A stretch of 64,000 bases of DNA from a virus. Under the pieces are notes generated by a model. That model made no database searches and was not told where the DNA came from. It saw only the letters and a list, made by a program, of their open reading frames with translations. Every line of letters starts with the position of its first letter. The first letter of the stretch is position 1. This document shows, one piece after another, positions 1 through 64,000 of this stretch. Both the position numbers and the translations under genes were made by a program. The stretch is from positions 21,554-85,553 of IMG/VR virus record IMGVR_UViG_3300044974_000700; one strand, written 5' to 3'.

Positions 1-29
1 ATTATCCCTACTAACAGAAAGTAAAAAAA

Positions 30-287
30 ATGCGTAATAGATTTAGAATTGAAATCTATGATGAAAATAAGTTAAACGATTTAACTCTTTACTCAGAACA
101 AGGCGTAGATAAAGAATACTTAACTGAAATGGTGTTTTCTAATTTATCTCAATTTTCTGGTAAAGTAAAAGCATATGTCTATGATGAATTAAAAAAGAAA
201 AAGACAGTTGCTTTATTAATACCTGAAGAAACTGTAACTAAATATAAACCAAAACAATTAACTAGAATTGAGTTAGGTTTAATTTAA
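30..287 (+). CDS. hypothetical early protein
   Basis: 85-aa ORF, AGAAAG upstream, followed by hairpin. Confidence 0.7.
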   Translation: MRNRFRIEIYDENKLNDLTLYSEQGVDKEYLTEMVFSNLSQFSGKVKAYVYDELKKKKTVALLIPEETVTKYKPKQLTRIELGLI

Positions 288-291
288 AATA

Positions 292-338
292 ATTGGGGCG
301 GGTTTGAACTGTGTAATCATCTAGATCCCCGCCCCAAT
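292..338 (+). terminator. long-loop GC-rich hairpin, probable terminator
   Basis: ATTGGGGCGGG(292-302)/CCCGCCCCAAT(328-338) inverted repeat just after stop. Confidence 0.55.
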
Positions 339-346
339 CAAATTTT

Positions 347-438
347 GCCCGCAAAGACTGTGGGGGCACAAAGCTCTTTACGTCAAATTATAAAAATCCC
401 TTAAATTAATTGTAAATGTCAGTGGCACCTGTTATAAT
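347..438 (+). promoter_or_regulatory. early cassette 1: GCCCG-N26-TTACG element plus sigmaA-like promoter
   Basis: GCCCG 347, TTACG 378; TTGTAA(410)-N17-TATAAT(433) with TGTCAGTG 417-424. Confidence 0.7.
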
Positions 439-461
439 AATGGCCTAGCGAAAGGAAAAGT

Positions 462-1178
462 ATGTTAAAACGCTCGAAAGATAGAAAGGTCGCTAATGCC
501 GTCTCCCCTAATGGAAAAACCCCAACAATTGCCAACACTTTTGGATTGCCTGCTGGAAAGAATTTCTCGTGTCCTGGTGCCACAAGTATTTGTGAAAGCG
601 TATGCTACGCAGGAAAACTTGAAAAAGTCTACAAGGGAGTAAAAGCCGTACTCTTACACAATTGGGAATTGCTACGCAATGCAGACCATGACACTATGGT
701 ATCCCTAATTGATAGCATGATTGTGGAATTCAAGGCGGAATGCGATAAGCGTTCTGCAGATAAACTATTCCGCATTCACTGGGATGGCGATTTCTTTAAT
801 GATACTTATGCATATGCGTGGAAGACAGTAATCGAAAGCCATAAGGATGTTCAATTTTGGGTATATACTCGTGTCTCTTCTGCCGCCGTCATTCTAAAAG
901 ATATTTCTAACCTATCTCTTTATTATTCTACCGATGATGAGAATAAAGATATTGCTGCAGGCCTACGCAATGAACACGGTACACGTCTTGCATATTTAGG
1001 AAAAACTTTTGCAGTCACCGAAACTACTATGAAAGAATTAACGGGTAAAGTGGGTGCAAAGTGTCCTGAAAATAATAAATCAATTCCGCTAATATCTACT
1101 AATGGTAGCGCATGTGTATCATGCGGATTGTGTGTATTTAATAAAGCAGATATTCGATTTTCTGCAAGCAAAAAATAA
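462..1178 (+). CDS. Gp88-like Cys-rich protein (radical-SAM-like Fe-S motif)
   Basis: CPGATSIC..VCYA, FRIHWDGDF, WVYTR, C-terminal CVSCGLC; RBS CGAAAGGAA. Confidence 0.7.
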   Translation: MLKRSKDRKVANAVSPNGKTPTIANTFGLPAGKNFSCPGATSICESVCYAGKLEKVYKGVKAVLLHNWELLRNADHDTMVSLIDSMIVEFKAECDKRSADKLFRIHWDGDFFNDTYAYAWKTVIESHKDVQFWVYTRVSSAAVILKDISNLSLYYSTDDENKDIAAGLRNEHGTRLAYLGKTFAVTETTMKELTGKVGAKCPENNKSIPLISTNGSACVSCGLCVFNKADIRFSASKK

Positions 1179-1195
1179 GATCGGCAGCGAAAGCT

Positions 1196-1336
1196 GCCCG
1201 CAAGAACTGTGGGGGCGCCGAGCTCTTTACGTCAAGTCCAAAACACCCCTGGATTTTGTGATAATGCTCACAGATGTCCAATTTGCCCCATCTTACATCT
1301 AATCTATTGCCAAATGTCGGTGGGGTAGTGTATAAT
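1196..1336 (+). promoter_or_regulatory. early cassette 2 with perfect CRP-type box
   Basis: GCCCG 1196, TTACG 1227; TGTGA-N6-TCACA 1257-1272; TTGCCA(1307)-N18-TATAAT(1331) with TGTCGGTG. Confidence 0.7.
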
Positions 1337-1371
1337 TCAGATTCAATCTAACAATGAAAGGAAATAAATTC

Positions 1372-2382
1372 ATGGCTCACAACCTAGAAATGAATGGCAA
1401 CGATGTTGCTTTTGCCCTACGTGGCACACCTGCTTGGCATAATCTTGCCAATCGTATCTTCTCACAAGATGAAGACGTATCAACTCAACTAATGCTAGAT
1501 GAGGCTAAACTTTCCAATTGGGATGTTCGCTTATCTCCATTATCCGATTTTGTTCCTGCTGATTGGAATGAAACTTCAGATTCACAATTAGTTATTAGAA
1601 CTAATCCATTTACAAATGGAACTGATGTTTTATCTACTGTAGGCTCACGATATAAAGTGGTTCAGAATGAAGAACTATTTTCATTCGCTGATAATATCCT
1701 AGATGGCGATTCTCGCTGTGCTTGGGAATCTGCTGGTTCATTAAAGAATGGTAAAGTCGTTTTCGGCTCCCTTACTGTTCCCCGTGAAATGGTATTAGAC
1801 CCACAAGGTGCTAACGATACAACAAAATTGTATCTAATCGTTTGGACATCTCACGATGGTTCTGTCGCTGTTCAAGCAGCAATCACGCCTGTGCGTGTTG
1901 TATGCCAAAACACTTTGAATCTCGCAATGCGCTCTGCTAAGCAATCTTTCAAGATTCGCCATACTCAGACCGCTGAGGGTAAGATTCAAATCGCTCGTGA
2001 AACTCTTGGTCTAACTCTTGGATACTTTGATGCGTTCGAGAAAGAGGCTCAGGAATTGTTCAAGTCAGAAATTACTGATAAGCAATTTTCTGAACTTATC
2101 AAGACTATTTATCCTAAGCCTGCGGAAGATGCTTCCAAATTGGCTTTAACTAAGTGGGAGAATAAAGTTGTCTTGCTTGATGACCTTTATCATAATTCTC
2201 CAACGAATGCTAATATCAAGGGAACTAAGTGGGGCGCATTCAACGCTCTAACTGAACGCCTTGATTATTTCCGACCAACTCGGAAAAATAATTCAGAATC
2301 TAAGTGGGCTTCTGCTTCAGGTTTTGACCCGATTATTACTGCTGAGAAAAATAAAATTCTTCAAGTTGTAAAATCATTCTAA
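1372..2382 (+). CDS. DUF932 (TIGR03299-like) phage/plasmid protein
   Basis: MAHNLE start, PAWH, YKVVQNEE, ESAGSL..G, SHDGS, RVVCQNT, KIRHT, TKWGAFNALTE motifs. Confidence 0.85.
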   Translation: MAHNLEMNGNDVAFALRGTPAWHNLANRIFSQDEDVSTQLMLDEAKLSNWDVRLSPLSDFVPADWNETSDSQLVIRTNPFTNGTDVLSTVGSRYKVVQNEELFSFADNILDGDSRCAWESAGSLKNGKVVFGSLTVPREMVLDPQGANDTTKLYLIVWTSHDGSVAVQAAITPVRVVCQNTLNLAMRSAKQSFKIRHTQTAEGKIQIARETLGLTLGYFDAFEKEAQELFKSEITDKQFSELIKTIYPKPAEDASKLALTKWENKVVLLDDLYHNSPTNANIKGTKWGAFNALTERLDYFRPTRKNNSESKWASASGFDPIITAEKNKILQVVKSF

Positions 2383-2387
2383 AGAAT

Positions 2388-2416
2388 GGGGCCCCGCAAG
2401 GGGCCCCTCCTCTTTG
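2388..2416 (+). terminator. intrinsic terminator
   Basis: GGGGCCCC-GCAA-GGGGCCCC followed by pyrimidine tract. Confidence 0.75.
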
Positions 2417-2441
2417 ATCTAATTTGACAAAGCTGCAAAAC

Positions 2442-2534
2442 GCCCGCAGAAGCTAAAGGCAGAAAATGTGTTTTACGTCACATTTTAAAAATCCTCTAAA
2501 ACCCTGGACTTTTGTCAGTGAGGTCCGCTATAAT
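2442..2534 (+). promoter_or_regulatory. early cassette 3
   Basis: GCCCG 2442, TTACG 2473; TGGACT(2505)-N18-TATAAT(2529) with TGTCAGTG 2513-2520. Confidence 0.7.
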
Positions 2535-2561
2535 ACTCCACATAACAACGAAAGGAATAAA

Positions 2562-3032
2562 ATGGAAACAGTAACAAATGATATGTATAACCCACATTCA
2601 TTGGTAACTCTTAAGAAGATTATCAATACAGAAAGCGGAGATGTACAGTTTGAACTATATAAGGTTACAGAACTAGAATCAGTTCTAGATGAAATGACTC
2701 GTCGCAATAATCTTATTTCACAACGTATCGAAGCACAAGAAAAACAAATTGGTCAGATTATAGATAACTTAACTGCACAGGGTTGGTATAACCCTAATTA
2801 TGAGAAGTCAGAAGTTTTGTCAGACCTATGTGATATTCTTGGCCATGAACCAAAGCAAGAAATTCGTATTACTGCAACCGTGCAGGTTGAAGTTGTATAT
2901 GACTGCCCACTTGATGAGGTTGAAGACTTTGACGCAAGATATTTCTTGCAAGATGTACTTACAGTTGATGCATATAATGGAGATGTCATTGTTGAGTCAT
3001 TCGATGTTGAAGATGCGGACGTGAACTGGTAA
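2562..3032 (+). CDS. hypothetical acidic early protein
   Basis: start moved to ATG after AACGAAAGGAA RBS. Confidence 0.7.
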   Translation: METVTNDMYNPHSLVTLKKIINTESGDVQFELYKVTELESVLDEMTRRNNLISQRIEAQEKQIGQIIDNLTAQGWYNPNYEKSEVLSDLCDILGHEPKQEIRITATVQVEVVYDCPLDEVEDFDARYFLQDVLTVDAYNGDVIVESFDVEDADVNW

Positions 3033-3244
3033 TGTATTATCAATTACAGGCACCCACTAGCGCAGCCTGCAAGGCTGCCTATTGGGAGGCAGAGTTTTCA
3101 GGGCTTGACCCATATTGGCTTGAATCTAATGTATTTGAATTAGGAACAGGAAGCATTGAAAAAGTTTCTGCCTTGATTTCCAAATATAATCTTGATATAC
3201 TAGTTGAATCAGATTATCAACCAACTGGTTACACAAGGAGGTAG
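3032..3244 (+). CDS. hypothetical protein
   Basis: TAATG coupling to upstream gene. Confidence 0.65.
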   Translation: MYYQLQAPTSAACKAAYWEAEFSGLDPYWLESNVFELGTGSIEKVSALISKYNLDILVESDYQPTGYTRR

Positions 3245-3245
3245 T

Positions 3246-3410
3246 ATGGATTACAAAGACGGTTTTGAAGACGGAGTTAAGTTTACTCGTGAAGTCATCA
3301 TTGCTAATATTCGTAAATGGGCTGAGGATTCTATTCTTGGAGAAGAAGGAGCAATTATGGATAGCATTGCAGATAAAATCGAATTTGGGACATTAGACAA
3401 TGACCTCTGA
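3246..3410 (+). CDS. hypothetical protein
   Basis: AAGGAGG RBS before MDYKDG. Confidence 0.6.
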   Translation: MDYKDGFEDGVKFTREVIIANIRKWAEDSILGEEGAIMDSIADKIEFGTLDNDL

Positions 3411-3621
3411 GGATCTTACAATAGAATGGATTAAATGTGATTCTTGCTCTGCCCGTGCAGCTTGGGTTGCACGTGGTACTAGTGGTGAGCTTACATTTTG
3501 TGGACACCATTTAAATAAGAATAAGCAGGCCCTTGACAGTTGGGCCTATGAAATTATAGAATTGGGTAAAGAAGAACTACCTAAAAAACAAACTAGACGA
3601 AAGGCGGTACAAAATGGGTGA
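3400..3621 (+). CDS. small Zn-finger-like protein (CxxC...CxHH)
   Basis: CDSC and CGHH motifs. Confidence 0.6.
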   Translation: MTSEDLTIEWIKCDSCSARAAWVARGTSGELTFCGHHLNKNKQALDSWAYEIIELGKEELPKKQTRRKAVQNG

Positions 3622-4018
3622 CAGAGCAAACTTTGTATTTGTTCAACCAAGCGGAGAAACCATTGTTTTATACGGACACTGGGCAGGACATGGCATGTTA
3701 GAAAAATTAGGTGAGGCTGTAGCAAAAGCACAGCCACGCTGGACGGACCCTTCATATGCTACACGAATTGCTATCAGTCAAATGATTGGCGACGGATGGG
3801 GCATGGAAACTGGATGGGGCCTGCAGGTCAATGAGATATCTGATAATGAGCACAAGATTCCTGTGATTAATTGGATAGACCAAACAATGTCTCTGCATGA
3901 AGAGGATTCATTCTATAACGAATCTAATAAGGTCCGTGGAATGAAGAACGACGCTATATTTACCATGGACTTGAGAACGTTTGTAGAGAAATACACAGAC
4001 GCCAAGATTTTGGTATAA
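3614..4018 (+). CDS. conserved-looking hypothetical phage protein (MGDRAN...LYGHWAG)
   Basis: GAAAGG RBS, overlapping operon structure. Confidence 0.7.
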   Translation: MGDRANFVFVQPSGETIVLYGHWAGHGMLEKLGEAVAKAQPRWTDPSYATRIAISQMIGDGWGMETGWGLQVNEISDNEHKIPVINWIDQTMSLHEEDSFYNESNKVRGMKNDAIFTMDLRTFVEKYTDAKILV

Positions 4019-4020
4019 TA

Positions 4021-4149
4021 TTAATAATGAGGTGCCGCTACTAGCGATTCCGCAAGTGGTTAACTAAAGCAGCGTTTACTTAAATTCCTTTCGTTTGGCT
4101 AGCAGCCTCATGTTAATAGGGCCCCTGGAATCCAGGGGCCCTTCCTTTT
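4021..4149 (+). ncRNA. candidate sRNA with exposed anti-Shine-Dalgarno (UUCCUUUCGUU)
   Basis: extended -10 TGGTATAAT 4011-4019; outer stem 4021-4035/4102-4116; terminator 4118-4149; only ORF is the 5-codon MRCRY. Confidence 0.5.
4118..4149 (+). terminator. intrinsic terminator
   Basis: AGGGCCCCTGG-AAT-CCAGGGGCCCT then TCCTTTT. Confidence 0.75.
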
Positions 4150-4288
4150 GCCCGTAGTTTGTGAGGGTAGCAAAAGCTTGTTACGTTGTCAAGCCAAAAT
4201 CCCCTAAAATTGTGAGGTTTTGATCACAAACCTTACACTACATGTGAGGTTTATCATATAGACATTTGTCAGTGGGTGGATGTATAAT
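4150..4288 (+). promoter_or_regulatory. early cassette 4
   Basis: GCCCG 4150, TTACG 4181; TGTGA-N6-TCATA 4243-4258; TAGACA(4259)-N18-TATAAT(4283) with TGTCAGTG. Confidence 0.7.
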
Positions 4289-4313
4289 AATGCCAATAAC
4301 GAAAGGAAATAAT

Positions 4314-5063
4314 ATGCCAAACTGGGTATATAACGGATTAACTATAGAGGGAAATCCACAATTAGTCAATACATTGGTAGCACAATTAAATAAGCCATTT
4401 GTTCAAGTTCATGATTCATGGAACATGGAAAATGGTCAAATGGAAAAAAAGCAAACTACATATCCTAATCCTGTATTTGCATTTCATAATATCTATAATC
4501 ATTTACAAGCAAGTATTACTGAATATGAATATCTTCAGCAACCCGACCATAAATTACCAATTGCAGAACAAATGAAATTTGCAACAAATGATTGGTATTC
4601 ATTTAATGTTCGTGAATGGGGAACAAAATGGGATGTTGCTGTATCTTCAGATAATGAATATCCTGATACATATATTGAAGGACCTACTCCTAATGGAGAG
4701 AATCTAGTTGTATATTATAATTTTAATACTGCTTGGTCTCCACCGTTCCCTGCCCTTGCAAAATTATCTGCACAATATCCAGCATTACTACTTACACTTA
4801 GTTATGAAGAAGAAACAGGTTGGGGTGGTGAATGTGAATTCCTACGTGGTGAAATGATATCTAATTCAGAATATGAAAGCATGTGTCGTGATTGTGAAGC
4901 AACAGATACATTAGATTATTGTGAGAATGACTGTGGCCAAATCTGTTCTAAATGTAATTGGCTTGGGGAGGCAGACCTAGAATGTGTCAAAGAATGTCAG
5001 ACCCATAAGATATACTTGGATTCCGAGCATGTCCCTGATTATAGAATGGAGCAAATCAAATGA
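4314..5063 (+). CDS. DUF1281/YubB-like ferredoxin-fold protein with Cys-rich C-terminus
   Basis: MPNWVYN start, WGTKWD, FNTAWSPP, YEEETG motifs; AACGAAAGGAA RBS. Confidence 0.75.
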   Translation: MPNWVYNGLTIEGNPQLVNTLVAQLNKPFVQVHDSWNMENGQMEKKQTTYPNPVFAFHNIYNHLQASITEYEYLQQPDHKLPIAEQMKFATNDWYSFNVREWGTKWDVAVSSDNEYPDTYIEGPTPNGENLVVYYNFNTAWSPPFPALAKLSAQYPALLLTLSYEEETGWGGECEFLRGEMISNSEYESMCRDCEATDTLDYCENDCGQICSKCNWLGEADLECVKECQTHKIYLDSEHVPDYRMEQIK

Positions 5064-5284
5064 GTTTCCTAGAAGAAGCCAACATTAACCAAATGGTTAT
5101 TGATTATGAGATACAAGTAATATCAGAACATCTATTTGATGAATGGATGAATTCTAATTTAGATGAAGGTTCATTTTATGCAGATTATCAATTTGCAGTA
5201 ATGTGTGATTCTAAAGAGATTAAACAAGCATTTAATCAATTCTATAATTTAAAGGAGGATGATGAACATTATGTTGGGTTATAA
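5060..5284 (+). CDS. hypothetical acidic protein
   Basis: ATGA overlap with upstream gene. Confidence 0.6.
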   Translation: MSFLEEANINQMVIDYEIQVISEHLFDEWMNSNLDEGSFYADYQFAVMCDSKEIKQAFNQFYNLKEDDEHYVGL

Positions 5285-5420
5285 ATTAAAAGATGTAGAA
5301 GAAATGGTTGAAGGTTTATTGAATGTACATGAATCTTTACCTGATTCTAGGAATAAAGAAGAAGTTTGGTTAGCCGCCGACTTTTTAATTGGATTAATGG
5401 AAGAGGGGCATGTTCAATAA
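5271..5420 (+). CDS. small hypothetical protein (49 aa, MLGYKLKD...)
   Basis: AAAGGAGG RBS, fills gap, TAATG coupling to next gene; not in ORF track. Confidence 0.55.
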   Translation: MLGYKLKDVEEMVEGLLNVHESLPDSRNKEEVWLAADFLIGLMEEGHVQ

Positions 5421-5641
5421 TGGAATCAGAATACATTCGTAGAACTGGTCAACTGAAAGAATATATAAAGCTCCATATAATTAGTTTGGAACAAGACTTA
5501 GAGGGAATTGCTGAACAAATGGAAATGCTTGACCCTGAATCTAAGGAATGTAAAGAACTAGATTTTGAATATAATCATTGGAGTGGGCAATTGCTTTCTG
5601 CCCGCCACATTTTGTCAGTGGCAGAGGATATACTAGGATGA
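5420..5641 (+). CDS. hypothetical coiled-coil protein
   Basis: MESEYIRR start coupled to upstream stop. Confidence 0.6.
   Translation: MESEYIRRTGQLKEYIKLHIISLEQDLEGIAEQMEMLDPESKECKELDFEYNHWSGQLLSARHILSVAEDILG
5613..5634 (+). promoter_or_regulatory. internal early-type promoter
   Basis: TGTCAGTG-N8-TATACT, same geometry as cassettes 1-4; ATG 5641 lies 6 nt past the -10. Confidence 0.5.
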
Positions 5642-5913
5642 TGTACACAACTGAACTACCAGACAATCTACAGAAACTTGTCGACATGAACATCCCTGGA
5701 ACCGATATCTTGCACGGTGAACTTAAGTGGCTAATGAAAGAGGCCGAAGAGCAACTGGAGTTGGCACAGGAGGCAGAGAACAAGACTGGCGAAGCCATGG
5801 ATTCCATGGACCGCAAATATTGGGAGGGACAGTTAGACGCTCTCTCACATGTATATGCATTAACATACCAATTAGCATTTGCAATAGACGAAAGGACAAA
5901 AGCACGTGGCTGA
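5641..5913 (+). CDS. hypothetical protein
   Basis: MYTTELP..., YWEGQLDAL motif. Confidence 0.6.
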   Translation: MYTTELPDNLQKLVDMNIPGTDILHGELKWLMKEAEEQLELAQEAENKTGEAMDSMDRKYWEGQLDALSHVYALTYQLAFAIDERTKARG

Positions 5914-6256
5914 ATTAGATCTAAATAAACTATATAACGATATGGTTGATATCAATGACAGGATTACCAAACTTCCTGTATTCCCGTCCCTTGGCTGGGT
6001 ATGGACCTTTGACATCTTAAAAGATATCTTTGATAACAATCATGAAGACGGTATGGCTGAAGGTGACATCATTGATGAGGTCGTTCCTACTGCAGTTACC
6101 TTACAACAAATCTTTAATAAGTTCTACGAAGACATCGACAAGTTGGACCTTAACATGGACCAAGGTGGCGAAATGTTGGAGGAGACAATCAGAGACTGGA
6201 TGAGAGACAACGACTTCCTCGTTGCTCTAGACGAAGACGGGTGGTTAGATGACTAG
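5906..6256 (+). CDS. hypothetical acidic protein
   Basis: GTG start after ACGAAAGGA. Confidence 0.65.
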   Translation: MAELDLNKLYNDMVDINDRITKLPVFPSLGWVWTFDILKDIFDNNHEDGMAEGDIIDEVVPTAVTLQQIFNKFYEDIDKLDLNMDQGGEMLEETIRDWMRDNDFLVALDEDGWLDD

Positions 6257-6422
6257 AAAAGACTATAAGGTATTTGGGGACAAGTTGTCCAAGTACTATG
6301 TAACAATCAATGCCGAGTCCCCTGACATTGCGTGGGAGGCGGCGGCAGGCATGGATACACATCAATGGGAACAGGTCCCAACTGATTATATAATCGAACC
6401 ATATGCAGTAGAAGAAATATAA
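6249..6422 (+). CDS. small hypothetical protein (57 aa, MTRKDYKV...)
   Basis: manual translation; overlaps upstream stop. Confidence 0.5.
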   Translation: MTRKDYKVFGDKLSKYYVTINAESPDIAWEAAAGMDTHQWEQVPTDYIIEPYAVEEI

Positions 6423-6569
6423 TAGATCTATGAGCTTTGTCTTGAAATCGGACATTTCGGACAAAAGCTATGGGCAAAGGGCCCAAAAAATGCTTTACGC
6501 AGGTATTTACAAATTCGTGGAAATCTGCTAAAATATACATTAATAACTGATCATGAAAGGATCAAACAA

Positions 6570-6719
6570 ATGACTACACCAACAACTACACGTGAATATC
6601 TAAAGGCCCAGGGAATTACCGTGGGCAAGCGTGGTCGCTTCTCAGCTGCAGCAAAGAATGCAATCTCAGAGGCTTCTAAGAAGGGCGTTGTCTTCTCAGA
6701 CAAGAAGAACGTCAAGTAA
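6570..6719 (+). CDS. stand-alone Lsr2-like DNA-binding domain (49 aa)
   Basis: TREYLKAQGITVGKRGRFS resembles the Lsr2 C-terminal RGR AT-hook motif; GAAAGGA RBS; TGCTAAAAT -10 upstream. Confidence 0.7.
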   Translation: MTTPTTTREYLKAQGITVGKRGRFSAAAKNAISEASKKGVVFSDKKNVK

Positions 6720-6731
6720 CAATAGATGTGG

Positions 6732-6787
6732 TCCCCTGCAGCCTCTGGTGGGAAAACTGGGAGGGTTGCGGGGGATTCACCTTTTTG
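6732..6787 (+). terminator. hairpin plus T tract
   Basis: TCCCCTGCAGCCTCT...GGAGGGTTGCGGGGGA with G-U pairs, then CTTTTTG. Confidence 0.5.
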
Positions 6788-6817
6788 ATATAATGCTAAC
6801 AAAGAAAGGCGGACACA

Positions 6818-7147
6818 ATGGCAAAATCATCAGAAGAAAAACTAGCAGAGAAAATCACAGACGAACTGTCTAATCATTATTTTAATGTATCAGTTCTAGC
6901 AAATGTCCTAACTACTTATTATCCTATTTATACACAAGATAGGTTAATGGAATTAGTTAAATATATCATCAAGTATAACTCTATTCGGATGAAATCCGAA
7001 TGGGAAGCCAATGAAGTCACCAGCGACGGATTATTGTTGGCGGATGCTCTAAATGATTTAATAGAAACCCTAAGACCTGAACCTCCACTAGTAATAAATC
7101 AAAGAATAAGAGATTCCAAATATCTAATGGATTTGGATAGCTTCTAA
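6818..7147 (+). CDS. hypothetical protein
   Basis: TGATATAAT promoter and GAAAGG RBS upstream. Confidence 0.7.
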   Translation: MAKSSEEKLAEKITDELSNHYFNVSVLANVLTTYYPIYTQDRLMELVKYIIKYNSIRMKSEWEANEVTSDGLLLADALNDLIETLRPEPPLVINQRIRDSKYLMDLDSF

Positions 7148-7172
7148 TTAAATAAATATATCTAGCCCAATT

Positions 7173-7210
7173 AGCACATATAACTTTAAATAGTTATATG
7201 TGCTTTTTGT
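7173..7210 (+). terminator. terminator ending the early + strand block
   Basis: AGCACATATAACT-N6-AGTTATATGTGCT-TTTT. Confidence 0.75.
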
Positions 7211-7214
7211 TGTG

Positions 7215-7620
7215 CAAAATTATGGGCCAAATATTCTTTTTACGACAATTGATCAAAATCGTGGAAATTTCATATCATATCGATCAAAATCTGTCAATAA
7301 TATAACAGAATGTTATATAAATGTGACAAAATTGATCAAAATCATGTGGGCCAATTTGATCATTTACGAACAATTTTCAAAAATCGTGGAAATTTTATAT
7401 GAAATCTATTGACAAATATTGATCAATATGCCACATTTGACATTACGGCGTATGAAATGATATGCTCAATTACTCATATATCTTTTTGTTATAAATATGA
7501 TAGTAATTGCTAGATAATTAATAGCATAATTCTCCACTTTGCTCCACAATTCTCCATTTTAAAATAGCCAGAATGGCCTATAACAGGAGATAAATTGGAG
7601 GGGGATGATAGGAGGTCTAC
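7215..7620. repeat. non-coding repeat-rich junction (possible ori or terminal-repeat boundary)
   Basis: two GGGCCAA-..-TTTACGA-..-AAAATCGTGGAAATTT units, five GATC, CTCCA x3 at 10-bp spacing. Confidence 0.5.
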
Positions 7621-7627
7621 TTTGGAT

Positions 7628-7906
7628 TTATTTGCCTAGAATCTGCTTTATAAGCTCTATTGGCGTAGTTGGATCTTCATCTGGTAGTGAACCATATTTA
7701 TGTAATAATTTAAGTAATATGCCAGCTATGAATACATCATCTGAATATGCCATCCATGGGAATAATATATCAAATAAGTCTATAGGTACTAATATGTATC
7801 CTACACACGCCACCGCCACAATTTTGACCCATATTGGAGATCTATTAAATTGATCTTTATAGGGTCTAATTATTTGGCGAAATGGGGTTCTATTTTTGCG
7901 TTTCAC
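7628..7906 (-). CDS. DUF1232/YkvA-like membrane protein
   Basis: YILVPIDLF...DD motif in a hydrophobic segment. Confidence 0.6.
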   Translation of the reverse strand: MKRKNRTPFRQIIRPYKDQFNRSPIWVKIVAVACVGYILVPIDLFDILFPWMAYSDDVFIAGILLKLLHKYGSLPDEDPTTPIELIKQILGK

Positions 7907-8068
7907 TTAATCCCATAAATTATATGCATATTCAGGACTATTTAAACTAATCATTCTAGACTTGTTACATGGACATGGTGGAGCTTTATGTATCTTATCT
8001 TCTGGTAATTCAGTCTCTATTGTTAATAATGTCTTACATTCCTTACATTTAAACATATATTTAGTCAT
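7907..8068 (-). CDS. small Zn-ribbon protein (53 aa)
   Basis: manual translation MTKYMFKCKEC...CPC. Confidence 0.5.
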   Translation of the reverse strand: MTKYMFKCKECKTLLTIETELPEDKIHKAPPCPCNKSRMISLNSPEYAYNLWD

Positions 8069-8660
8069 TGTTATGTCCTTTGTTAAATAATCTATCTCTA
8101 AATTGGTTGACTGATTTAAAGATTTTATCCTCTACTACATAATCTAAATGCGAGTAATCAGATGGCTTTTTCTTATTATTCATTCTAAAAAATATCATTT
8201 TTACATATTCCCCGTCTTTAAAATTTTTAATTGGTCTCCAATGTATATTTTCATTGGCATTAAATACTATGGCTGAGTTATCCTCTAGTGGGTATACTTC
8301 TGTTCCCACCCCTAAATCCCAAGAAGTATTTGCTTCCCATTGATAATCAAAAACTAGATCCTTATCGTCATGATCAAAGTGTGCTGGTAAATTTGGTTGA
8401 CCAAATTTATTGTTATATTCTACATATGTAGCATTAGCAAAATCTAAATTTTTATTAAATAAATTTACTGAAAGCATGGATATTTTATTTTCTATACTTG
8501 GTGGCAAGTTATTTAATTCTATTTTTAATCGACCAAGATTTGGGTCTTCCCCTGCTTGATCTGAATCTATAATACATTGACGAATAATTTCAATATCTTC
8601 TAAATTAAATAGATTTTGAATTTTTTCAATCTGTGTCATCTTTTTTATTAAGCCATCCAC
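8061..8660 (-). CDS. 2OG-Fe(II) oxygenase-like protein
   Basis: HFD...HWR facial-triad pattern. Confidence 0.6.
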   Translation of the reverse strand: MDGLIKKMTQIEKIQNLFNLEDIEIIRQCIIDSDQAGEDPNLGRLKIELNNLPPSIENKISMLSVNLFNKNLDFANATYVEYNNKFGQPNLPAHFDHDDKDLVFDYQWEANTSWDLGVGTEVYPLEDNSAIVFNANENIHWRPIKNFKDGEYVKMIFFRMNNKKKPSDYSHLDYVVEDKIFKSVNQFRDRLFNKGHNND

Positions 8661-9105
8661 CTATATTGGGATCTTTTAAACCTGGTTCTATTCCATTAGG
8701 GTATTTACTATAGAATACTCCATCAGCTTCCCGCCCCGCTTGTTCTACAACAAATCCATTTTCACGATCAAACATAACATAATCTAGTTCTTGTACATCA
8801 AAGTATTGCTTGAATATTCTTAGTGCCTTATGAAGGTCAAGTGTTCCGCATGTATAAAGATCAAATTGAACCAGTCCTGGGTCTATTTCATCCCAGATAT
8901 GAAATGCAATATGGCTTGTTTCAATCATAACGACTGCGGTTAAGCCTTTATTGCCATCTGCATCTACGTAAGAAGCAAATGGGCCCTTAATTATTTTCAT
9001 ATCAATCTGATTGACTAGGAATTTAAGAAATTCAATACCCTGTTCTTCGGTATTCATTGGGTTCTTTACTTTAGCGTTAACGAGTAAATGCTTATGGTAT
9101 ATCAT
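8626..9105 (-). CDS. speD: S-adenosylmethionine decarboxylase proenzyme
   Basis: HLLVNA, G.TAVVMIETSHIAFHIW, DLYTCG motifs. Confidence 0.8.
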   Translation of the reverse strand: MIYHKHLLVNAKVKNPMNTEEQGIEFLKFLVNQIDMKIIKGPFASYVDADGNKGLTAVVMIETSHIAFHIWDEIDPGLVQFDLYTCGTLDLHKALRIFKQYFDVQELDYVMFDRENGFVVEQAGREADGVFYSKYPNGIEPGLKDPNIGGWLNKKDDTD

Positions 9106-9271
9106 TAAGATGTTCCTTACATACAAATATTATTCGATACCCGTCCGAATTGATCCCAACGGATGCCTTCTTGCAAAAATTGCAGACAGATGCTATTCTA
9201 ACATTTCTGTTTCTCAAATGCTGCACATATGCAGCTTGGAATGGATCTTTTGGAATCGGATATCCGCTCAT
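9092..9271 (-). CDS. small Zn-finger protein (59 aa)
   Basis: manual translation, CNFC...CKEH. Confidence 0.5.
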   Translation of the reverse strand: MSGYPIPKDPFQAAYVQHLRNRNVRIASVCNFCKKASVGINSDGYRIIFVCKEHLNDIP

Positions 9272-9348
9272 GTTCTACCCTGTAACCATGCCATATAATT
9301 TAAAATGGCGAATATCGCCAGCATGAGAAAAATTGCATATTTCATGTT

Positions 9349-9807
9349 CTACTTTTGCGCTTCACTTTCGTCGATTTTAAATAATACTAATTCATCAGTA
9401 TTTTGTGTTCTATCTATTATATATCTAACTTCATCTATTATTTTATGACAAAGGGCAGTATGTATCATTTGATCAGAGTAGCTGCCAGTTAGTGGCTTTG
9501 CTGAAAAATAAACTACATAATATATATCTGGATACATGGCTTTTATTAAAGCTCCATTTGCGATAGCTTTCTTTACATTATCTGTTCTTTGGGCTCCAGG
9601 TCGCTTCTTGTCGTCATCCCGCCCTCCTTTTGCCTCTACATGCTCTAGCGGCCACTGATTGCCATATGCAACAAAATCTACTTCACATCCAGTCCCAGGC
9701 ATGTAAACATTTTTCTTAATTAAAAAGAATCCACGTTCTTTAAGATCATTTAAAACCTTGTCTTCAAATTCATCTCCTGAACGTTTTGAATCAGATTGAA
9801 AATTCAT
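9349..9807 (-). CDS. PD-(D/E)XK nuclease-like protein
   Basis: G..FE, EVDFVA...VEAKGG motif. Confidence 0.65.
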   Translation of the reverse strand: MNFQSDSKRSGDEFEDKVLNDLKERGFFLIKKNVYMPGTGCEVDFVAYGNQWPLEHVEAKGGRDDDKKRPGAQRTDNVKKAIANGALIKAMYPDIYYVVYFSAKPLTGSYSDQMIHTALCHKIIDEVRYIIDRTQNTDELVLFKIDESEAQK

Positions 9808-9809
9808 TT

Positions 9810-10565
9810 CTACTTTTCCGCTTCACTTTTTTGAACTTTGTATTCTTTAATACATTGAGATATTGTGCTATATTCTGAATCTGGTATAGACTCTTGTAAT
9901 AAAATTCCTTCTACATTATTTTCATTACAGTCATCAAGAAATTTAAAAAAATCATTTTTTGTAAAAGCAGCAGCGTCTTGATTATCTGGTATTACTTTTA
10001 ATTCATCAGATATAATTGGCGCAACTGAAACTATATATTTTTGATTAGTCGTATTAAACTTATTTGTTTTATAGTATGAGTATGGTATTATCATTGGGAA
10101 AGAGTTGGCTTTAGATAAATCAAATATAGTTTCATTAGTAGTAGATATATAAAATTCATTTTTAGATATCTTTTTAAATTCTTTTGCATATTCAATCATA
10201 TAGTTTGAACGATCTATATTAGTAGAATTATCATTGACTTCAGACAATATCCCGCCAAAAAATTTTTCATTATCATATATCCAACCAGTTAAGAAATTAA
10301 TTGCAACTCTTCCGTGTGATATTTGATTCAATGAAGAACATATCATATGCAGATATTGTGGAGAAATTACATATGGCCTAATTGCAACTATATATTTAAA
10401 CTTACTAGATTTATCTATATTGCGAGCTATTCTTGTAAAATAGTCATTAATAAAAATGCCATAAGGGTACATGGTAGCAGTAAATCCGTTTTTTTCTAAC
10501 TCTACAGACCTGCTCGATATACCGCCTGGTACTGGAAAATTACGCTCAAACCAAATTATTTGCAT
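9810..10565 (-). CDS. LLM-class (luciferase-like) flavin-dependent oxidoreductase, divergent
   Basis: AIRPYVISPQY...SLNQISHGRVAINFLTGW, as in the SsuD family. Confidence 0.65.
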   Translation of the reverse strand: MQIIWFERNFPVPGGISSRSVELEKNGFTATMYPYGIFINDYFTRIARNIDKSSKFKYIVAIRPYVISPQYLHMICSSLNQISHGRVAINFLTGWIYDNEKFFGGILSEVNDNSTNIDRSNYMIEYAKEFKKISKNEFYISTTNETIFDLSKANSFPMIIPYSYYKTNKFNTTNQKYIVSVAPIISDELKVIPDNQDAAAFTKNDFFKFLDDCNENNVEGILLQESIPDSEYSTISQCIKEYKVQKSEAEK

Positions 10566-11403
10566 CTATCAGCTTATTTAGTTCTTGATATGGTTCCCCA
10601 AGTGCGGTAACAATATTTCTTTCTGTATGCATAAATAAAAATATATAAGTTTTTGTTCCAGACAAAACTGGCTTTACGCTATGTACAAGTAAACATGGAA
10701 GTATAACTACGCTTCCTGCTTTGGGCTGAATACAATATCCATAATCATTTACAACCAATTCTCCGCCCGTATAGTCATCATTTAAATAAATTAAAGCAGT
10801 CCAATCCATTGTGTTTAATGGGTTCTCTATGTTTCTGTCAATATGTACGCCAAGATCCCCACCAGTTCTGTACTGTCTTATGCAATAGTTTCTTGTTACC
10901 CAAATAGGTTTTTGGCTACCAGTTTTTTCTTGCCATATTTCAAGAACTTTATTTAAATCTGGCTCAATTAAATTATAAATAGGATCGGCAAGTTTATGTG
11001 CATTAGAATATTCAGAAGTAACTTCTTTGCGTGGCCACATACTGTTTCGATTATTTATTGTCTCATCCCAGTCTAGGTTTTTACATAAGCCTCTGTGGGC
11101 ATGCTCATTATCTGGAAAAACATGATCCCATTTAGTGTCATCATTTGGATCAAGCCTAACTGGGTATCCGTCTACCCATTTTAGCCATGGGGGTATTACT
11201 GAATGCAGTTCTTTATTGTTATTTTCTTTTTCAATTGTATCTAAAAATTTCTCAGCATTTGGAAATGCGTTTTCTATGTATAGAACACCGCCTGGCAATT
11301 CGTAGACCTTTAGATCATTTGAATAATTTGGAGCAACCCAATTTTCTCCACGATTTATTTTTAATAATCTTTCCCATTCTTTATTTTCCACTATTACCTC
11401 CAA
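10546..11403 (-). CDS. prolyl-4-hydroxylase-like 2OG-Fe(II) oxygenase
   Basis: HID, YLNDDYTGGEL, PKAGS, HSV. Confidence 0.8.
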   Translation of the reverse strand: MEVIVENKEWERLLKINRGENWVAPNYSNDLKVYELPGGVLYIENAFPNAEKFLDTIEKENNNKELHSVIPPWLKWVDGYPVRLDPNDDTKWDHVFPDNEHAHRGLCKNLDWDETINNRNSMWPRKEVTSEYSNAHKLADPIYNLIEPDLNKVLEIWQEKTGSQKPIWVTRNYCIRQYRTGGDLGVHIDRNIENPLNTMDWTALIYLNDDYTGGELVVNDYGYCIQPKAGSVVILPCLLVHSVKPVLSGTKTYIFLFMHTERNIVTALGEPYQELNKLIDANNLV

Positions 11404-11420
11404 TATGCCAAATAATTATA

Positions 11421-11585
11421 TCATTTCTTTGAATTTATTATTTCCAATAATAAAATTTTAAATCCTAATGCATTTACTTGTGACGGGCCGTCTACATCAA
11501 TGGATTCTATTGCTTCTAAAATTCTCTTTTGTTCTTGCTTTACAGCTTTTTTACAGCCACTACATGGGCATACCCAATCAGACAC
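11421..11585 (-). CDS. small hypothetical protein (CPCSGC)
   Basis: manual translation, GTG start overlapping upstream gene. Confidence 0.45.
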   Translation of the reverse strand: MSDWVCPCSGCKKAVKQEQKRILEAIESIDVDGPSQVNALGFKILLLEIINSKK

Positions 11586-11940
11586 GCTTAATCATCCTAA
11601 ATGCATCCCCGTTATCATCTTCGTAGTCCCATGTGCTTCTATGCTCACAATAATCTGGATCTACGCATCCAGTTTTTTCCCAATACGGCACACCTTCCTC
11701 ATCATAATCATTCCACCCATCTCCATTCATATCAAAACTAAATTCATACATTGTGCCAAATCTATAATATACTGGCCAAGTAATTTTCCAAATAAATGAA
11801 TGTAATTTATATCTCCATCCAAAATCTTCTAACTCGTCTTGATAGGAAATATGCATAATTGCCCATCCTGCAATTGATCCACACATATTAGCAAACCAAC
11901 GTAAGGGAAGAACTTTGGTTTTATTTATCTTAATACTCAT
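11578..11940 (-). CDS. hypothetical protein
   Basis: GGAGG RBS, operon position. Confidence 0.6.
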   Translation of the reverse strand: MSIKINKTKVLPLRWFANMCGSIAGWAIMHISYQDELEDFGWRYKLHSFIWKITWPVYYRFGTMYEFSFDMNGDGWNDYDEEGVPYWEKTGCVDPDYCEHRSTWDYEDDNGDAFRMIKRV

Positions 11941-12064
11941 TATCTACATCCTCCTCCCAATCCATTTCCCACGACTCCATTGATTTAGATAAATCATTAA
12001 ATGCTCTGTATGCAGTAAAAGCCGCAGCAAAAGCAGCAAATGCTAATAGGCTAATTTTTTTCAT
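11930..12064 (-). CDS. small membrane-anchored protein (44 aa), leaderless
   Basis: TTGACG...TATAAT then 6 nt to ATG. Confidence 0.5.
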   Translation of the reverse strand: MKKISLLAFAAFAAAFTAYRAFNDLSKSMESWEMDWEEDVDNEY

Positions 12065-12103
12065 ATATATATTATATAATTTTATGCAAATTTCGTCAAT
12101 AGT

Positions 12104-12763
12104 TTATTTATGAACAAAATCAGAGTCAAAACCTTTAAATTTATTTTCTTCTTCTGCCACTATCCAAAATATAACGGCATACCTATTGCCTGAAGTTATT
12201 TTCTCGCCGCCGTGTAATTGGTCAGCCTTAAACAATACAGCTCCTCCAGATTTAGGAGTTACCTTTAATGAATCCATCCATTCTTTAGGTAATGGGAAGT
12301 GCTGCATCTCTTGATCACGAACTAAATCTATTTCATTATCGACAAAAACCATTTCTCCGCCTTCATAATCGTCATTTAGTACTGCAACACAGCTATATGT
12401 TAAATTAGAATAAGTGTTATGTATATCTTTATGTATTCTAAGCTGTATACCCTCAGTTAATTTTGTAATAGAAACACCATAGAAAAAGGGATTTTCTATT
12501 TCGTAATTTTCTTTTACTAATTTTTTAAATTTTTCAGAATATTTATTTGTCCAAATTTCTAAATCTTTAAAAAGCGTTGCTGGTTTTTCGTCTGGGAAAA
12601 CAGCTCTGTATGCAGCTCCTTCTCCATGTGCGACGCCAATTCTTTTTCTAAACAAATTTTCATTTTCAAAATTATTATCTATCCATTTTATTAAAAAATC
12701 ACAATCATCTTTTTCAATAAAATCATATTCTTCTGTAAATAGCTTTATCTGATCATTATTCAT
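12104..12763 (-). CDS. prolyl-4-hydroxylase-like 2OG-Fe(II) oxygenase
   Basis: HKD, LNDDYEGGE, HGG..I.SG.RY. Confidence 0.8.
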   Translation of the reverse strand: MNNDQIKLFTEEYDFIEKDDCDFLIKWIDNNFENENLFRKRIGVAHGEGAAYRAVFPDEKPATLFKDLEIWTNKYSEKFKKLVKENYEIENPFFYGVSITKLTEGIQLRIHKDIHNTYSNLTYSCVAVLNDDYEGGEMVFVDNEIDLVRDQEMQHFPLPKEWMDSLKVTPKSGGAVLFKADQLHGGEKITSGNRYAVIFWIVAEEENKFKGFDSDFVHK

Positions 12764-14001
12764 TTTTTATTCTCCTTTATTGCAAAATGCCAATCCTTAT
12801 TAGATTTAACAGGATGATTATCATTATCAAATAAATTATATTTTGCACCCTTTGATGCCCACATGGGCAAGGCGTACCTTGCCCCCCTTTTTATATTAGT
12901 GACTCTATGCTCAATTGTTGATTCAAACATTATTAAACTAAATTTTTTAGGTTTAAGAGTTAAATTATTATTTATAAATTCTAAATAGCCACCATCGAAA
13001 TCGTCACTTAAATACAAAACTGCACTTTTATATAGATGTTCAGCTTCTATATGGTTATCCCTATGTGCGTTTATTTTAGTATCTTTGCCTAATAAAACCA
13101 TCCAGAATGCAGAAATATACAGATCATCTTCTTTAAAAAAATTTTTAAACTCTGTCAAAGTTTTATCAGAGTACTTTTTAATTAAATCTAAAATTTCAGA
13201 ATGTTCTGACAATGAAACACTTTCTGGTATATTTGCCTGAATGCTAAGTCTTCCAAACTCAAACTCACCTCTGGTTAAAGGAAATTTTTCTTTATTATTT
13301 TGATTTAGATTTATGTATTCAATAAATTTATTTGCATCTTCATTTGATATAAAATCTTCTATTATTTTTATTTTAATAGGGTTTTCAGTATTAGACATAA
13401 TAGAATCTAGGGTTTCAAAGTAACATTTTGGCATTATATCTATTAATAAATGTATTCTATCTTCTAAGCCACCATTTACAACAGAGTGTGGTTTAAAATT
13501 ATTTATTTCCCAGCATTCTCCCTCTTTCATATGTATTTTTTCTTCATTTACAATGTAAAAAACTTCATCATTTGTTATTAAAGGTATATGATATCTTCTT
13601 ACAGTAGACAAATAATCTCCGCCGTCGGTATGCGTAGAAACATCACTTTTTGCATTTAATTTAATTAATAAAATTCTAGCTGCACGTCCAACAACTTCTT
13701 CTTCCAGTGGCCTTATTATAGATTCTTCTATAATTTTATATATTTTTTCATCTTTGAGAATAGGATTTGCCATGGAGCCAAATTTCCAGAATAGGTCGTG
13801 ATCTTGAACTATATAGGTATTTGTAAAAAGATGTGGATTTCTTCGATCTTCATAAACCTGACTTTGTCTTGAAGTGTCTATATTCCACTCATCGTTAAAT
13901 TTTTTAACAACATTTATTAAAGAATTAACATCAAATTTTTTAAAAAAATTAAAATTAAAAGTTTCTAATTCCTTTTTAGGAGTATTTTCACCTCTAAGCA
14001 T
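12760..14001 (-). CDS. fusion: Asp/Asn beta-hydroxylase-like plus P4H-like 2OG-Fe(II) oxygenase
   Basis: N-half HTD..RYHIPL..GECWEINN..HSV.N...RIHL; C-half HRD..YLSDDFDGG..HRV..G.RY. Confidence 0.75.
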   Translation of the reverse strand: MLRGENTPKKELETFNFNFFKKFDVNSLINVVKKFNDEWNIDTSRQSQVYEDRRNPHLFTNTYIVQDHDLFWKFGSMANPILKDEKIYKIIEESIIRPLEEEVVGRAARILLIKLNAKSDVSTHTDGGDYLSTVRRYHIPLITNDEVFYIVNEEKIHMKEGECWEINNFKPHSVVNGGLEDRIHLLIDIMPKCYFETLDSIMSNTENPIKIKIIEDFISNEDANKFIEYINLNQNNKEKFPLTRGEFEFGRLSIQANIPESVSLSEHSEILDLIKKYSDKTLTEFKNFFKEDDLYISAFWMVLLGKDTKINAHRDNHIEAEHLYKSAVLYLSDDFDGGYLEFINNNLTLKPKKFSLIMFESTIEHRVTNIKRGARYALPMWASKGAKYNLFDNDNHPVKSNKDWHFAIKENKK

Positions 14002-14794
14002 TTTCTATATCCTTAATTAATTTATAAAGATTATAATCTATTTGGTTATTTTCTATAATTTGAGCAATATCATCATTTGATAACAAACTCATTAAATCCT
14101 GAGTTTTATATAGCTTGCCGTCTCCATAGTCACATACACTTTCATTTGTTTTAATATTTTTTTCAAAGTTTATTTCTATTTTATAATTTTCCATAAACCA
14201 TTTGTTAATATTATTTTCAAATTTTTCAAAACTATCTAACGTGTTTTTAATTTTAAATTTAGTAATTTGCTGAACTGCAAATGAATATGAAGTTTTTTCA
14301 TTTTCAACAAACCAAGTAAATGCTTTACCTTCATTAAACTCTTTTAACATTTCAAATCCATGTTCTTTATAAAATTGAGGAACGTCAAAAGATCTTTCAT
14401 CAGCAGGATTACAAATAAATCTTGCTTGGTAGTTATTGTGTAAAGAATAATTCTTATCTTCAAATAGATAATAACTTAACTTATCTTTAACATTTTTTAT
14501 TGATGAATATTCTTCTCTATCAACCAAATACATGTTATATATAAAATTAAAATAACTTAATCGTGCCTCAACTGGATTTCTTATTATAGTTGCTACATCC
14601 ATATTTGGATTCTTTAAGATTGGATATGTCCCAGCATGTATAGAAACATAAACCTTGTCTTCAAAATTATTATAGTTTGGGAAATGTGTACTTATATAAT
14701 ATTTTAAATTATTTTCATCTAAAGATTTTTTAATACATTTACTGACATGTTTACCTGCAGTTTTAGGTATATGTAAAAAATATAACTGTTTCAT
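13994..14794 (-). CDS. sulfotransferase family protein
   Basis: FLHIPKTAG 5'-PSB motif, RNPVEARLSY 3'-PB motif, N..DY.LY. Confidence 0.75.
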   Translation of the reverse strand: MKQLYFLHIPKTAGKHVSKCIKKSLDENNLKYYISTHFPNYNNFEDKVYVSIHAGTYPILKNPNMDVATIIRNPVEARLSYFNFIYNMYLVDREEYSSIKNVKDKLSYYLFEDKNYSLHNNYQARFICNPADERSFDVPQFYKEHGFEMLKEFNEGKAFTWFVENEKTSYSFAVQQITKFKIKNTLDSFEKFENNINKWFMENYKIEINFEKNIKTNESVCDYGDGKLYKTQDLMSLLSNDDIAQIIENNQIDYNLYKLIKDIENA

Positions 14795-14922
14795 TAAGAA
14801 CTTGCTTCTAAAAATCCTTTGAAATGATATTTACACACTTCAACAACCTGATATTCGTTATTTTTTTCTACAAGTTCTCCAGTGTATTCTGCTGGACATT
14901 CACAAAAAAAGCATGGTGGCAA
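14794..14922 (-). CDS. small Zn-finger protein (42 aa)
   Basis: TTG start, CFFC...CKYH. Confidence 0.45.
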   Translation of the reverse strand: MPPCFFCECPAEYTGELVEKNNEYQVVEVCKYHFKGFLEASS

Positions 14923-14923
14923 A

Positions 14924-15766
14924 TTATTTTCCATATACCCCTCCATTTAATTCTGAATCTGAATTATTAATTAATTGTCCTCTTTCAAATCCAACCCTTT
15001 TTCTTTTTTCTTTAAGATATAATTCCCACTCATCTTCTTTTTCATATTTTGCTTTTTCTTCCCAGTAAGATGGTGCTCCTTCGTCTTCATATCTCCAATA
15101 TAATCTTAAAATATATTTTTTAGCATCTTCACACTTTCTTGTGGCATGGTATATGGGATGTTTAGCTGGGAATATAACTATGTCACCTGCAGATGGCTTA
15201 TAGCTACCTCTCCAAACTACTTCTTGTAAATCATCTGATAACTCTTTAAATATTATTTCTCCGCCAGAATACTCGTCATTTAAATAAAACAAACATGTAA
15301 AACCAAATTTAACCCCTGGCTCATCATGTCTTTCATGTTGAAAATCGGTATGGTATGGCATACCGTGATCTATGCCAGCACCAGCTCCTGGCGTGTAAGA
15401 AGCTATATCAAAAGCCTCCCACTTCCAGTTTGGCAAATTTATATTTTGATCTTCTGCATATATTTTTGTAGAATAATAATATAAATCTAAAACTTCTTTA
15501 ATCAAAAAGTTTTTATGTGCTTCATTTTCTATTCCATCAAAAACTTTATCAAAAGATTCTTTAGAAGGAAAAGATTCCCACGTCGGCCCTGGGGTAAATA
15601 TCCTTCTATGATCTCCAAAAGCATACCACCCTTCCCAGTTTTCGGCTTCATTCTCAAATGGTGGCAATGACTCATAATAATTGATTAACTCTTTACCATA
15701 TTTATAAGCTTTTTTGAAAACCCATATGGAATCATGAATTTTTTCAACTTCAAAATTAACTGTCAT
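14924..15766 (-). CDS. prolyl-4-hydroxylase-like 2OG-Fe(II) oxygenase
   Basis: YHTD, YLNDEYSGGEI, PSAGD, YH. Confidence 0.8.
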   Translation of the reverse strand: MTVNFEVEKIHDSIWVFKKAYKYGKELINYYESLPPFENEAENWEGWYAFGDHRRIFTPGPTWESFPSKESFDKVFDGIENEAHKNFLIKEVLDLYYYSTKIYAEDQNINLPNWKWEAFDIASYTPGAGAGIDHGMPYHTDFQHERHDEPGVKFGFTCLFYLNDEYSGGEIIFKELSDDLQEVVWRGSYKPSAGDIVIFPAKHPIYHATRKCEDAKKYILRLYWRYEDEGAPSYWEEKAKYEKEDEWELYLKEKRKRVGFERGQLINNSDSELNGGVYGK

Positions 15767-15995
15767 TTTTTAGCTTCCCCTTTATTTTGATCCATGTACC
15801 TATTTTACCAGAATGGACTTTTCCCCTCAATATCTCAGAAAAGGTTGGATGTGGATTCTCATTTCCAATATACTCTTGGCCAGTTTCCATATCTATAATT
15901 TTCCATTTTGCAGGAGCTTTAGTATGTATGACTAAATCAACGGGATGATCAAAATCTTCTACCGTTGATCCATCTAAAAGTTTTCTAAGTTTAAT
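15756..15995 (-). CDS. hypothetical protein, start uncertain (ATT?)
   Basis: open frame RKLLDGS..HTKAPAKWKIIDMETGQEYIG with no ATG/GTG/TTG at the 5' end. Confidence 0.4.
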   Translation of the reverse strand: MKLRKLLDGSTVEDFDHPVDLVIHTKAPAKWKIIDMETGQEYIGNENPHPTFSEILRGKVHSGKIGTWIKIKGKLKNDS

Positions 15996-15996
15996 G

Positions 15997-16092
15997 CTAA
16001 ATACCTAAATCTTCTACAAAATCTATTTGATCATCAATAGAATTAATTATATCTAGCTCAAGATCTGATGAGCTATTTTTTGTTTGACACAT
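15997..16092 (-). CDS. micro-ORF (31 aa, acidic)
   Basis: MCQTKNSSSDLELDIINSIDDQIDFVEDLGI. Confidence 0.35.
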   Translation of the reverse strand: MCQTKNSSSDLELDIINSIDDQIDFVEDLGI

Positions 16093-16228
16093 CTTTCTTA
16101 GGATGGTTAGGCTTATAATCATCAATAACAGCTTTTACTGTTCCGTCTTTTCTAAGCCTAACTATCTTTCCATCTTTAATTTGTGTTTTATTAAAAGGAA
16201 AACTTCCTCTTCGTTGACCAGAAGACAT
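16073..16228 (-). CDS. micro-ORF (51 aa, basic)
   Basis: TAATG coupled; ..IKDGKIVRLRKDGTVKA.. Confidence 0.55.
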   Translation of the reverse strand: MSSGQRRGSFPFNKTQIKDGKIVRLRKDGTVKAVIDDYKPNHPKKDVSNKK

Positions 16229-16383
16229 TATACTTTCTTCCTGCCAACTTTTTTAGGCTGCAATACAGTTTCTCTTCTTATGCCGTGCTTGTTTCTATCT
16301 ATTTTAATAGCAGGCTTAAATTTACCCTGATGTGGGTGTTTCCTTGTAGCGCTACCTGTTGTTACTGTATTATTTTCTGACAT
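16228..16383 (-). CDS. micro-ORF (51 aa, basic)
   Basis: TAATG coupled. Confidence 0.5.
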   Translation of the reverse strand: MSENNTVTTGSATRKHPHQGKFKPAIKIDRNKHGIRRETVLQPKKVGRKKV

Positions 16384-16481
16384 TATCTTCCTTTTACGGA
16401 GTCAGAAGTAACTACATTGCGATCAGAAGCGGATTCGTATTGAATATCTTCTGTATTTTCGCAACCACATTCTTTACACAT
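16383..16481 (-). CDS. micro-ORF (32 aa, MCKECGC)
   Basis: TAATG coupled, GAGGA RBS. Confidence 0.5.
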   Translation of the reverse strand: MCKECGCENTEDIQYESASDRNVVTSDSVKGR

Positions 16482-16672
16482 TAGTCTGGGTCCTCTATAC
16501 CTTCTCGCATTTCATGAACAGGATCTTCTTCAATAAATTCTTCTCTCTGTTCACGTGTTGCTGTCATGCCAAGTGTCAATCCTGCATTGCCTTGACTTGT
16601 CATATCTTTTAAAGATACTGGAGTTACGCCTACTGGGCTGCCAACATTATTGCAACCGCACTCAACGCACAT
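16481..16672 (-). CDS. micro-ORF (63 aa, MCVECGC)
   Basis: ORF track; TAATAATG coupling. Confidence 0.6.
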   Translation of the reverse strand: MCVECGCNNVGSPVGVTPVSLKDMTSQGNAGLTLGMTATREQREEFIEEDPVHEMREGIEDPD

Positions 16673-16674
16673 TA

Positions 16675-16833
16675 TTACTTACCACCTTGTCCAAGTCCAG
16701 ATCCGTCTTGTGTAGACTTATCTGATGCTGCTGGCATAGATCCAGTTGCTGGAGACTGCGATGCAGCATTCCATGGTGTTGTTCCTGCTGGCTTAGTGTT
16801 ATTAAAGCCATCTAAATTTAATCCGTCTGACAT
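16675..16833 (-). CDS. micro-ORF (52 aa, Gly/Ser/Ala-rich)
   Basis: TGATATAAT promoter, 5' hairpin, AGGAG RBS. Confidence 0.6.
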   Translation of the reverse strand: MSDGLNLDGFNNTKPAGTTPWNAASQSPATGSMPAASDKSTQDGSGLGQGGK

Positions 16834-17015
16834 TTTATTACTCCTATAGGTTTATTTAAGCGGGTCTAGAAGTCCGCTTATTCTTCAATTATATCATTTT
16901 TTGTATTTTTTACTGTAACAGTCCCTACATACCTGAATTATCTTAGTTTCTGTAGATGTTATTCGTTCTGCTGGACTAGTACATCCGTCTATCTCACAAA
17001 TATCTAATATATCCA

Positions 17016-17234
17016 TTAATTTATTTTATTGCCAAACTTGGCCCAAACTCTTTCATGTAGATAATAGCCTAAAGCTTCCCATGCTATATAGCCGAGGGCT
17101 CCAAGAGTTGCATATTCATATTCAATCTTTCCAGTTAGCATCCAGCTAACAACAGCAATAATTCCAGCTACGCCTACAAGGTGAAAAGTTTCCCAGCTTA
17201 GAGTTTTTAATAAGCTTTTTTTATTTGATTCCAT
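17016..17234 (-). CDS. DUF2061-like small membrane protein
   Basis: SLLKTLSW...YYLHERVW. Confidence 0.7.
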   Translation of the reverse strand: MESNKKSLLKTLSWETFHLVGVAGIIAVVSWMLTGKIEYEYATLGALGYIAWEALGYYLHERVWAKFGNKIN

Positions 17235-17473
17235 TACGCAACCTGATTTGTTTTTCCGCCACCGACTACCTTTTTGGCTGGTGCCTTCTTGGCTGGTGCC
17301 TTCTTGGCTGGTGCCTTCTTGGCTGGTGCCTTCTTGGCTGGTGCCTTCTTGGCTGGTGCCTTCTTTTCTGTCATTTCTAACTCCTTAATTTTTTCTTTTA
17401 TTATTTTTTCAACTTCTTTTTGGTATTCTGTTGCCAATGGGAAGCCAAACCATTTTTTTAGATTTCTTAACAT
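17234..17473 (-). CDS. histone-H1/HupB-tail-like protein with (PAKKA)n
   Basis: six KKAPA repeats. Confidence 0.65.
   Translation of the reverse strand: MLRNLKKWFGFPLATEYQKEVEKIIKEKIKELEMTEKKAPAKKAPAKKAPAKKAPAKKAPAKKAPAKKVVGGGKTNQVA
17274..17363. repeat. 15-bp tandem repeat x6 (TTGGCTGGTGCCTTC)
   Basis: perfect repeats encoding KKAPA. Confidence 0.9.
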
Positions 17474-17619
17474 GCTTTTTCCTTATCTTCTAACTTTCTG
17501 ATTATAAGTCTGAAAACGTCTTTTGGTTTCCAGTCTGGAGGGTACTCAAGCCCCTCTAATTCTATTATTAATTCACGTAAAACTTTTTTCTTTATTGTAT
17601 TAAAATGATCCCATTCCAT
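17467..17619 (-). CDS. small hypothetical protein (50 aa)
   Basis: manual translation MEWDHFNT... Confidence 0.45.
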   Translation of the reverse strand: MEWDHFNTIKKKVLRELIIELEGLEYPPDWKPKDVFRLIIRKLEDKEKAC

Positions 17620-17639
17620 ATTATCTAATTTTATCATAA

Positions 17640-18272
17640 TTAATAAGAATAATCAACATCTTTTTCTGAAGATGAATACAAAAGAAGTCCCATTCTTGGT
17701 CCATCAGACCAAACTTCGTGGCTAGTTTCTTTAGGGAATAATAAAATGTCCCCTTCTTCAAGTTTATACTCTACAGAATCATATCCAGTTATTTTCCAAT
17801 AAGAATTGCCTTTTATTTGAAAATAACATGCGTCCCAGGGATCGCTGTGGGTTCCTACAAATTTATTAGATAAAGAAATTTTAATTCCTTCTGAGTGCCA
17901 AATAGAATTGCAATCACAACTTCTGGTATCCCAATGTTTATAAGAGTTACAATTTTTAAAATTTTCTGAATTTTCAAAATCTGAATTTAATTTTTCTAAA
18001 AATAATTTTATTTCTGGAAAATTATTTTCATCCCAAACCATTCCAGTTTGAGGAGCCATCCATAATGGCCTTTGTAACAACACATTTCCAAAAACATCTA
18101 CTCCGCTTGCCAAATCTCTATCTTTTTCAATTAATTTTATATTATCAATTAAAGATTGATTGTATAAAAACCATAATATTCTTTCCCAATTTATTTCTGT
18201 TGGAAAATATTTTTTTAAAAAAATAGCTCTTTTTTCTTTTTTTGCTATTTTAAAATCTTCAACTAAACTCAT
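17640..18272 (-). CDS. JmjC/cupin-like oxygenase
   Basis: HSDPWD..YFQIKG..W..GDILLFP..SHEV. Confidence 0.65.
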   Translation of the reverse strand: MSLVEDFKIAKKEKRAIFLKKYFPTEINWERILWFLYNQSLIDNIKLIEKDRDLASGVDVFGNVLLQRPLWMAPQTGMVWDENNFPEIKLFLEKLNSDFENSENFKNCNSYKHWDTRSCDCNSIWHSEGIKISLSNKFVGTHSDPWDACYFQIKGNSYWKITGYDSVEYKLEEGDILLFPKETSHEVWSDGPRMGLLLYSSSEKDVDYSY

Positions 18273-18295
18273 ATTTTTATTCTATCATATTTATT

Positions 18296-18327
18296 AAAAT
18301 AGGGCGGTATTTCTACCGCCCTATTTT
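18296..18327. terminator. bidirectional intrinsic terminator
   Basis: AAAATAGGGCGGTA-TTTC-TACCGCCCTATTTT. Confidence 0.85.
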
Positions 18328-18335
18328 TAATAAAA

Positions 18336-19484
18336 TTACTTTACTAAAGTAACTTTAGCCTTTGGATTCTTTGCATTCCATTGGCGAGCCAATTTATTAA
18401 AAGCATCCTTTAGGGATTTAATTGCTGCTGCATTATCTGCAGTTAGCTTAGCAATTTGTGCATCTTTAGCGGCGATGGTATCTGCAGCGACCTTAGCGGC
18501 AGCAGCGGCTTTATCAACCTCTGCCTTTACAGCAGCAGCCTTATCAGCATCTGCGGCGGCCTTAGCGGCAGCAGCATCTGCGGCGGCCTTAGCGGCAGCA
18601 GTAGCAGCATCTGATACTGCCTTAGAAAGGGCTGCATCTACGGCAGCCTTAGCGGCAACTGCAGCGTCCTTGGCAGCCTTTTCAGCAGCGAGTTCGCCAA
18701 GCAAATCACGCACTGTAATTGTCTTTACTACGCTTGAAGTTACAGTATTGAAACCTGTTACAACAGTTGCAACATCAGATGAATTTGTAACAGATACAAC
18801 AAGAGTCGAAGAACCAGTTGCTGGAAGAGTTACCTTGAAATCTGCCTGACCAAAATTAGTTAGAGTAGATCCTGTAGTTGCAGTTGTTGTATCAAGAGTT
18901 CCTCCAACAACAAGTGCTGTTAGTCCTTTGCTTGAAACCTTATTTCCAAATACGTCGGTTGCGGTTACTGTTGCAGTAACAACACTTGATGTTGTTCCAG
19001 CATCAGCAGCAGAGAGGGAAAGAGTATTAATCTTACCTGCTACGCCCTGTACATAATATGTTAATGTTGTTCCTTGGTTAGTAATTACTACTGAACCAAT
19101 TGCTGTCGTTTTAGTATATACATAAAACGTTGCTGTTGTTCCTGTACCTGTAGCAATTGTCAAAGATGAAGATCCTGACGATGCTGATACTGGAGCAGCA
19201 GATGTATGTAGTGCAGAAACAATTGTTGCGTTGGTTGCTACAATAGAAACTGATGTTCCCGTATCAACTGTTGCGACAAATTTTAATGCATCTGTTGCAT
19301 CTACTGTGTTATCAGCAGGCACTGGCAATGCAGCGGGTGTAGCAATAGCGGATGCTGTTGTATTAGCGGTTCCGTTAAGGTCTACAGCGACTGTCATTAC
19401 AGCAGCACTTGCAGGTGTTGCTACGATTGTTGCGGTAGTCATGGCTGCAACCATGGCTAGAGCGATTTTCTTAAATGATTTCAT
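18336..19484 (-). CDS. secreted Thr/Ala-rich Ig-like surface protein with Ala/Lys coiled-coil tail
   Basis: signal peptide MKSFKKIALAMVAA..ASA; TDVFGN; AAKAAAD repeats; strong AAGGAG RBS. Confidence 0.75.
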   Translation of the reverse strand: MKSFKKIALAMVAAMTTATIVATPASAAVMTVAVDLNGTANTTASAIATPAALPVPADNTVDATDALKFVATVDTGTSVSIVATNATIVSALHTSAAPVSASSGSSSLTIATGTGTTATFYVYTKTTAIGSVVITNQGTTLTYYVQGVAGKINTLSLSAADAGTTSSVVTATVTATDVFGNKVSSKGLTALVVGGTLDTTTATTGSTLTNFGQADFKVTLPATGSSTLVVSVTNSSDVATVVTGFNTVTSSVVKTITVRDLLGELAAEKAAKDAAVAAKAAVDAALSKAVSDAATAAAKAAADAAAAKAAADADKAAAVKAEVDKAAAAAKVAADTIAAKDAQIAKLTADNAAAIKSLKDAFNKLARQWNAKNPKAKVTLVK

Positions 19485-19534
19485 TTAATTTATTTCTCCT
19501 TATATACTCTGATTCTAAATTGTGAATCAGAATT

Positions 19535-19705
19535 CTATTCTAATTCCCATATTCTTACGTGAAAAGAACATGGGTCTCCGCCTTGATCCCATTCTTGGGA
19601 CTCTTGATCTGTTAATGGTGGTCCATCATGAGTATTACAAAATACATCTGATATCCATCCATTATCATAACCAAACTTTATCCAGTTATCGAAATCTAAA
19701 TCCAT
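19535..19705 (-). CDS. small hypothetical protein (56 aa)
   Basis: manual translation GWISDVFCNTHDG..GGDPC. Confidence 0.55.
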   Translation of the reverse strand: MDLDFDNWIKFGYDNGWISDVFCNTHDGPPLTDQESQEWDQGGDPCSFHVRIWELE

Positions 19706-19998
19706 TCTTTGACTTCTTCCATCATTATATGTTTTGGTTTTGCCCCGACAATTCTTTTAACGGGATTACCGTCTTTAAAAAGTATAGTAGTTGGAATACT
19801 TGTTACTTCATATTCCACAGGTTTTACTATTTCATTGTCAACATTTATTTTGCCTAACCATATACCAGTTTCTTGTGAAACTTCTTCTATGATTGGACTA
19901 AACATTTTACATGGCCTACACCACTCCGCCCAAAAGTCTATCATTATGAGCTTATGAGCTTTGACAACTTCTTCAAAATTATCATCAGTTACTATCAT
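19696..19998 (-). CDS. trxA: thioredoxin
   Basis: DFWAEWCRPCK, SIPT, VGAKPK. Confidence 0.9.
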   Translation of the reverse strand: MIVTDDNFEEVVKAHKLIMIDFWAEWCRPCKMFSPIIEEVSQETGIWLGKINVDNEIVKPVEYEVTSIPTTILFKDGNPVKRIVGAKPKHIMMEEVKEWI

Positions 19999-20468
19999 AC
20001 AGACTCCACGTGGGTTGGCCAGTAATAATTGCAAGAACCGCAGCAAGTATACCCTAGCTGCTTATAGTCTGCAAACTCTGAATAAAAATAATACCTATCA
20101 GGGTCTTTTTCATATAGCCGACCTTTATGTGAATAATGTAGGCTTTCATTGCCTAGCCACCAGGGTGTGTCTGATTCTAATCCCATAAAATTATTTTGAT
20201 ATATTTCATCAAACTGTACGTGGGTAGTATTTTTATAACCACGCAATAGTATCTCTTTTACTATAGATTCGTTATAAAGAAAAAGGAAGTCTTCGTGGCC
20301 TTTCCACATTTTAACTGCTGGATGATTACGCCAAGCACCAGTTTCTCCATATAATCCCGCCAGAGATTTAAGTATTTGTAAGTTTTCTACACTTTGCTTT
20401 ATCAAACGCTTTCGATCAAGATGCTTAGCTGTTTTTGCAAAGTCACGATGTGGTAAAAAAGTTTGCAT
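19995..20468 (-). CDS. pyrimidine-dimer DNA glycosylase-like (MSMEG_6728 family)
   Basis: MQTFLP, LDRKRL.KQ.VE, W.NHPAVKMW.G, PWWLG, SH. Confidence 0.75.
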   Translation of the reverse strand: MQTFLPHRDFAKTAKHLDRKRLIKQSVENLQILKSLAGLYGETGAWRNHPAVKMWKGHEDFLFLYNESIVKEILLRGYKNTTHVQFDEIYQNNFMGLESDTPWWLGNESLHYSHKGRLYEKDPDRYYFYSEFADYKQLGYTCCGSCNYYWPTHVESV

Positions 20469-20486
20469 GTGTCTATTCTACTAAAT

Positions 20487-20512
20487 AGCAGGGGGTTGGT
20501 CAACCCCCTGCT
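20487..20512. terminator. hairpin terminator
   Basis: AGCAGGGGGTTG-GT-CAACCCCCTGCT. Confidence 0.7.
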
Positions 20513-20520
20513 TTAATTAA

Positions 20521-21495
20521 CTAGTTAGTTATTGCTTTATCCGAATTCAAAAGAATGCCATTTATCTTTAAAATTGGGTTAGTTATTGGAGTTGATGTTT
20601 TCTTAATTAAATCAAGTAGTTGAGATTGAGTTAATCCTGTTTTATAACTTGAAATTGCAAGCCACTTAGCTGCTGCAATTTGTGTAGAAATAGAAGTTCC
20701 AAATCCATTACCTTCAGATCCGCCAGGAAAGTTGATTCTTGAAGAAATAGGAGCCCAAAAATCTATTAGATTCTTGTCGTAGTTACTTGTTGAAGAAACA
20801 TAAAATCCTGATGATCCAAAATCTTCTGCACCGCCAACTGCAATTGATGAAGGTATACATGCAGGCCAATCGATTCTACTGTAATCTCTTCCGTTTCCTG
20901 CTGGGAAAAATACAGCAATATTTGATTTAACAAGCCAATCAACCCAATAATCTGTTTGTGTTACTGGACAATAGTTTGTTGAATTTAACAAATTATGATG
21001 TCCCTGTGACATTGAAACTGCTTTAATGTTGTATTTTGCTTGGTTGTCATAAATCCATTTTAAAGCATTTGGTACAGTATTTATAGTTGTGCTTTGTCTT
21101 GTTCCATTAGGATTGTGCCCAATAATTCGAATAAATAAAATATTCATGTTTGGATTATTTCTTATTGCAGCAGAAACCATTTGAGTACCGTGACTAAAAT
21201 CACGATTACTAAGTATTGTCATTGGCAAAACTGAAGCGCCTGGCCCCTCCATAAATAAAGAACTATTTGGACAAGAAGGCTTTTCTCCACGACGAATTTG
21301 AGATTGAGATAAGTCTAAAATGCAAACTTCTCCAATCAACTTTTCTTTAATTGATGGGATTGATGTATCTAGAGCTGTATCTAGTACCGCCAGCGTAGGC
21401 AGTGTTAATGTTTTATTTTTTAGACCTGCTGAATTTGCAGGTGATATTGTGATTAGTAGTAGTGTGGCCACTATAGCCGTTATTAGTTTTTTCAT
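20521..21495 (-). CDS. secreted S8 (subtilisin-like) peptidase
   Basis: signal peptide; AVLDT, HGTQM, AGN, GTS triad. Confidence 0.8.
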   Translation of the reverse strand: MKKLITAIVATLLLITISPANSAGLKNKTLTLPTLAVLDTALDTSIPSIKEKLIGEVCILDLSQSQIRRGEKPSCPNSSLFMEGPGASVLPMTILSNRDFSHGTQMVSAAIRNNPNMNILFIRIIGHNPNGTRQSTTINTVPNALKWIYDNQAKYNIKAVSMSQGHHNLLNSTNYCPVTQTDYWVDWLVKSNIAVFFPAGNGRDYSRIDWPACIPSSIAVGGAEDFGSSGFYVSSTSNYDKNLIDFWAPISSRINFPGGSEGNGFGTSISTQIAAAKWLAISSYKTGLTQSQLLDLIKKTSTPITNPILKINGILLNSDKAITN

Positions 21496-21501
21496 ATGTG
21501 T

Positions 21502-21530
21502 ATTCTACTAAATTAGTACGGCAATGTCAA
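21502..21530 (-). promoter_or_regulatory. sigmaA promoter giving leaderless mRNA
   Basis: TTGACA-N17-TAGAAT-N6-ATG. Confidence 0.75.
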
Positions 21531-21533
21531 TAG

Positions 21534-21701
21534 TTATTGTTGTGGTGGCAATCTTCTTGGGTACCATTTACCAGAATCCATGTTTTGCTGGGACTTGTTT
21601 TCCGATAAAATACCACTTAAAATTTCATGGATTAAATCTAATTCAATTCTAAGCTTGTATAATTCTAATTCAAGCATATTAATTTTTTGCGACTTTCTCA
21701 T
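21534..21701 (-). CDS. small hypothetical protein (55 aa)
   Basis: manual translation, ATGA overlap. Confidence 0.5.
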   Translation of the reverse strand: MRKSQKINMLELELYKLRIELDLIHEILSGILSENKSQQNMDSGKWYPRRLPPQQ

Positions 21702-21922
21702 TCCGATCCATCTCTATCTAAAGGCGTTGGAGCCGTTGCTAGTGTGCCACAATTGGCACACTCCATATCTAAAAAATAACTTGCAATTTCAAAGTTATAA
21801 AAAATTACTTTTAAGTTAAAAATGTCACATCCACAAGGACAAACATGAGTTGGTACACCACGAAGATCCATAGCCTTTGTATAATCAGGCCTTAAATCGT
21901 TTATATCACGTGGCTCTTCCAT
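21698..21922 (-). CDS. Zn-ribbon protein
   Basis: HVCPCGC...CANCG. Confidence 0.7.
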   Translation of the reverse strand: MEEPRDINDLRPDYTKAMDLRGVPTHVCPCGCDIFNLKVIFYNFEIASYFLDMECANCGTLATAPTPLDRDGSE

Positions 21923-21936
21923 TAATTAATTATATC

Positions 21937-22503
21937 CTATACCTCTATAATTGTAAAGGGGCCTCTTACACTCATTATAAACTTAGATGCCGCTTCTAGA
22001 GCCATTCTAACACGTTTGCGAGGAGTTTTAATTGTAGTTGTAGAGGCCAGAGATCCAAGCGCTACCTGCTGCCCACTTCCTTCTGCATAATAATCTGTAT
22101 TTAATTCAGAAACATGGTAATCGACATCCATAGTAAATATTCTTCCAGTATTCTGTACTGCTATTATTATGATACCGCCTTCATCACCATCTTCTGTATT
22201 GTTTCCAAATCTTCCAAACCCATGTTCTTGATACACTTCTTTAATAGACTCTACAAACTTAGTACGCATAAACTTATCTAAGTTTTTAAAGCCTGCAGTT
22301 GGCTTATATATTGGCGGAGTCCAGTTGTATTGTAGTATCTGACCCATTCTAAAACTTTCTACAAACCCTATCCCAAACTGACCAACTTTAAAAACTTTTG
22401 GATCAGTTGTTTGAAGTATTAATCCACTTTTTTCTTCCGATGCTGCGGAGTCTCCTCCAAGCACTACTTTATTCCCAACAGATAGGGCAACTATACAGGT
22501 CAT
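21937..22503 (-). CDS. HslV/proteasome-beta-like Ntn hydrolase
   Basis: MTCIVA N-terminal Thr, GGDS, KVF, GSG..ALG; leaderless promoter fixes the start. Confidence 0.75.
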   Translation of the reverse strand: MTCIVALSVGNKVVLGGDSAASEEKSGLILQTTDPKVFKVGQFGIGFVESFRMGQILQYNWTPPIYKPTAGFKNLDKFMRTKFVESIKEVYQEHGFGRFGNNTEDGDEGGIIIIAVQNTGRIFTMDVDYHVSELNTDYYAEGSGQQVALGSLASTTTIKTPRKRVRMALEAASKFIMSVRGPFTIIEV

Positions 22504-22516
22504 ATAACCTATTGTA

Positions 22517-22840
22517 CTATTTATAAAATTCGGAGTCCATGTCCTCATGCATTTCAATATGGCTGAGCTGGCTTAAAGCATTTTCTAATTCGGCTTTAAG
22601 CCCAATTAATTCCTGAATGGCATTATAATATTTGTCTTTCCATTCGGTTAATTCCTTTTCTAATTTATATAGGTCTATTTTTAGGTCTTTTATCTCTAAT
22701 TTAAGATGGTCTTTTTCCCGTTCTTCCCGCCTAATTTTTTCTTTTTTAGAGTCCCTGAAGCCAGCTACTATGGCTGTACCCATACCGCTAAGAATTGCTG
22801 CCAAAAGAGACAGTACCAATGTCACATAATTGATTTCCAT
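22517..22840 (-). CDS. membrane-anchored coiled-coil protein
   Basis: N-terminal TM plus heptads. Confidence 0.65.
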   Translation of the reverse strand: MEINYVTLVLSLLAAILSGMGTAIVAGFRDSKKEKIRREEREKDHLKLEIKDLKIDLYKLEKELTEWKDKYYNAIQELIGLKAELENALSQLSHIEMHEDMDSEFYK

Positions 22841-22870
22841 TATATAGACAATTATACAGCAAAATTACAT

Positions 22871-23107
22871 TTAAACTAATAGTTCTGATGCGGTTATTTC
22901 TTGACCAATATATCTTTTCTTTTGAATTACTTCTTTTACGAATTCATGACCGCTTGATCTGCCAGCCAAAATTATAACCCAGCGTGGTTCGTATTTTGAG
23001 TCTATGCAGGTCTGACACATAAATAAATTAATTGGCATTAAGGTTGATTGCTTAACAGATAATTTATTTTTTGTTTTATTGCATGAATAGCAAAGTATTT
23101 TTTCCAT
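22871..23107 (-). CDS. Zn-finger hypothetical protein
   Basis: CYSC..CQTC. Confidence 0.65.
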   Translation of the reverse strand: MEKILCYSCNKTKNKLSVKQSTLMPINLFMCQTCIDSKYEPRWVIILAGRSSGHEFVKEVIQKKRYIGQEITASELLV

Positions 23108-23248
23108 TATTCCTCTTCTATGAAGGTGAGATCTTCATTTTCAATATCTTCATATTGAATTTTACCATCTTTAAAATATCTAACTTTTGACATAAATAAA
23201 CCTATGGAGATGGCTTCTCCATAAAGATTTTCAGAATGTATTAACACT

Positions 23249-23566
23249 CTAACCGATTCCTTTTGCACTTGGTACCCCTTCAAGTTCGCATCTTACTCCG
23301 TAGGACTCTATCATCTTTTTTACTCTTGTAACATAATCTATAACTTGTTCTTTTTTACTTCCAGTAAACTGTATAAAGTTATCTTCATATAATCTTAAAG
23401 CTAGGAATTCTGGATATTTAACAACATCCATTTCCAAAAGAAGCGGCTTGTTCATTTCCCTAAGCCTTTTTCTCATCTCTTCGTTGTAAAACACTGGCTT
23501 GTTAGGTTCACCAGTCCAAAGATTAACGCCATGCTTAAAATGGTTTTTATCGTTATTAGATACCAT
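23249..23566 (-). CDS. hypothetical protein
   Basis: ORF in operon. Confidence 0.65.
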   Translation of the reverse strand: MVSNNDKNHFKHGVNLWTGEPNKPVFYNEEMRKRLREMNKPLLLEMDVVKYPEFLALRLYEDNFIQFTGSKKEQVIDYVTRVKKMIESYGVRCELEGVPSAKGIG

Positions 23567-23867
23567 TTTTTTTGTTAATCTGCTTCCAAATTTCTTTTGT
23601 TTTATGAGTATTTCTCATTTTATCTACTCCGCCTGCATTTAAATAAATACCGCCCCATACTCCGTATTCATTGTTTTCTATTCCAGACTGATAACACATA
23701 TCTATTACTGGGCAAGACAAACAACACTGATCTATATTGGCTGCTATTTTGGGATCAAGTTCGTACTTATCAAAAAATAAATTTGTATCCATTCCTTGAC
23801 ATGCTGCTAGATGCCACCAATTGAGATTGTCTTCGTCTGTGTTTAAATCATTTAAAATATTTGACAT
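23556..23867 (-). CDS. whiB: WhiB-family Fe-S transcription factor
   Basis: AAC...FF...C..CPV...C and GVWGG turn. Confidence 0.9.
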   Translation of the reverse strand: MSNILNDLNTDEDNLNWWHLAACQGMDTNLFFDKYELDPKIAANIDQCCLSCPVIDMCYQSGIENNEYGVWGGIYLNAGGVDKMRNTHKTKEIWKQINKKNGI

Positions 23868-24081
23868 ATTTTGGCGGAAGTATCCAAGTTCCTTTAAAGC
23901 TAATGGGAATTTTGTTTGCTATTCCCCAGCTATTATTTCTAAATACACCATTTGTATTTGAATACCCGCCTATATTTTTTTTCCATATAATAAATGTATA
24001 GTTGTCCCAATAGGTTTCTATATCTTTATTAGATATTTTTTTTCTGAGTATTTCTACTCCATGTTCATTTAAGTGTAACAT
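23848..24081 (-). CDS. hypothetical protein
   Basis: WDNY..W...G..R.N.WG motif; operon with whiB. Confidence 0.6.
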   Translation of the reverse strand: MLHLNEHGVEILRKKISNKDIETYWDNYTFIIWKKNIGGYSNTNGVFRNNSWGIANKIPISFKGTWILPPKYVKYFK

Positions 24082-24114
24082 TAGTCCAATTTGTACTTTT
24101 TGAACCTATATAAT

Positions 24115-24144
24115 ATTATACAGGAAATTGACAGGTGTTGTCAA
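24115..24144 (-). promoter_or_regulatory. promoter of whiB operon with palindromic -35
   Basis: TTGACA-N5-TGTCAA palindrome 24128-24144; TATAAT 18 nt downstream. Confidence 0.65.
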
Positions 24145-24770
24145 CCATTTGGAGGAAGAATCATTTGCCAGTGGTGGGTTATAAGCATTTTTCTGCCTTT
24201 TGTAACTTCCATAGATTGGTGAGTATATGGCAATGCAGAAGGGTACATTATTATACTTCCAGCCTCTGGCTTTATTTTAATATCTAGGTCATTAAAATAA
24301 AGTTCTCCACCCTCATAATCATCATTTAAATAAACTACAATCGTATATGCTAGGTAGTAATTGTCTTCGTTAAAATCTACATGTGCTCCCATAAATGCTT
24401 TTTCGTCATATTTATTTATGCCCATAGTTGTTCTTGGATCAGTCAATAATGATACAGCATAATATAAAGCTTTTCTGTCTATATTAAATATGTCTGCATA
24501 TTTAATCATACATTCAGACATTTTATTAGTTAAATTATTTATTGCATATGAAGTTTTAGCTCTATCTTCATCAGAATTTATATAAACAATTTTATCTCTT
24601 TTAACATGTTTTATTTCGCCATATCTAGAGCTGCTGCCATGTCCATTCCAAGGCTCCCAATCACTCATTGCATCATTAGATATAGATTCTATAATATCAA
24701 TTATTTCTTGATAATTATTTATAGCACCCTTAAAATAAATTATTTTTTCTTCTGGTTGTTCAAAATACAA
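24141..24770 (-). CDS. prolyl-4-hydroxylase-like 2OG-Fe(II) oxygenase
   Basis: HVD, YLNDDYEGGELYF, PEAGS, HQS..V..G.K. Confidence 0.8.
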   Translation of the reverse strand: MYFEQPEEKIIYFKGAINNYQEIIDIIESISNDAMSDWEPWNGHGSSSRYGEIKHVKRDKIVYINSDEDRAKTSYAINNLTNKMSECMIKYADIFNIDRKALYYAVSLLTDPRTTMGINKYDEKAFMGAHVDFNEDNYYLAYTIVVYLNDDYEGGELYFNDLDIKIKPEAGSIIMYPSALPYTHQSMEVTKGRKMLITHHWQMILPPNG

Positions 24771-24914
24771 TTATTTTTCCTTAACATTAATTATCTTGAC
24801 TAATTTTATTTCTTCGTCAATACCAAATATATCTGATATATATTCTCTTGCATCCTCTTCATTAAATGCTTCAACTTCTGCACTTATTTCTAACTTGATG
24901 CTGTACTTATTCAT
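24771..24914 (-). CDS. small hypothetical protein (47 aa)
   Basis: TAATG coupling; EVEAFNEEDA. Confidence 0.5.
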   Translation of the reverse strand: MNKYSIKLEISAEVEAFNEEDAREYISDIFGIDEEIKLVKIINVKEK

Positions 24915-25456
24915 TATGCTTTAAATTTGGGACGACCAAATCCTACTATAGAAATCATTACGCCTTTTTTATTCTTTTTAAAGGCACGAAGTTGCTTACA
25001 TGCTTCTCCGCCATTTCTCTGGCTACCCTTTTTATTTGAAGAAGTATTTCCCTCAATACACCATACAGTTCCGTCTTCATTGTCTTCAATAACAATCCCT
25101 ACGTGAGAAATTCTATCAACGCCATCTGATGGGAAATCAAAATAAGCTATATCTCCTGGCTCTGGGTCTGCCAAATCTCCATCAATCCATGCGCCCTTCT
25201 TTTTAAATGCCGCAGCTCCTGCTGGAGTATAAACTGTATTTGGAACTTTTACTCCTGCTTCATTAGCGCACCACATTACAAAAGATCCACACCATGGCTG
25301 GAAATTAGATTTTGTAAAAGCACCATACTTTGTTTCATTATCTTTTGGACCTTCAATATAACCAACTTGAGATTTTGCTACCTGAATTAAACGTTTTGCG
25401 CTTCCTACAGGAGCCTTATCTGTTACTGGTGGAACTGAAAATTCGTTATTAGACAT
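24914..25456 (-). CDS. CHAP-domain endolysin
   Basis: PWCGSFV, PGDIAYFD, HVGIV, IEGNT. Confidence 0.85.
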   Translation of the reverse strand: MSNNEFSVPPVTDKAPVGSAKRLIQVAKSQVGYIEGPKDNETKYGAFTKSNFQPWCGSFVMWCANEAGVKVPNTVYTPAGAAAFKKKGAWIDGDLADPEPGDIAYFDFPSDGVDRISHVGIVIEDNEDGTVWCIEGNTSSNKKGSQRNGGEACKQLRAFKKNKKGVMISIVGFGRPKFKA

Positions 25457-25458
25457 TG

Positions 25459-25719
25459 TTATCTCCCAAATACTCTAAATATTTTTTTGACTTTAGGAAC
25501 ACAATTAGGAACTTTTTTTCCACCTTTATTCTTCCAGCCAATTTGCTCATAGCCATCCCAACATGGGTTGGCTTTGTTAACTTCACTTGCGTATAAAGCT
25601 CTAAGTTGTGCTTTCGCTTTAGTTTCACTATCGTGGCATCCAACTAACTCATTAGTGCCTTCTTTTACTACTGCATATCCTCTGCAGCCAGAAGCTCCCT
25701 GTTTAATTTGCCAAGGCAT
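25459..25719 (-). CDS. hypothetical protein
   Basis: GCH..A.AQ.RAL and PCWDGYEQIG..VPNCVP motifs. Confidence 0.65.
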   Translation of the reverse strand: MPWQIKQGASGCRGYAVVKEGTNELVGCHDSETKAKAQLRALYASEVNKANPCWDGYEQIGWKNKGGKKVPNCVPKVKKIFRVFGR

Positions 25720-26165
25720 TAGTCTTTATCCCAATCTTCATCTACTGAATGTTCTGCTGGCACTTGTCCATCTGGCTTAGCTGCAAGACGAGCTCTTACT
25801 GCATCTAGTTCAGCATCAAGTTTATCTTCTGCCATTTTAATTTCAGATTCAAGTTTTTTATCTGCCTGTGTATTTTTAGCATCTATCTCTTTGTTGTCCA
25901 TCTGTGCCTTCATAATATCTTTAGCACCTGATTGTCCAATTAACAAACCAGCAAGGGTTCCTGTAATAAATGTAGCTACGCTACCAAGAACGTTAAAAAA
26001 CATTTTGTCATTTTCAGATTGTGCACCAATTGGCTGGGACACAAATAATAATCCATAAAGGATTCCAACTGATGTGAGTAATAAAATTGTTCCAAGGGTT
26101 AGACCAAGAATAAATTTTAATCTTGCATCTAAGTCTGCTGGAGTTAGTCTTTCTCTTTTAGCCAT
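25719..26165 (-). CDS. two-TM membrane protein (holin-like candidate)
   Basis: two hydrophobic helices near the endolysin. Confidence 0.55.
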   Translation of the reverse strand: MAKRERLTPADLDARLKFILGLTLGTILLLTSVGILYGLLFVSQPIGAQSENDKMFFNVLGSVATFITGTLAGLLIGQSGAKDIMKAQMDNKEIDAKNTQADKKLESEIKMAEDKLDAELDAVRARLAAKPDGQVPAEHSVDEDWDKD

Positions 26166-26379
26166 TCTTTACCTTATTCTTTTCATATTCAGCCCAAATT
26201 TCTTCGCCAACTATGTCTTTTGAACATGTTCCTGTAGCGTCACAGACTGGAGGATTGCACTCTGCATTTCCCCAATTTTCTGGATCTTGACAAGGATAAC
26301 GGTAACTACCTTGATACCCACAAGAGGTAATAGTTACTGCCAGCATAACGCTTGCCAATGAGGCTTTTAATTTTCTCAT
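26158..26379 (-). CDS. Cys-rich lipoprotein
   Basis: lipobox ITSCG; four further Cys; leaderless promoter. Confidence 0.65.
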   Translation of the reverse strand: MRKLKASLASVMLAVTITSCGYQGSYRYPCQDPENWGNAECNPPVCDATGTCSKDIVGEEIWAEYEKNKVKNG

Positions 26380-26396
26380 GCCTCAATTATAGCATT

Positions 26397-26591
26397 TTAC
26401 TCTTCTTTTCTTAAAGGGATAGTGGCAAGCCAAATAACTGTAGCAATTAATGTTGCAATTCCTACCACCTGTTGGGCCGTGCCAGTAAGGGTTAGCCAGG
26501 CAATAAAAAAGCCAAGAAGGGTGAATATTTGAGCTATGCTCTCTTTAATAACTTCCCAGGCATAATTAAATATAGCTTTTATTATTTTCAT
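26397..26591 (-). CDS. small two-TM protein
   Basis: hydrophobic helices, TAATG coupling. Confidence 0.65.
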   Translation of the reverse strand: MKIIKAIFNYAWEVIKESIAQIFTLLGFFIAWLTLTGTAQQVVGIATLIATVIWLATIPLRKEE

Positions 26592-28669
26592 TATATCCTC
26601 CTAATCATGGCTGCTGCCACGATATTACTTGCAATAATTACTGGCACAATTACTTCTTGTGCCTTTTCTCTTTGGTCATCTGTCATATCTTTACCCCACT
26701 CTGAAGGGCTTAGAACTTTACTTAAATCTATATCTAATACTGCCCCTATTGGATCCTCTAAAAATGCTTCTGTTTGAACCTCAGTTGTAGCATCAGCTAA
26801 AGTATAGGGCATTGTTGCATTTTCTGCTGCCGCCTCTCTATCTTTAAATTCTACAAATGCTGTTGCTAATTCTGGATTAGATTTCATAGCCTCAGCAATT
26901 ACCGCAACTTCTGATGCTTTAATTCCTAAACCTTGTGCTACTTCTACTTTTGCTTCTTGAGTTAACGCAACAAGAGTTTGGCTGACTGCAGCAATTTGTT
27001 CTGTAGACAATACAACTAGTTTATTATCTTTGCTTGTTAAATTAGCTATAACCCCAGAGAGATCTTCTGCAGTACCTGTCCCTTTTTCTGGAATTAATTC
27101 TTTTAATTCTTCATCAATTATGATATTATTATCTTGTGATTCTTCAAAAGGTTCAGTCGGAGTTGGCTTTGGTTCAGGAGTTGGCTCTGGATCTATATCC
27201 GTTGGCTGAGGTGAAGGCTCTAATGAGGGCTCAGGAGTGGGCTCAGGGTCAACAGTTGGTTCTGGCTTCGGTTCATCTGTGGTTTCAGGCGTTGGCTCAG
27301 GAGTGGGACCAACTGGTTCTGTTTGCTCAGGAGATGGCTCAGGACTAGGACTAGGTTCTGGTGATGGCTCTGGTTCTGGACTAGGTTCTGGTGATGGCTC
27401 TGGTTCTGGACTTGCAGCAGGTGTTGGTTGATTTGCTGCAGCGGCAGCAGCTTGTGCTAAGGCAATAGCAATTTCCCTAGCCATTTGCTCTTCATAATAT
27501 AACCATGCATTATCTATTGCATCATTTAAATCAATAATTGATTGATCATAGGCTTCAATATAATTATTTTTATCAATTAAAGCATTTGCTGTATTTGTTA
27601 CAGCAGTATCATATGCAGTAATCTTATTTGTTAATGTTTGATTATATGTAGTTAATGTAGAGTTTTCTGTATTGTATATGGAAAGCTTGTTATTATACTC
27701 TGTTTGTGCCGCCGATTGTGCGGTTACTGCTGCATTGTATGCATCAATTTGTGACTGTGTTGCACCTACACCATAAGAAAATGTATTTAAATTACAACTA
27801 AATCCTACACCCCAGCCTCCAGTATAGTCACATCCTGCTCCAGTCCACCCACCAGGGATTGCCCATCCAAGATGAAAGTAGCCTGGTCCTCCGCCGTTAT
27901 ACCACCAAATTTCTACATCTAATGTTTTGTCTTGGCTTACGTTATAAACTGGAGAATATTCACTCCATGATGATCCTTTTTCTACCCATTCATCAATTGC
28001 AAGTTGTCCGTCTATATACATTCTAAATCCATCATCTGTATACCCAGCAAAGTAGGTGGTGGTCCAATGAGAAGGGACCGTAATCTTTCCAGTAAATTTA
28101 ACTATAAAGTCTTCATATCTACCGCATACTGGTGGCTGCATTGAATTTGAATTCCAGACTCCAGTACATAGAACACCGCTTGGAATTGCAACTCCGCCAA
28201 ACCCTCTTGTAAGATAATATACTGTATATTGTAACCCAGAATTACCAGCATTTTGAACTGTTAATTGAGTTGTTTGAACATTAAGATTTGCTATATCTAA
28301 CGCATCTTGTGCGTCATTTTTATTTTCTAGTGCCGTAGCAACTGTAACAGTATGTCCATCTACCGCTGATTGAGCTAAATTCTTTTCTTCTAATGCTGTT
28401 GCCTCTGCTGCTACCGCCACATCATATGCATCATAGGCATCATCTCTAGCCTCTTTTGCAGCTACTGCATCATCATATTTGTCTTCTGCAATATCTATTA
28501 ATGATATAAATTCGTCCTTATAATTTAAATCAGATACGCTTTCGTTTAATTTTTGTATTTCTTGGGCGGCTAAACTTAATGGGTCATCACTATAAGCAGG
28601 TGTTAAGAACAGCCAACCAAAGCCTAAAATGGCGGCTAATGATAATCTCCATAATTTAGTCCTAGTCAA
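26591..28669 (-). CDS. secreted PA14-domain protein with Pro/Glu/Thr linker and C-terminal membrane anchor
   Basis: signal peptide; [24 protein letters not shown]; PEPSPE repeats. Confidence 0.8.
27348..27412. repeat. 30-bp tandem duplication in Pro-rich linker
   Basis: GGACTAGGTTCTGGTGATGGCTCTGGTTCT x2. Confidence 0.8.
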
Positions 28670-28720
28670 CTAGATAACTCCTTGTTATAACTTTTATAAC
28701 AAGTTAATTATACCATTGAG

Positions 28721-28903
28721 CTATTTACGATTATCTGTACTGTAGAATCCTGAACCTTTTAGATTGATACCAAATGTTCCAAAAACTTTATTCATTCTGC
28801 TACCACACTTTTCACAAATCTCTAGCGAGTCAGCTTGATCAAATGTTTTTGTTACTTCTATATTGAAATCACATTCAATACATGCGTATTCATATCTTGG
28901 CAT
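28721..28903 (-). CDS. FmdB-family zinc ribbon protein
   Basis: MPRYEYAC..C...C..CG...KGSGFYSTD. Confidence 0.85.
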   Translation of the reverse strand: MPRYEYACIECDFNIEVTKTFDQADSLEICEKCGSRMNKVFGTFGINLKGSGFYSTDNRK

Positions 28904-28965
28904 TTCTTCTCCTAATTTTAATGAGCAGTTTACAAGGTCATGCTCAGGACCATAAATCAAATTAT

Positions 28966-29382
28966 TTATTTGATCTTGATGGTTTTTGGCTTCTTCTCTT
29001 CGGGAATGTTGCGTTCCACAAAGATGTCAAGAATACCGTCTGCCATTTCAGCACGATCCACCTCCATATACTCTCCAAGAGCAAAGGTGCGTGTGAACTT
29101 TCTGGTTGCGATACCCTTATGAAGAATCTGATTTTCTGACTCTTCGGTTTTCTCACCCTTAACAATTAAACTTCCATTGTCTACAGAAACACTTACTTCG
29201 TCCTTGCTGAAACCAGCAATGGCAAGTGATAACTGATAGGTATCCTCGTCAATCTTTACCAAATTATATGGCGGATAAGATTGATGATTAGCCTCACGAT
29301 AGACATTAGAAAGACGGGTTAGATTATCAAACCCGATAAAAAAAGGATCTCTAAAAAGATCCATGGCAAATTGAGTTACCAT
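28966..29382 (-). CDS. small heat shock protein Hsp20
   Basis: YPPYN, AIAGF, HKGIATRKF.R.F.L, DGIL, IPEEKKPK.I.I. Confidence 0.92.
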   Translation of the reverse strand: MVTQFAMDLFRDPFFIGFDNLTRLSNVYREANHQSYPPYNLVKIDEDTYQLSLAIAGFSKDEVSVSVDNGSLIVKGEKTEESENQILHKGIATRKFTRTFALGEYMEVDRAEMADGILDIFVERNIPEEKKPKTIKIK

Positions 29383-29431
29383 TATTCCTCCTTTAAGCGA
29401 ATAAGTTATTAGAGCCCCATTTGGCGGCTCT
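29380..29431 (-). promoter_or_regulatory. ROSE-like RNA thermometer 5' UTR of hsp20
   Basis: hairpin GAGCC..GGCTC then UUAUUCGCUU pairing with GAGGAAUAA (SD); TGATATAAT promoter at 29437-29445. Confidence 0.5.
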
Positions 29432-30851
29432 AAGATATTATATCAAATTTATATAAGTTTTGCCAGTCACTTATATCTTTTTTATCATTTAATAAAGGCT
29501 GTCCTTTTATATTTAAACTAGTATTTAATAATATTGGAACTCCAGTTAGGGAATTCCAATTGTTTAAAACTTCATATAGTCCTGGATGTTGTTTTTTATT
29601 AACAGTTTGTACTCTTGATGTTCCGTCTGCGTGAACAACAGAAGGAATTTCGTTTGGCCTTAAGCATTTAACTGTATATTGCATATATGGAGAAGGAAAA
29701 TCCATGTCAAACCATTTGGAGGCATGCTATTCCATAATTACTGGGGCAAATGGTCTAAATAATTCTCTTTGTTTAATTAAATTAACTTTGTCTTTTATAT
29801 TTGGATCACGTGGATCTGCAAAAATACTTCTATTGCCCAAAGCCCTGGGACCGTACTCTGCTCTGCCAGTTGCTACTGCAACTATTTTATTACTTATTAG
29901 TCCTGTAACAATTTCTGAAACTGGATAAGTTCCTCCTAAATCATATCCAATGTATGGAGTTTCCCAATTTAAATGTTTACCATACAATGCAGCTGCTGCG
30001 CCTAAAGAACTTCCAGCGTCTCCAGGATTGGGCATTATCCAAATATTATCAAAAATTTTCCATAGGTAGGTATTTGCTGATGAGTTTAGGGCACATCCAC
30101 CCATAAAAACTAAATTGTTTTTACCTGTTATAGCTTTAGCGCTATGCATAAACTCCATGAGGTTACTCTGATAAACTACTTGAACTGCTGCTGCAATATC
30201 AAATTTATCTTGTTCAGAAATCTTCATGCCCCAATCGTTAATCCCTGTATGAAAATTATATTTTTGTTTATTAGGAGATGGGAAATATTCAAGAACTTCT
30301 TTTAAATATCTATTTGGATCTCCATACGCTGCCATACCCATCATAATATATTCTTCTTGATTCGGCACCAATCCAATTAATTTAGTAAAAGCTGAGTAAA
30401 AAAGTCCAAAACTAACTGGGTAATTTTGCTTATATTTTAATTTAATTTTTTCGCCTTCACCAACCCATATAGTAGAAGTGTTATACTCTCCTATCGCATC
30501 TAATATTACAATCACAGCATCTGTAAAATTGCTTGTGTAATAGCCAGCTGCTGCATGCGAATAATGATGTTTAAAATAATGTACTGGTAAATCCAAAGGT
30601 ATATTTGGTTTCCAATCGCCAGCCCCGCCTTTCAAAATTATTCTAGACCTCTTAAGCTGCGGCTTTTCATAATAAGCTATGTGTGTAGGGTACCCATAGC
30701 TTAATGCATCTGCAAGAATTTCATCATTGTTATACCAATCGTTTTTTTGTTTGCTATACCTTTCGGAATGGGCAGCAAATAGTATTTCCCCATCTTTTAT
30801 TAAAGACATGGATGCATCATGTGATGTTTCATTAATCCCTAGTATGATCAT
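29430..30851 (-). pseudogene. NodU/CmcH/TobZ-type carbamoyltransferase interrupted by an in-frame TAG at 29727-29729 (pseudogene, read-through or sequence error)
   Basis: HDAS, HHYSHAA, GGCALN, PGDAG, GPRALGNRS, RPFAP, then *HASKWFD in frame to HADGTSRVQTV, NTSLN. Confidence 0.75.
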
Positions 30852-30937
30852 CAGTATGTAAAATCTTTTTTATTTTTTTTATTTATTTTTAATATCTTAA
30901 TTAATTTATAAAGATAATATTGTATTTTAATTTTCAT
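30851..30937 (-). CDS. Lys-rich micropeptide (28 aa) ending NKKDFTY
   Basis: manual translation; TGATG coupling to carbamoyltransferase. Confidence 0.5.
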   Translation of the reverse strand: MKIKIQYYLYKLIKILKINKKNKKDFTY

Positions 30938-31880
30938 TATATCCCGCTTCCTCTTTATATTTTTTATAAATAAAATCTGCCCAAAACGCATGTGGAGCAA
31001 TTCCTAAATGACTTCCATCCCTTGAGATTTGCAAAAATTGTTTATTTTTGCCCTGATAATTTTTTATAAAATCTTCACAAAATTTTATAAGATTTTCTTT
31101 TTCCCAAACATGAAATGTTTTAAATTGTTTTATTTTTGAAAAATCAAAAAATAAAGATTTTTCATCAATCTCTTTTTTCATTGCTTGCCAAGTAAATGAA
31201 TATATTTTTATATTGTTTGTTTTGCAATAAGAATATACTTGATAGTATGCTATATAATTAGCTAATTCATTTAGGTCTATGTGGTAGGAGGGATGTTTCT
31301 TTTTTGTTACTTCTGTATACATTTCATTAATAGCTGAATCTATGTTTCCATTTCTTGAACTGCTTTTTGGCATTTGTATTAAATCATTTGATGCAAAATT
31401 TGAATAGCCTCGACTGGTTGGTGGCATCAACCAAAAAAGAATTTCTGGGTGTCCAAATTTTTCAAAATATTTTAAAATCATAAATGATTGTTCATGTATA
31501 GATGTATTAGGAAATCCTATATTAAAAAATCCTGAAATTTTTTCTTCTTCACAAATTTTTTTATAAACATTGTATGCCCATATTTCCTCTAGTGTCATAC
31601 CAGAGCCGTGTGTATAAGAGCATCCTGCAAATAATATATGTTTAGAATCATGTTGTTTTTTAAATGGATCAGATGTAAAACCATAGCTGTTTATACACGG
31701 GTTATTTATGCAACAACACTGATCTATATAATTGACAGCCTTTTTAGTTTTAGGATCTGGATTTTTAAGATTGCATCCATTTTTGTTTTCCTTGCATGCG
31801 CCTTGATGATAACATTTTTCAACAAATGTAATATTTTCTTTTTCATTAAATAACATTTCTAAAATAAATGGGTTTGTCAT
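30927..31880 (-). CDS. SGNH-hydrolase-like protein
   Basis: FAGCSYTHG, N.G, DGSHLG...H. Confidence 0.65.
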   Translation of the reverse strand: MTNPFILEMLFNEKENITFVEKCYHQGACKENKNGCNLKNPDPKTKKAVNYIDQCCCINNPCINSYGFTSDPFKKQHDSKHILFAGCSYTHGSGMTLEEIWAYNVYKKICEEEKISGFFNIGFPNTSIHEQSFMILKYFEKFGHPEILFWLMPPTSRGYSNFASNDLIQMPKSSSRNGNIDSAINEMYTEVTKKKHPSYHIDLNELANYIAYYQVYSYCKTNNIKIYSFTWQAMKKEIDEKSLFFDFSKIKQFKTFHVWEKENLIKFCEDFIKNYQGKNKQFLQISRDGSHLGIAPHAFWADFIYKKYKEEAGYNEN

Positions 31881-31884
31881 TTTA

Positions 31885-32685
31885 CTATTCCTCTTTTATG
31901 TATTGCTCTATAGAATCTGATATATGTATATGGTCATGATAAGACCAATGCCCTGGCCTGTCTTTATTTTCATAATCAGCAGCACAATTAAAATATTTTT
32001 TATCAGAAAATTCAATATGACAATTTTTTCTTACAATTTCTATAGGGAAATAACTTTTAGAATGTCTCATCATAATATCTTTTAAAGGATATTCATTATA
32101 TTCTTTATGCCAAATATTATACAAAAATTTTATATTATTTGAAATACAATACTGTTCTAAAATATTTATAAAAGTATGTGTATAAAACGTGGCCATTTCT
32201 TTTAACATTATGTCTTCTATTTTATACGGAGCTTTTGATATTTTTTCAAAATTTTCATTTACATCAATCATTGCAACTTTTGTTGTAGAAGTGTTTTCAT
32301 CCCCGTGAGACCAAAACTTTTCTACTATTGGAAATTCAATTCTATAAGCTGGAAAAACACCTATTACAATTTTAGGATTTCCATATCTCTTAAAATATTC
32401 AAAAGCTTTTGTTACCTGACCCTGTGCACTATCTCCTGGCAATGATATATTTGTTACAGAAATATTATTGTTTTTAGCAAAAATTTCTGGCCAAGTTTGA
32501 TCTATGTTTACGCCCCATCCAAAAGTTTGCGAACATCCTAAAGCCAAAAGATCTTCGTTGTTTTTAAAATTTTTTGTTCTATATCCATCTTCATTTAAAC
32601 TATAATCAATATTATGATTATTAGGTATTAGATTTTGATAAGACATTTGTTTTAATGTTCTTCTAAGAAACAAACTATTAATCAT
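31885..32685 (-). CDS. SGNH-hydrolase-like protein
   Basis: LNEDGYR, LGCSQTFGWG, NISLPG.S, D...H. Confidence 0.65.
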   Translation of the reverse strand: MINSLFLRRTLKQMSYQNLIPNNHNIDYSLNEDGYRTKNFKNNEDLLALGCSQTFGWGVNIDQTWPEIFAKNNNISVTNISLPGDSAQGQVTKAFEYFKRYGNPKIVIGVFPAYRIEFPIVEKFWSHGDENTSTTKVAMIDVNENFEKISKAPYKIEDIMLKEMATFYTHTFINILEQYCISNNIKFLYNIWHKEYNEYPLKDIMMRHSKSYFPIEIVRKNCHIEFSDKKYFNCAADYENKDRPGHWSYHDHIHISDSIEQYIKEE

Positions 32686-32695
32686 AATAATCTTT

Positions 32696-32785
32696 CTAAT
32701 AAATAAAATCTTTTTTATTATTTAAAGATTTATAAATTTTTTTATATTTAATTTTAAAATATATTTTTTTTATTAATTTAATCAT
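32696..32785 (-). CDS. Lys-rich micropeptide (29 aa) ending NKKDFIY, leaderless
   Basis: TGATATAAT-N5-ATG; paralog of 30851-30937. Confidence 0.5.
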   Translation of the reverse strand: MIKLIKKIYFKIKYKKIYKSLNNKKDFIY

Positions 32786-32803
32786 AATACATTATATCAT
32801 TTG

Positions 32804-32876
32804 TGCCCCTGGTTGGATTCGAACCAACGCTTTTACGATTTTAAGTCGTATGCCTCTGCCACTGGGCTACAAGGGC
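32804..32876 (-). tRNA. tRNA-Leu(UAA), short variable loop
   Basis: cloverleaf, anticodon loop CT-TAA-AA, GGTTCGAATCC. Confidence 0.85.
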
Positions 32877-32877
32877 G

Positions 32878-32950
32878 TGTCCCCAGTAGGTATCGAACCT
32901 ACGACCCACAGATTAAAAGTCTGTTGCTCTACCAACTGAGCTATAGGGAC
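32878..32950 (-). tRNA. tRNA-Lys(UUU)
   Basis: ACAGA-CT-TTT-AA-TCTGT. Confidence 0.92.
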
Positions 32951-32955
32951 TTGTG

Positions 32956-33028
32956 AGCCCCCCAACAGAATCGAACTGTCAACCTACGCATTACAAGTGC
33001 GTTGCTCTACCTATTGAGCTAAGGAGGC
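32956..33028 (-). tRNA. tRNA-Thr(UGU)
   Basis: ACGCA-CT-TGT-AA-TGCGT. Confidence 0.92.
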
Positions 33029-33032
33029 TAAG

Positions 33033-33106
33033 CGATCCATAACGGACTTGAACCGTCGACCTCTACCGTGACAGGGTAGCGCTCTAACCAACTGAGCTAA
33101 TGGACC
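33033..33106 (-). tRNA. tRNA-Asp(GUC)
   Basis: CTACC-CT-GTC-AC-GGTAG. Confidence 0.92.
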
Positions 33107-33112
33107 ACTTGA

Positions 33113-33625
33113 CTAAGAATTTAAAATTTTAGCCAATGCGTTCACTGTAGCAGCAATTCTTCCAATGTCTCTTAATTGCTCTACTGTAAACCCTTCTTGC
33201 TTTAATGTCTCATAATGTGCTTTTACACAAAAATGACATTTACCAATAATTGAGGATGCTAGTGAGTAAGCTTCAAAGTTGGCTTTTGTTGTTCCTCCGT
33301 GTGACGTTATGGCATTCATTCTTAACTGTGCAGGCAAACCCTTTAAATTAGAATCGTCTGCCATTTCAATGTATGGATACCACACATTGTTTTGTGCCAT
33401 GATAGCACCAGCTGTCATTGCGGCATTTTTTTCTACTTCATTTGTAGAGCTTGCAGCAATAAAAGCAATAAGTTTTCCATTGCCAGTAGCAAAGGAAGCT
33501 GCCAGAGCTAGGTGGGTTGCTAGCTCTGGGTCAACTGTACTGCGATTAATGACAGCATCAAGATTTAATTTTATATCTTTTGCATACTCTGGTAAAGATT
33601 CCTTTAGCTGCTCAACCCAAGACAT
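33113..33625 (-). CDS. ahpD: alkylhydroperoxidase AhpD
   Basis: LPEYAKDIKLNL, MAQNNVWY, AQLRMN, CHFCVKAH. Confidence 0.92.
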   Translation of the reverse strand: MSWVEQLKESLPEYAKDIKLNLDAVINRSTVDPELATHLALAASFATGNGKLIAFIAASSTNEVEKNAAMTAGAIMAQNNVWYPYIEMADDSNLKGLPAQLRMNAITSHGGTTKANFEAYSLASSIIGKCHFCVKAHYETLKQEGFTVEQLRDIGRIAATVNALAKILNS

Positions 33626-34161
33626 TATAGAGTTTCTCCTCCGAGAGGCCTATTGCATGCACAAAGTTCTCCCGTTTGAAGAGCATCAAGAACACGTAGT
33701 GCTTCATCTGCATTTCTACCGACATCTAAATTATTACATGTAACATGCTGAATAATATTATCTGGGTCAACAATAAATGTTGCACGGTAAGTAACACCAG
33801 AGGAATGATGTATGCCAAGATCACTTGCCAATTGATGTGCAGTATCTGCAAACGACCAAGAATTTGTTTTCTTAAGATCCTCATGAGCATTTCTCCATGC
33901 TATCTTACAGAATTCGTTATCTACAGACCCAGTCATTAGAACTGCATCCCTATCATTAAAATCATTAACCAAAGCATCGTATGCGACAATTTCTGTCGGG
34001 CATACAAATGTAAAATCTTTTGGATAAAATGCAATAACTTTCCATTTACCTGGAAAAGAATCTTGCGTAATTACTTCAAATGAGGAATCGTCATAAGACA
34101 AAGCCCCAGGCTTAACTCCAGTAACAGCAAAGTTACCAAGTTTTTCTCCTACAGTTTTCAT
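33625..34161 (-). CDS. ahpC: peroxiredoxin AhpC
   Basis: FYPKDFTFVCPTE, GRN..E.LRVLDALQTGELCAC. Confidence 0.93.
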   Translation of the reverse strand: MKTVGEKLGNFAVTGVKPGALSYDDSSFEVITQDSFPGKWKVIAFYPKDFTFVCPTEIVAYDALVNDFNDRDAVLMTGSVDNEFCKIAWRNAHEDLKKTNSWSFADTAHQLASDLGIHHSSGVTYRATFIVDPDNIIQHVTCNNLDVGRNADEALRVLDALQTGELCACNRPLGGETL

Positions 34162-34194
34162 ATTTCTCCTTATATATAAGTGGGTTTATTCCCG

Positions 34195-34267
34195 CTGGAC
34201 CACCAGGGCTCGAACCTGGGACATCAGAGTTAACAGCTCTGCGCTCTGCCGACTGAGCTATGGTCCA
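34195..34267 (-). tRNA. tRNA-Asn(GUU)
   Basis: CAGAG-CT-GTT-AA-CTCTG. Confidence 0.92.
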
Positions 34268-34278
34268 AAATTACAATG

Positions 34279-34351
34279 CGCCCCTGAAAGGAATCGAACC
34301 TCTGACGCAGGCCTTAGAAGAGCCTCGCTCTATCCGCTGAGCTACAAGGGC
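34279..34351 (-). tRNA. tRNA-Arg(UCU)
   Basis: AGGCT-CT-TCT-AA-GGCCT. Confidence 0.9.
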
Positions 34352-34662
34352 TAAAATTCTTGGTCTTCTAAAGGTATTATTCCTTTTTCTACTGCTATAT
34401 CGTATCCTTCTTTTGAAAAATGCATTGTTGCTTGAAGATTTTCATCATACTCTACATTCATCAAACCATCTTCAAATAACTCTGCTAAATTACTGTCAAC
34501 ATATTCCATATGGGATTCCCATAATTCTGGAGCAAGTTCTTTTGTTATATCTTCTCTTAATTCAAATACAGCTTCGCCCTCATCATTATAGCCAGCTAAT
34601 CTTATTGCACCAATATCTATGTAGTATTGTATTTTTTTTAGAGCTTCTTCTTCTTCCACCAT
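34351..34662 (-). CDS. hypothetical protein
   Basis: AAAGGAG RBS. Confidence 0.7.
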   Translation of the reverse strand: MVEEEEALKKIQYYIDIGAIRLAGYNDEGEAVFELREDITKELAPELWESHMEYVDSNLAELFEDGLMNVEYDENLQATMHFSKEGYDIAVEKGIIPLEDQEF

Positions 34663-34671
34663 ACTCCTTTG

Positions 34672-34745
34672 TGCACCAGGTAGGACTTGAACCTACGACT
34701 ACCCGATTATGAGTCGGGGGCTCTAACCAACTAAGCTACTGGTGC
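34672..34745 (-). tRNA. tRNA-Met/Ile2(CAU)
   Basis: CCCGA-CT-CAT-AA-TCGGG. Confidence 0.88.
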
Positions 34746-34757
34746 CTAGTTGATTAA

Positions 34758-35006
34758 TTATATATTTTCTATATCTTTTTTGTCAATAGACTGTTCAACT
34801 ATTTGTTGAACGTAATCTGAAAAATGTTTTCTTATATTTCCTGGGGGCCTATAACCTATCTCATTCCATATTCTTTTATATTCTGATATATTATCAAATG
34901 TAGTGGGGCAAACTTTTATTCCATTAAATTCTTTTAATCTAACTGGAAGAGGTACGTGCTTTCCACAACATTTGCATTCTTTAGCTTTATCTTGATATAT
35001 GCTCAT
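34758..35006 (-). CDS. hypothetical protein
   Basis: ATGA overlap with terL; CKCC..CPT. Confidence 0.65.
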   Translation of the reverse strand: MSIYQDKAKECKCCGKHVPLPVRLKEFNGIKVCPTTFDNISEYKRIWNEIGYRPPGNIRKHFSDYVQQIVEQSIDKKDIENI

Positions 35007-36793
35007 ATAATTTCCATTCCGTCTAAAACATCAGCCAACCTTTTTGGTATTGGGGCCCTGATAACATTTCTATCATCTTCAACAAGTGTTTCTTTAACCC
35101 TATCTCTAGAGCGTAAAGATGAGTATGTATGTACTTCTACATTTCCAAAATCAGGCCTTGTCAAACTAATTGCATTAAATATAGATCCGCATACCGCATC
35201 AGCTAAATCTTTAGATCCTTTTCTTGGGTGATCGACTTTATCTTTCATGATCCTAAGCTCAAGCAACTCATCGATTAAAAGCTTTATGTGTGGCCCGCTT
35301 AATCTTTCTTCTAAAACAACCATTGCCATATCATCATAATGTTTTTTTGCTACAGATAGAGTTTCAGTATTAATACCATACTGCCTTAGCTGCTGCATCA
35401 TGTCATGAGAGTTCCATCTATCGAATGTACAAATTCTAATATTAAATCCACGTGATCTTAATGACAAAATATAATCTCTAACTTCTGTAAAGTCTACGGA
35501 TTTATCAGAAGTTGGTGTCCAATATCTAACAGCATCGACTTCTACAATCGGAGCTGGCTGAGAGTAATTATCTGTTACTTTAACATTAACCCATTTATTA
35601 ATATGTGACATTGCAACAGCACAGTGGTCATGTTTTTGTGCTAAGTCTACATGTATAAAGTACTCTTTGTCTTGTTGTGGAACAAACCACTCTTCAAATC
35701 TGCCGAAATTATCTACCGCTAAAGACATATTATTGAATGCTTTCTCTACCTTTTCTCTTGATTTAAAGAAAGCATCTATAGCTTCTGGTGGCATGCATGC
35801 AAATCTACCTAGAGCATCTATTGGGTCTCTATAAAATGGAACCTTAAAATCATCTATGCTTCTAGTGGGGTTAATCTCCCATGTAGGCCTTTTTATTGCA
35901 TATATCTTTGGCAATTTATATGAAACTATATGATCTTCTTCCCAGGAAACTTCGAACTGATTGCCTGGAGTATTTTCTGGTAAATCTGGATCAATATCAA
36001 ATGTATGAGTTCTAATTATAGTTTCTTTTTCTGCAACAACTTCTGCATATCTTTGCTGAATGTAATCATTTTTAAATCTTGGAAATGAAAGTAAAATTAC
36101 TTTACCGTAATCTGGAAAACGTGAATCAACAGATCCTCTATACATTTCATAAATGGCGCTGGCTGTTTTTGCCTGGTCATGTCCACTTGTACTTTCAAGA
36201 GCAAATCCAGATATCTCGTCAAGAACCGCTACTAGAACGTTATAACCTTCAAAAGCTTCTCTTTCTGAGTGTCCAGAATAAACCGTTACATTTTTATTAA
36301 ATTTAATTTCAGAGGCCTTGGCTTCATATTTTCCAATAAACCACGGACTTCTTTCAATTCTAGTCTTAAAACCTTTAAAGAAAACATTGTTAGCCTGCTG
36401 TGCGTTAATAGCAATATTAATGATGTCTATAGTATCACCAGGTGGTTTGCCATAATAAGTTGCTGGATCTTTAAGTGATAATAGCAAATAAACTATATAG
36501 GCTACAGATATGGTTGAGCAATAGTCTTTACCACTACCTTTACCTAATTGTGCTATTACCTCATTACAAGTTTGTTTATATCTAGTTCTACCCTCTGATT
36601 CTCCAAAAAGTTTGACTAGGGTAGACTCTTTATAGATTTGGCTACTCTTCTCAATGAGTGTATACTGGTACTCCGAAAGCGGAGGTAAGCCGAGATAATC
36701 TGGGCTTGTAACAAATGTTCGTAAGTCGACTGGTCTTTCATCAAATTCCTCTCCGTCTAGGATATCAATGAGATCATTAAAATTAAGATCCAC
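35003..36793 (-). CDS. terL: terminase large subunit
   Basis: GKGSGKD Walker A, VLDE Walker B, HVDLA..HD, DHP..GSKDLADA nuclease motif. Confidence 0.9.
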   Translation of the reverse strand: MDLNFNDLIDILDGEEFDERPVDLRTFVTSPDYLGLPPLSEYQYTLIEKSSQIYKESTLVKLFGESEGRTRYKQTCNEVIAQLGKGSGKDYCSTISVAYIVYLLLSLKDPATYYGKPPGDTIDIINIAINAQQANNVFFKGFKTRIERSPWFIGKYEAKASEIKFNKNVTVYSGHSEREAFEGYNVLVAVLDEISGFALESTSGHDQAKTASAIYEMYRGSVDSRFPDYGKVILLSFPRFKNDYIQQRYAEVVAEKETIIRTHTFDIDPDLPENTPGNQFEVSWEEDHIVSYKLPKIYAIKRPTWEINPTRSIDDFKVPFYRDPIDALGRFACMPPEAIDAFFKSREKVEKAFNNMSLAVDNFGRFEEWFVPQQDKEYFIHVDLAQKHDHCAVAMSHINKWVNVKVTDNYSQPAPIVEVDAVRYWTPTSDKSVDFTEVRDYILSLRSRGFNIRICTFDRWNSHDMMQQLRQYGINTETLSVAKKHYDDMAMVVLEERLSGPHIKLLIDELLELRIMKDKVDHPRKGSKDLADAVCGSIFNAISLTRPDFGNVEVHTYSSLRSRDRVKETLVEDDRNVIRAPIPKRLADVLDGMEII

Positions 36794-37319
36794 TTAACTC
36801 CTCGTTTATAACTACTGGCTCAACAATCCCAGTTATCTGAGAAAGTCTTTTTGCTACCTCTAATTTACATTTAGGACATGTAGCAGTAACTTCTTTTAAA
36901 ATATTAACAAGTATTTCTTGTTTTCTTTCAGTGTCAGCAATTTGTGTAGCAAGTTCAGCATTATCTAAAAGGCCAACCTCTTGCAACATTCCAATTCTTT
37001 TACCCTCTATATCTGCAATTAATTTTAAAGAAGTTGCCTTTACATTTAGCTGCCCAGATTGATCTGCATCCTCTACGGTTTTCCATGCTTCTTTAATGAG
37101 CATAGCGTAATGTTGGTCAGCTCCAGAGATGGCCTCCTTTGCCCTTTCACGGGCCCCAGAATCGCTTCTGACGACCCCTTTCCACTCGTCTATATACTCT
37201 ATAACCTCTGATCGCTTAAACCCTGTTAGGGTGGCAATCTGGGTAGGGTTATTTCCTTTTAATAATTCTTCTACAACCCTGTTCATACGATCAAAATGAT
37301 CAGATAATTCAATTTCCAT
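36783..37319 (-). CDS. probable terminase small subunit (N-terminal HTH)
   Basis: directly upstream of terL; HTH-like NPTQIATLTG. Confidence 0.6.
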   Translation of the reverse strand: MEIELSDHFDRMNRVVEELLKGNNPTQIATLTGFKRSEVIEYIDEWKGVVRSDSGARERAKEAISGADQHYAMLIKEAWKTVEDADQSGQLNVKATSLKLIADIEGKRIGMLQEVGLLDNAELATQIADTERKQEILVNILKEVTATCPKCKLEVAKRLSQITGIVEPVVINEELSGS

Positions 37320-37348
37320 ATAAATTTATTATACCATATCCTGGTTGA

Positions 37349-37678
37349 CTAGGATTGAGATTTGGCTATTTTTAACAATACTAAATATCCAATCAGATCA
37401 TCAATATCATTATCACCTGGATAATCTGTGCCCTTCATAAGCCTATTTAATTTATCATCAATTCTGACATGAAGTTGCTCTCTTGGTCCCGCCTTTGAAA
37501 ATATACGCACAGGGTCTAAGGCTGAGTTGCCGTAGGCAATATTTTTCTTTACTAGCATATGTGCAATTTCGTGGCAGGTCTCTAATATCTCTTTTCCTGC
37601 CTCTGTTCCAACTGTTAGCAAATATAAATCATCACACTGAAATTGACCTGAATCTGGAAATACTGGCTGAAGACTCAT
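37349..37678 (-). CDS. DUF1599/nucleotide-modification-associated domain protein
   Basis: KKN.AYG.S...RIDDKLNR...DL.GY. Confidence 0.65.
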   Translation of the reverse strand: MSLQPVFPDSGQFQCDDLYLLTVGTEAGKEILETCHEIAHMLVKKNIAYGNSALDPVRIFSKAGPREQLHVRIDDKLNRLMKGTDYPGDNDIDDLIGYLVLLKIAKSQS

Positions 37679-37815
37679 TTAATTAATCCATTCTCTTTTA
37701 ATGCTCTATATATGGTCATAACAGTTACGCCACATTCTTTTGCTATATCTTCCATAGTTTTCTTTTGAACTACATATCTACGATATAGCCAATCTTTACT
37801 TTTATATAATTTCAT
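37675..37815 (-). CDS. small HTH protein (46 aa)
   Basis: WLYRRY...EDIAKECGVTVMTIYRAL. Confidence 0.6.
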   Translation of the reverse strand: MKLYKSKDWLYRRYVVQKKTMEDIAKECGVTVMTIYRALKENGLIK

Positions 37816-38024
37816 TTTCTACCCCACTGTATTTTATTCCATCCTCGCTCATGAAAATAATAAAGAACAGTTTTAGTAATAATCTCCATGCTGGCAATTG
37901 CTCCAGCAGTAACTGGCTCTTTAGTTATCAAAAATGATATTAAAAATGTATCAAGTGTACCTATAACTCTCCATGTTACAGCTTTTATAGCAGATCTAGA
38001 TTTACTTACATTCATGATGGCCAT
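37812..38024 (-). CDS. DUF2061 membrane protein
   Basis: RSAIKAVTWR..TLDT...LYYFHER.W. Confidence 0.8.
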   Translation of the reverse strand: MAIMNVSKSRSAIKAVTWRVIGTLDTFLISFLITKEPVTAGAIASMEIITKTVLYYFHERGWNKIQWGRK

Positions 38025-38060
38025 TCCATATTGTTTGGCTTAGTAATCCAATTCCAAACT

Positions 38061-38822
38061 TTAGATGCCCATTTCTTTACGCTTCTGCGTAGCCGATATA
38101 GCATGAATCTCTGCCCCCAAATCTACTTGTTCAATCTTGTACCCAACATCACGACCATATACAATATTAGTAATATTAGGCAATCTTAATACCATTGCTC
38201 TATCCATAAATTCATCTTTAGATATATACTCTTTTACTTGATCAAATGTTAGAGGATCTTTTGGACTTGTATTATATGTATTTCTAACACCCAAAAGTAC
38301 CTGATCTGTTCTTTTGCCCGCCTCAACATACAAAGCATGATGCCCCTCATGCCATGGTTGATATCTGCCAAGCATTAATGTTGTAGGTTCTGACCAATCA
38401 TGCAGCTTAAAAATCTTACATATATCTTTTGCTCTTGAGCTTACGTCATCTACAAAATCAATATATGAAATATTAAAATCTTCTGGATCTTGCCATAATT
38501 TATTTGTATCTTCAAATCTTCCCTCTGGTATAGTGTTCATCCAAATTAAAATGTCTGGCTTGCCAAAAGCTGATCTTGTTGCATTTGTTGGACATACAAA
38601 GTCAACAATAACTGGCGCAACATTTTGTTTAGCAATTAACCTTGCCATTTCTCCCATACGACGTGCCTGTTCAACTCTATCATCAGGACTAAATCCTAAA
38701 TCTGAATTAACAGTTGATCGAACCTCGTCTGCATTTAAATGGATTGCATTAATTCTTTCCTTCAAAGCTTTTGCTAACTCTGTCTTTCCAGAGCCAGGAA
38801 GTCCTATAATCTGTATAATCAT
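38061..38822 (-). CDS. cysC: adenylyl-sulfate kinase fused to HxGH nucleotidyltransferase domain
   Basis: GLPGSGKT, LNADEVR, LGFS..DR; GRYQPWHEGH. Confidence 0.8.
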   Translation of the reverse strand: MIIQIIGLPGSGKTELAKALKERINAIHLNADEVRSTVNSDLGFSPDDRVEQARRMGEMARLIAKQNVAPVIVDFVCPTNATRSAFGKPDILIWMNTIPEGRFEDTNKLWQDPEDFNISYIDFVDDVSSRAKDICKIFKLHDWSEPTTLMLGRYQPWHEGHHALYVEAGKRTDQVLLGVRNTYNTSPKDPLTFDQVKEYISKDEFMDRAMVLRLPNITNIVYGRDVGYKIEQVDLGAEIHAISATQKRKEMGI

Positions 38823-39385
38823 CTTTTAGTTAACACTTCATTAGCATAGTAGGCAATTCCGAATGAATCTGCCACATCAAAATCTTCTAGGCTTAAATTA
38901 TATTTTTTATTAAAATAATCTACTGTTCTTTGCTTTCTAATTTCCCGCATTTTATTCTTATACCAAGAATCTGCGTACCCAGGATTTTCTGATCTTAGTT
39001 TGTCTTTTTCCCACTTCGTTGGGTTTTTATTGCCGATATGTGCCTGCCAAGAACTAGGGGATACAGTAATAACGGAAGAGCCAGTAGACATAAGTTCAGC
39101 AATAACAACACCGTAGACATAAGATAATTTTATCACAGCATCAGCAGATTTGACAAGTATTGCCCCTTCAATTGCAATATAGTCTGACTTTAATTCATCT
39201 ATCATTGCAAACGTTTTGCATTTAGCATCATATATTTTTTCATATATGTCATTTCCTGTTAAATTAATTTTACCCCATTTAATTGGCTTGTTATTTTCAA
39301 GCAGACAAAAAGCAATTGAATTTGTGGATGCATCAATTCCCAAAACTCTATTTGCTTTAGTTTTAATCAGGCTGGCTAATGTCAT
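38819..39385 (-). CDS. RuvC-like Holliday junction resolvase
   Basis: LGIDAS, IAIE, DVADS. Confidence 0.8.
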   Translation of the reverse strand: MTLASLIKTKANRVLGIDASTNSIAFCLLENNKPIKWGKINLTGNDIYEKIYDAKCKTFAMIDELKSDYIAIEGAILVKSADAVIKLSYVYGVVIAELMSTGSSVITVSPSSWQAHIGNKNPTKWEKDKLRSENPGYADSWYKNKMREIRKQRTVDYFNKKYNLSLEDFDVADSFGIAYYANEVLTKR

Positions 39386-39650
39386 TTAACATCCTTTTAA
39401 TTTGATTTCTATGTTTTGATACGTTTCCCTTTTCGCATTTAGAACAAATTAAAGACTGGTTGTACCTACTTAAACGAGATTTACAATACTTACATTCTCT
39501 TTTAACTCCAGACCTGATTGCTTTTTTTTCATAATATTTTTCCATTATTTTTTTATTTGTTGCAATTCTGCAGCATTCATCACAACAATATTTTTGATTA
39601 TGAGTTTTAGGATTGAAATCCTTAGCGCATTCTTTATTACCGCATATCAT
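39363..39650 (-). CDS. Zn-finger protein
   Basis: multiple CxxC motifs. Confidence 0.65.
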   Translation of the reverse strand: MICGNKECAKDFNPKTHNQKYCCDECCRIATNKKIMEKYYEKKAIRSGVKRECKYCKSRLSRYNQSLICSKCEKGNVSKHRNQIKRMLNDISQPD

Positions 39651-40423
39651 ATTTTAATTGGCTCATACGGAGCTATTTCTACTAGCCCCTCCTCTATAGA
39701 CCAGCATTCTTTTTTTACTGGACAGTTTTTACATTGAGATGCAGATTTTTTAAATGGACGAATTGGAAGGTCTCCATCATTAAAGTTATCATAAACAGAG
39801 CAAAGCCATTCAAATAATTCTTCAATAATTTTTTTATTTCTATCATTCATTTGAATAGGAATAATCAAAACCTGCTGAGTATTTTTATTTTCATATAAAA
39901 AGAAACCCTCTTTGACATTTCTTAATTTCATATATGTCAATAATTGCAATAAATGATTTGGAGCAGGACTCATTTTACCCTGATACGTATCCCAGCTTTC
40001 TTGCTTTGCAGTCTTTATTTCTCCAATAACCTCTTCGTTATTCCAGTCCAGTATCACATCGATGAATCCCCTTATTGGTGGATATTCATTTATAATTTCG
40101 TACTCTTCATGTTTCATAACACCCATTTTTGTAATCATTTTTTGTATTCTTTCATGAGCCTGGGTGCCTTGAGACATATTTGCAATAGCTACAGAATCAT
40201 TTTCATCTATAAACATTGCACCAGAGAATGCTAAATACCAATATCTTGGACAATTACCGTGTCCATACCCTAAAGAACTTGGACTAAAACTAGTCTTTGT
40301 TGTTTTTTGATTAGGTTTTTTTGTTGACAAATAAGCATCATTTAACATTTTAGAAAATGAAGATGGGTCAAAGTTACCTGTATTTTTTTTAAATTTTAAA
40401 TTGTTTACTATTTCTCTAGCCAT
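39647..40423 (-). CDS. Cas4-like PD-(D/E)XK exonuclease
   Basis: C..GT..H..G.ID..EIKT..Q...Y..C..CP...C. Confidence 0.8.
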   Translation of the reverse strand: MAREIVNNLKFKKNTGNFDPSSFSKMLNDAYLSTKKPNQKTTKTSFSPSSLGYGHGNCPRYWYLAFSGAMFIDENDSVAIANMSQGTQAHERIQKMITKMGVMKHEEYEIINEYPPIRGFIDVILDWNNEEVIGEIKTAKQESWDTYQGKMSPAPNHLLQLLTYMKLRNVKEGFFLYENKNTQQVLIIPIQMNDRNKKIIEELFEWLCSVYDNFNDGDLPIRPFKKSASQCKNCPVKKECWSIEEGLVEIAPYEPIKI

Positions 40424-40751
40424 TATATCTTACGACATACTTGAGGGCATCCACAAGTTTATCTATTGACTCCTTTGCTGAATAATATATGTTCTTCTTA
40501 TTGTTATTTGCAGTGCCCGCTTTATCTTTTGCAATTGTAGAATACACCGCAGCCATCATAGAGAATTTTGTAGACATAGCCTGCAACTCAATAATTAACT
40601 GCGGTGCTTTAGCAGCGGGAACATCTGGATTCATTAAAAGCTTAACAACAATTGATAAAGCTTTATCTAACTGTTCGTCTTTCATATACTCATGAAGGTC
40701 ATTAAATTCAGTTATTTTATTAATTAATTCCAAGGTGTTCACGTCTGACAT
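40416..40751 (-). CDS. hypothetical protein
   Basis: ORF in recombination operon. Confidence 0.7.
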   Translation of the reverse strand: MSDVNTLELINKITEFNDLHEYMKDEQLDKALSIVVKLLMNPDVPAAKAPQLIIELQAMSTKFSMMAAVYSTIAKDKAGTANNNKKNIYYSAKESIDKLVDALKYVVRYNG

Positions 40752-40752
40752 G

Positions 40753-40914
40753 CTATCCAACCATAATTCTTGTAACTAATGCATAGCCGATCCACAATCC
40801 AACTATTCCCATAAGTCCAGCAAAAACTGGAGGAGCTGGAATTGGCAACTTAAATGCACTAAAAATTCCACCAACGACGGTACCGACTAATGTTGTTAAA
40901 AATATTTCTTTCAT
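40753..40914 (-). CDS. XapX/DUF1427-like small membrane protein (53 aa)
   Basis: KLPIPAPP..AGLMGIVG.W.GY. Confidence 0.7.
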   Translation of the reverse strand: MKEIFLTTLVGTVVGGIFSAFKLPIPAPPVFAGLMGIVGLWIGYALVTRIMVG

Positions 40915-41315
40915 TAAAATGGTACCTCTACTTCATCAAAAAATTTATCTGATGCACGATCTTTCTGAAGACTATAAGAAGTTACTGCTATGCAGTGTCC
41001 CTCCATCTGCTTATATACCTTAACCTCGTGCTCACTTCTGTTATTCCCAGATTTATCGGTCCAAGTAGATTCGTATATGGTGCCAGTGAGGGTTATCTCT
41101 TGACCCTTTTTAATAGTATGTCTTGCCTGTTCAGCAAATCTGCCCCAAAGTTTTACAGTCCACCATGAGGTTGCGGAATCTTCATACTTTCCTGTCTCTT
41201 CATTTTTTACTCTATCATGTGTAACCACACGCAGCCTAAGACCTGTATCTCCAATTGGAGCTGGGTCTTGGCCAAGCCTACCTACTAATGTAATAGTTGG
41301 ATTTGGCATCTTCAT
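40914..41315 (-). CDS. ssb: bacterial-type single-stranded DNA-binding protein
   Basis: LVGRLGQDP, W..V..WG..AE, KG, C-terminal EVPF. Confidence 0.85.
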   Translation of the reverse strand: MKMPNPTITLVGRLGQDPAPIGDTGLRLRVVTHDRVKNEETGKYEDSATSWWTVKLWGRFAEQARHTIKKGQEITLTGTIYESTWTDKSGNNRSEHEVKVYKQMEGHCIAVTSYSLQKDRASDKFFDEVEVPF

Positions 41316-41644
41316 TCTCCCTTTTCTGAAGCCTCTACTATTTTATCAAGTAAAGACCAAGCTTCTACTAGATCCTCTAGCATAGCCCATTCAATTACGG
41401 CAAGTCTTACTTTTTTCTTTTCGCCTATAATTAACTTTAATGCTGGATACTTTTCTCTACTAACCTTAAAAGTATCCGTGCAGATCTTAGACCAAACATC
41501 TTGATTTAATGTAAAAGATGATTTTGATTCTTTATAATCTACAACAAACTGATTCCACTGGGCGTCGCCTTTTTGGTATTGGCCACGTCCAGAATTTTTT
41601 TGCGCCTTTGCCCCATCTCTTTTAGCTTCGCCACGTTCTGTCAT
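41312..41644 (-). CDS. Hjc-like resolvase/endonuclease
   Basis: E..NSGRG..KGD...VDYKE. Confidence 0.6.
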   Translation of the reverse strand: MTERGEAKRDGAKAQKNSGRGQYQKGDAQWNQFVVDYKESKSSFTLNQDVWSKICTDTFKVSREKYPALKLIIGEKKKVRLAVIEWAMLEDLVEAWSLLDKIVEASEKGE

Positions 41645-41838
41645 TGATTAACCGATACATTATTTTCATGACCATTACTACATGTCCATGTCATAATAAA
41701 CTTAATTGGGTCCCAATAATACTCTTTAACATCTAACTCACATTTAAAACAAGGTTTAGATCCAATTACTTTTTCTAAAGTACTGATATTTTCTTGTGTT
41801 GGTTTTGGTCCAATAAACTCATTAATATCTGGCATCAA
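41641..41838 (-). CDS. small Zn-ribbon protein
   Basis: CFKC..CSNGH. Confidence 0.65.
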   Translation of the reverse strand: MMPDINEFIGPKPTQENISTLEKVIGSKPCFKCELDVKEYYWDPIKFIMTWTCSNGHENNVSVNQ

Positions 41839-42826
41839 TTTCTTCTTTCAAATTATCAACTACATCAGGATTATCTTTAAGATATTGAACTGCTTTTGCT
41901 CTTCCCTGTAATCTTTCTCCATTTACTGTATACCATGCTCCGCCTTTTTCCACGATACCGCACATTTCTGCAACATCTAAAGTTTCTCCAACTCCATCTA
42001 CTCCTAAAGTTTCTCCTTGGAAGTAGAAATCATATTGTCCAGATAGATTTGGGGGCCCAAGTTTGTTGTAATCAATAATCCAATTAACTGGTCTTCCGAC
42101 TCTTTGTTCAATAATTTTATCGCCAACCTTAATGCCAGATTTGATAGCATTAGCCTCAGCCTCGGAAGACCAAAGCTTAATGACTGTGGAGGAAAAGAAT
42201 TTGACTGCCATTCCTCCCGTAGGTATGTGGCTGGCATGCATAGAGCCAAATTGATTTCTTTGTTGGGAAATGAGAACAAGTAATGTATTTTTGTTTGCAT
42301 AATTTAACATTTTGACCGCATGGGTCATATCCTTTGCTTCTGCGCCTATTTGTTTTGTGTCCTCAAGTTTTTTGAGTTCATCTGAATCTTTTTCAAAATA
42401 TATTGCAGGAAGAAGCGCAGATATAGAATCAACTACAATTATATCTACTTCAGCTTCCATAAGTTGTGTAGCAACGTCAACCATATCATTTATAGTTTTT
42501 GCAGAAGAATACACAAGTTTTTCTGAATCTACTCCAAGCTTCGATGCCCATAATGGATCATAAGAATGCTCAGCATCTATCCAAGCACAAACTTTTCCTT
42601 CTTTTTGTGCTTGTGCAATCATTTGTAAACAAAATGACGATTTACCTGCTGACTTGTTTCCCCAAACTAAAACTTGTCTACCAAAGCCAAGTCCACCTTT
42701 TAGTGCAAGGTTTAGCCCAATGCTAGGAGTCTTTTGCTTTTCAACCTTAACATCAATTGCAGATTGAACTCTGTTTCTAGTTTTTGTATCTAGCTTTGCT
42801 AGTATATCGTCTATTTGTAGTGTCAT
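41822..42826 (-). CDS. recA: RecA/UvsX recombinase
   Basis: GNKSAGKS, WIDAE, VVDS, TGG.A.KF, GAWY, QGR. Confidence 0.92.
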   Translation of the reverse strand: MTLQIDDILAKLDTKTRNRVQSAIDVKVEKQKTPSIGLNLALKGGLGFGRQVLVWGNKSAGKSSFCLQMIAQAQKEGKVCAWIDAEHSYDPLWASKLGVDSEKLVYSSAKTINDMVDVATQLMEAEVDIIVVDSISALLPAIYFEKDSDELKKLEDTKQIGAEAKDMTHAVKMLNYANKNTLLVLISQQRNQFGSMHASHIPTGGMAVKFFSSTVIKLWSSEAEANAIKSGIKVGDKIIEQRVGRPVNWIIDYNKLGPPNLSGQYDFYFQGETLGVDGVGETLDVAEMCGIVEKGGAWYTVNGERLQGRAKAVQYLKDNPDVVDNLKEEIDARY

Positions 42827-42854
42827 TATTTTCTTTCTTTAGTATAGTATATCA

Positions 42855-43196
42855 TTAAAAACGGTTCCCGTGAAGAGCTGGCCTAGTTTTATTTTTATCC
42901 ATTTTATTTTGCAGCACTTCATCTAAACTATGAGTAACAAACTCTTCATTACGCATAGCAGCATATAAATCTAGCAATCTAATAATTGTATCTGCTATCT
43001 CTTCTACAACCTTTTCAGACCCCTGATCTTTACGTATAGCTTCCAAAACCTCAGTAACTTCCGAATGTACAAGAGCAAGTTTGTTGCCAATTTTGTCATA
43101 TGAATATTCTCCATTCCAAAACCCTTTGTCTCTTGCTGTTTCATGTAATAAAGCAGATAGAGCGTCTAAACCGTAATCAGTCGGCAACGAGTTCAT
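42855..43196 (-). CDS. MazG-like NTP pyrophosphohydrolase
   Basis: SEVTE.LEA.RK...EEIAD..IR.LD. Confidence 0.8.
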   Translation of the reverse strand: MNSLPTDYGLDALSALLHETARDKGFWNGEYSYDKIGNKLALVHSEVTEVLEAIRKDQGSEKVVEEIADTIIRLLDLYAAMRNEEFVTHSLDEVLQNKMDKNKTRPALHGNRF

Positions 43197-43401
43197 AATC
43201 TCCTTGGCTTTCTTCTTCACGTAATTTAAATTCAAACGATAAATTTTCATCATTGTATGTTACTGAAAGTTGTTTGTCTTGATTATTTGCATCCATAAAT
43301 AGCTGTGTAGGAATTTCAACAGAACCTAATTTGGTTAAAATTGCTACTAATATTCTTGATGCATTCATGGCTTGAAATACCTCTTCTGGTGTTTGTGTCA
43401 T
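43177..43401 (-). CDS. hypothetical protein
   Basis: ATGA overlap with dnaE. Confidence 0.65.
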   Translation of the reverse strand: MTQTPEEVFQAMNASRILVAILTKLGSVEIPTQLFMDANNQDKQLSVTYNDENLSFEFKLREEESQGDYELVAD

Positions 43402-46400
43402 TTTATCTCCTTTACCATTAATGTGCCGTCGTCCAATGGCTTTGTTATTGGCCTACATGTCATGCCATCTCGCATTTTTGCTAACGCTATTGGGTACATG
43501 CTTGAAAAAACGATAGCTCTTTTTAGGTTTTTATATTTATCAGACATAACTATGTGTGCCATAGTTTGCCCCTTTTTTGTTTTATAAGGAGTAAAGTTTA
43601 CCACAATCTGTTCGTCTTCGGCAAGATCATACTCTCTCCTATAAAGATAATCAATAAATAAATCATTAGACTTTGGATCTATATCTTTTACATTTATGTA
43701 TCTAACTATTCTATTGTCACCAACTAATATAAAATACATTTGATTTGTTTCTATCTGGGTTTGTTCGGTATGAAATAATCCTATACTGCCAGTTTCATCA
43801 ACTATTTCTACTCGTGCCCATCCATTTCCTCTTTTTATGTTTTTAACCATACCAAATATAACAAAAGAACCTAGCGGATCAAAATCTTCTATCGGCCTTG
43901 CCTGGGCTTTAATACGTGGAGGTAAGTCTAGATTGAAAGTTGGAATCCCTAAAAATTCATAATAAGACTCAGATTCTTTTCCATTTCTAGGATTATCTTC
44001 AAACGCTGCACCGCCGATAGCATTTAATGAAGCAATTGCTCTTGAATTTATTCCACTTCCTTTTTTGCCAGCCTTAGACTTAAAATCTTCATAATTTTTA
44101 TAAGGTCTATTATCTATAATTTTGTTTGCTATGCTATCTGAAATAAATTTAACCTCTGCAAGACCAAATCTAATTGAATCTTCTTGTAATGAGAAATTAA
44201 CTTCTGATTCATTTACATGCGGAAGTTTTACCTTAAGGCCTAATCTCTTTGCTTCAATCAAATATTCTGTTCTTGCGTCTTTATCTCCTTCGTTTTTAAG
44301 GAGCGAGAATAAAAATTCCAAAGGATAATGAAGCTTAAGCCAAGCGGTATAATAAGAAAGCATAGAATAAGCAACAGCATGACTACGATTGAACGAGTAT
44401 CCAGCATGTGCTTCAAATGTTTTCCAAAGCTGTTCTGCCTCTTGCTTGCTGATATGTAACGAAGCGCCCTGAATAAATTTATCTTGGAACTGATCGAATT
44501 CTTTTGCATCTTTTTTCTTTCCAATAATCTTTCTAACCTTGTCAGCTTCTGACCAAGTCATACCACCAAGGTGTACGCAAGCCTGCATAACCTGTTCTTG
44601 ATATATAATAACTCCAAACGTGTTCTCTGTGAAAGGCTTCATGATCGGATGAACAAACCTAACTGCTTCCTCACCGTGCTTTCTTTTAATATAAGAAGGG
44701 CCAACTGTATCCATAGCACCTGGTCTAACAAGAGCATTAGATGCAGCTAAATCTTCAAACGTGCTTACTCCCATTTTCATTAATAGGTTTGTATATGGAG
44801 TTGCTTCAGCCTGAAATACGCCTTTTGTATATCCCTCGCTTAATACTTTATAAACCTCTTCATCATTTAAATCTAATGACGATAGGTCTATATCTTTATT
44901 ATATCTTTTCTTTATTGATTTTAGTGTATCAGATATTACTGATAATGTTTTTAGACCAAGAGCATCTAGTTTAATAAGACCTATATCAGCAACAGTGTCC
45001 ATATCATATGCAACTACTGGAATTCTTCCAGATACCTTATCCTGTGCATCTTCACGAGATTCTACTGGAGCGTACTTTCTAATATCATCTTTTGCTACTA
45101 CAACACCAGCAGCATGTACTCCTACGCTTCTAATTTTTCCACGTAGTCTCTCTGCAAGCCAAGTAACCTCTGGATACTTTGTTCTAAATTCTTTTGTATT
45201 TGGAGAATCTAGGTAGTCTTCAAATGTATCAACGGACTTCAATGCTTTATTAACATCACCTAATGGGACCATAAATACACGTGCAGCATCTCTAATTACT
45301 CCCTTATCTTTAAAATAAGTATATGTTGATATTGATGCTACGTGCTTAAATTTCCTTTTAAGATATTCTTTTACTTCTTTTCTACGACGATCCTCAAAAT
45401 CAGTATCAATATCGGGAAAATCATTACGCTCTGGATTAATAAAGCGAAAAAACAAAAGATCATATTTAATTGGATCAACATCTGTAATACCGATTGTGTA
45501 ACACACAAGTGATCCAGCAGCAGATCCACGTCCAGGCCCAACAAGCATGTCCTGAGATTTTGCCCAGTTAATCATGTCTGCAACAACTAAAAAGTAGGAA
45601 GCAAACTTTTTTTGCTTAATTATAGACAACTCTTCATTTAGCCTATCTATATATGCCTGATTATTATCTAGGCCTAACTTTTTTAATCCAGTAAATGACA
45701 TGTCTGCTAATTTATCATCTGCATTAGTTTTAGGAACTGGAAGCAAATCTAAATTTTGATAAAAATCATATGACTGTATTTTATCTGCTATTTCTAATGT
45801 GTTTTCAAATATATCAACTCTATTTATACCAGTCTTTTTAAAATCTACTTCTATTTCTTCACGAGTTTGTATAAATAGATTATAGTCTTGAAATGATATT
45901 CTTCTGTCTGGATATAAGTAGTTAAATCTATCTAGCATATCCTTCATTTTACGTGATTCATCGAAATCTGCTTCTTTATCCATTTTAGGATTTGTAGATA
46001 ATATAAGCATTGCTTCTTCTAATACTTTATCTTCACCCTTAGCAAAATGAGCATCTCCTGTTGCTACCGCCTTAATTTTTAATTCATCTGCCAATTCTAG
46101 AAGCTTGTCATTTACTTCTTTTGGGTTGTGCGACTGAACCTCAATATAAAAGTCTTCACCAAAAGTTTGTTTAAAATCTTTGAGTATAAGTTTGGCTTCT
46201 GAGAACTCCTGGCGTTCAATAGCTTTACTAATAAGGCCATTAAGGCATCCGCTAAGAACAATAATACCTTCCGCATATTCTTTTAATACCTCTCTATCAA
46301 TACGTGGCTTATGATAAAAGCCTTCGTTCCATGCAATCTCTTGCAAGGTATTTATATTTTCTAAACCTTTTTTATTTTTTGCTAACAGTATTATATGGTT

Positions 46401-46664
46401 ATAAGCTTGAATTGATTTGTCTGTTTTAGAAGATCTATCAAATCTATCTGTAGGAGAAATATAAGCCTCTACACCTAATATTGGCTTTATATGATTTTCT
46501 TTACATGCTATTTGAAAATCTCTATGAGATGATAATGTTCCATGATCTGTTATAGCAATTGATTTCTGTCCAGCATTTTTTGCTGCCAAAACTAATTCGG
46601 CAGGAGAGTTAAGGCCATCCATCAATGAATAATGAGAATGCACATGAAGATGCACAAATGACAT
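43398..46664 (-). CDS. dnaE: DNA polymerase III alpha subunit
   Basis: HLHVHS.YS..DG PHP, GPGRGSAAGS, PDIDTDF, HAAGVV, FNRSH. Confidence 0.95.
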   Translation of the reverse strand: MSFVHLHVHSHYSLMDGLNSPAELVLAAKNAGQKSIAITDHGTLSSHRDFQIACKENHIKPILGVEAYISPTDRFDRSSKTDKSIQAYNHIILLAKNKKGLENINTLQEIAWNEGFYHKPRIDREVLKEYAEGIIVLSGCLNGLISKAIERQEFSEAKLILKDFKQTFGEDFYIEVQSHNPKEVNDKLLELADELKIKAVATGDAHFAKGEDKVLEEAMLILSTNPKMDKEADFDESRKMKDMLDRFNYLYPDRRISFQDYNLFIQTREEIEVDFKKTGINRVDIFENTLEIADKIQSYDFYQNLDLLPVPKTNADDKLADMSFTGLKKLGLDNNQAYIDRLNEELSIIKQKKFASYFLVVADMINWAKSQDMLVGPGRGSAAGSLVCYTIGITDVDPIKYDLLFFRFINPERNDFPDIDTDFEDRRRKEVKEYLKRKFKHVASISTYTYFKDKGVIRDAARVFMVPLGDVNKALKSVDTFEDYLDSPNTKEFRTKYPEVTWLAERLRGKIRSVGVHAAGVVVAKDDIRKYAPVESREDAQDKVSGRIPVVAYDMDTVADIGLIKLDALGLKTLSVISDTLKSIKKRYNKDIDLSSLDLNDEEVYKVLSEGYTKGVFQAEATPYTNLLMKMGVSTFEDLAASNALVRPGAMDTVGPSYIKRKHGEEAVRFVHPIMKPFTENTFGVIIYQEQVMQACVHLGGMTWSEADKVRKIIGKKKDAKEFDQFQDKFIQGASLHISKQEAEQLWKTFEAHAGYSFNRSHAVAYSMLSYYTAWLKLHYPLEFLFSLLKNEGDKDARTEYLIEAKRLGLKVKLPHVNESEVNFSLQEDSIRFGLAEVKFISDSIANKIIDNRPYKNYEDFKSKAGKKGSGINSRAIASLNAIGGAAFEDNPRNGKESESYYEFLGIPTFNLDLPPRIKAQARPIEDFDPLGSFVIFGMVKNIKRGNGWARVEIVDETGSIGLFHTEQTQIETNQMYFILVGDNRIVRYINVKDIDPKSNDLFIDYLYRREYDLAEDEQIVVNFTPYKTKKGQTMAHIVMSDKYKNLKRAIVFSSMYPIALAKMRDGMTCRPITKPLDDGTLMVKEIK

Positions 46665-46685
46665 TAACTCTCCGCCTTTCAACTA

Positions 46686-47357
46686 CTACCAAGTTACATC
46701 GCTAGATGTAGATGGTTCCTCTTCTTCATGTCCGCCTTCTCCATTAAAGAAAGCTTCTTGATTCGCATAAGGTAGGTCACGAATCGCAGTTTCTTCCAAC
46801 TTATGTAATTCAAGTCCAGATACATCAAACTTGGACTCATCCTTAGCAAGTGGAATAATTGTATAGCTAGTATCTGTTTTTGTTCCAGACCTTTTAATTC
46901 TCCACATTAGGTTTGTAATAGATCCCATTTCTCCAGCATATTCGATTAGCGTTGGAGTAACTGTTTTACCGCTTGAACCTTGTGAAAGAATAGCCACATA
47001 AGGCTCTTCCTTGCCGTCATCAACTAATACATTTATGTATAATCTTGAACGGCCTTTCCAGCCTGCCTTATAATCTTTTCTGTGTTGCTCGCAACCCCAG
47101 CACTTGCCCTGATCTTCCATTGTGCAAAGAGCTTTACGACGATAATCTTTTGGATTTGTGTGTTCTACTGCAATAAATCCGAGACCCAATTTATCATTAT
47201 AGTCTGGTGAATCTGGATCTAGTTCTTGAAGAAATCTAATCTTTACGCTTTCTCCATCTTCTAGCTTAACCCAACGTCCTTTGTTTTCTGAGCCACCTGT
47301 TGGCTGTGGCTTATCTAATGCTTTGTTTAAGTCTTTAAGACCTTTAACGATACCCAT
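46686..47357 (-). CDS. gp32-like ssDNA-binding protein
   Basis: KIRFL, H..C..C..C Zn site, R.G...T.Y, acidic tail. Confidence 0.7.
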   Translation of the reverse strand: MGIVKGLKDLNKALDKPQPTGGSENKGRWVKLEDGESVKIRFLQELDPDSPDYNDKLGLGFIAVEHTNPKDYRRKALCTMEDQGKCWGCEQHRKDYKAGWKGRSRLYINVLVDDGKEEPYVAILSQGSSGKTVTPTLIEYAGEMGSITNLMWRIKRSGTKTDTSYTIIPLAKDESKFDVSGLELHKLEETAIRDLPYANQEAFFNGEGGHEEEEPSTSSDVTW

Positions 47358-47409
47358 ATATATTCTCCTTTATAGTTGACGGTATATATCCGTCTGTCTG
47401 TCTATTATA

Positions 47410-48405
47410 TCACGTTGCCCAAGATCGATATTCGAAATCGGATACCGCATTATTAATACATAGCTTTATTTCGTCATCTGTCATATCGCCAGCATCTTTT
47501 GCATCGTGTGGATATATCTTACCATAACTATGAGAAGCCCACAAGAGGTTTTTATTTTTTAATTTGCTAGCAATGCTTATTCCTAAATTTCTTCCTGCTT
47601 CGTCACTATCTGTCATTATTATTACTTTGTTAAAATATCTATTTAATAATTTAATATTATCTACAGAGATGTGGCCTCCAAGCGTTGCAACTACATTTGG
47701 AAATCCTGCTTGATGAACACGTATTGCATCAAAACTAGACTCAACAACTATAACGTTGTCACCAATTCTTTTTGCCCTATGAATATTGAATAGTGTTTTG
47801 CTTTTAGGCAAATTAGTACTATTTTTAAATCTTTTATCAGATATTGATCTTCCAACCAGACCAACTGGTGTACCGTCTGGACTATGGACAGGAACAATAA
47901 CCATGTCTTGGTTTGAAGAATATCCAAGCTTAAAGTAATGCATAGATTCTTCATTTATACCTCTAGATATAAAATAATCTTGTGCTTTTTTATTTAAACC
48001 TAATTCATTATACAAATTGTCTAAAGTCTGTTGTGAGAATTCTACAAAATCTGGCTTATCTTCCAATAAAGAATTTAATTCTTCTTCAAATACTTCTTCA
48101 TGGCTTGAAGCTTTGGATGATATAAACCTAAGCGCTTGAAAATCATTTTTATCTAAAACTTTTTTAACAAGATCTACTAAATTACCAGATTGTCCACAGG
48201 AAGGATTAAAGCATAGCCACGCACCAGTTATAGTGCTTATGCTAAAACTAAATGTGTGTACATTATTATGAAATGGGCAAAACATTGATATATTATCATT
48301 TGATTCCGATAATATGTCTAACCCAAGAGCTTTTATTACACCCCTAATTTGGGACGGAGTGTACGTGGAATTAATTTCCCTTGTGCCATTCCCTCTGAAT
48401 CCCAT
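47410..48405 (-). CDS. dnaG: DNA primase (Zn finger plus TOPRIM)
   Basis: CPFH..CFNPSC, VVES.FD, D.DEAG, KDAGD. Confidence 0.88.
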   Translation of the reverse strand: MGFRGNGTREINSTYTPSQIRGVIKALGLDILSESNDNISMFCPFHNNVHTFSFSISTITGAWLCFNPSCGQSGNLVDLVKKVLDKNDFQALRFISSKASSHEEVFEEELNSLLEDKPDFVEFSQQTLDNLYNELGLNKKAQDYFISRGINEESMHYFKLGYSSNQDMVIVPVHSPDGTPVGLVGRSISDKRFKNSTNLPKSKTLFNIHRAKRIGDNVIVVESSFDAIRVHQAGFPNVVATLGGHISVDNIKLLNRYFNKVIIMTDSDEAGRNLGISIASKLKNKNLLWASHSYGKIYPHDAKDAGDMTDDEIKLCINNAVSDFEYRSWAT

Positions 48406-48632
48406 GCCCGTTTCTTTCCAACAAATACACCTTGGATAGTCATTAGGAACTTCCAAGTCTCACCATTGAATTCTACAGAAAATGCAGGGTCTATGTCAAG
48501 TACCCTAACATATCCTTTATCTCTCATATCATGAATCAGTAGATTTTCATATTGATGTTTTATTCTTATGATATCGGAATCATCTAAGAATTCTACATTA
48601 ATTTGAAATCGCTTTATTCTTTTGTGAGTCAT
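48336..48632 (-). CDS. hypothetical protein
   Basis: MRD.GYVRVLDIDP; between helicase and primase. Confidence 0.65.
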   Translation of the reverse strand: MTHKRIKRFQINVEFLDDSDIIRIKHQYENLLIHDMRDKGYVRVLDIDPAFSVEFNGETWKFLMTIQGVFVGKKRAWDSEGMAQGKLIPRTLRPKLGV

Positions 48633-49863
48633 TATTTAATTCTGGCAAATTCTCATAAATTGGAGTGATGATACCACGATTAATATCCCACTCTAAAAAG
48701 AACCTAAAGTCTTGTCCATGACGATTCTTTCTTGAAACCACCTCAACCAAATCAGTATTTGCATGTCTATGAATTGCCATTGCCATATCGGCATCATATT
48801 CGATTGCCTTTGACCACGCAACTTGACTCATCATTGGAGGTTCTTTTTGATCAGATATATCATCAGCAGTTGCTGCAGTAATATCAATGATTGGAATATT
48901 ATTTGATACTGCCAACAACTTAAAGTCTCTTGATATATTTCTATTACGCTCTACTTCAGAATTACTTCTCTTGTTGTCATTAAATAGTTGATGATAATCA
49001 AGAATAACTAAATCTGGTTTATGCTGATCAATTTTTCCTTGTATTGTTGCAGGAGTGACTTCCGCAGTACCTTCGTTAGAAATAAGGATAAAGCTGTTTT
49101 TACCCGACGTTTTTTTCTTTCCCCATGATTTGAAGTCATCTAAATTTATATCTCCTTTTGATAAATCGCTTGCACGGAATAACCCTGAACCAAGCATTGT
49201 ATAAATTCTATCTCTCATATTTTCTGGAGCCATCTCTAGAGAAACAATCATAGGCTTAAAGCCTTGTTCCCAAGCTTTACAAGCTAGGTAGGACGTAAAC
49301 CATGTCTTTCCCTTTCCTGGCCAGCCTATAGCTACTATAAGGTGCCCTGGGGCCATTCCAGTTGGGTATGCCTTATCTATTGCATCTATGCCAGTTAGAA
49401 TACCTGGGCTACCTCCCATTGCAGCGGATCTCTCTTTAACGGACTGGTAATGTCTTTCTGCAGCATCAATATCAATAACATCAACGTCTCTAACATTATT
49501 AGTAAATCTACTTAAAGTTGCTAGCTGAGATTGCATGTTGCCAAGCACTCTAGAGGCAGCATCTTCTTTTAATGCAGAGCCAGCCTGAAGCATGATTGTC
49601 TTGAGTCTTCCAGATACAAACTCATTTTTTAATTTGTCAAGATAATATCCCGTCTCTGCAGTAGTCTTAACTGGCTCAAAATCTTTGTGGCGCTCCATCA
49701 ATACGCCAGCCTCTGGCACGGCTTTAAATTTATAATAATATGACTTTAGACTATCCCAAATATCTCTATGAGATGAAAAAAGCTCATCTGCATTATCTGC
49801 AAGAAGGGTGCTTATATCTTTATTTTTGCATACTGCAGATATTAGTTCTGCTTCTGTATTCAC
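48598..49863 (-). CDS. dnaB: DnaB-like replicative helicase
   Basis: GWPGKGKT, SLEM, ILDY.QL, IEYDAD, KNRHG. Confidence 0.92.
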   Translation of the reverse strand: MNTEAELISAVCKNKDISTLLADNADELFSSHRDIWDSLKSYYYKFKAVPEAGVLMERHKDFEPVKTTAETGYYLDKLKNEFVSGRLKTIMLQAGSALKEDAASRVLGNMQSQLATLSRFTNNVRDVDVIDIDAAERHYQSVKERSAAMGGSPGILTGIDAIDKAYPTGMAPGHLIVAIGWPGKGKTWFTSYLACKAWEQGFKPMIVSLEMAPENMRDRIYTMLGSGLFRASDLSKGDINLDDFKSWGKKKTSGKNSFILISNEGTAEVTPATIQGKIDQHKPDLVILDYHQLFNDNKRSNSEVERNRNISRDFKLLAVSNNIPIIDITAATADDISDQKEPPMMSQVAWSKAIEYDADMAMAIHRHANTDLVEVVSRKNRHGQDFRFFLEWDINRGIITPIYENLPELNNDSQKNKAISN

Positions 49864-50174
49864 TCTTCACCCTCTACTAACCTTTTTGTTTTCTCAAGAA
49901 GTATGTTTCTGAGAACCTTGTCTTCTTCAATTTGAAGCATCATATCTTCCAGTCTGTCAAAATTAAAATAAAAAAACTGCAATGGATGCTTATCTTTTCC
50001 TGTTTGAAAATAATATTCAAGAACCTTTTTTGCACGATCATATCCTATGCTGTCTATTACATCTTGCATAGCCCACTTTTCTTTATATTTATTTAATGAT
50101 GGGCTTTTCCCATATTTATCTTTATATAAGTTTTGATATAAAGATAATAGGATATAAGGCTCTTTACTTGCCAC
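49860..50174 (-). CDS. hypothetical replication-region protein
   Basis: coupled to dnaB. Confidence 0.65.
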   Translation of the reverse strand: MASKEPYILLSLYQNLYKDKYGKSPSLNKYKEKWAMQDVIDSIGYDRAKKVLEYYFQTGKDKHPLQFFYFNFDRLEDMMLQIEEDKVLRNILLEKTKRLVEGEE

Positions 50175-50370
50175 TATTTAATTCTTCTTCCACCTCTTGG
50201 GTTTTTTCAATAAGCTTTGACTCAACAAACTTATAAACACGTTCGGTAGCCATATCTACATTTTCTTCTGGACGAACAAAATCTTCTACACCAATACCAA
50301 TCTTTATGCTTTCAAAATTTCCTAAGTTTCTTGTAAAAGATAAGTCAATTTTAACTTTTGTCTCAGACAT
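50164..50370 (-). CDS. hypothetical protein
   Basis: TRNLGNFESIK motif. Confidence 0.7.
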   Translation of the reverse strand: MSETKVKIDLSFTRNLGNFESIKIGIGVEDFVRPEENVDMATERVYKFVESKLIEKTQEVEEELNSGK

Positions 50371-50482
50371 TATTTATGTTCCGCCTTTCTGTGCCTATTT
50401 AAAGTATCGTGAGCGAATATGCCCCAACGCACTTCTATTTCTTTTTTACAAATATCGCATATAACGACTTTGCCTTTTTCCA

Positions 50483-50962
50483 CTAATCCGCCTTCCAGAC
50501 TGGAACAAACCCAGTATCTGTCTTAGTATACAATATTAAATTGTGTTTGAGAAGGGCCCTTAATTCATTTTTTGAAGGCATGTTTTTAGAATAGCCTGAT
50601 TCTAAAATAAACTGATGTATATCCATTATGTCTGATTCGCTATACATAAATTTATACCAATCACTTTCAGGATTTCCAATCGGATATACTTTCTGGGGGT
50701 ACTTAATTTTACCCTCAAGAATGTAATCTTCAATAGTAATCTTATGCTTATTTAATATCTGAGCAACCTGCTTAGTTGAATAAGCATTTTCCATGTTTTT
50801 TGTTACTTGTAAATAAGAATAAAGAACACGTTTTTTATCTGGATAGCACCAAGCAATTAGCTCATCTTTAGCTCGTGAATAATTTAATACTTTATGTATT
50901 TTATTATTTAAGAAGAAATAGCTAAATCTTTTAGTTTGTTTTTTTCTACTTTTTCCAGCCAT
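50483..50962 (-). CDS. HTH DNA-binding protein
   Basis: YSTKQVAQILNKH..TI..Y. Confidence 0.65.
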   Translation of the reverse strand: MAGKSRKKQTKRFSYFFLNNKIHKVLNYSRAKDELIAWCYPDKKRVLYSYLQVTKNMENAYSTKQVAQILNKHKITIEDYILEGKIKYPQKVYPIGNPESDWYKFMYSESDIMDIHQFILESGYSKNMPSKNELRALLKHNLILYTKTDTGFVPVWKAD

Positions 50963-51096
50963 CGTCCCAATGCACTCGTATCCTTATTTATCATCCAACG
51001 TTTTCCGCATAGTATGCAAAACAATTCTATATGTAGCTTTTGTGAAAATACACGATCAACAAAAACTCTTCCTTGACATCTGCTGCACTTCATCAT
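50908..51096 (-). CDS. Zn-ribbon protein
   Basis: CSRC.GRVF.D...CILCG. Confidence 0.65.
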   Translation of the reverse strand: MMKCSRCQGRVFVDRVFSQKLHIELFCILCGKRWMINKDTSALGRWLEKVEKNKLKDLAISS

Positions 51097-51893
51097 AGCG
51101 TAAACACCTTGCCGTCCACAACACAAGAATAGTCTGGAGCAATATGAATCATTTGAATATGAGGATAGTCATTTACAATATGAGCAATAGCAAATCCTTT
51201 TTGCCAATCGTGGTGCTGCATATACTTCATTCCTGGACCCTTTTCATCACACATATGTCCAATTTCATAACCACGAATAGTTTCACCTTCGCCATTATTT
51301 CTTAATTCATATGTCTGTAGGTGTGAAGCAATTCTATGAGAATGCCCTCTAATTAGAGAAATTTGAAGATCGTTCATGTCTTTTCTAACTGCGCCAGTGT
51401 CTGCTATAGATAATCCGTGATGAACATGTATGTCTCCAAAACGACGTTTAGGTAATTCATTATAATGTATATACTCATACCCCAAAGAGTCTAAACTCCA
51501 CAATGCTTCTGGTGTTACCTCATTAATGTAATCTGGCAATTTTGCATCTATGTAATTAAAAACTCTTATGTCATGATTACCTAAAGCTGAAAATAATTGA
51601 GCGTCTGGCAACATTTCTCTTGTTTTAGCATAAAAATCACGGGCACCCTTTGCCTCATGTCTCATCATTGGAACAATTAAATCTTTACTATCTGTCTTAT
51701 GAAAATTTAGGAATTCTGCAGATCTTCCCTCTGTATATTTACTATAACATGCTTGGTCATCTGTATCTCCAAGATAATCGACAACATCTGGCTTGAACCA
51801 TTTCATTACCTTAAACCAAAGGGATATGGCCTTGTCATCCTGATACGGGAATTGCTGATCAGATGACAACATCCATTTTAAATCATTTGTCAT
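51093..51893 (-). CDS. calcineurin-like metallophosphoesterase
   Basis: SD.Q, GD..D, GNHD, HG, GHSHR. Confidence 0.85.
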   Translation of the reverse strand: MTNDLKWMLSSDQQFPYQDDKAISLWFKVMKWFKPDVVDYLGDTDDQACYSKYTEGRSAEFLNFHKTDSKDLIVPMMRHEAKGARDFYAKTREMLPDAQLFSALGNHDIRVFNYIDAKLPDYINEVTPEALWSLDSLGYEYIHYNELPKRRFGDIHVHHGLSIADTGAVRKDMNDLQISLIRGHSHRIASHLQTYELRNNGEGETIRGYEIGHMCDEKGPGMKYMQHHDWQKGFAIAHIVNDYPHIQMIHIAPDYSCVVDGKVFTL

Positions 51894-51973
51894 TTGTTTC
51901 CTAAAATATATTACATCAATAATGCATTAATGTGTAGTAAATTGTAACATAAAAAATGTGTATGTCAAGAGTA

Positions 51974-52399
51974 TTATTCTGTAACTAATTTTCTTGCAAC
52001 ACTTACCCAGTGTACGTTTAGAGTTTCTAATTTATTTGCTGACGGAGCATTATAATAAACCACCATTGTTGGCTGTCTAGAGTCTCCAGTAAATGTGACT
52101 CTTATATCTAATTTTGGATTTTTTAATCTTGGTGTTGCTACTGTATAAACCTGGTCATATTCTGAGCCCCAAGCTAATTCAATTTGACCAGTTTTTGGCT
52201 CAGCAGATCCAGTAACATTGCTGAAAGACTCTACCCCCGCCTGAGTGTGATATACATATTGCTGTGAGCCAGATTCTACGTTTCTAGAACTGAGACTAAA
52301 GGCTTGATTTGCTTTTAACTCTATGGCTAATATTTGATCTTGTAATTTTTGTAACTTAATTGGATCAACTGGTTCGCCATCTGCAAAAACTTCAGCCAC
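51974..52399 (-). CDS. hypothetical (tail-region) protein
   Basis: operon with tail genes. Confidence 0.6.
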   Translation of the reverse strand: MAEVFADGEPVDPIKLQKLQDQILAIELKANQAFSLSSRNVESGSQQYVYHTQAGVESFSNVTGSAEPKTGQIELAWGSEYDQVYTVATPRLKNPKLDIRVTFTGDSRQPTMVVYYNAPSANKLETLNVHWVSVARKLVTE

Positions 52400-52574
52400 T
52401 TATATTCTCCATTTTTTCATCTAACATCTTTGAATAACTTTCTTTTTCTATTTCTTTATTTTGCTGAACAGTTAATTCTGCTCTTAGCAAAGCAATTTGT
52501 GTTTCATAATTAGCAACCATGTCACCAATTCTTTGCTGTAATGCAGTTATAACTAATTCTAGTTTATCAGACAT
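52392..52574 (-). CDS. coiled-coil hypothetical protein
   Basis: ALQQRIG...YE..IA.LRAE. Confidence 0.65.
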   Translation of the reverse strand: MSDKLELVITALQQRIGDMVANYETQIALLRAELTVQQNKEIEKESYSKMLDEKMENISG

Positions 52575-52580
52575 GTTTAC

Positions 52581-52796
52581 CTATTCTTGTAATGTATTTT
52601 TTTCTTCATTTAGAAGAGATAGCTTTGCATCAATGTCGGTCATTTTTGCATTTAATGTATTTAAATTTTCTTGATCTGGTGTGCTAGAAGCATTTTCAAG
52701 AGCAATATCTAGCTGGGTACCGTATTTTTGATAGTCCAAATTCTTTATCTTTTGATCAACGATAAGAACTTTATCACTATTAGAAAGCGTTGTCAT
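52581..52796 (-). CDS. hypothetical protein
   Basis: AAGGAG RBS. Confidence 0.65.
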   Translation of the reverse strand: MTTLSNSDKVLIVDQKIKNLDYQKYGTQLDIALENASSTPDQENLNTLNAKMTDIDAKLSLLNEEKNTLQE

Positions 52797-52863
52797 TTTT
52801 TTCTCCTTTTTAAATCCTATGGATTCAAATTATATTTTAGCATATTATATATAATTAGCCAAT

Positions 52864-53130
52864 TTACCATTTTGACATTGGGCAAGAGGCCTGCTTTAGC
52901 TTAGTTTTTAGTTCCATAAAGCATCCACATTCTAGGCACCTTTTTGTCATTTTGCTAAACTTAGGACAACCTTCACATATTGAAAATCTACTTTTTGCCT
53001 CTTCTTCGGTGGCATATTCAGTAGATGGATTTAATAAATCCCAGGGCTTTACATCTCCAGAGCTTATCATCTTTTTTAATTGATTCCATTTATTTGTCAA
53101 CGATGTCCCTTTTCTCAAAAGATTTTCCAT
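52864..53130 (-). CDS. DUF6171-like Cys-rich protein
   Basis: R..IC..CP......C..CGCF...K......CP..KW; start uncertain. Confidence 0.7.
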   Translation of the reverse strand: MENLLRKGTSLTNKWNQLKKMISSGDVKPWDLLNPSTEYATEEEAKSRFSICEGCPKFSKMTKRCLECGCFMELKTKLKQASCPMSKW

Positions 53131-53326
53131 TCCAATAATAATCTGAAGCTGGGTCTGGTAAATCAGATAAATCTAATTCTATATCTTTCATATCTATTAT
53201 TGTTGGATTACTTGACATAGCAGCTCTTAATATCTCTGTATGCCCGCCAGAAATATTAAGCCAGCCAGCATACTCTCCATTTACCAAAACAATATATGTG
53301 CTGCCAGACAATGTATATTTTTCCAT
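53090..53326 (-). CDS. hypothetical protein
   Basis: TTGACA-N17-TATAAT promoter, AGGAG RBS. Confidence 0.65.
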   Translation of the reverse strand: MEKYTLSGSTYIVLVNGEYAGWLNISGGHTEILRAAMSSNPTIIDMKDIELDLSDLPDPASDYYWNGKSFEKRDIVDK

Positions 53327-53373
53327 TTTTTCTCCTAATAAATTATAACATTTTAAAAAACTATGTCAATAGT

Positions 53374-56300
53374 TTAGTAGAATGTTTGTCCTCCAAATCC
53401 TGGGAAGAATGGTGGGAAGAACGGTGGGAAGAATGGTGGGAAGAATGGTGGGAAGAACGGTGGGAAGAATGGGAAGAACGGTGGGAAGAATGGGAAGAAC
53501 GGTGGGAAGAATGGGAAGAACGGTGGGAAGAATGGTGGGAAGAATGGTGGGAAGAATGGTCCCGAGCAAACTACACAAGAAGCATTTGCCGCAGCAGACA
53601 ATGCGTCAGAATAGGTTGATCTATAAACTGTTTTAACTCTAGCATTAGATGTTCCCGTCAGTGTGTCTGCTGGCATTGAGCCAGTTGTTGAGTATGGTCC
53701 ATCAGCAGAAGGTGCAGAGCTATAGCAACCAGAAAGAACATTACAGGTTGAACTTCCTATATAATAAGTAGTTGTAACAACAAAACTTGGGAAGAATGGT
53801 GGGAAGAACGGTGGGAAGAACGGTGGGAAGAACGGTGGGAAGAACGGTGGGAAGAACGGTGGGAAGAACGGCGTTGGGGCACAAACTATACAGGAAGCAT
53901 TTGCCGCTGCAGATAATGCATCAGCATATGTTGATCTATAAACTGTTTTAATTCTAGCGGTGGATGCTCCTTCTAGTGTGTCTGCTGGCATTGAGCCAGT
54001 TCCCTGGAATGGACCACTTGCGGTTGGTGAAGTAGAATAGCAACCAGAGAGAACGTTGCATGTTGATGTTCCAACATAATAGGTAAATGTTTGCTGAGAC
54101 CATCTTGCATAAAATGTTATATTAGATGTTGGAGTAAAACTTCCTCCGTCAGAAACTTGATATGTATGATCTATGTCTGGTGTATCTCTCCAGTAAAGGA
54201 ATGTATATCCAGATCGAACTCCTGGAGAAGGAGCAGTATGAGAAATTCCAGAATTAAATGGCCCAGTTGTTCCGCCACCAGATCCACCATTAGCATTCCA
54301 ATTTATTGTGTACTGAACCGTAGACCACTGTGCATATATGGTTGCGTTGCCATTAATTGTATAGTTAGTTCCTGGGTTTCCTAAGAATGTACCACCAGAG
54401 GAGGCGGTATACCATCCGTTAAGATTGTATCCACTTCTTGAGGTACTTGGTAACTGTATGACAGTGCCAGCGGTTCCAGTTGCATTACTTACAGCGCTTC
54501 CACCTTGCTCCTCATATGTTATTGTATACTGAGCCGCTTGCCACACTGCTGTAAAAGTCAAACTACCATTTATGGTCCAACTACTTCCAGCATTTATGTT
54601 ATAAAGCATGTCGCCAGTGGCTGGGTTTCTCCAGTAAACAAAAGTGTATCCAGACCTTGTTGGTGTTGGGGCTGTTACAACATCTCCCAATATTCCTGTT
54701 GAAGAAGTAGGTGAAACTGTACCGCCATTAGCATTCCAAGTTACTGTGTAAGTTATTTGAGACCACTGTGCATATATGGTTGCGTTGCCATTAATTGTAT
54801 AGTTAGTTCCTGGGTTTCCTAAGAATGTACCACCAGAGGAGGCGGTATACCATCCGTTAAGATTGTATCCACTTCTACTTGCAGTCGGCAATGTAATTGA
54901 AGATCCTGCATTTACAATATCTGAAGACCTGGATGGACTTCCGCCATTACCATTATATGTAATAGTATATTGTTTAATTAGCCACCTTGCATAGAATGTA
55001 ATTCCGTCAAACGGTGGAGTAAAACTTCCTCCGTCAGAAACTTGATATGAAAATTCTCCAGATACACTATCTTTCCAATGCAAAAAATTATATCCAGTTC
55101 TTGTTCCTGGTGACGGAGCTGTATGTGCTGTTCCAGCATTAAATGGGCCAGTTGTTCCTCCGCCTGTACCTCCATTAGCGTTCCATGTAATAGTACGTTG
55201 TTTAATTGTATAACTTGCGTATAATGTTATATTTGAAGTAGGGTAATACTGTGTCGGAGTTGGGCCAGAGCCACCCACAAATGTTCCTGTCCCGTTTTCT
55301 CCTGTGTACCAACCATTAAATATGTAATCTGGTGAAGAATCTGGTGTTGGTAATGTTACAGACCCTGGATACTGAACTGATCTAGATGCTGGAGATCCAG
55401 TTCCCGTACCATAATTAAAATTAACCGTATATGTTTTTGCAACCCATTGTGCATAAAATTGAAAAGAATAAGTTACTAACCAGGAATCTCCAGCATTTAA
55501 AAATATTGGGTCTCCTCCAGTTTGTGGGTTTCTCCACTTGGTAAAATCATAATGCTCTCTGGATGAAGGAGTTGGTGCATATATAGTGGTTCCACTAACT
55601 ACAGTATCAGAAGTAAAATCTGAAGTTCCATCATTTCTATTCCAAGTTACTGTGTATTCTATTCCAGTCCAGTCTGCGTATAAAATTATGTTATCTTCTG
55701 GTGTGTATGGAGTTGGAGTTGGTCCTCCTCCTCCAACATACGTTCCTGCCCCCAATGGTTCCGTATACCATCCATTAAATATGTATCCTGTTCTTGAAGT
55801 TGTTGGCAAGTAAACTGTATCTCCAGCATCTACTATATCATCAGAAACTAAAGTGCCCCCAAGTTCTTCATAAGTTATTGTATATTGAAGCTGTGTTATT
55901 GGACCTATTGTATTAGAGTAAGCTGGAAAACTGTCTGCTCCATTATATGCAACAACTGCACCACTTACGGATGATGTAGTTGGATTTATAAACGTGTAAT
56001 CAAAATATAAATCTGACGTATAACTATTCCCTGAAGGATAATACGCTAAAACAGTTCCTTGCTGGTCGTTTAATTCTATCTGATATCTATATTCTGTTGG
56101 ATCATTGGTCCATGTTCCGCTGGATAATCTATATGTTGATCCAGTTTTATTCTCTTCTCCATCTTGTAATTCTAAAGTAGGGGGTGTTAAATTTTCTGGT
56201 TCGTCTACTATTGTAATTAAATCTACATATGCATAATCGTATGTCGGTTCTGCAGTTTCTGAATGGCCATCCTTGCCAATTACTTCTAGCTCTACTACAT

Positions 56301-57168
56301 AGGTAGTATTTGGTTCTAGTAGTGGGCTAGAAAGATTATAAATTGTAGTGCCTACTGGAATTGTTTGAGAAAGTATTAGAGTTTCTTCAAACTCATCATA
56401 AACATTTATTTTTTGAGAAAAAATATCTAGCGAATCGTTTACGGTATTCCCTGGAGCAATTGCTGCATATGTCCACAAAAAGCTGGCACCATCTGAAACT
56501 TCGTCATAAACAGAAAAATCTGCCGTATAAAAATCCATTCTAGGCATTAAAGGATCTGTATAAAATGAATTTTCTAATGCAGTTCCAGTATCTGGATCTA
56601 TTCCTGCTTTAACATTTACTATTAATCTAAACTTATATCCTTCTCTTGTTTGTGCCTTAGATATTGTTGGTCTTTGAGAACTATTTGAATTAGAAGGAAA
56701 TCTATCATAAGAATCTGTTTCTAAATATTCTGTATAAGTTTTTGTGTAATCAAATAATGTTGACCAGTCGCTCAAAGGATCTTTTCCTTGAATTCTAATT
56801 CTAAATTCTGTAGGATCCTCTGTCCAAGAACCTCTGGTTCCAAACATTTTTGATCCATTTATTGGAGCGTCTATAGTTTCAAATCCATCTGGCCAAACAA
56901 AATATAAATCTGGATATGGGATTTGTGGAGTAGGTAAATCCGATCCAGCAAATATTTTAACCCAAGTATAAAGTCCAGAAACTATTGAATTTAATCTCCA
57001 AGCACTTTTAATTTTTAGCCAGCCGTCTACTACCCATGGATTTTGACTTGCCTCTGAGTTAGCTGCATCTTGCTCTGATGTTTTTCTCCAAATGCTTTTT
57101 ATTTGAACCCAATCATCAATGTTATGTGCGCCAGTATCAGTCGGGCTAGTTTTTCTCCACCAACTCAT
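53374..57168 (-). CDS. tail fibre/adhesin with InlB B-type (Listeria-Bacteroides) repeats, two Cys modules and (PFFP)n tracts
   Basis: repeated Y.IT.N.NGG...R.GY.F.GW...YA.W units; C-terminal PPFF repeats. Confidence 0.8.
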   Translation of the reverse strand: MSWWRKTSPTDTGAHNIDDWVQIKSIWRKTSEQDAANSEASQNPWVVDGWLKIKSAWRLNSIVSGLYTWVKIFAGSDLPTPQIPYPDLYFVWPDGFETIDAPINGSKMFGTRGSWTEDPTEFRIRIQGKDPLSDWSTLFDYTKTYTEYLETDSYDRFPSNSNSSQRPTISKAQTREGYKFRLIVNVKAGIDPDTGTALENSFYTDPLMPRMDFYTADFSVYDEVSDGASFLWTYAAIAPGNTVNDSLDIFSQKINVYDEFEETLILSQTIPVGTTIYNLSSPLLEPNTTYVVELEVIGKDGHSETAEPTYDYAYVDLITIVDEPENLTPPTLELQDGEENKTGSTYRLSSGTWTNDPTEYRYQIELNDQQGTVLAYYPSGNSYTSDLYFDYTFINPTTSSVSGAVVAYNGADSFPAYSNTIGPITQLQYTITYEELGGTLVSDDIVDAGDTVYLPTTSRTGYIFNGWYTEPLGAGTYVGGGGPTPTPYTPEDNIILYADWTGIEYTVTWNRNDGTSDFTSDTVVSGTTIYAPTPSSREHYDFTKWRNPQTGGDPIFLNAGDSWLVTYSFQFYAQWVAKTYTVNFNYGTGTGSPASRSVQYPGSVTLPTPDSSPDYIFNGWYTGENGTGTFVGGSGPTPTQYYPTSNITLYASYTIKQRTITWNANGGTGGGTTGPFNAGTAHTAPSPGTRTGYNFLHWKDSVSGEFSYQVSDGGSFTPPFDGITFYARWLIKQYTITYNGNGGSPSRSSDIVNAGSSITLPTASRSGYNLNGWYTASSGGTFLGNPGTNYTINGNATIYAQWSQITYTVTWNANGGTVSPTSSTGILGDVVTAPTPTRSGYTFVYWRNPATGDMLYNINAGSSWTINGSLTFTAVWQAAQYTITYEEQGGSAVSNATGTAGTVIQLPSTSRSGYNLNGWYTASSGGTFLGNPGTNYTINGNATIYAQWSTVQYTINWNANGGSGGGTTGPFNSGISHTAPSPGVRSGYTFLYWRDTPDIDHTYQVSDGGSFTPTSNITFYARWSQQTFTYYVGTSTCNVLSGCYSTSPTASGPFQGTGSMPADTLEGASTARIKTVYRSTYADALSAAANASCIVCAPTPFFPPFFPPFFPPFFPPFFPPFFPPFFPSFVVTTTYYIGSSTCNVLSGCYSSAPSADGPYSTTGSMPADTLTGTSNARVKTVYRSTYSDALSAAANASCVVCSGPFFPPFFPPFFPPFFPFFPPFFPFFPPFFPFFPPFFPPFFPPFFPPFFPPFFPGFGGQTFY
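53401..53560. repeat. 12/9-bp tandem repeat encoding PPFF/PFF
   Basis: GGGAAGAA(C/T)GGT and GGGAAGAAT units. Confidence 0.9.
53788..53871. repeat. 12-bp tandem repeat encoding PPFF
   Basis: about seven GGGAAGAACGGT units. Confidence 0.9.
54322..54876. repeat. identical 117-bp direct repeat (54322-54438, 54760-54876)
   Basis: identical by eye, within B-repeats. Confidence 0.85.
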
Positions 57169-57169
57169 A

Positions 57170-60100
57170 TTAGGCCTTTCTACTTAACCATACATCTCCA
57201 ACGACAAAGGGTCTTCCGCCTTGCGCTGTACTTCTTGAGGTTGCACCATTAGGATAATTATTGCCGCCGTAATAAAATGCTCTTCCTGTAGTCAGATAAC
57301 CGTTAGCATCTTGTACTAAAGTTGAATCTCCGAATGTTCCGTCTTCGTTACTTGTAACGTTTAATCTAATTTTAAAATTGCTAAAAGTTTTACCAGTGGG
57401 GTTTATTTCAAAAACATCTGTAGAAGAGTTGTAAACAATATCCCCGCCACCCAAGCTAAAACTACCAGCATTTTTAGTTACATTTCCTATTGTAGCATTT
57501 GCTCCTAATAAATAGTCGCCATCAAATGTTTTTGTAGCGCCAAGAAATACATTTGATGCAACTAAATCTGTTTTAACCTTAAAATCATTTCCATCGTATG
57601 TTAAATTACCATCTGCTAATCTAAAATTACCTGTTGATGAAATATAATCTACCCCTCCAGGATTTCCACTTCCACTGCCTGGGTTAGCAGTATACCAATC
57701 ATCTGGGTCCATAAAAAATACATTTGATCCAACAATATTTCCACCAGCAATTGTGCCCTGCAGCCCATCTAATTTTACTTTAACGTCACTAAATGCGCTT
57801 GAAAATGATTGAAGGAATTTTCCATTAATTTTCCAACCATCTGTTATTGTTTTAGTTGTTGCATTATATGTTCCAAAATATCCTTCTCTTGCTTCAATAG
57901 AACCTTTTATTGTTGCTTCATTTGCAGTTAATGCTCCTGAATATGTTACTGAAAAATTAGGACCTGGATTTCCAAGCCTGGATGTTCCTGCCCAAATCAT
58001 TATATCGTTTGCCTGTGGATTATCTGGAGCATATAATCCAACATTACCTGATTTATTTATTGAATTGCTATCTATGGTCCAACCAGCAATCGTTCCTTTA
58101 TTTGCAATAATTCCATTTACTGGATCTAGCTGGACATATTTTTGATTTGAGCCTGTTATTTGAATTCCTGAAAATCCAATTTGTGGGTTTTTAATATCAC
58201 CACTTGTGTATTTTCCTATTTCTACCTTAGAGCCTTCTCCTGAATTAATTAACATTTGTCCGTTATATGCTATGCCATTTATTGTTCCGCCTATTTCAAC
58301 ATTTCCAATAATTCCAGAAGCAGCTTTTATCTCTCCAGATAAATCTACTTCTTTTGCAATTATTTTTCCTTCAGTATCAATTGTAACATTGCTACCAATT
58401 TGTAGTTCGCCGCCGAGAATTTTTATATTACGAGCTATTACGTTACCAGAATGTGTAACAGAAAATTTAGCGTCGTCATTTATATCTAAAGAATATCCAC
58501 CAGCTGCACCTGCGCCTGCCCAAAAGGCATAAGTTCCATTAGGAGATATTCCAGTATAAGTTTTTGTTGATGATGTTAAAACATTTTCAAATTTATTTTC
58601 TGATATTATCCAGTTAGCAATTTTAGCTTTTTTAGTAATAAATGTAGCTGGAGCAAGTGAATTTTGACTATCCCATTTTCCAATGATTTGTGTTGTTGGG
58701 CCTATTCCATTTTCATCATTATCATCATATAAAAATAATCCTCTTTTATTTATAACCATTCTTGCTTGAGCTAATACTGGTTCGTCATTTGCATCAAGTG
58801 TTCCAGCAAATATGGAACCATCTGTTTTTATTTTAACTGGATTTTCAATTAATGATAATGCGCCAACATCTAATATCTCGACTTCTTGTGAAGCAGACAT
58901 CTCTGCATCTCCATCTTCACATGTCCATTTAGCTTTTACCCAAACAGAATTTCCAGCGTTGTCCTCGTCATAAACAATAACTGGACTAGATATTGATGAA
59001 GCAACTAGTGTGTATGTGCCGTTTTGTAAACTACTTTGATAAACATCAATGCCTGTAGCTTTAGGATGAAAGTTAGAAGAAACAATATATCCGTTTGCAG
59101 TAGAAGAAACATTTATTGTTGTTAATATTCCACTTAATGGGTTTGGCCTTACGGCAGTTGCAAGATTAGCAATATTTACTTGGGTAGTATTTTCATTTCT
59201 ATATATGTCTAGATCTGTTACGTATCCTGAAGTAAATGAAGTTGGATTTGCCCCAAAGCCATCTATTATTTCATTTCTTGTTATTTTTACAGACGTAAGT
59301 GCATTTGCTGTTGTAGAATTGACTGTCTTTTCAAAATATTCTGTTTCGCCATTGTAAGTTAAATGTACCTTAACATAAGAAGGAAGTTTTTTAGAATCTG
59401 CTGGCATAGTAAACGAAACAATTAAATCTCTATTTAAATCCCAGGCAGCAGATGGATTTATAACTGGATCTGGTGGAGTATTGTCAAATTCTATAGTATC
59501 AAATGCTTTACCTGTTTTAACGGAAGAATCTAAAGACAAACAATTACTATCTGATAAATGATTTAATTTTACATAAACATCAGCAAATGTATCTAAGGTT
59601 ATAGACGCTGGTCCAAATCCAGTGTATCTGAGCACCCAATTATATGGACTATTTGTTTCAGAAACATAAACTCTTGTTTCTCTGTATGTAGCTGCTTTTG
59701 TTAAATCGTCATTCCATGAAACTAAAATTCCACTATCTATCGATATTACAGACCATTTATTGTCAGCAATTGAGCCTGTACAAACTGGATCAACATATGT
59801 TGGAATAGTAAATAAGCAATCGTCTGAAGACCCATCTCCATATATACTTGTTATTTTTCCAACAATAGTTCCTTGAAATGCCCCTCCAAAATTTGCCATG
59901 TTATTTTGTTGAGAAAGGGTATAAGAATAATTGTTAACATCAGACTTTACTGCAATAGGAATAAATATATCTAAACCGTTTGCAGTTAAAGTAAGTTGAA
60001 ATAGCTTTATTCTATTATCTCTAGTTATTCCGTCTGTTAAAAATGGCTTTTCCCAAACAACCTTTAAGTCTGCCGTAGATTGATCCCAAGTAGCTTCAAC

Positions 60101-60316
60101 ATTTATTGGACATGTTCTTACTGGAGCTGGAGTTGTAAATTCAAAAAAGTCAGAATAAGGACTATTACCCTTAGCTTTATCAGAATACACCCATGCAAAT
60201 TGAACTGCATAATCTGTATTAGCATCAAGATCTGGAACTACAATATCCCAGTAGTCTCCGTCTTGCTTTTGCGTAATACCTAAATCTGCATATGGCTCTG
60301 CCATGTCAATCTCCAA
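57170..60316 (-). CDS. minor tail protein
   Basis: FN3-like N-terminus, G.I.GW.I beta repeats, C-terminal GDVW. Confidence 0.7.
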   Translation of the reverse strand: MEIDMAEPYADLGITQKQDGDYWDIVVPDLDANTDYAVQFAWVYSDKAKGNSPYSDFFEFTTPAPVRTCPINVEATWDQSTADLKVVWEKPFLTDGITRDNRIKLFQLTLTANGLDIFIPIAVKSDVNNYSYTLSQQNNMANFGGAFQGTIVGKITSIYGDGSSDDCLFTIPTYVDPVCTGSIADNKWSVISIDSGILVSWNDDLTKAATYRETRVYVSETNSPYNWVLRYTGFGPASITLDTFADVYVKLNHLSDSNCLSLDSSVKTGKAFDTIEFDNTPPDPVINPSAAWDLNRDLIVSFTMPADSKKLPSYVKVHLTYNGETEYFEKTVNSTTANALTSVKITRNEIIDGFGANPTSFTSGYVTDLDIYRNENTTQVNIANLATAVRPNPLSGILTTINVSSTANGYIVSSNFHPKATGIDVYQSSLQNGTYTLVASSISSPVIVYDEDNAGNSVWVKAKWTCEDGDAEMSASQEVEILDVGALSLIENPVKIKTDGSIFAGTLDANDEPVLAQARMVINKRGLFLYDDNDENGIGPTTQIIGKWDSQNSLAPATFITKKAKIANWIISENKFENVLTSSTKTYTGISPNGTYAFWAGAGAAGGYSLDINDDAKFSVTHSGNVIARNIKILGGELQIGSNVTIDTEGKIIAKEVDLSGEIKAASGIIGNVEIGGTINGIAYNGQMLINSGEGSKVEIGKYTSGDIKNPQIGFSGIQITGSNQKYVQLDPVNGIIANKGTIAGWTIDSNSINKSGNVGLYAPDNPQANDIMIWAGTSRLGNPGPNFSVTYSGALTANEATIKGSIEAREGYFGTYNATTKTITDGWKINGKFLQSFSSAFSDVKVKLDGLQGTIAGGNIVGSNVFFMDPDDWYTANPGSGSGNPGGVDYISSTGNFRLADGNLTYDGNDFKVKTDLVASNVFLGATKTFDGDYLLGANATIGNVTKNAGSFSLGGGDIVYNSSTDVFEINPTGKTFSNFKIRLNVTSNEDGTFGDSTLVQDANGYLTTGRAFYYGGNNYPNGATSRSTAQGGRPFVVGDVWLSRKA

Positions 60317-61166
60317 ATGCTACATCTAGCTTAAACTCTATGAACATCTCTCTTCCAAAAACTTTTTCAATTTCTGAATCTAGAATGGACCTAGCTATTA
60401 ATCCATAAGAGGGGTCAAACGTATCTTCATCGTTTATTCTTAATCCGTCTAAAGAAACGGAAGATTGGCTTTCGCTTGGAACAACAGTAATTCCTAAAGT
60501 ATTTATATTAGCCTTATCTGGTGAGCCAAAAGTTGTCATTTCAGATAAATTAATACTCTGTATATGATATCCCTGTGAATTATCATCAAATATAAATTCA
60601 AAATAATCAGATGATGTGCTGTAAAATCTTACTTTTATTGAATTAAGGTTTGAATCATTAACCTTATAGGATAAAGATAAACTATCTAAGTTGCTATATC
60701 CTACTAAATCAAATCCACTTATTGTAGATTTATACTCTTTTGAAGAAGCGCCATTAGAAATAAAAGTCAAAGAACTGTCTCCAACTCTATAATTAGTTTG
60801 ATCTAAATTTGGTGTATCTGACCAATCATAAGGTAATTCAAAATCTGATATGAATCTGCTATCGTAGTTATTCTTTGAAGTTCTATTACTTGGATATATT
60901 CCCAACTCATTAATTTTTCCTGACATATTTGGTGGCAATGTAGCAGAAAATATTGCTGTATATTTTGCTGGAGATACAGAAGTGTCAATATCTATACCGC
61001 CAAATTTAATTGGTAATCTATAAAATTCAAAACCAAGCCTGCTATTAGATGTGCTCAAAGGGTACTCAATACTATTTGCTATTCCAATGGCAAGATCTTT
61101 ATTTGCAAAAGATACATTACCAGCTACAAAATCTGTTAAAAATCTTTTTCCAAATTTTGTTATCAT
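60306..61166 (-). CDS. minor tail/baseplate protein
   Basis: MITKFGKRFL, LGFEFYR.P, I.E.G.Y; structural context. Confidence 0.65.
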   Translation of the reverse strand: MITKFGKRFLTDFVAGNVSFANKDLAIGIANSIEYPLSTSNSRLGFEFYRLPIKFGGIDIDTSVSPAKYTAIFSATLPPNMSGKINELGIYPSNRTSKNNYDSRFISDFELPYDWSDTPNLDQTNYRVGDSSLTFISNGASSKEYKSTISGFDLVGYSNLDSLSLSYKVNDSNLNSIKVRFYSTSSDYFEFIFDDNSQGYHIQSINLSEMTTFGSPDKANINTLGITVVPSESQSSVSLDGLRINDEDTFDPSYGLIARSILDSEIEKVFGREMFIEFKLDVAFGD

Positions 61167-61519
61167 GATCTTCCTCCTTGCGTATCAGATAGTGTTAGAG
61201 CCACATCAAATTTATCAATTGATTCTCCACTAGAGTTATAGACTCTAAACTTAGCTTTAAACCTAGTTAATCCAGATACATCTTCGTATGACTCAAAACC
61301 TATTAAAGTTATATCCGTTAAAGATGGGCGTTTACCAGTTGGAGGCTCTTCTCCGCCTCCGCCAGTTCCTCCACCTCCAGAAGCACCTCTTCCAGCTCCA
61401 GTAAAAGCCCCTGAGCGGATAAATCCTCCGCCTTGCGGTTTTACTTTCCAGGGTTCCGCTAGCTCTACCTCATCTGTTACTATGGGTCGCTTTCCTGGAA
61501 TTTGTGGGTTAGATGCCAT
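61163..61519 (-). CDS. hypothetical tail-region protein, leaderless
   Basis: TGGTATAAT-N6-ATG (MASNPQ). Confidence 0.6.
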   Translation of the reverse strand: MASNPQIPGKRPIVTDEVELAEPWKVKPQGGGFIRSGAFTGAGRGASGGGGTGGGGEEPPTGKRPSLTDITLIGFESYEDVSGLTRFKAKFRVYNSSGESIDKFDVALTLSDTQGGRS

Positions 61520-61542
61520 ATTTTTATTATACCATTTAGAAA

Positions 61543-63999
61543 TCAAATAGCCCTACAGCTAATTGACGTACTAAATCCCTCCTGATAAGTATGGTTTACT
61601 TTAGTTATAATATATTTACCATTTTGTTTTGTCATAGACTGTAGCGGATAATTAATTGTTATAATATCGCCAGGAGATAGCAATGGGTTTCCAAAGATTT
61701 CCATATCTATGAATCTACCCTTATTAAGTATTGTAGATTTAATCCAATCGGCTAATTTTTTTGCATCTGATTCAAATTGAATCCAATTTGATTGAAAAAT
61801 TATAGGCTCTTTATTGTCAGACTCAGATACGTTAGATATGTCATAAGTATAATATTCAAGCGGACTTGATTTCTGTATAGAGTCTCCTAGCACATAAAAA
61901 CTAGAGTAGTTTGCGTCATCTAAGGGTATGAATGTTGATGTATTATTTAATACATACGCTTCACCCGTGAAAGGTTGAACTCTATAGTCTAACATTGTTG
62001 CATATCTATTATTTGCAGTAGAAAAACGAATTGGCTTTCCTGGCCTATCCGTATATCTTACTTTTGCTTTTTTTATTTCTCTTGCAACAGAACCAAATTC
62101 AAATAAAGCTCCATTAGTAGATTTTGAAGTTTCTCCTAAATTATATATTAAATTTCCATACATTAAAGAAATTGTGTCGTCAGAATAAACTCCATTATAA
62201 ATGTATGACATTTTATTAACAAGATTTTTATATTCAGATTCTTCTATATTTTTTGCATAAGCATATTCAAAATAAACTATTCCTTGTCCACAAAGCAATC
62301 CTAAATTTTTTGTAGGAGCATTTGGAAATATGTCGTTTTCTCCACTTTCAAATGTAACATCATATGCTGTTATCTTATATCCATTAATAAATATAGTTAT
62401 AGTATTTTTTCCTGTTTCTTTTTTTAATAACACATCAACGCTATATGATTGTCCAGCATATATTCCAGCTAGTGTATTAAGGTGACTTGTTTGGCTATCC
62501 TTTAAAACTTTTACTTTGTAGTTTGATCCTACCTTATATCTTTTTACAATTATAATATCTTTTGCCATACCTGCTGCCGCTGTAGATCTAATTATCAAAT
62601 GATAAGATTCTGTTCCATTTGAATTTGAAAAAAATGAAATTCCTGCTATTTGTGCGGGGCTTTCAAATTGACTATCAAAAAACATTTTGGTTCCGAAAGA
62701 AAAATAAGATTTAGTCGTATCTACAGAATCAAAAGATCTTACAGCAATATCAAAAGTAGTTTTATTTTGGTCCAGGTTGCTAAGGCTTAAAAATGATTTT
62801 TGTATAGAAGCAGATGTTCTGTTTGCTGGAGGCTTATATGTGCCAGTCCCTGGTTTTTCTTGTGCATCAGCAGATGTAGCAATATTTAAAGTATATCTAT
62901 TAAATTTATTTGGATCAGATTCTCCAGATGCATTTATAAAAGATACTGGGCTTGCTGGATGAGTTGCCTTTTTAGTGTTCAAAGCTTCTCTGTTTTTAAT
63001 TTTATATCTACCCGTTGGTCTAAAATGTGCTGAGTTTGGATCGTATATGCTTGAGTACCCTGCTTTAGACAAAGACCTATATTTATAAATATCAGACTGT
63101 GACTTAATATCAACTGGTATTGGACTGCCGCCTTCTAATGGGGTGTACTGATATTCAACTCCATCGTATTCAATAATTTCATTATTAAGTAAAACATATC
63201 CGTTAAAATTATATAATGCTTGTTGATTTTGTGCCGTATCTATGCTTGTATTATTAAGCTTAAAATAACTAGTGTCGTTTTCATTTAACTGTTCCGCTAG
63301 TGTGCCCGCCCCCAAGTATGTCTCTTCTGATTGCCATAATGGTGAAGATCCTCCATCATACTGTGATGTAAATGGAACTTGATATAATATTTTAACTTCA
63401 TTTCCAGCTGCAGATTCTCTTGAATTTAAATTTACAATATTTGGCAACAAAGTTTTAGAACCCTCTATTACTGATTCACTGGTTAAATCCCAAGAGGCAT
63501 CTTTTAGATTATCATATATATAATCTCTACTGTAAAAGTTAAGCATATTGTTTTCATCGACAAAAGCATTCATTTGAATATCTCTGCATAGCTCTTGTAA
63601 ACATTCCCATACTGTTTTTTCCTGGTCTGACCACCAATATCTTACAGATGGAATTGATTCATCTATGATCTTATCGTCTTCATCTTTTTTAACATATATA
63701 TAATAATTTGAAAATCCTGACGCATCTAGCAATCTTTTAATTACAGAAGTTATAGGAGCATCTTCTATTAAAATTTCTGGAGAGAGTGTTTCTTGTAAAA
63801 CTTTTGCGGCATCAAGAGCCACAATTTGTGCGCTACCAAATTCTGAAATATCCCATGAGTGCATATAAAATGTTCCCTGATATATCTTATTGTCAGTATT
63901 TTCATCTTTAATATTTACATATGGATAAATTATGGCATTTTTATATAAATATATTTTATTATTATCTATTTCAGAATCTCTATTGTATTCAAATATATT
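61543..63999 (-). CDS. large minor tail protein (5' truncated by window edge)
   Basis: frame open to window end; GNP.L..GD.I tail-hub motif at C-terminus. Confidence 0.7.
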   Translation of the reverse strand, partial: NIFEYNRDSEIDNNKIYLYKNAIIYPYVNIKDENTDNKIYQGTFYMHSWDISEFGSAQIVALDAAKVLQETLSPEILIEDAPITSVIKRLLDASGFSNYYIYVKKDEDDKIIDESIPSVRYWWSDQEKTVWECLQELCRDIQMNAFVDENNMLNFYSRDYIYDNLKDASWDLTSESVIEGSKTLLPNIVNLNSRESAAGNEVKILYQVPFTSQYDGGSSPLWQSEETYLGAGTLAEQLNENDTSYFKLNNTSIDTAQNQQALYNFNGYVLLNNEIIEYDGVEYQYTPLEGGSPIPVDIKSQSDIYKYRSLSKAGYSSIYDPNSAHFRPTGRYKIKNREALNTKKATHPASPVSFINASGESDPNKFNRYTLNIATSADAQEKPGTGTYKPPANRTSASIQKSFLSLSNLDQNKTTFDIAVRSFDSVDTTKSYFSFGTKMFFDSQFESPAQIAGISFFSNSNGTESYHLIIRSTAAAGMAKDIIIVKRYKVGSNYKVKVLKDSQTSHLNTLAGIYAGQSYSVDVLLKKETGKNTITIFINGYKITAYDVTFESGENDIFPNAPTKNLGLLCGQGIVYFEYAYAKNIEESEYKNLVNKMSYIYNGVYSDDTISLMYGNLIYNLGETSKSTNGALFEFGSVAREIKKAKVRYTDRPGKPIRFSTANNRYATMLDYRVQPFTGEAYVLNNTSTFIPLDDANYSSFYVLGDSIQKSSPLEYYTYDISNVSESDNKEPIIFQSNWIQFESDAKKLADWIKSTILNKGRFIDMEIFGNPLLSPGDIITINYPLQSMTKQNGKYIITKVNHTYQEGFSTSISCRAI

Positions 64000-64000
64000 T

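Follow-up and report, generated by a model that had tools for sequence, protein, structure and literature searches.

The window analysed here is a 64,000-nt stretch of the viral record IMGVR_UViG_3300044974_000700 (positions 21,554 to 85,553). On its + strand, positions 4021-4149 are predicted to be a small non-coding RNA gene of ~130 nt, which directly follows a short protein-coding gene, up134. The layout at 4011-4149 is compact: a -10 box is followed by a three-way-junction RNA (4021-4116) and then by an intrinsic terminator. The unit and its neighbour consist of the following features.

3614-4018, + strand: up134, encoding an acidic protein of 134 aa (pI 4.96), directly upstream of the RNA
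4011-4019, + strand: extended -10 box TGGTATAAT, the presumed own promoter of the RNA, from a consensus scan
4021-4033, + strand: 5' arm of stem P1, of which 4027-4033 is the part conserved family-wide and 4021-4026 a stem extension in this phage
4034-4060, + strand: P2 hairpin, with an outer helix (4034-4039/4055-4060), an inner helix (4044-4046/4051-4053) and the loop AUUC
4061-4068, + strand: junction J2/3, UAACUAAA, with the family consensus UAAGUAAN; unpaired and almost without variation in alignments A1 and A2
4069-4103, + strand: P3 hairpin, its stem pairing 4069-4073 with 4098-4100 and 4102-4103 and leaving one bulged A
4084-4095, + strand: loop segment ATTCCTTTCGTT, inside the P3 hairpin loop of the fold
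4088-4095, + strand: invariant loop core CUUUCGUU, the exact complement of AACGAAAG
4105-4116, + strand: 3' arm of P1, from the fold and the alignment
4118-4149, + strand: intrinsic terminator, with a stem at 4118-4142 (11 pairs, 9 of them G-C), a 3-nt loop and a U-rich tail

The consensus scan reads the promoter as TACACA-16-TATAAT with a TG upstream. Its -10 box overlaps the stop codon of up134 (4016-4018), and the 5' end of the RNA (4021) lies 3 nt past that codon. In 81 of 105 distinct relatives a perfect TATAAT box is found no more than 60 nt ahead of P1, and 6 more have a five-of-six match. A terminator, crudely defined as a hairpin of -10 kcal/mol or stronger and a T run within 80 nt downstream, is present in 81/105. 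In the window it follows P1 and does not overlap with it; past the terminator, at 4259-4288, lies a separate promoter for the next gene. The RNA is probably made as a discrete species. Contigs from three metatranscriptome runs span up134 into the RNA and give a weak hint of its expression; they come from relatives that are 90-95% identical, are silent on strand and ends and may include DNA. Among the contigs from four runs that map over the region, bins 4092-4259 are almost uncovered in every run, a gap that says nothing on termination because the contigs belong to relatives. The first-pass annotation had described this unit as a -10 element at 4011-4019, an outer stem at 4021-4032/4106-4116, a segment at 4084-4095 and a terminator at 4118-4149, and all four are in place. 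It also listed a pentapeptide ORF, MRCRY, which exists but is not conserved: of 53 aligned relatives, only the window and L003 have its ATG.

The 134-nt RNA folds with -49.9 kcal/mol (z = -4.0), and none of 200 shuffles folds equally well. The outer stem pairs 4021-4032 with 4106-4116; both-side changes are seen in four of seven P1 pairs, and an invariant U.G pair sets the strand. In P2, 99.6% of alignment cells are paired, with G.U, U.G, C-G and A-U exchanges, and 100% are paired in a second alignment (A4). P3, with both-side changes in three of five pairs, closes a loop of 24 nt (4074-4097). The covarying stems that the earlier reading proposed to look for in related genomes are thus found, and their covariation is strong. 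In alignment A2, 95.6% of pair cells are paired (79.0% after shuffling). Covariation there scores 0.419, vs 0.132 in shuffles; none of the 500 shuffles attains 0.419, and the maximum in slid controls is 0.098. Alignment A4 reproduces both the pairing and the covariation result. The inner arm annotated at about 4036-4074 is not a single arm; it comprises two helices, P2 (4034-4060) and the 5' strand of P3 (4069-4073).

The invariant U.G and the frequent G.U pairs are possible on the + strand only, which assigns the RNA to this strand; an RNA from the minus strand folds about equally well and is ruled out on the same grounds. The original claim of a conserved, separate gene for a small RNA on this strand is supported. 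A1 was also inspected by eye for a pseudoknot that would link J2/3 to the P3 loop; this option was rejected, as the variants AAGUAA/UUAUUU and AAAUAA/UUACUU do not compensate. P2 and J2/3 may resemble the helix-45 region of 16S rRNA, a resemblance that could fit only a subset of the RNAs because the positions concerned covary within the family. ARAGORN and Rfam detect no tRNA or tmRNA at 4021-4116, and all seven tRNAs lie at 32.8-34.7 kb. Rfam searches of the whole window at the gathering score and of 3950-4250 at E-values up to 10 return only terminator-like chance matches.

Of 126 related loci, 82 carry the RNA; among 80 further viral loci the number is 77 (61-90 bits). Its carriers are uncultured phages of Actinobacteria from lakes, with large genomes of about 110-116 kb. 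Bacterial genomes yield 61 pattern matches, three of which pass the model, all on ~3-kb MAG contigs with inconsistent taxonomic labels; because only these small contigs pass, the search points to no chromosomal home for the RNA and to no host. Against the phage GenBank collection, region 3400-4700 has no DNA match by megablast or blastn, and the ORF at 26591-28669 has none by tblastn. DnaE is the sole query with relatives there, in Streptomyces phages at ~56% identity. A literature search, with supplementary files outside its scope, found no description of this RNA.

The loop core CUUUCGUU is present in 59/59 non-redundant loci. Complementarity to leaders extends over 4084-4095 in this phage, and this segment, said to be single-stranded and accessible, does lie in the hairpin loop and costs ~1.6 kcal/mol to open. 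The RNA therefore offers an accessible, conserved seed for several mRNAs, as a base-pairing sRNA does. The CC that pairs with the Shine-Dalgarno GG is absent in 25/59 non-redundant relatives, replaced by AC in 19 and UC in 6 (ACUUUCG/UCUUUCG), and the leader match in these lineages is only ~8-11 nt. The complement of the core, AACGAAAG, overlaps the Shine-Dalgarno sequence GAAAGG(A) of leaders that read AACGAAAG(G), and leaders of the form AACGAAAGG are the predicted targets of the RNA. Five of these candidate sites are listed below.

447-455, + strand: leader AGCGAAAGG, predicted target, gene start 462, 9-nt match
2547-2558, + strand: leader AACGAAAGGAAT, predicted target, gene start 2562, 12-nt match
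3596-3604, + strand: leader GACGAAAGG, predicted target, up134 itself (start 3614), 8-nt match
4298-4308, + strand: leader AACGAAAGGAA, predicted target, gene start 4314 (DUF1281_C domain), 11-nt match
5887-5895, + strand: leader GACGAAAGG, predicted target, gene start 5906, 9-nt match

Further ribosome-binding-site matches precede the starts at 1372 (8 nt) and, in part, at 6570 (7 nt) and 6818 (6 nt). The first-pass annotation had given the same lengths for 2562, 4314, 462, 5906 and 1372 and had called the last two partial; these values hold, as does its description of an exposed loop whose sequence is complementary to the ribosome-binding leaders of + strand genes around it. It was also right that the minus-strand motif is no ribosome-binding site, for no start codon follows it on that strand. 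ACGAAAGG occurs five times in the window (0.93 expected), a number reached by none of 100 shuffles. The signal for AACGAAAG alone is weaker, with four occurrences (1.32 expected) that are equalled in 4/100 shuffles.

The predicted target sites are concentrated in one module. CGAAAGG is located ahead of the start codon at 11 + strand genes within 9 kb (contig positions 18883-27442), and CGAAAG precedes no convincing gene start in the rest of the 85.5 kb contig. With start calling that is crude, GAAAGG is found at 10 of the 11 module ORFs that reach 100 aa vs 2 of 57 minus-strand ORFs, and the latter carry GGAG in 20 cases and AGGA in 19. The proposal that minus-strand genes largely use another Shine-Dalgarno flavour is upheld. 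The -10 box lies 8 to 17 nt from the leader motif, and because this distance varies, a transcription-start context was rejected as the source of the AAC extension. In a genome-wide duplex scan, module leaders account for 11 of the 29 best non-self sites, and several off-module sites score equally well. Judging from the sequences, targeting specificity would rest on the AAC-C extension, which is carried only by the leaders of the phage's own module.

The same arrangement recurs in five relatives that are 97-100% complete. Each genome has 8-13 same-strand copies of AACGAAAG within a single 9-12 kb stretch, the only opposite-strand match inside each stretch is the RNA, and the remaining ~100 kb contains 0-3 matches. 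The two bases before CGAAAG are A in 146/186 and 173/186 sites, pairing with the invariant UU, and the next base outward of the leader AA is A in only ~30%. The distal loop flank shows no covariation with the leaders: M3/N3 pair in 19/59 and 48/125, near the mismatched alternatives. Leader and RNA type also go together across lineages. Type A loci have 3.61 AACGAAAG leaders per 10 kb and type B loci with the motif have 2.86, compared with 0.2 and 0 in loci where up134 is followed by an RNA of a different type. In lineages with an RNA devoid of the motif, AGAAAGG takes the place of CGAAAGG, and C precedes GAAAG at 170/284 sites vs 2/68 (Fisher 7e-20, kinship ignored); these cross-lineage statistics ignore shared ancestry and use crudely called gene starts, and one sample of loci was picked with the motif itself in the search pattern. 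The type B RNAs of L077 and L061 have a short P3 hairpin and display UUCCUUUCG in the P2 hairpin loop instead. L096 has a type B RNA from which the motif is absent, yet two of its leaders read CGAAAGG.

We favour, with somewhat better than even confidence, a reading in which the RNA acts in trans as an antisense regulator and blocks the leader common to the genes of its own module, which is presumably early. The three-way junction (P1, P2 and P3), with the terminator behind it, would display the 24-nt loop, and the core CUUUCGUU would pair with the leader AACGAAAG(G) of 8-13 genes in the one-strand, multi-promoter module to which the RNA belongs. Such pairing would keep the 30S subunit off the leaders and would perhaps invite RNase cleavage. 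As the stable RNA accumulates, translation of the whole module would be turned down together, and the genes of the other strand, mostly with AGGAG-type sites, would be spared. We infer that the RNA pairs with the leaders in vivo and that the effect is repression; the module that contains the RNA gene is probably the early one. Since the RNA shares its module with the proposed targets, and in some relatives its promoter type as well, any switch would depend on RNA accumulation. The early-to-late switch suggested in the first-pass annotation is likewise hypothetical.

A plain antisense role leaves the conservation of the junction unexplained. The junction nucleotides are conserved as strongly as the loop and, together with the fixed neighbour gene up134, they may conceal a protein partner. 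This gene belongs to PHROG phrog_31860, of unknown function, and has no match in Pfam, in PDB sequence and profile searches or in the protein atlas. The RNA might thus be a guide, its conserved junction binding the up134 product and its loop steering the complex to the leaders for repression, cleavage or another outcome, although we regard this as unlikely. In 82/82 RNA-bearing loci, including those where the downstream gene has moved, the RNA is preceded at a distance of 9-91 nt by the end of an up134 homologue, and a search with up134 finds the RNA in 56/56 loci that continue beyond the gene. Distant homologues are followed by hairpin-rich RNAs of other types, and 12 up134 residues are invariant among 33 sequences, alongside the invariant junction. 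However, the acidic protein has no recognisable RNA-binding or nuclease domain, and the adjacency can be explained by plain synteny or co-transcription. In an extended form that is just as doubtful, the RNA and up134 would constitute a phage RNA-guided complex, with the AAC-C extension of the Shine-Dalgarno sites as its module-wide private address. The guide loop would co-evolve with the address and could switch loops, and sister lineages would combine the same protein with other RNAs (types C and D) and other addresses.

It is quite improbable that the complementarity is incidental and the RNA some other structured element, such as a stabiliser or processing signal in the 3' UTR of up134, a protein sponge or an unrecognised riboswitch or ribozyme. 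The scaffold is conserved more than antisense RNAs usually need, RNA-library contigs bridge up134 and the element, and the element begins close behind the stop codon in the window. Against this, the invariant core is exactly complementary to a motif confined to its own module in six genomes; the motif recurs in another loop in type B and co-occurs with the leader variant across lineages, and TATAAT is found upstream in 81/105 contexts. A riboswitch or ribozyme was specifically rejected: Rfam gives no such match at E up to 10, the terminator is separate from P1, and the next gene has its own promoter past the terminator.

Two further readings turn on 16S rRNA. The 3' end proposed for actinobacterial 16S was recovered as ...CCTCCTTTCT in 149 of 150 matches listed, from 301 sampled genomes of the phylum of an actinobacterial MAG. 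An exposed UCCUUUC-like loop could act as a decoy for this end and sequester some factor, of host or phage origin, with affinity for the anti-Shine-Dalgarno tail, for example a ribosomal protein, an initiation protein or an abortive-infection toxin that cuts rRNA; we consider this highly doubtful. Toxins of abortive-infection systems that cut rRNA do exist. CCUUUC is common to the loop and the near-uniform 16S end in 34/59 lineages, and phages are known to deploy RNA mimics against abortive infection (PMC3594212). The invariant part of the loop is nevertheless CUUUCGUU and not the 16S-like CC, which gives way to ACUUUCG or UCUUUCG in the other 25/59, and a decoy leaves unexplained the matching AAC-C extension in the module leaders and its loss where the motif is absent. 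The wider version in the first-pass annotation, a general anti-Shine-Dalgarno mimic that silences host GAAAGGA-led mRNAs and shuts off host translation, is very improbable: the loop AUUCCUUUCGUU of this phage would pair with any GAAAGGAAU-type site, but the match drops to 5-7 nt without the AAC-C extension, and the conserved complementarity is to this private extension of the phage. The family does not conserve identity with the 16S tail ...CCUCCUUUCU, as the invariant G-U-U departs from it and CC is missing in 25/59 lineages, and for this reason host shut-off is unlikely as a conserved role.

Among known systems, the closest by mechanism to the predicted antisense RNA is the c4 RNA of P1/P7. 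The phage RNA is not a member of the C4 family; the Rfam C4 antisense RNA model (RF01695) has no match in the whole window at the gathering score or in 3950-4250 at E up to 10. The fold of c4 puts complementary loops on the target mRNA around the ribosome-binding site and blocks translation (PMC12197685). Both c4 and the RNA described here are phage-encoded and fall in the range of about 77-130 nt; the latter is likewise proposed to act in trans, with its complementary sequence held in a loop by the fold. The loop is complementary to targets near the ribosome-binding site, as in C4-type RNAs, which is a likeness of mechanism and not of descent. The c4 RNA controls a single antirepressor operon in the immunity region of temperate enterobacterial phages (PMC12197685), whereas the present RNA forms a three-way junction and matches 8-13 separately promoted module genes in large actinophages.

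Loops of staphylococcal RsaE-type sRNAs pair with Shine-Dalgarno regions. The actinobacterial 6C sRNA binds several mRNAs via pyrimidine-rich hairpin loops (PMC6486639), and the phage RNA resembles this sRNA of Gram-positive bacteria in its predicted pairing with multiple mRNAs through such a loop. Unlike 6C, it is phage-encoded, and its fixed 8-mer, which is not a C-run, reaches past the Shine-Dalgarno sequence into a phage-specific leader extension. The Rfam 6C model has no match in the whole window at the gathering score or in 3950-4250 at E up to 10, and the loops are not C-runs. A functional parallel is offered by the RegB endoribonuclease and the RegA translational repressor of T4, which inactivate many early mRNAs via a short motif in the ribosome-binding site (PMC3014915). 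One phage product is likewise proposed here to act on many of the phage's own early mRNAs through such a motif. RegB and RegA are proteins, whereas the recogniser here would be an RNA loop that acts by base pairing, and repression or cleavage is hypothetical.

If the antisense reading is true, this RNA would be an RNA counterpart of T4 RegA/RegB: one phage small RNA would address many separately promoted genes via an extension that is private to their ribosome-binding sites. Only a few phage antisense RNAs are known, mostly single-gene controllers, and this one would supply an example on the scale of a regulon. The repressor and its leaders would form a compact, portable pair, and the pairing would provide a simple sequence rule to find co-regulated genes in uncultured phage genomes. 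Throughout a large and abundant group of lake phages, whose hosts are among the commonest bacteria of fresh water, the RNA and its sites would have changed in concert.

The predicted small RNA gene lies at window positions 4021-4149 (+), directly downstream of up134, a 134-residue ORF at 3614-4018 (+). All of the features placed here by the first-pass annotation are found where it put them, and RNAalifold together with pair counting resolves the RNA into a three-way junction of helices P1, P2, and P3:

4011-4019, + strand: −10 box TGGTATAAT, sharing positions with the up134 stop codon
4021-4032 with 4106-4116, + strand: outer stem
4027-4033 with 4105-4111, + strand: P1, extended in this phage to 4021 and 4116
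4034-4039 with 4055-4060, + strand: P2, which bears an inner hairpin
4069-4073 with 4098-4103, + strand: P3, which bears a 24-nt loop
4084-4095, + strand: loop segment ATTCCTTTCGTT
4118-4149, + strand: terminator

The RNA folds with −49.9 kcal/mol (z = −4.0). The comparison drew on 126 IMG/VR loci, 58 and 68 of them found through homologues of the two flanking genes, and iterated nhmmer recovers an 80-nt core from 82 of these, representing 52 distinct sequences. In A2, one alignment of these window-like (type A) RNAs, standard pairs fill 95.6% of pair cells vs 79.0% in shuffles, and the covariation score is 0.419 vs 0.132, with 0 of 500 shuffles as high and slid registers reaching at most 0.098; the loci share ancestry and are not independent of each other. 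P1 contains an invariant U.G pair and G.U or U.G pairs are frequent in P2. Because these would be A-C mismatches on the opposite strand, the RNA is read from the + strand. A pentapeptide ORF, also annotated initially, is not conserved (ATG in 2 of 53 aligned rows).

A covariance model of the RNA finds one copy in the window. The RNA has no Rfam counterpart, whether the whole window is searched at gathering score or 3950-4250 at E up to 10. An IMG/VR scan with the loop motif inside the search pattern lists at least 120 stretches; of the 80 loci in this motif-selected sample, 77 match the model (61-90 bits), and their pair statistics are the same as before in an alignment fitted to that model. 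Bacterial genomes yield 61 pattern hits, only three of which pass the model; as all three are MAG contigs of 3 kb whose taxonomy is inconsistently labelled, we regard this as a phage RNA. The three (L146, L169, and L194) are RNA-bearing contigs of ~3 kb in MAGs labelled Bacteroidia, Polynucleobacter, and "bacterium"; they are most likely misbinned phage contigs, with labels unusable as host calls.

The element has the signals of its own transcription unit. We compared 105 distinct full contexts. In the 60 nt upstream of P1, 81 of them have a perfect TATAAT and another 6 match it at 5 of 6 positions; a strong hairpin plus T run follows within 80 nt downstream in 81. Two placements of the TATAAT are seen: in one, shared by the window, it precedes the model start by ~2-5 nt; in the other, the gap is ~25-37 nt and accommodates an additional 5′ hairpin. 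Contigs from three RNA-library runs, from relatives 90-95% identical to the window, extend from up134 into the element (3929-4098, 3744-4074, and 3851-4037). They hint weakly that the region is transcribed, and read-through of up134 transcription would also account for them. Over window 3336-3923, relatives' contigs in the aquatic metatranscriptome X15 reach summed word depths of up to ~200, far over neighbouring bins, contig depth being a poor proxy for expression. Right after the terminator, a multi-part DNA segment (4150-4260; GCCCGCAA..., GAGGGTA..., TTACG..., GTCAA...) is kept in most relatives; the segment probably belongs to an operator or promoter region rather than to the RNA.

All 59 non-redundant loci have the loop core CUUUCGUU (4088-4095). 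As the first-pass annotation expected, 4084-4095 is predicted to be accessible: it lies in a hairpin loop that costs ~1.6 kcal/mol to open, and the ribosome-binding-site matches listed for it are correct. Over the whole contig, CGAAAGG stands in front of 11 gene starts on the + strand (contig positions 18883-27442), with 8 of the 11 leaders reading AACGAAAGG; outside this stretch, the 85.5-kb contig has no convincing gene start preceded by CGAAAG. Each of these genes has a TGTCRGTG-N8-TATAAT-type promoter, 8-17 nt from the leader motif, and this variable distance rules out the AAC extension as a transcription-start effect. The promoters of the module, as we call this one-strand cluster, span contig positions 18850-25850 (window −2700 to 4290) on the + strand. 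The RNA gene itself carries a comparable GTCAAC-N9/10-TATAAT box in some relatives.

The same arrangement is seen in five relatives of 110-116.5 kb (97-100% complete). Each has 8-13 same-strand copies of AACGAAAG within a single 9-12 kb stretch, where the sole opposite-strand hit is the RNA gene; the other ~100 kb contains 0-3 hits. A duplex-energy scan of both contig strands (34,210 windows, mean −4.5 kcal/mol, sd 2.6) puts module leaders at 11 of the 29 best non-self sites (−14.5 to −19.2 kcal/mol), and some off-module sites reach equal scores. On the minus strand, ribosome-binding regions at window ~36765 (TAGACGGAGAGGAA...) and ~35025 (TAGACGGAATGGAAA...) give duplexes of −18.2 and −17.5 kcal/mol with G.U allowed; these could be off-module targets or chance. 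We infer that the module is early from its many small genes, its sigma-70-like promoters, and its strand, which is opposite to the rest of the genome. Since the loop pairing site overlaps the Shine-Dalgarno site, the predicted effect on the leaders would be repression.

The antisense-to-leader part of the original proposal is well supported computationally. The proposed division into two gene sets with two Shine-Dalgarno flavours also stands: with gene starts called crudely, GAAAGG precedes 10 of 11 module ORFs vs 2 of 57 minus-strand ORFs, 20 of which have GGAG. GAAAGG(A) of the + module pairs with the very end of 16S rRNA; minus-strand genes mostly use AGGAG/GGAG. The idea that the loop mimics the 16S end is not supported, as its invariant letters are those that differ from that end and CC is missing in 25 of 59 lineages. 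For the same reasons, host shut-off is probably not the conserved function. A sample of 301 genomes from the phylum of an actinobacterial MAG, with genomes flagged as unpublished included in the tally, gives ...CCTCCTTTCT as the 16S 3′ end in 149 of 150 among the matches listed, which makes AGAAAGG the best ribosome-fitting form. By predicted pairing, CGAAAGG would lose one pair with the 16S end and gain one with a G of the RNA loop.

Leader flanks were tallied over 186 sites from 59 loci. A occupies the two positions immediately before CGAAAG in 146 and 173 sites, opposite the invariant loop UU with which it pairs; one position further out, A accounts for only ~30%. On the Shine-Dalgarno side, UUCC loops accompany GGAA leaders (first flank G in 89 of 92 sites, second A in 77 of 92). 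CGAAAGA leaders are commoner with U-before-core loops (10/26 vs 2/92), and leaders stay mismatched with A-before-core loops. Across these sites and loci, no covariation between loop and leaders is seen in the distal flank.

Comparison of RNA types is more telling than flank covariation. Distant up134 homologues are followed by other RNAs:

Type B, after distant up134 homologues: L077:5236-5308; L061:2701-2773; L096:5453-5524
Type C, first ~150 nt after the up134 homologue: L064, L069, L076, L091, L093, L098, L107, L135
Type D, first ~150 nt after the up134 homologue: L097, L112, L113, L121

Type B retains P1, P2, and the junction, and its P3 is a short hairpin whose loop is AGUGUGG. In L077 and L061 the motif is carried by a different loop, that of the P2 hairpin, which reads UUCCUUUCG; L096 has a different P2 loop without the motif and few CGAAAGG leaders. 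Types C and D are distinct hairpin-rich, terminator-ended segments, type D retaining a P2-like hairpin behind a TATAAT box, and the leaders of these phages read A(C/U)AGAAAGG. The density of AACGAAAG leaders per 10 kb is 3.61 for type A (161 in 446.5 kb), 2.86 for motif-bearing type B, 0 for L096, 0.2 for type C, and 0 for type D. At ribosome-binding sites, with gene starts again called crudely, GAAAG is preceded by C in 163/270 (type A), 7/14 (type B), 1/57 (type C, with A in 36), and 1/11 (type D); the association of RNA type with the preceding base gives a Fisher value of 7e-20, uncorrected for kinship.

All 82 RNA-bearing loci have an up134 homologue whose end lies 9-91 nt ahead of the RNA, including those with the downstream gene at another place, and the RNA is found in 56 of 56 up134-search loci not cut off right after the gene. 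The protein is acidic (pI 4.96) and has 12 invariant residues over 33 sequences. Searches of PHROGs, Pfam, and PDB (sequence and profile) assign it to no known family and link it to no solved structure. It may act together with the RNA or may simply lie next to it by synteny. This linkage and the invariant junction are the chief point left unexplained by the antisense reading.

The window corresponds to positions 21554-85553 of the 85.5-kb IMG/VR viral contig and has a G+C content of ~35%. The host is likely an actinobacterium, based on a WhiB-family gene (23646-23819 (−), 47.1 bits), a contig DnaE nearest to Streptomyces phages (~56% identity), and near-identical DNA in lake and freshwater metagenomes. 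Among 14 control genomes, the WhiB family has matches in Corynebacterium only, and such a gene is a marker for phages of Actinobacteria.

A literature search found no description of the RNA. It resembles actinobacterial 6C as a multi-target loop-pairing sRNA (PMC6486639). In logic, it also resembles T4 RegB and RegA, which are reported to inactivate early mRNAs via their ribosome-binding sites (PMC1702504; PMC3014915), although the agents there are proteins. By mechanism, the nearest known case is c4 RNA of P1/P7, a 77-nt phage RNA described as folding so that sequences in its loops bind the target around the ribosome-binding site (PMC12197685). The Rfam c4 model has no match here, and whereas c4 has one target operon, the predicted targets of the window RNA are the leaders of a multi-gene module.
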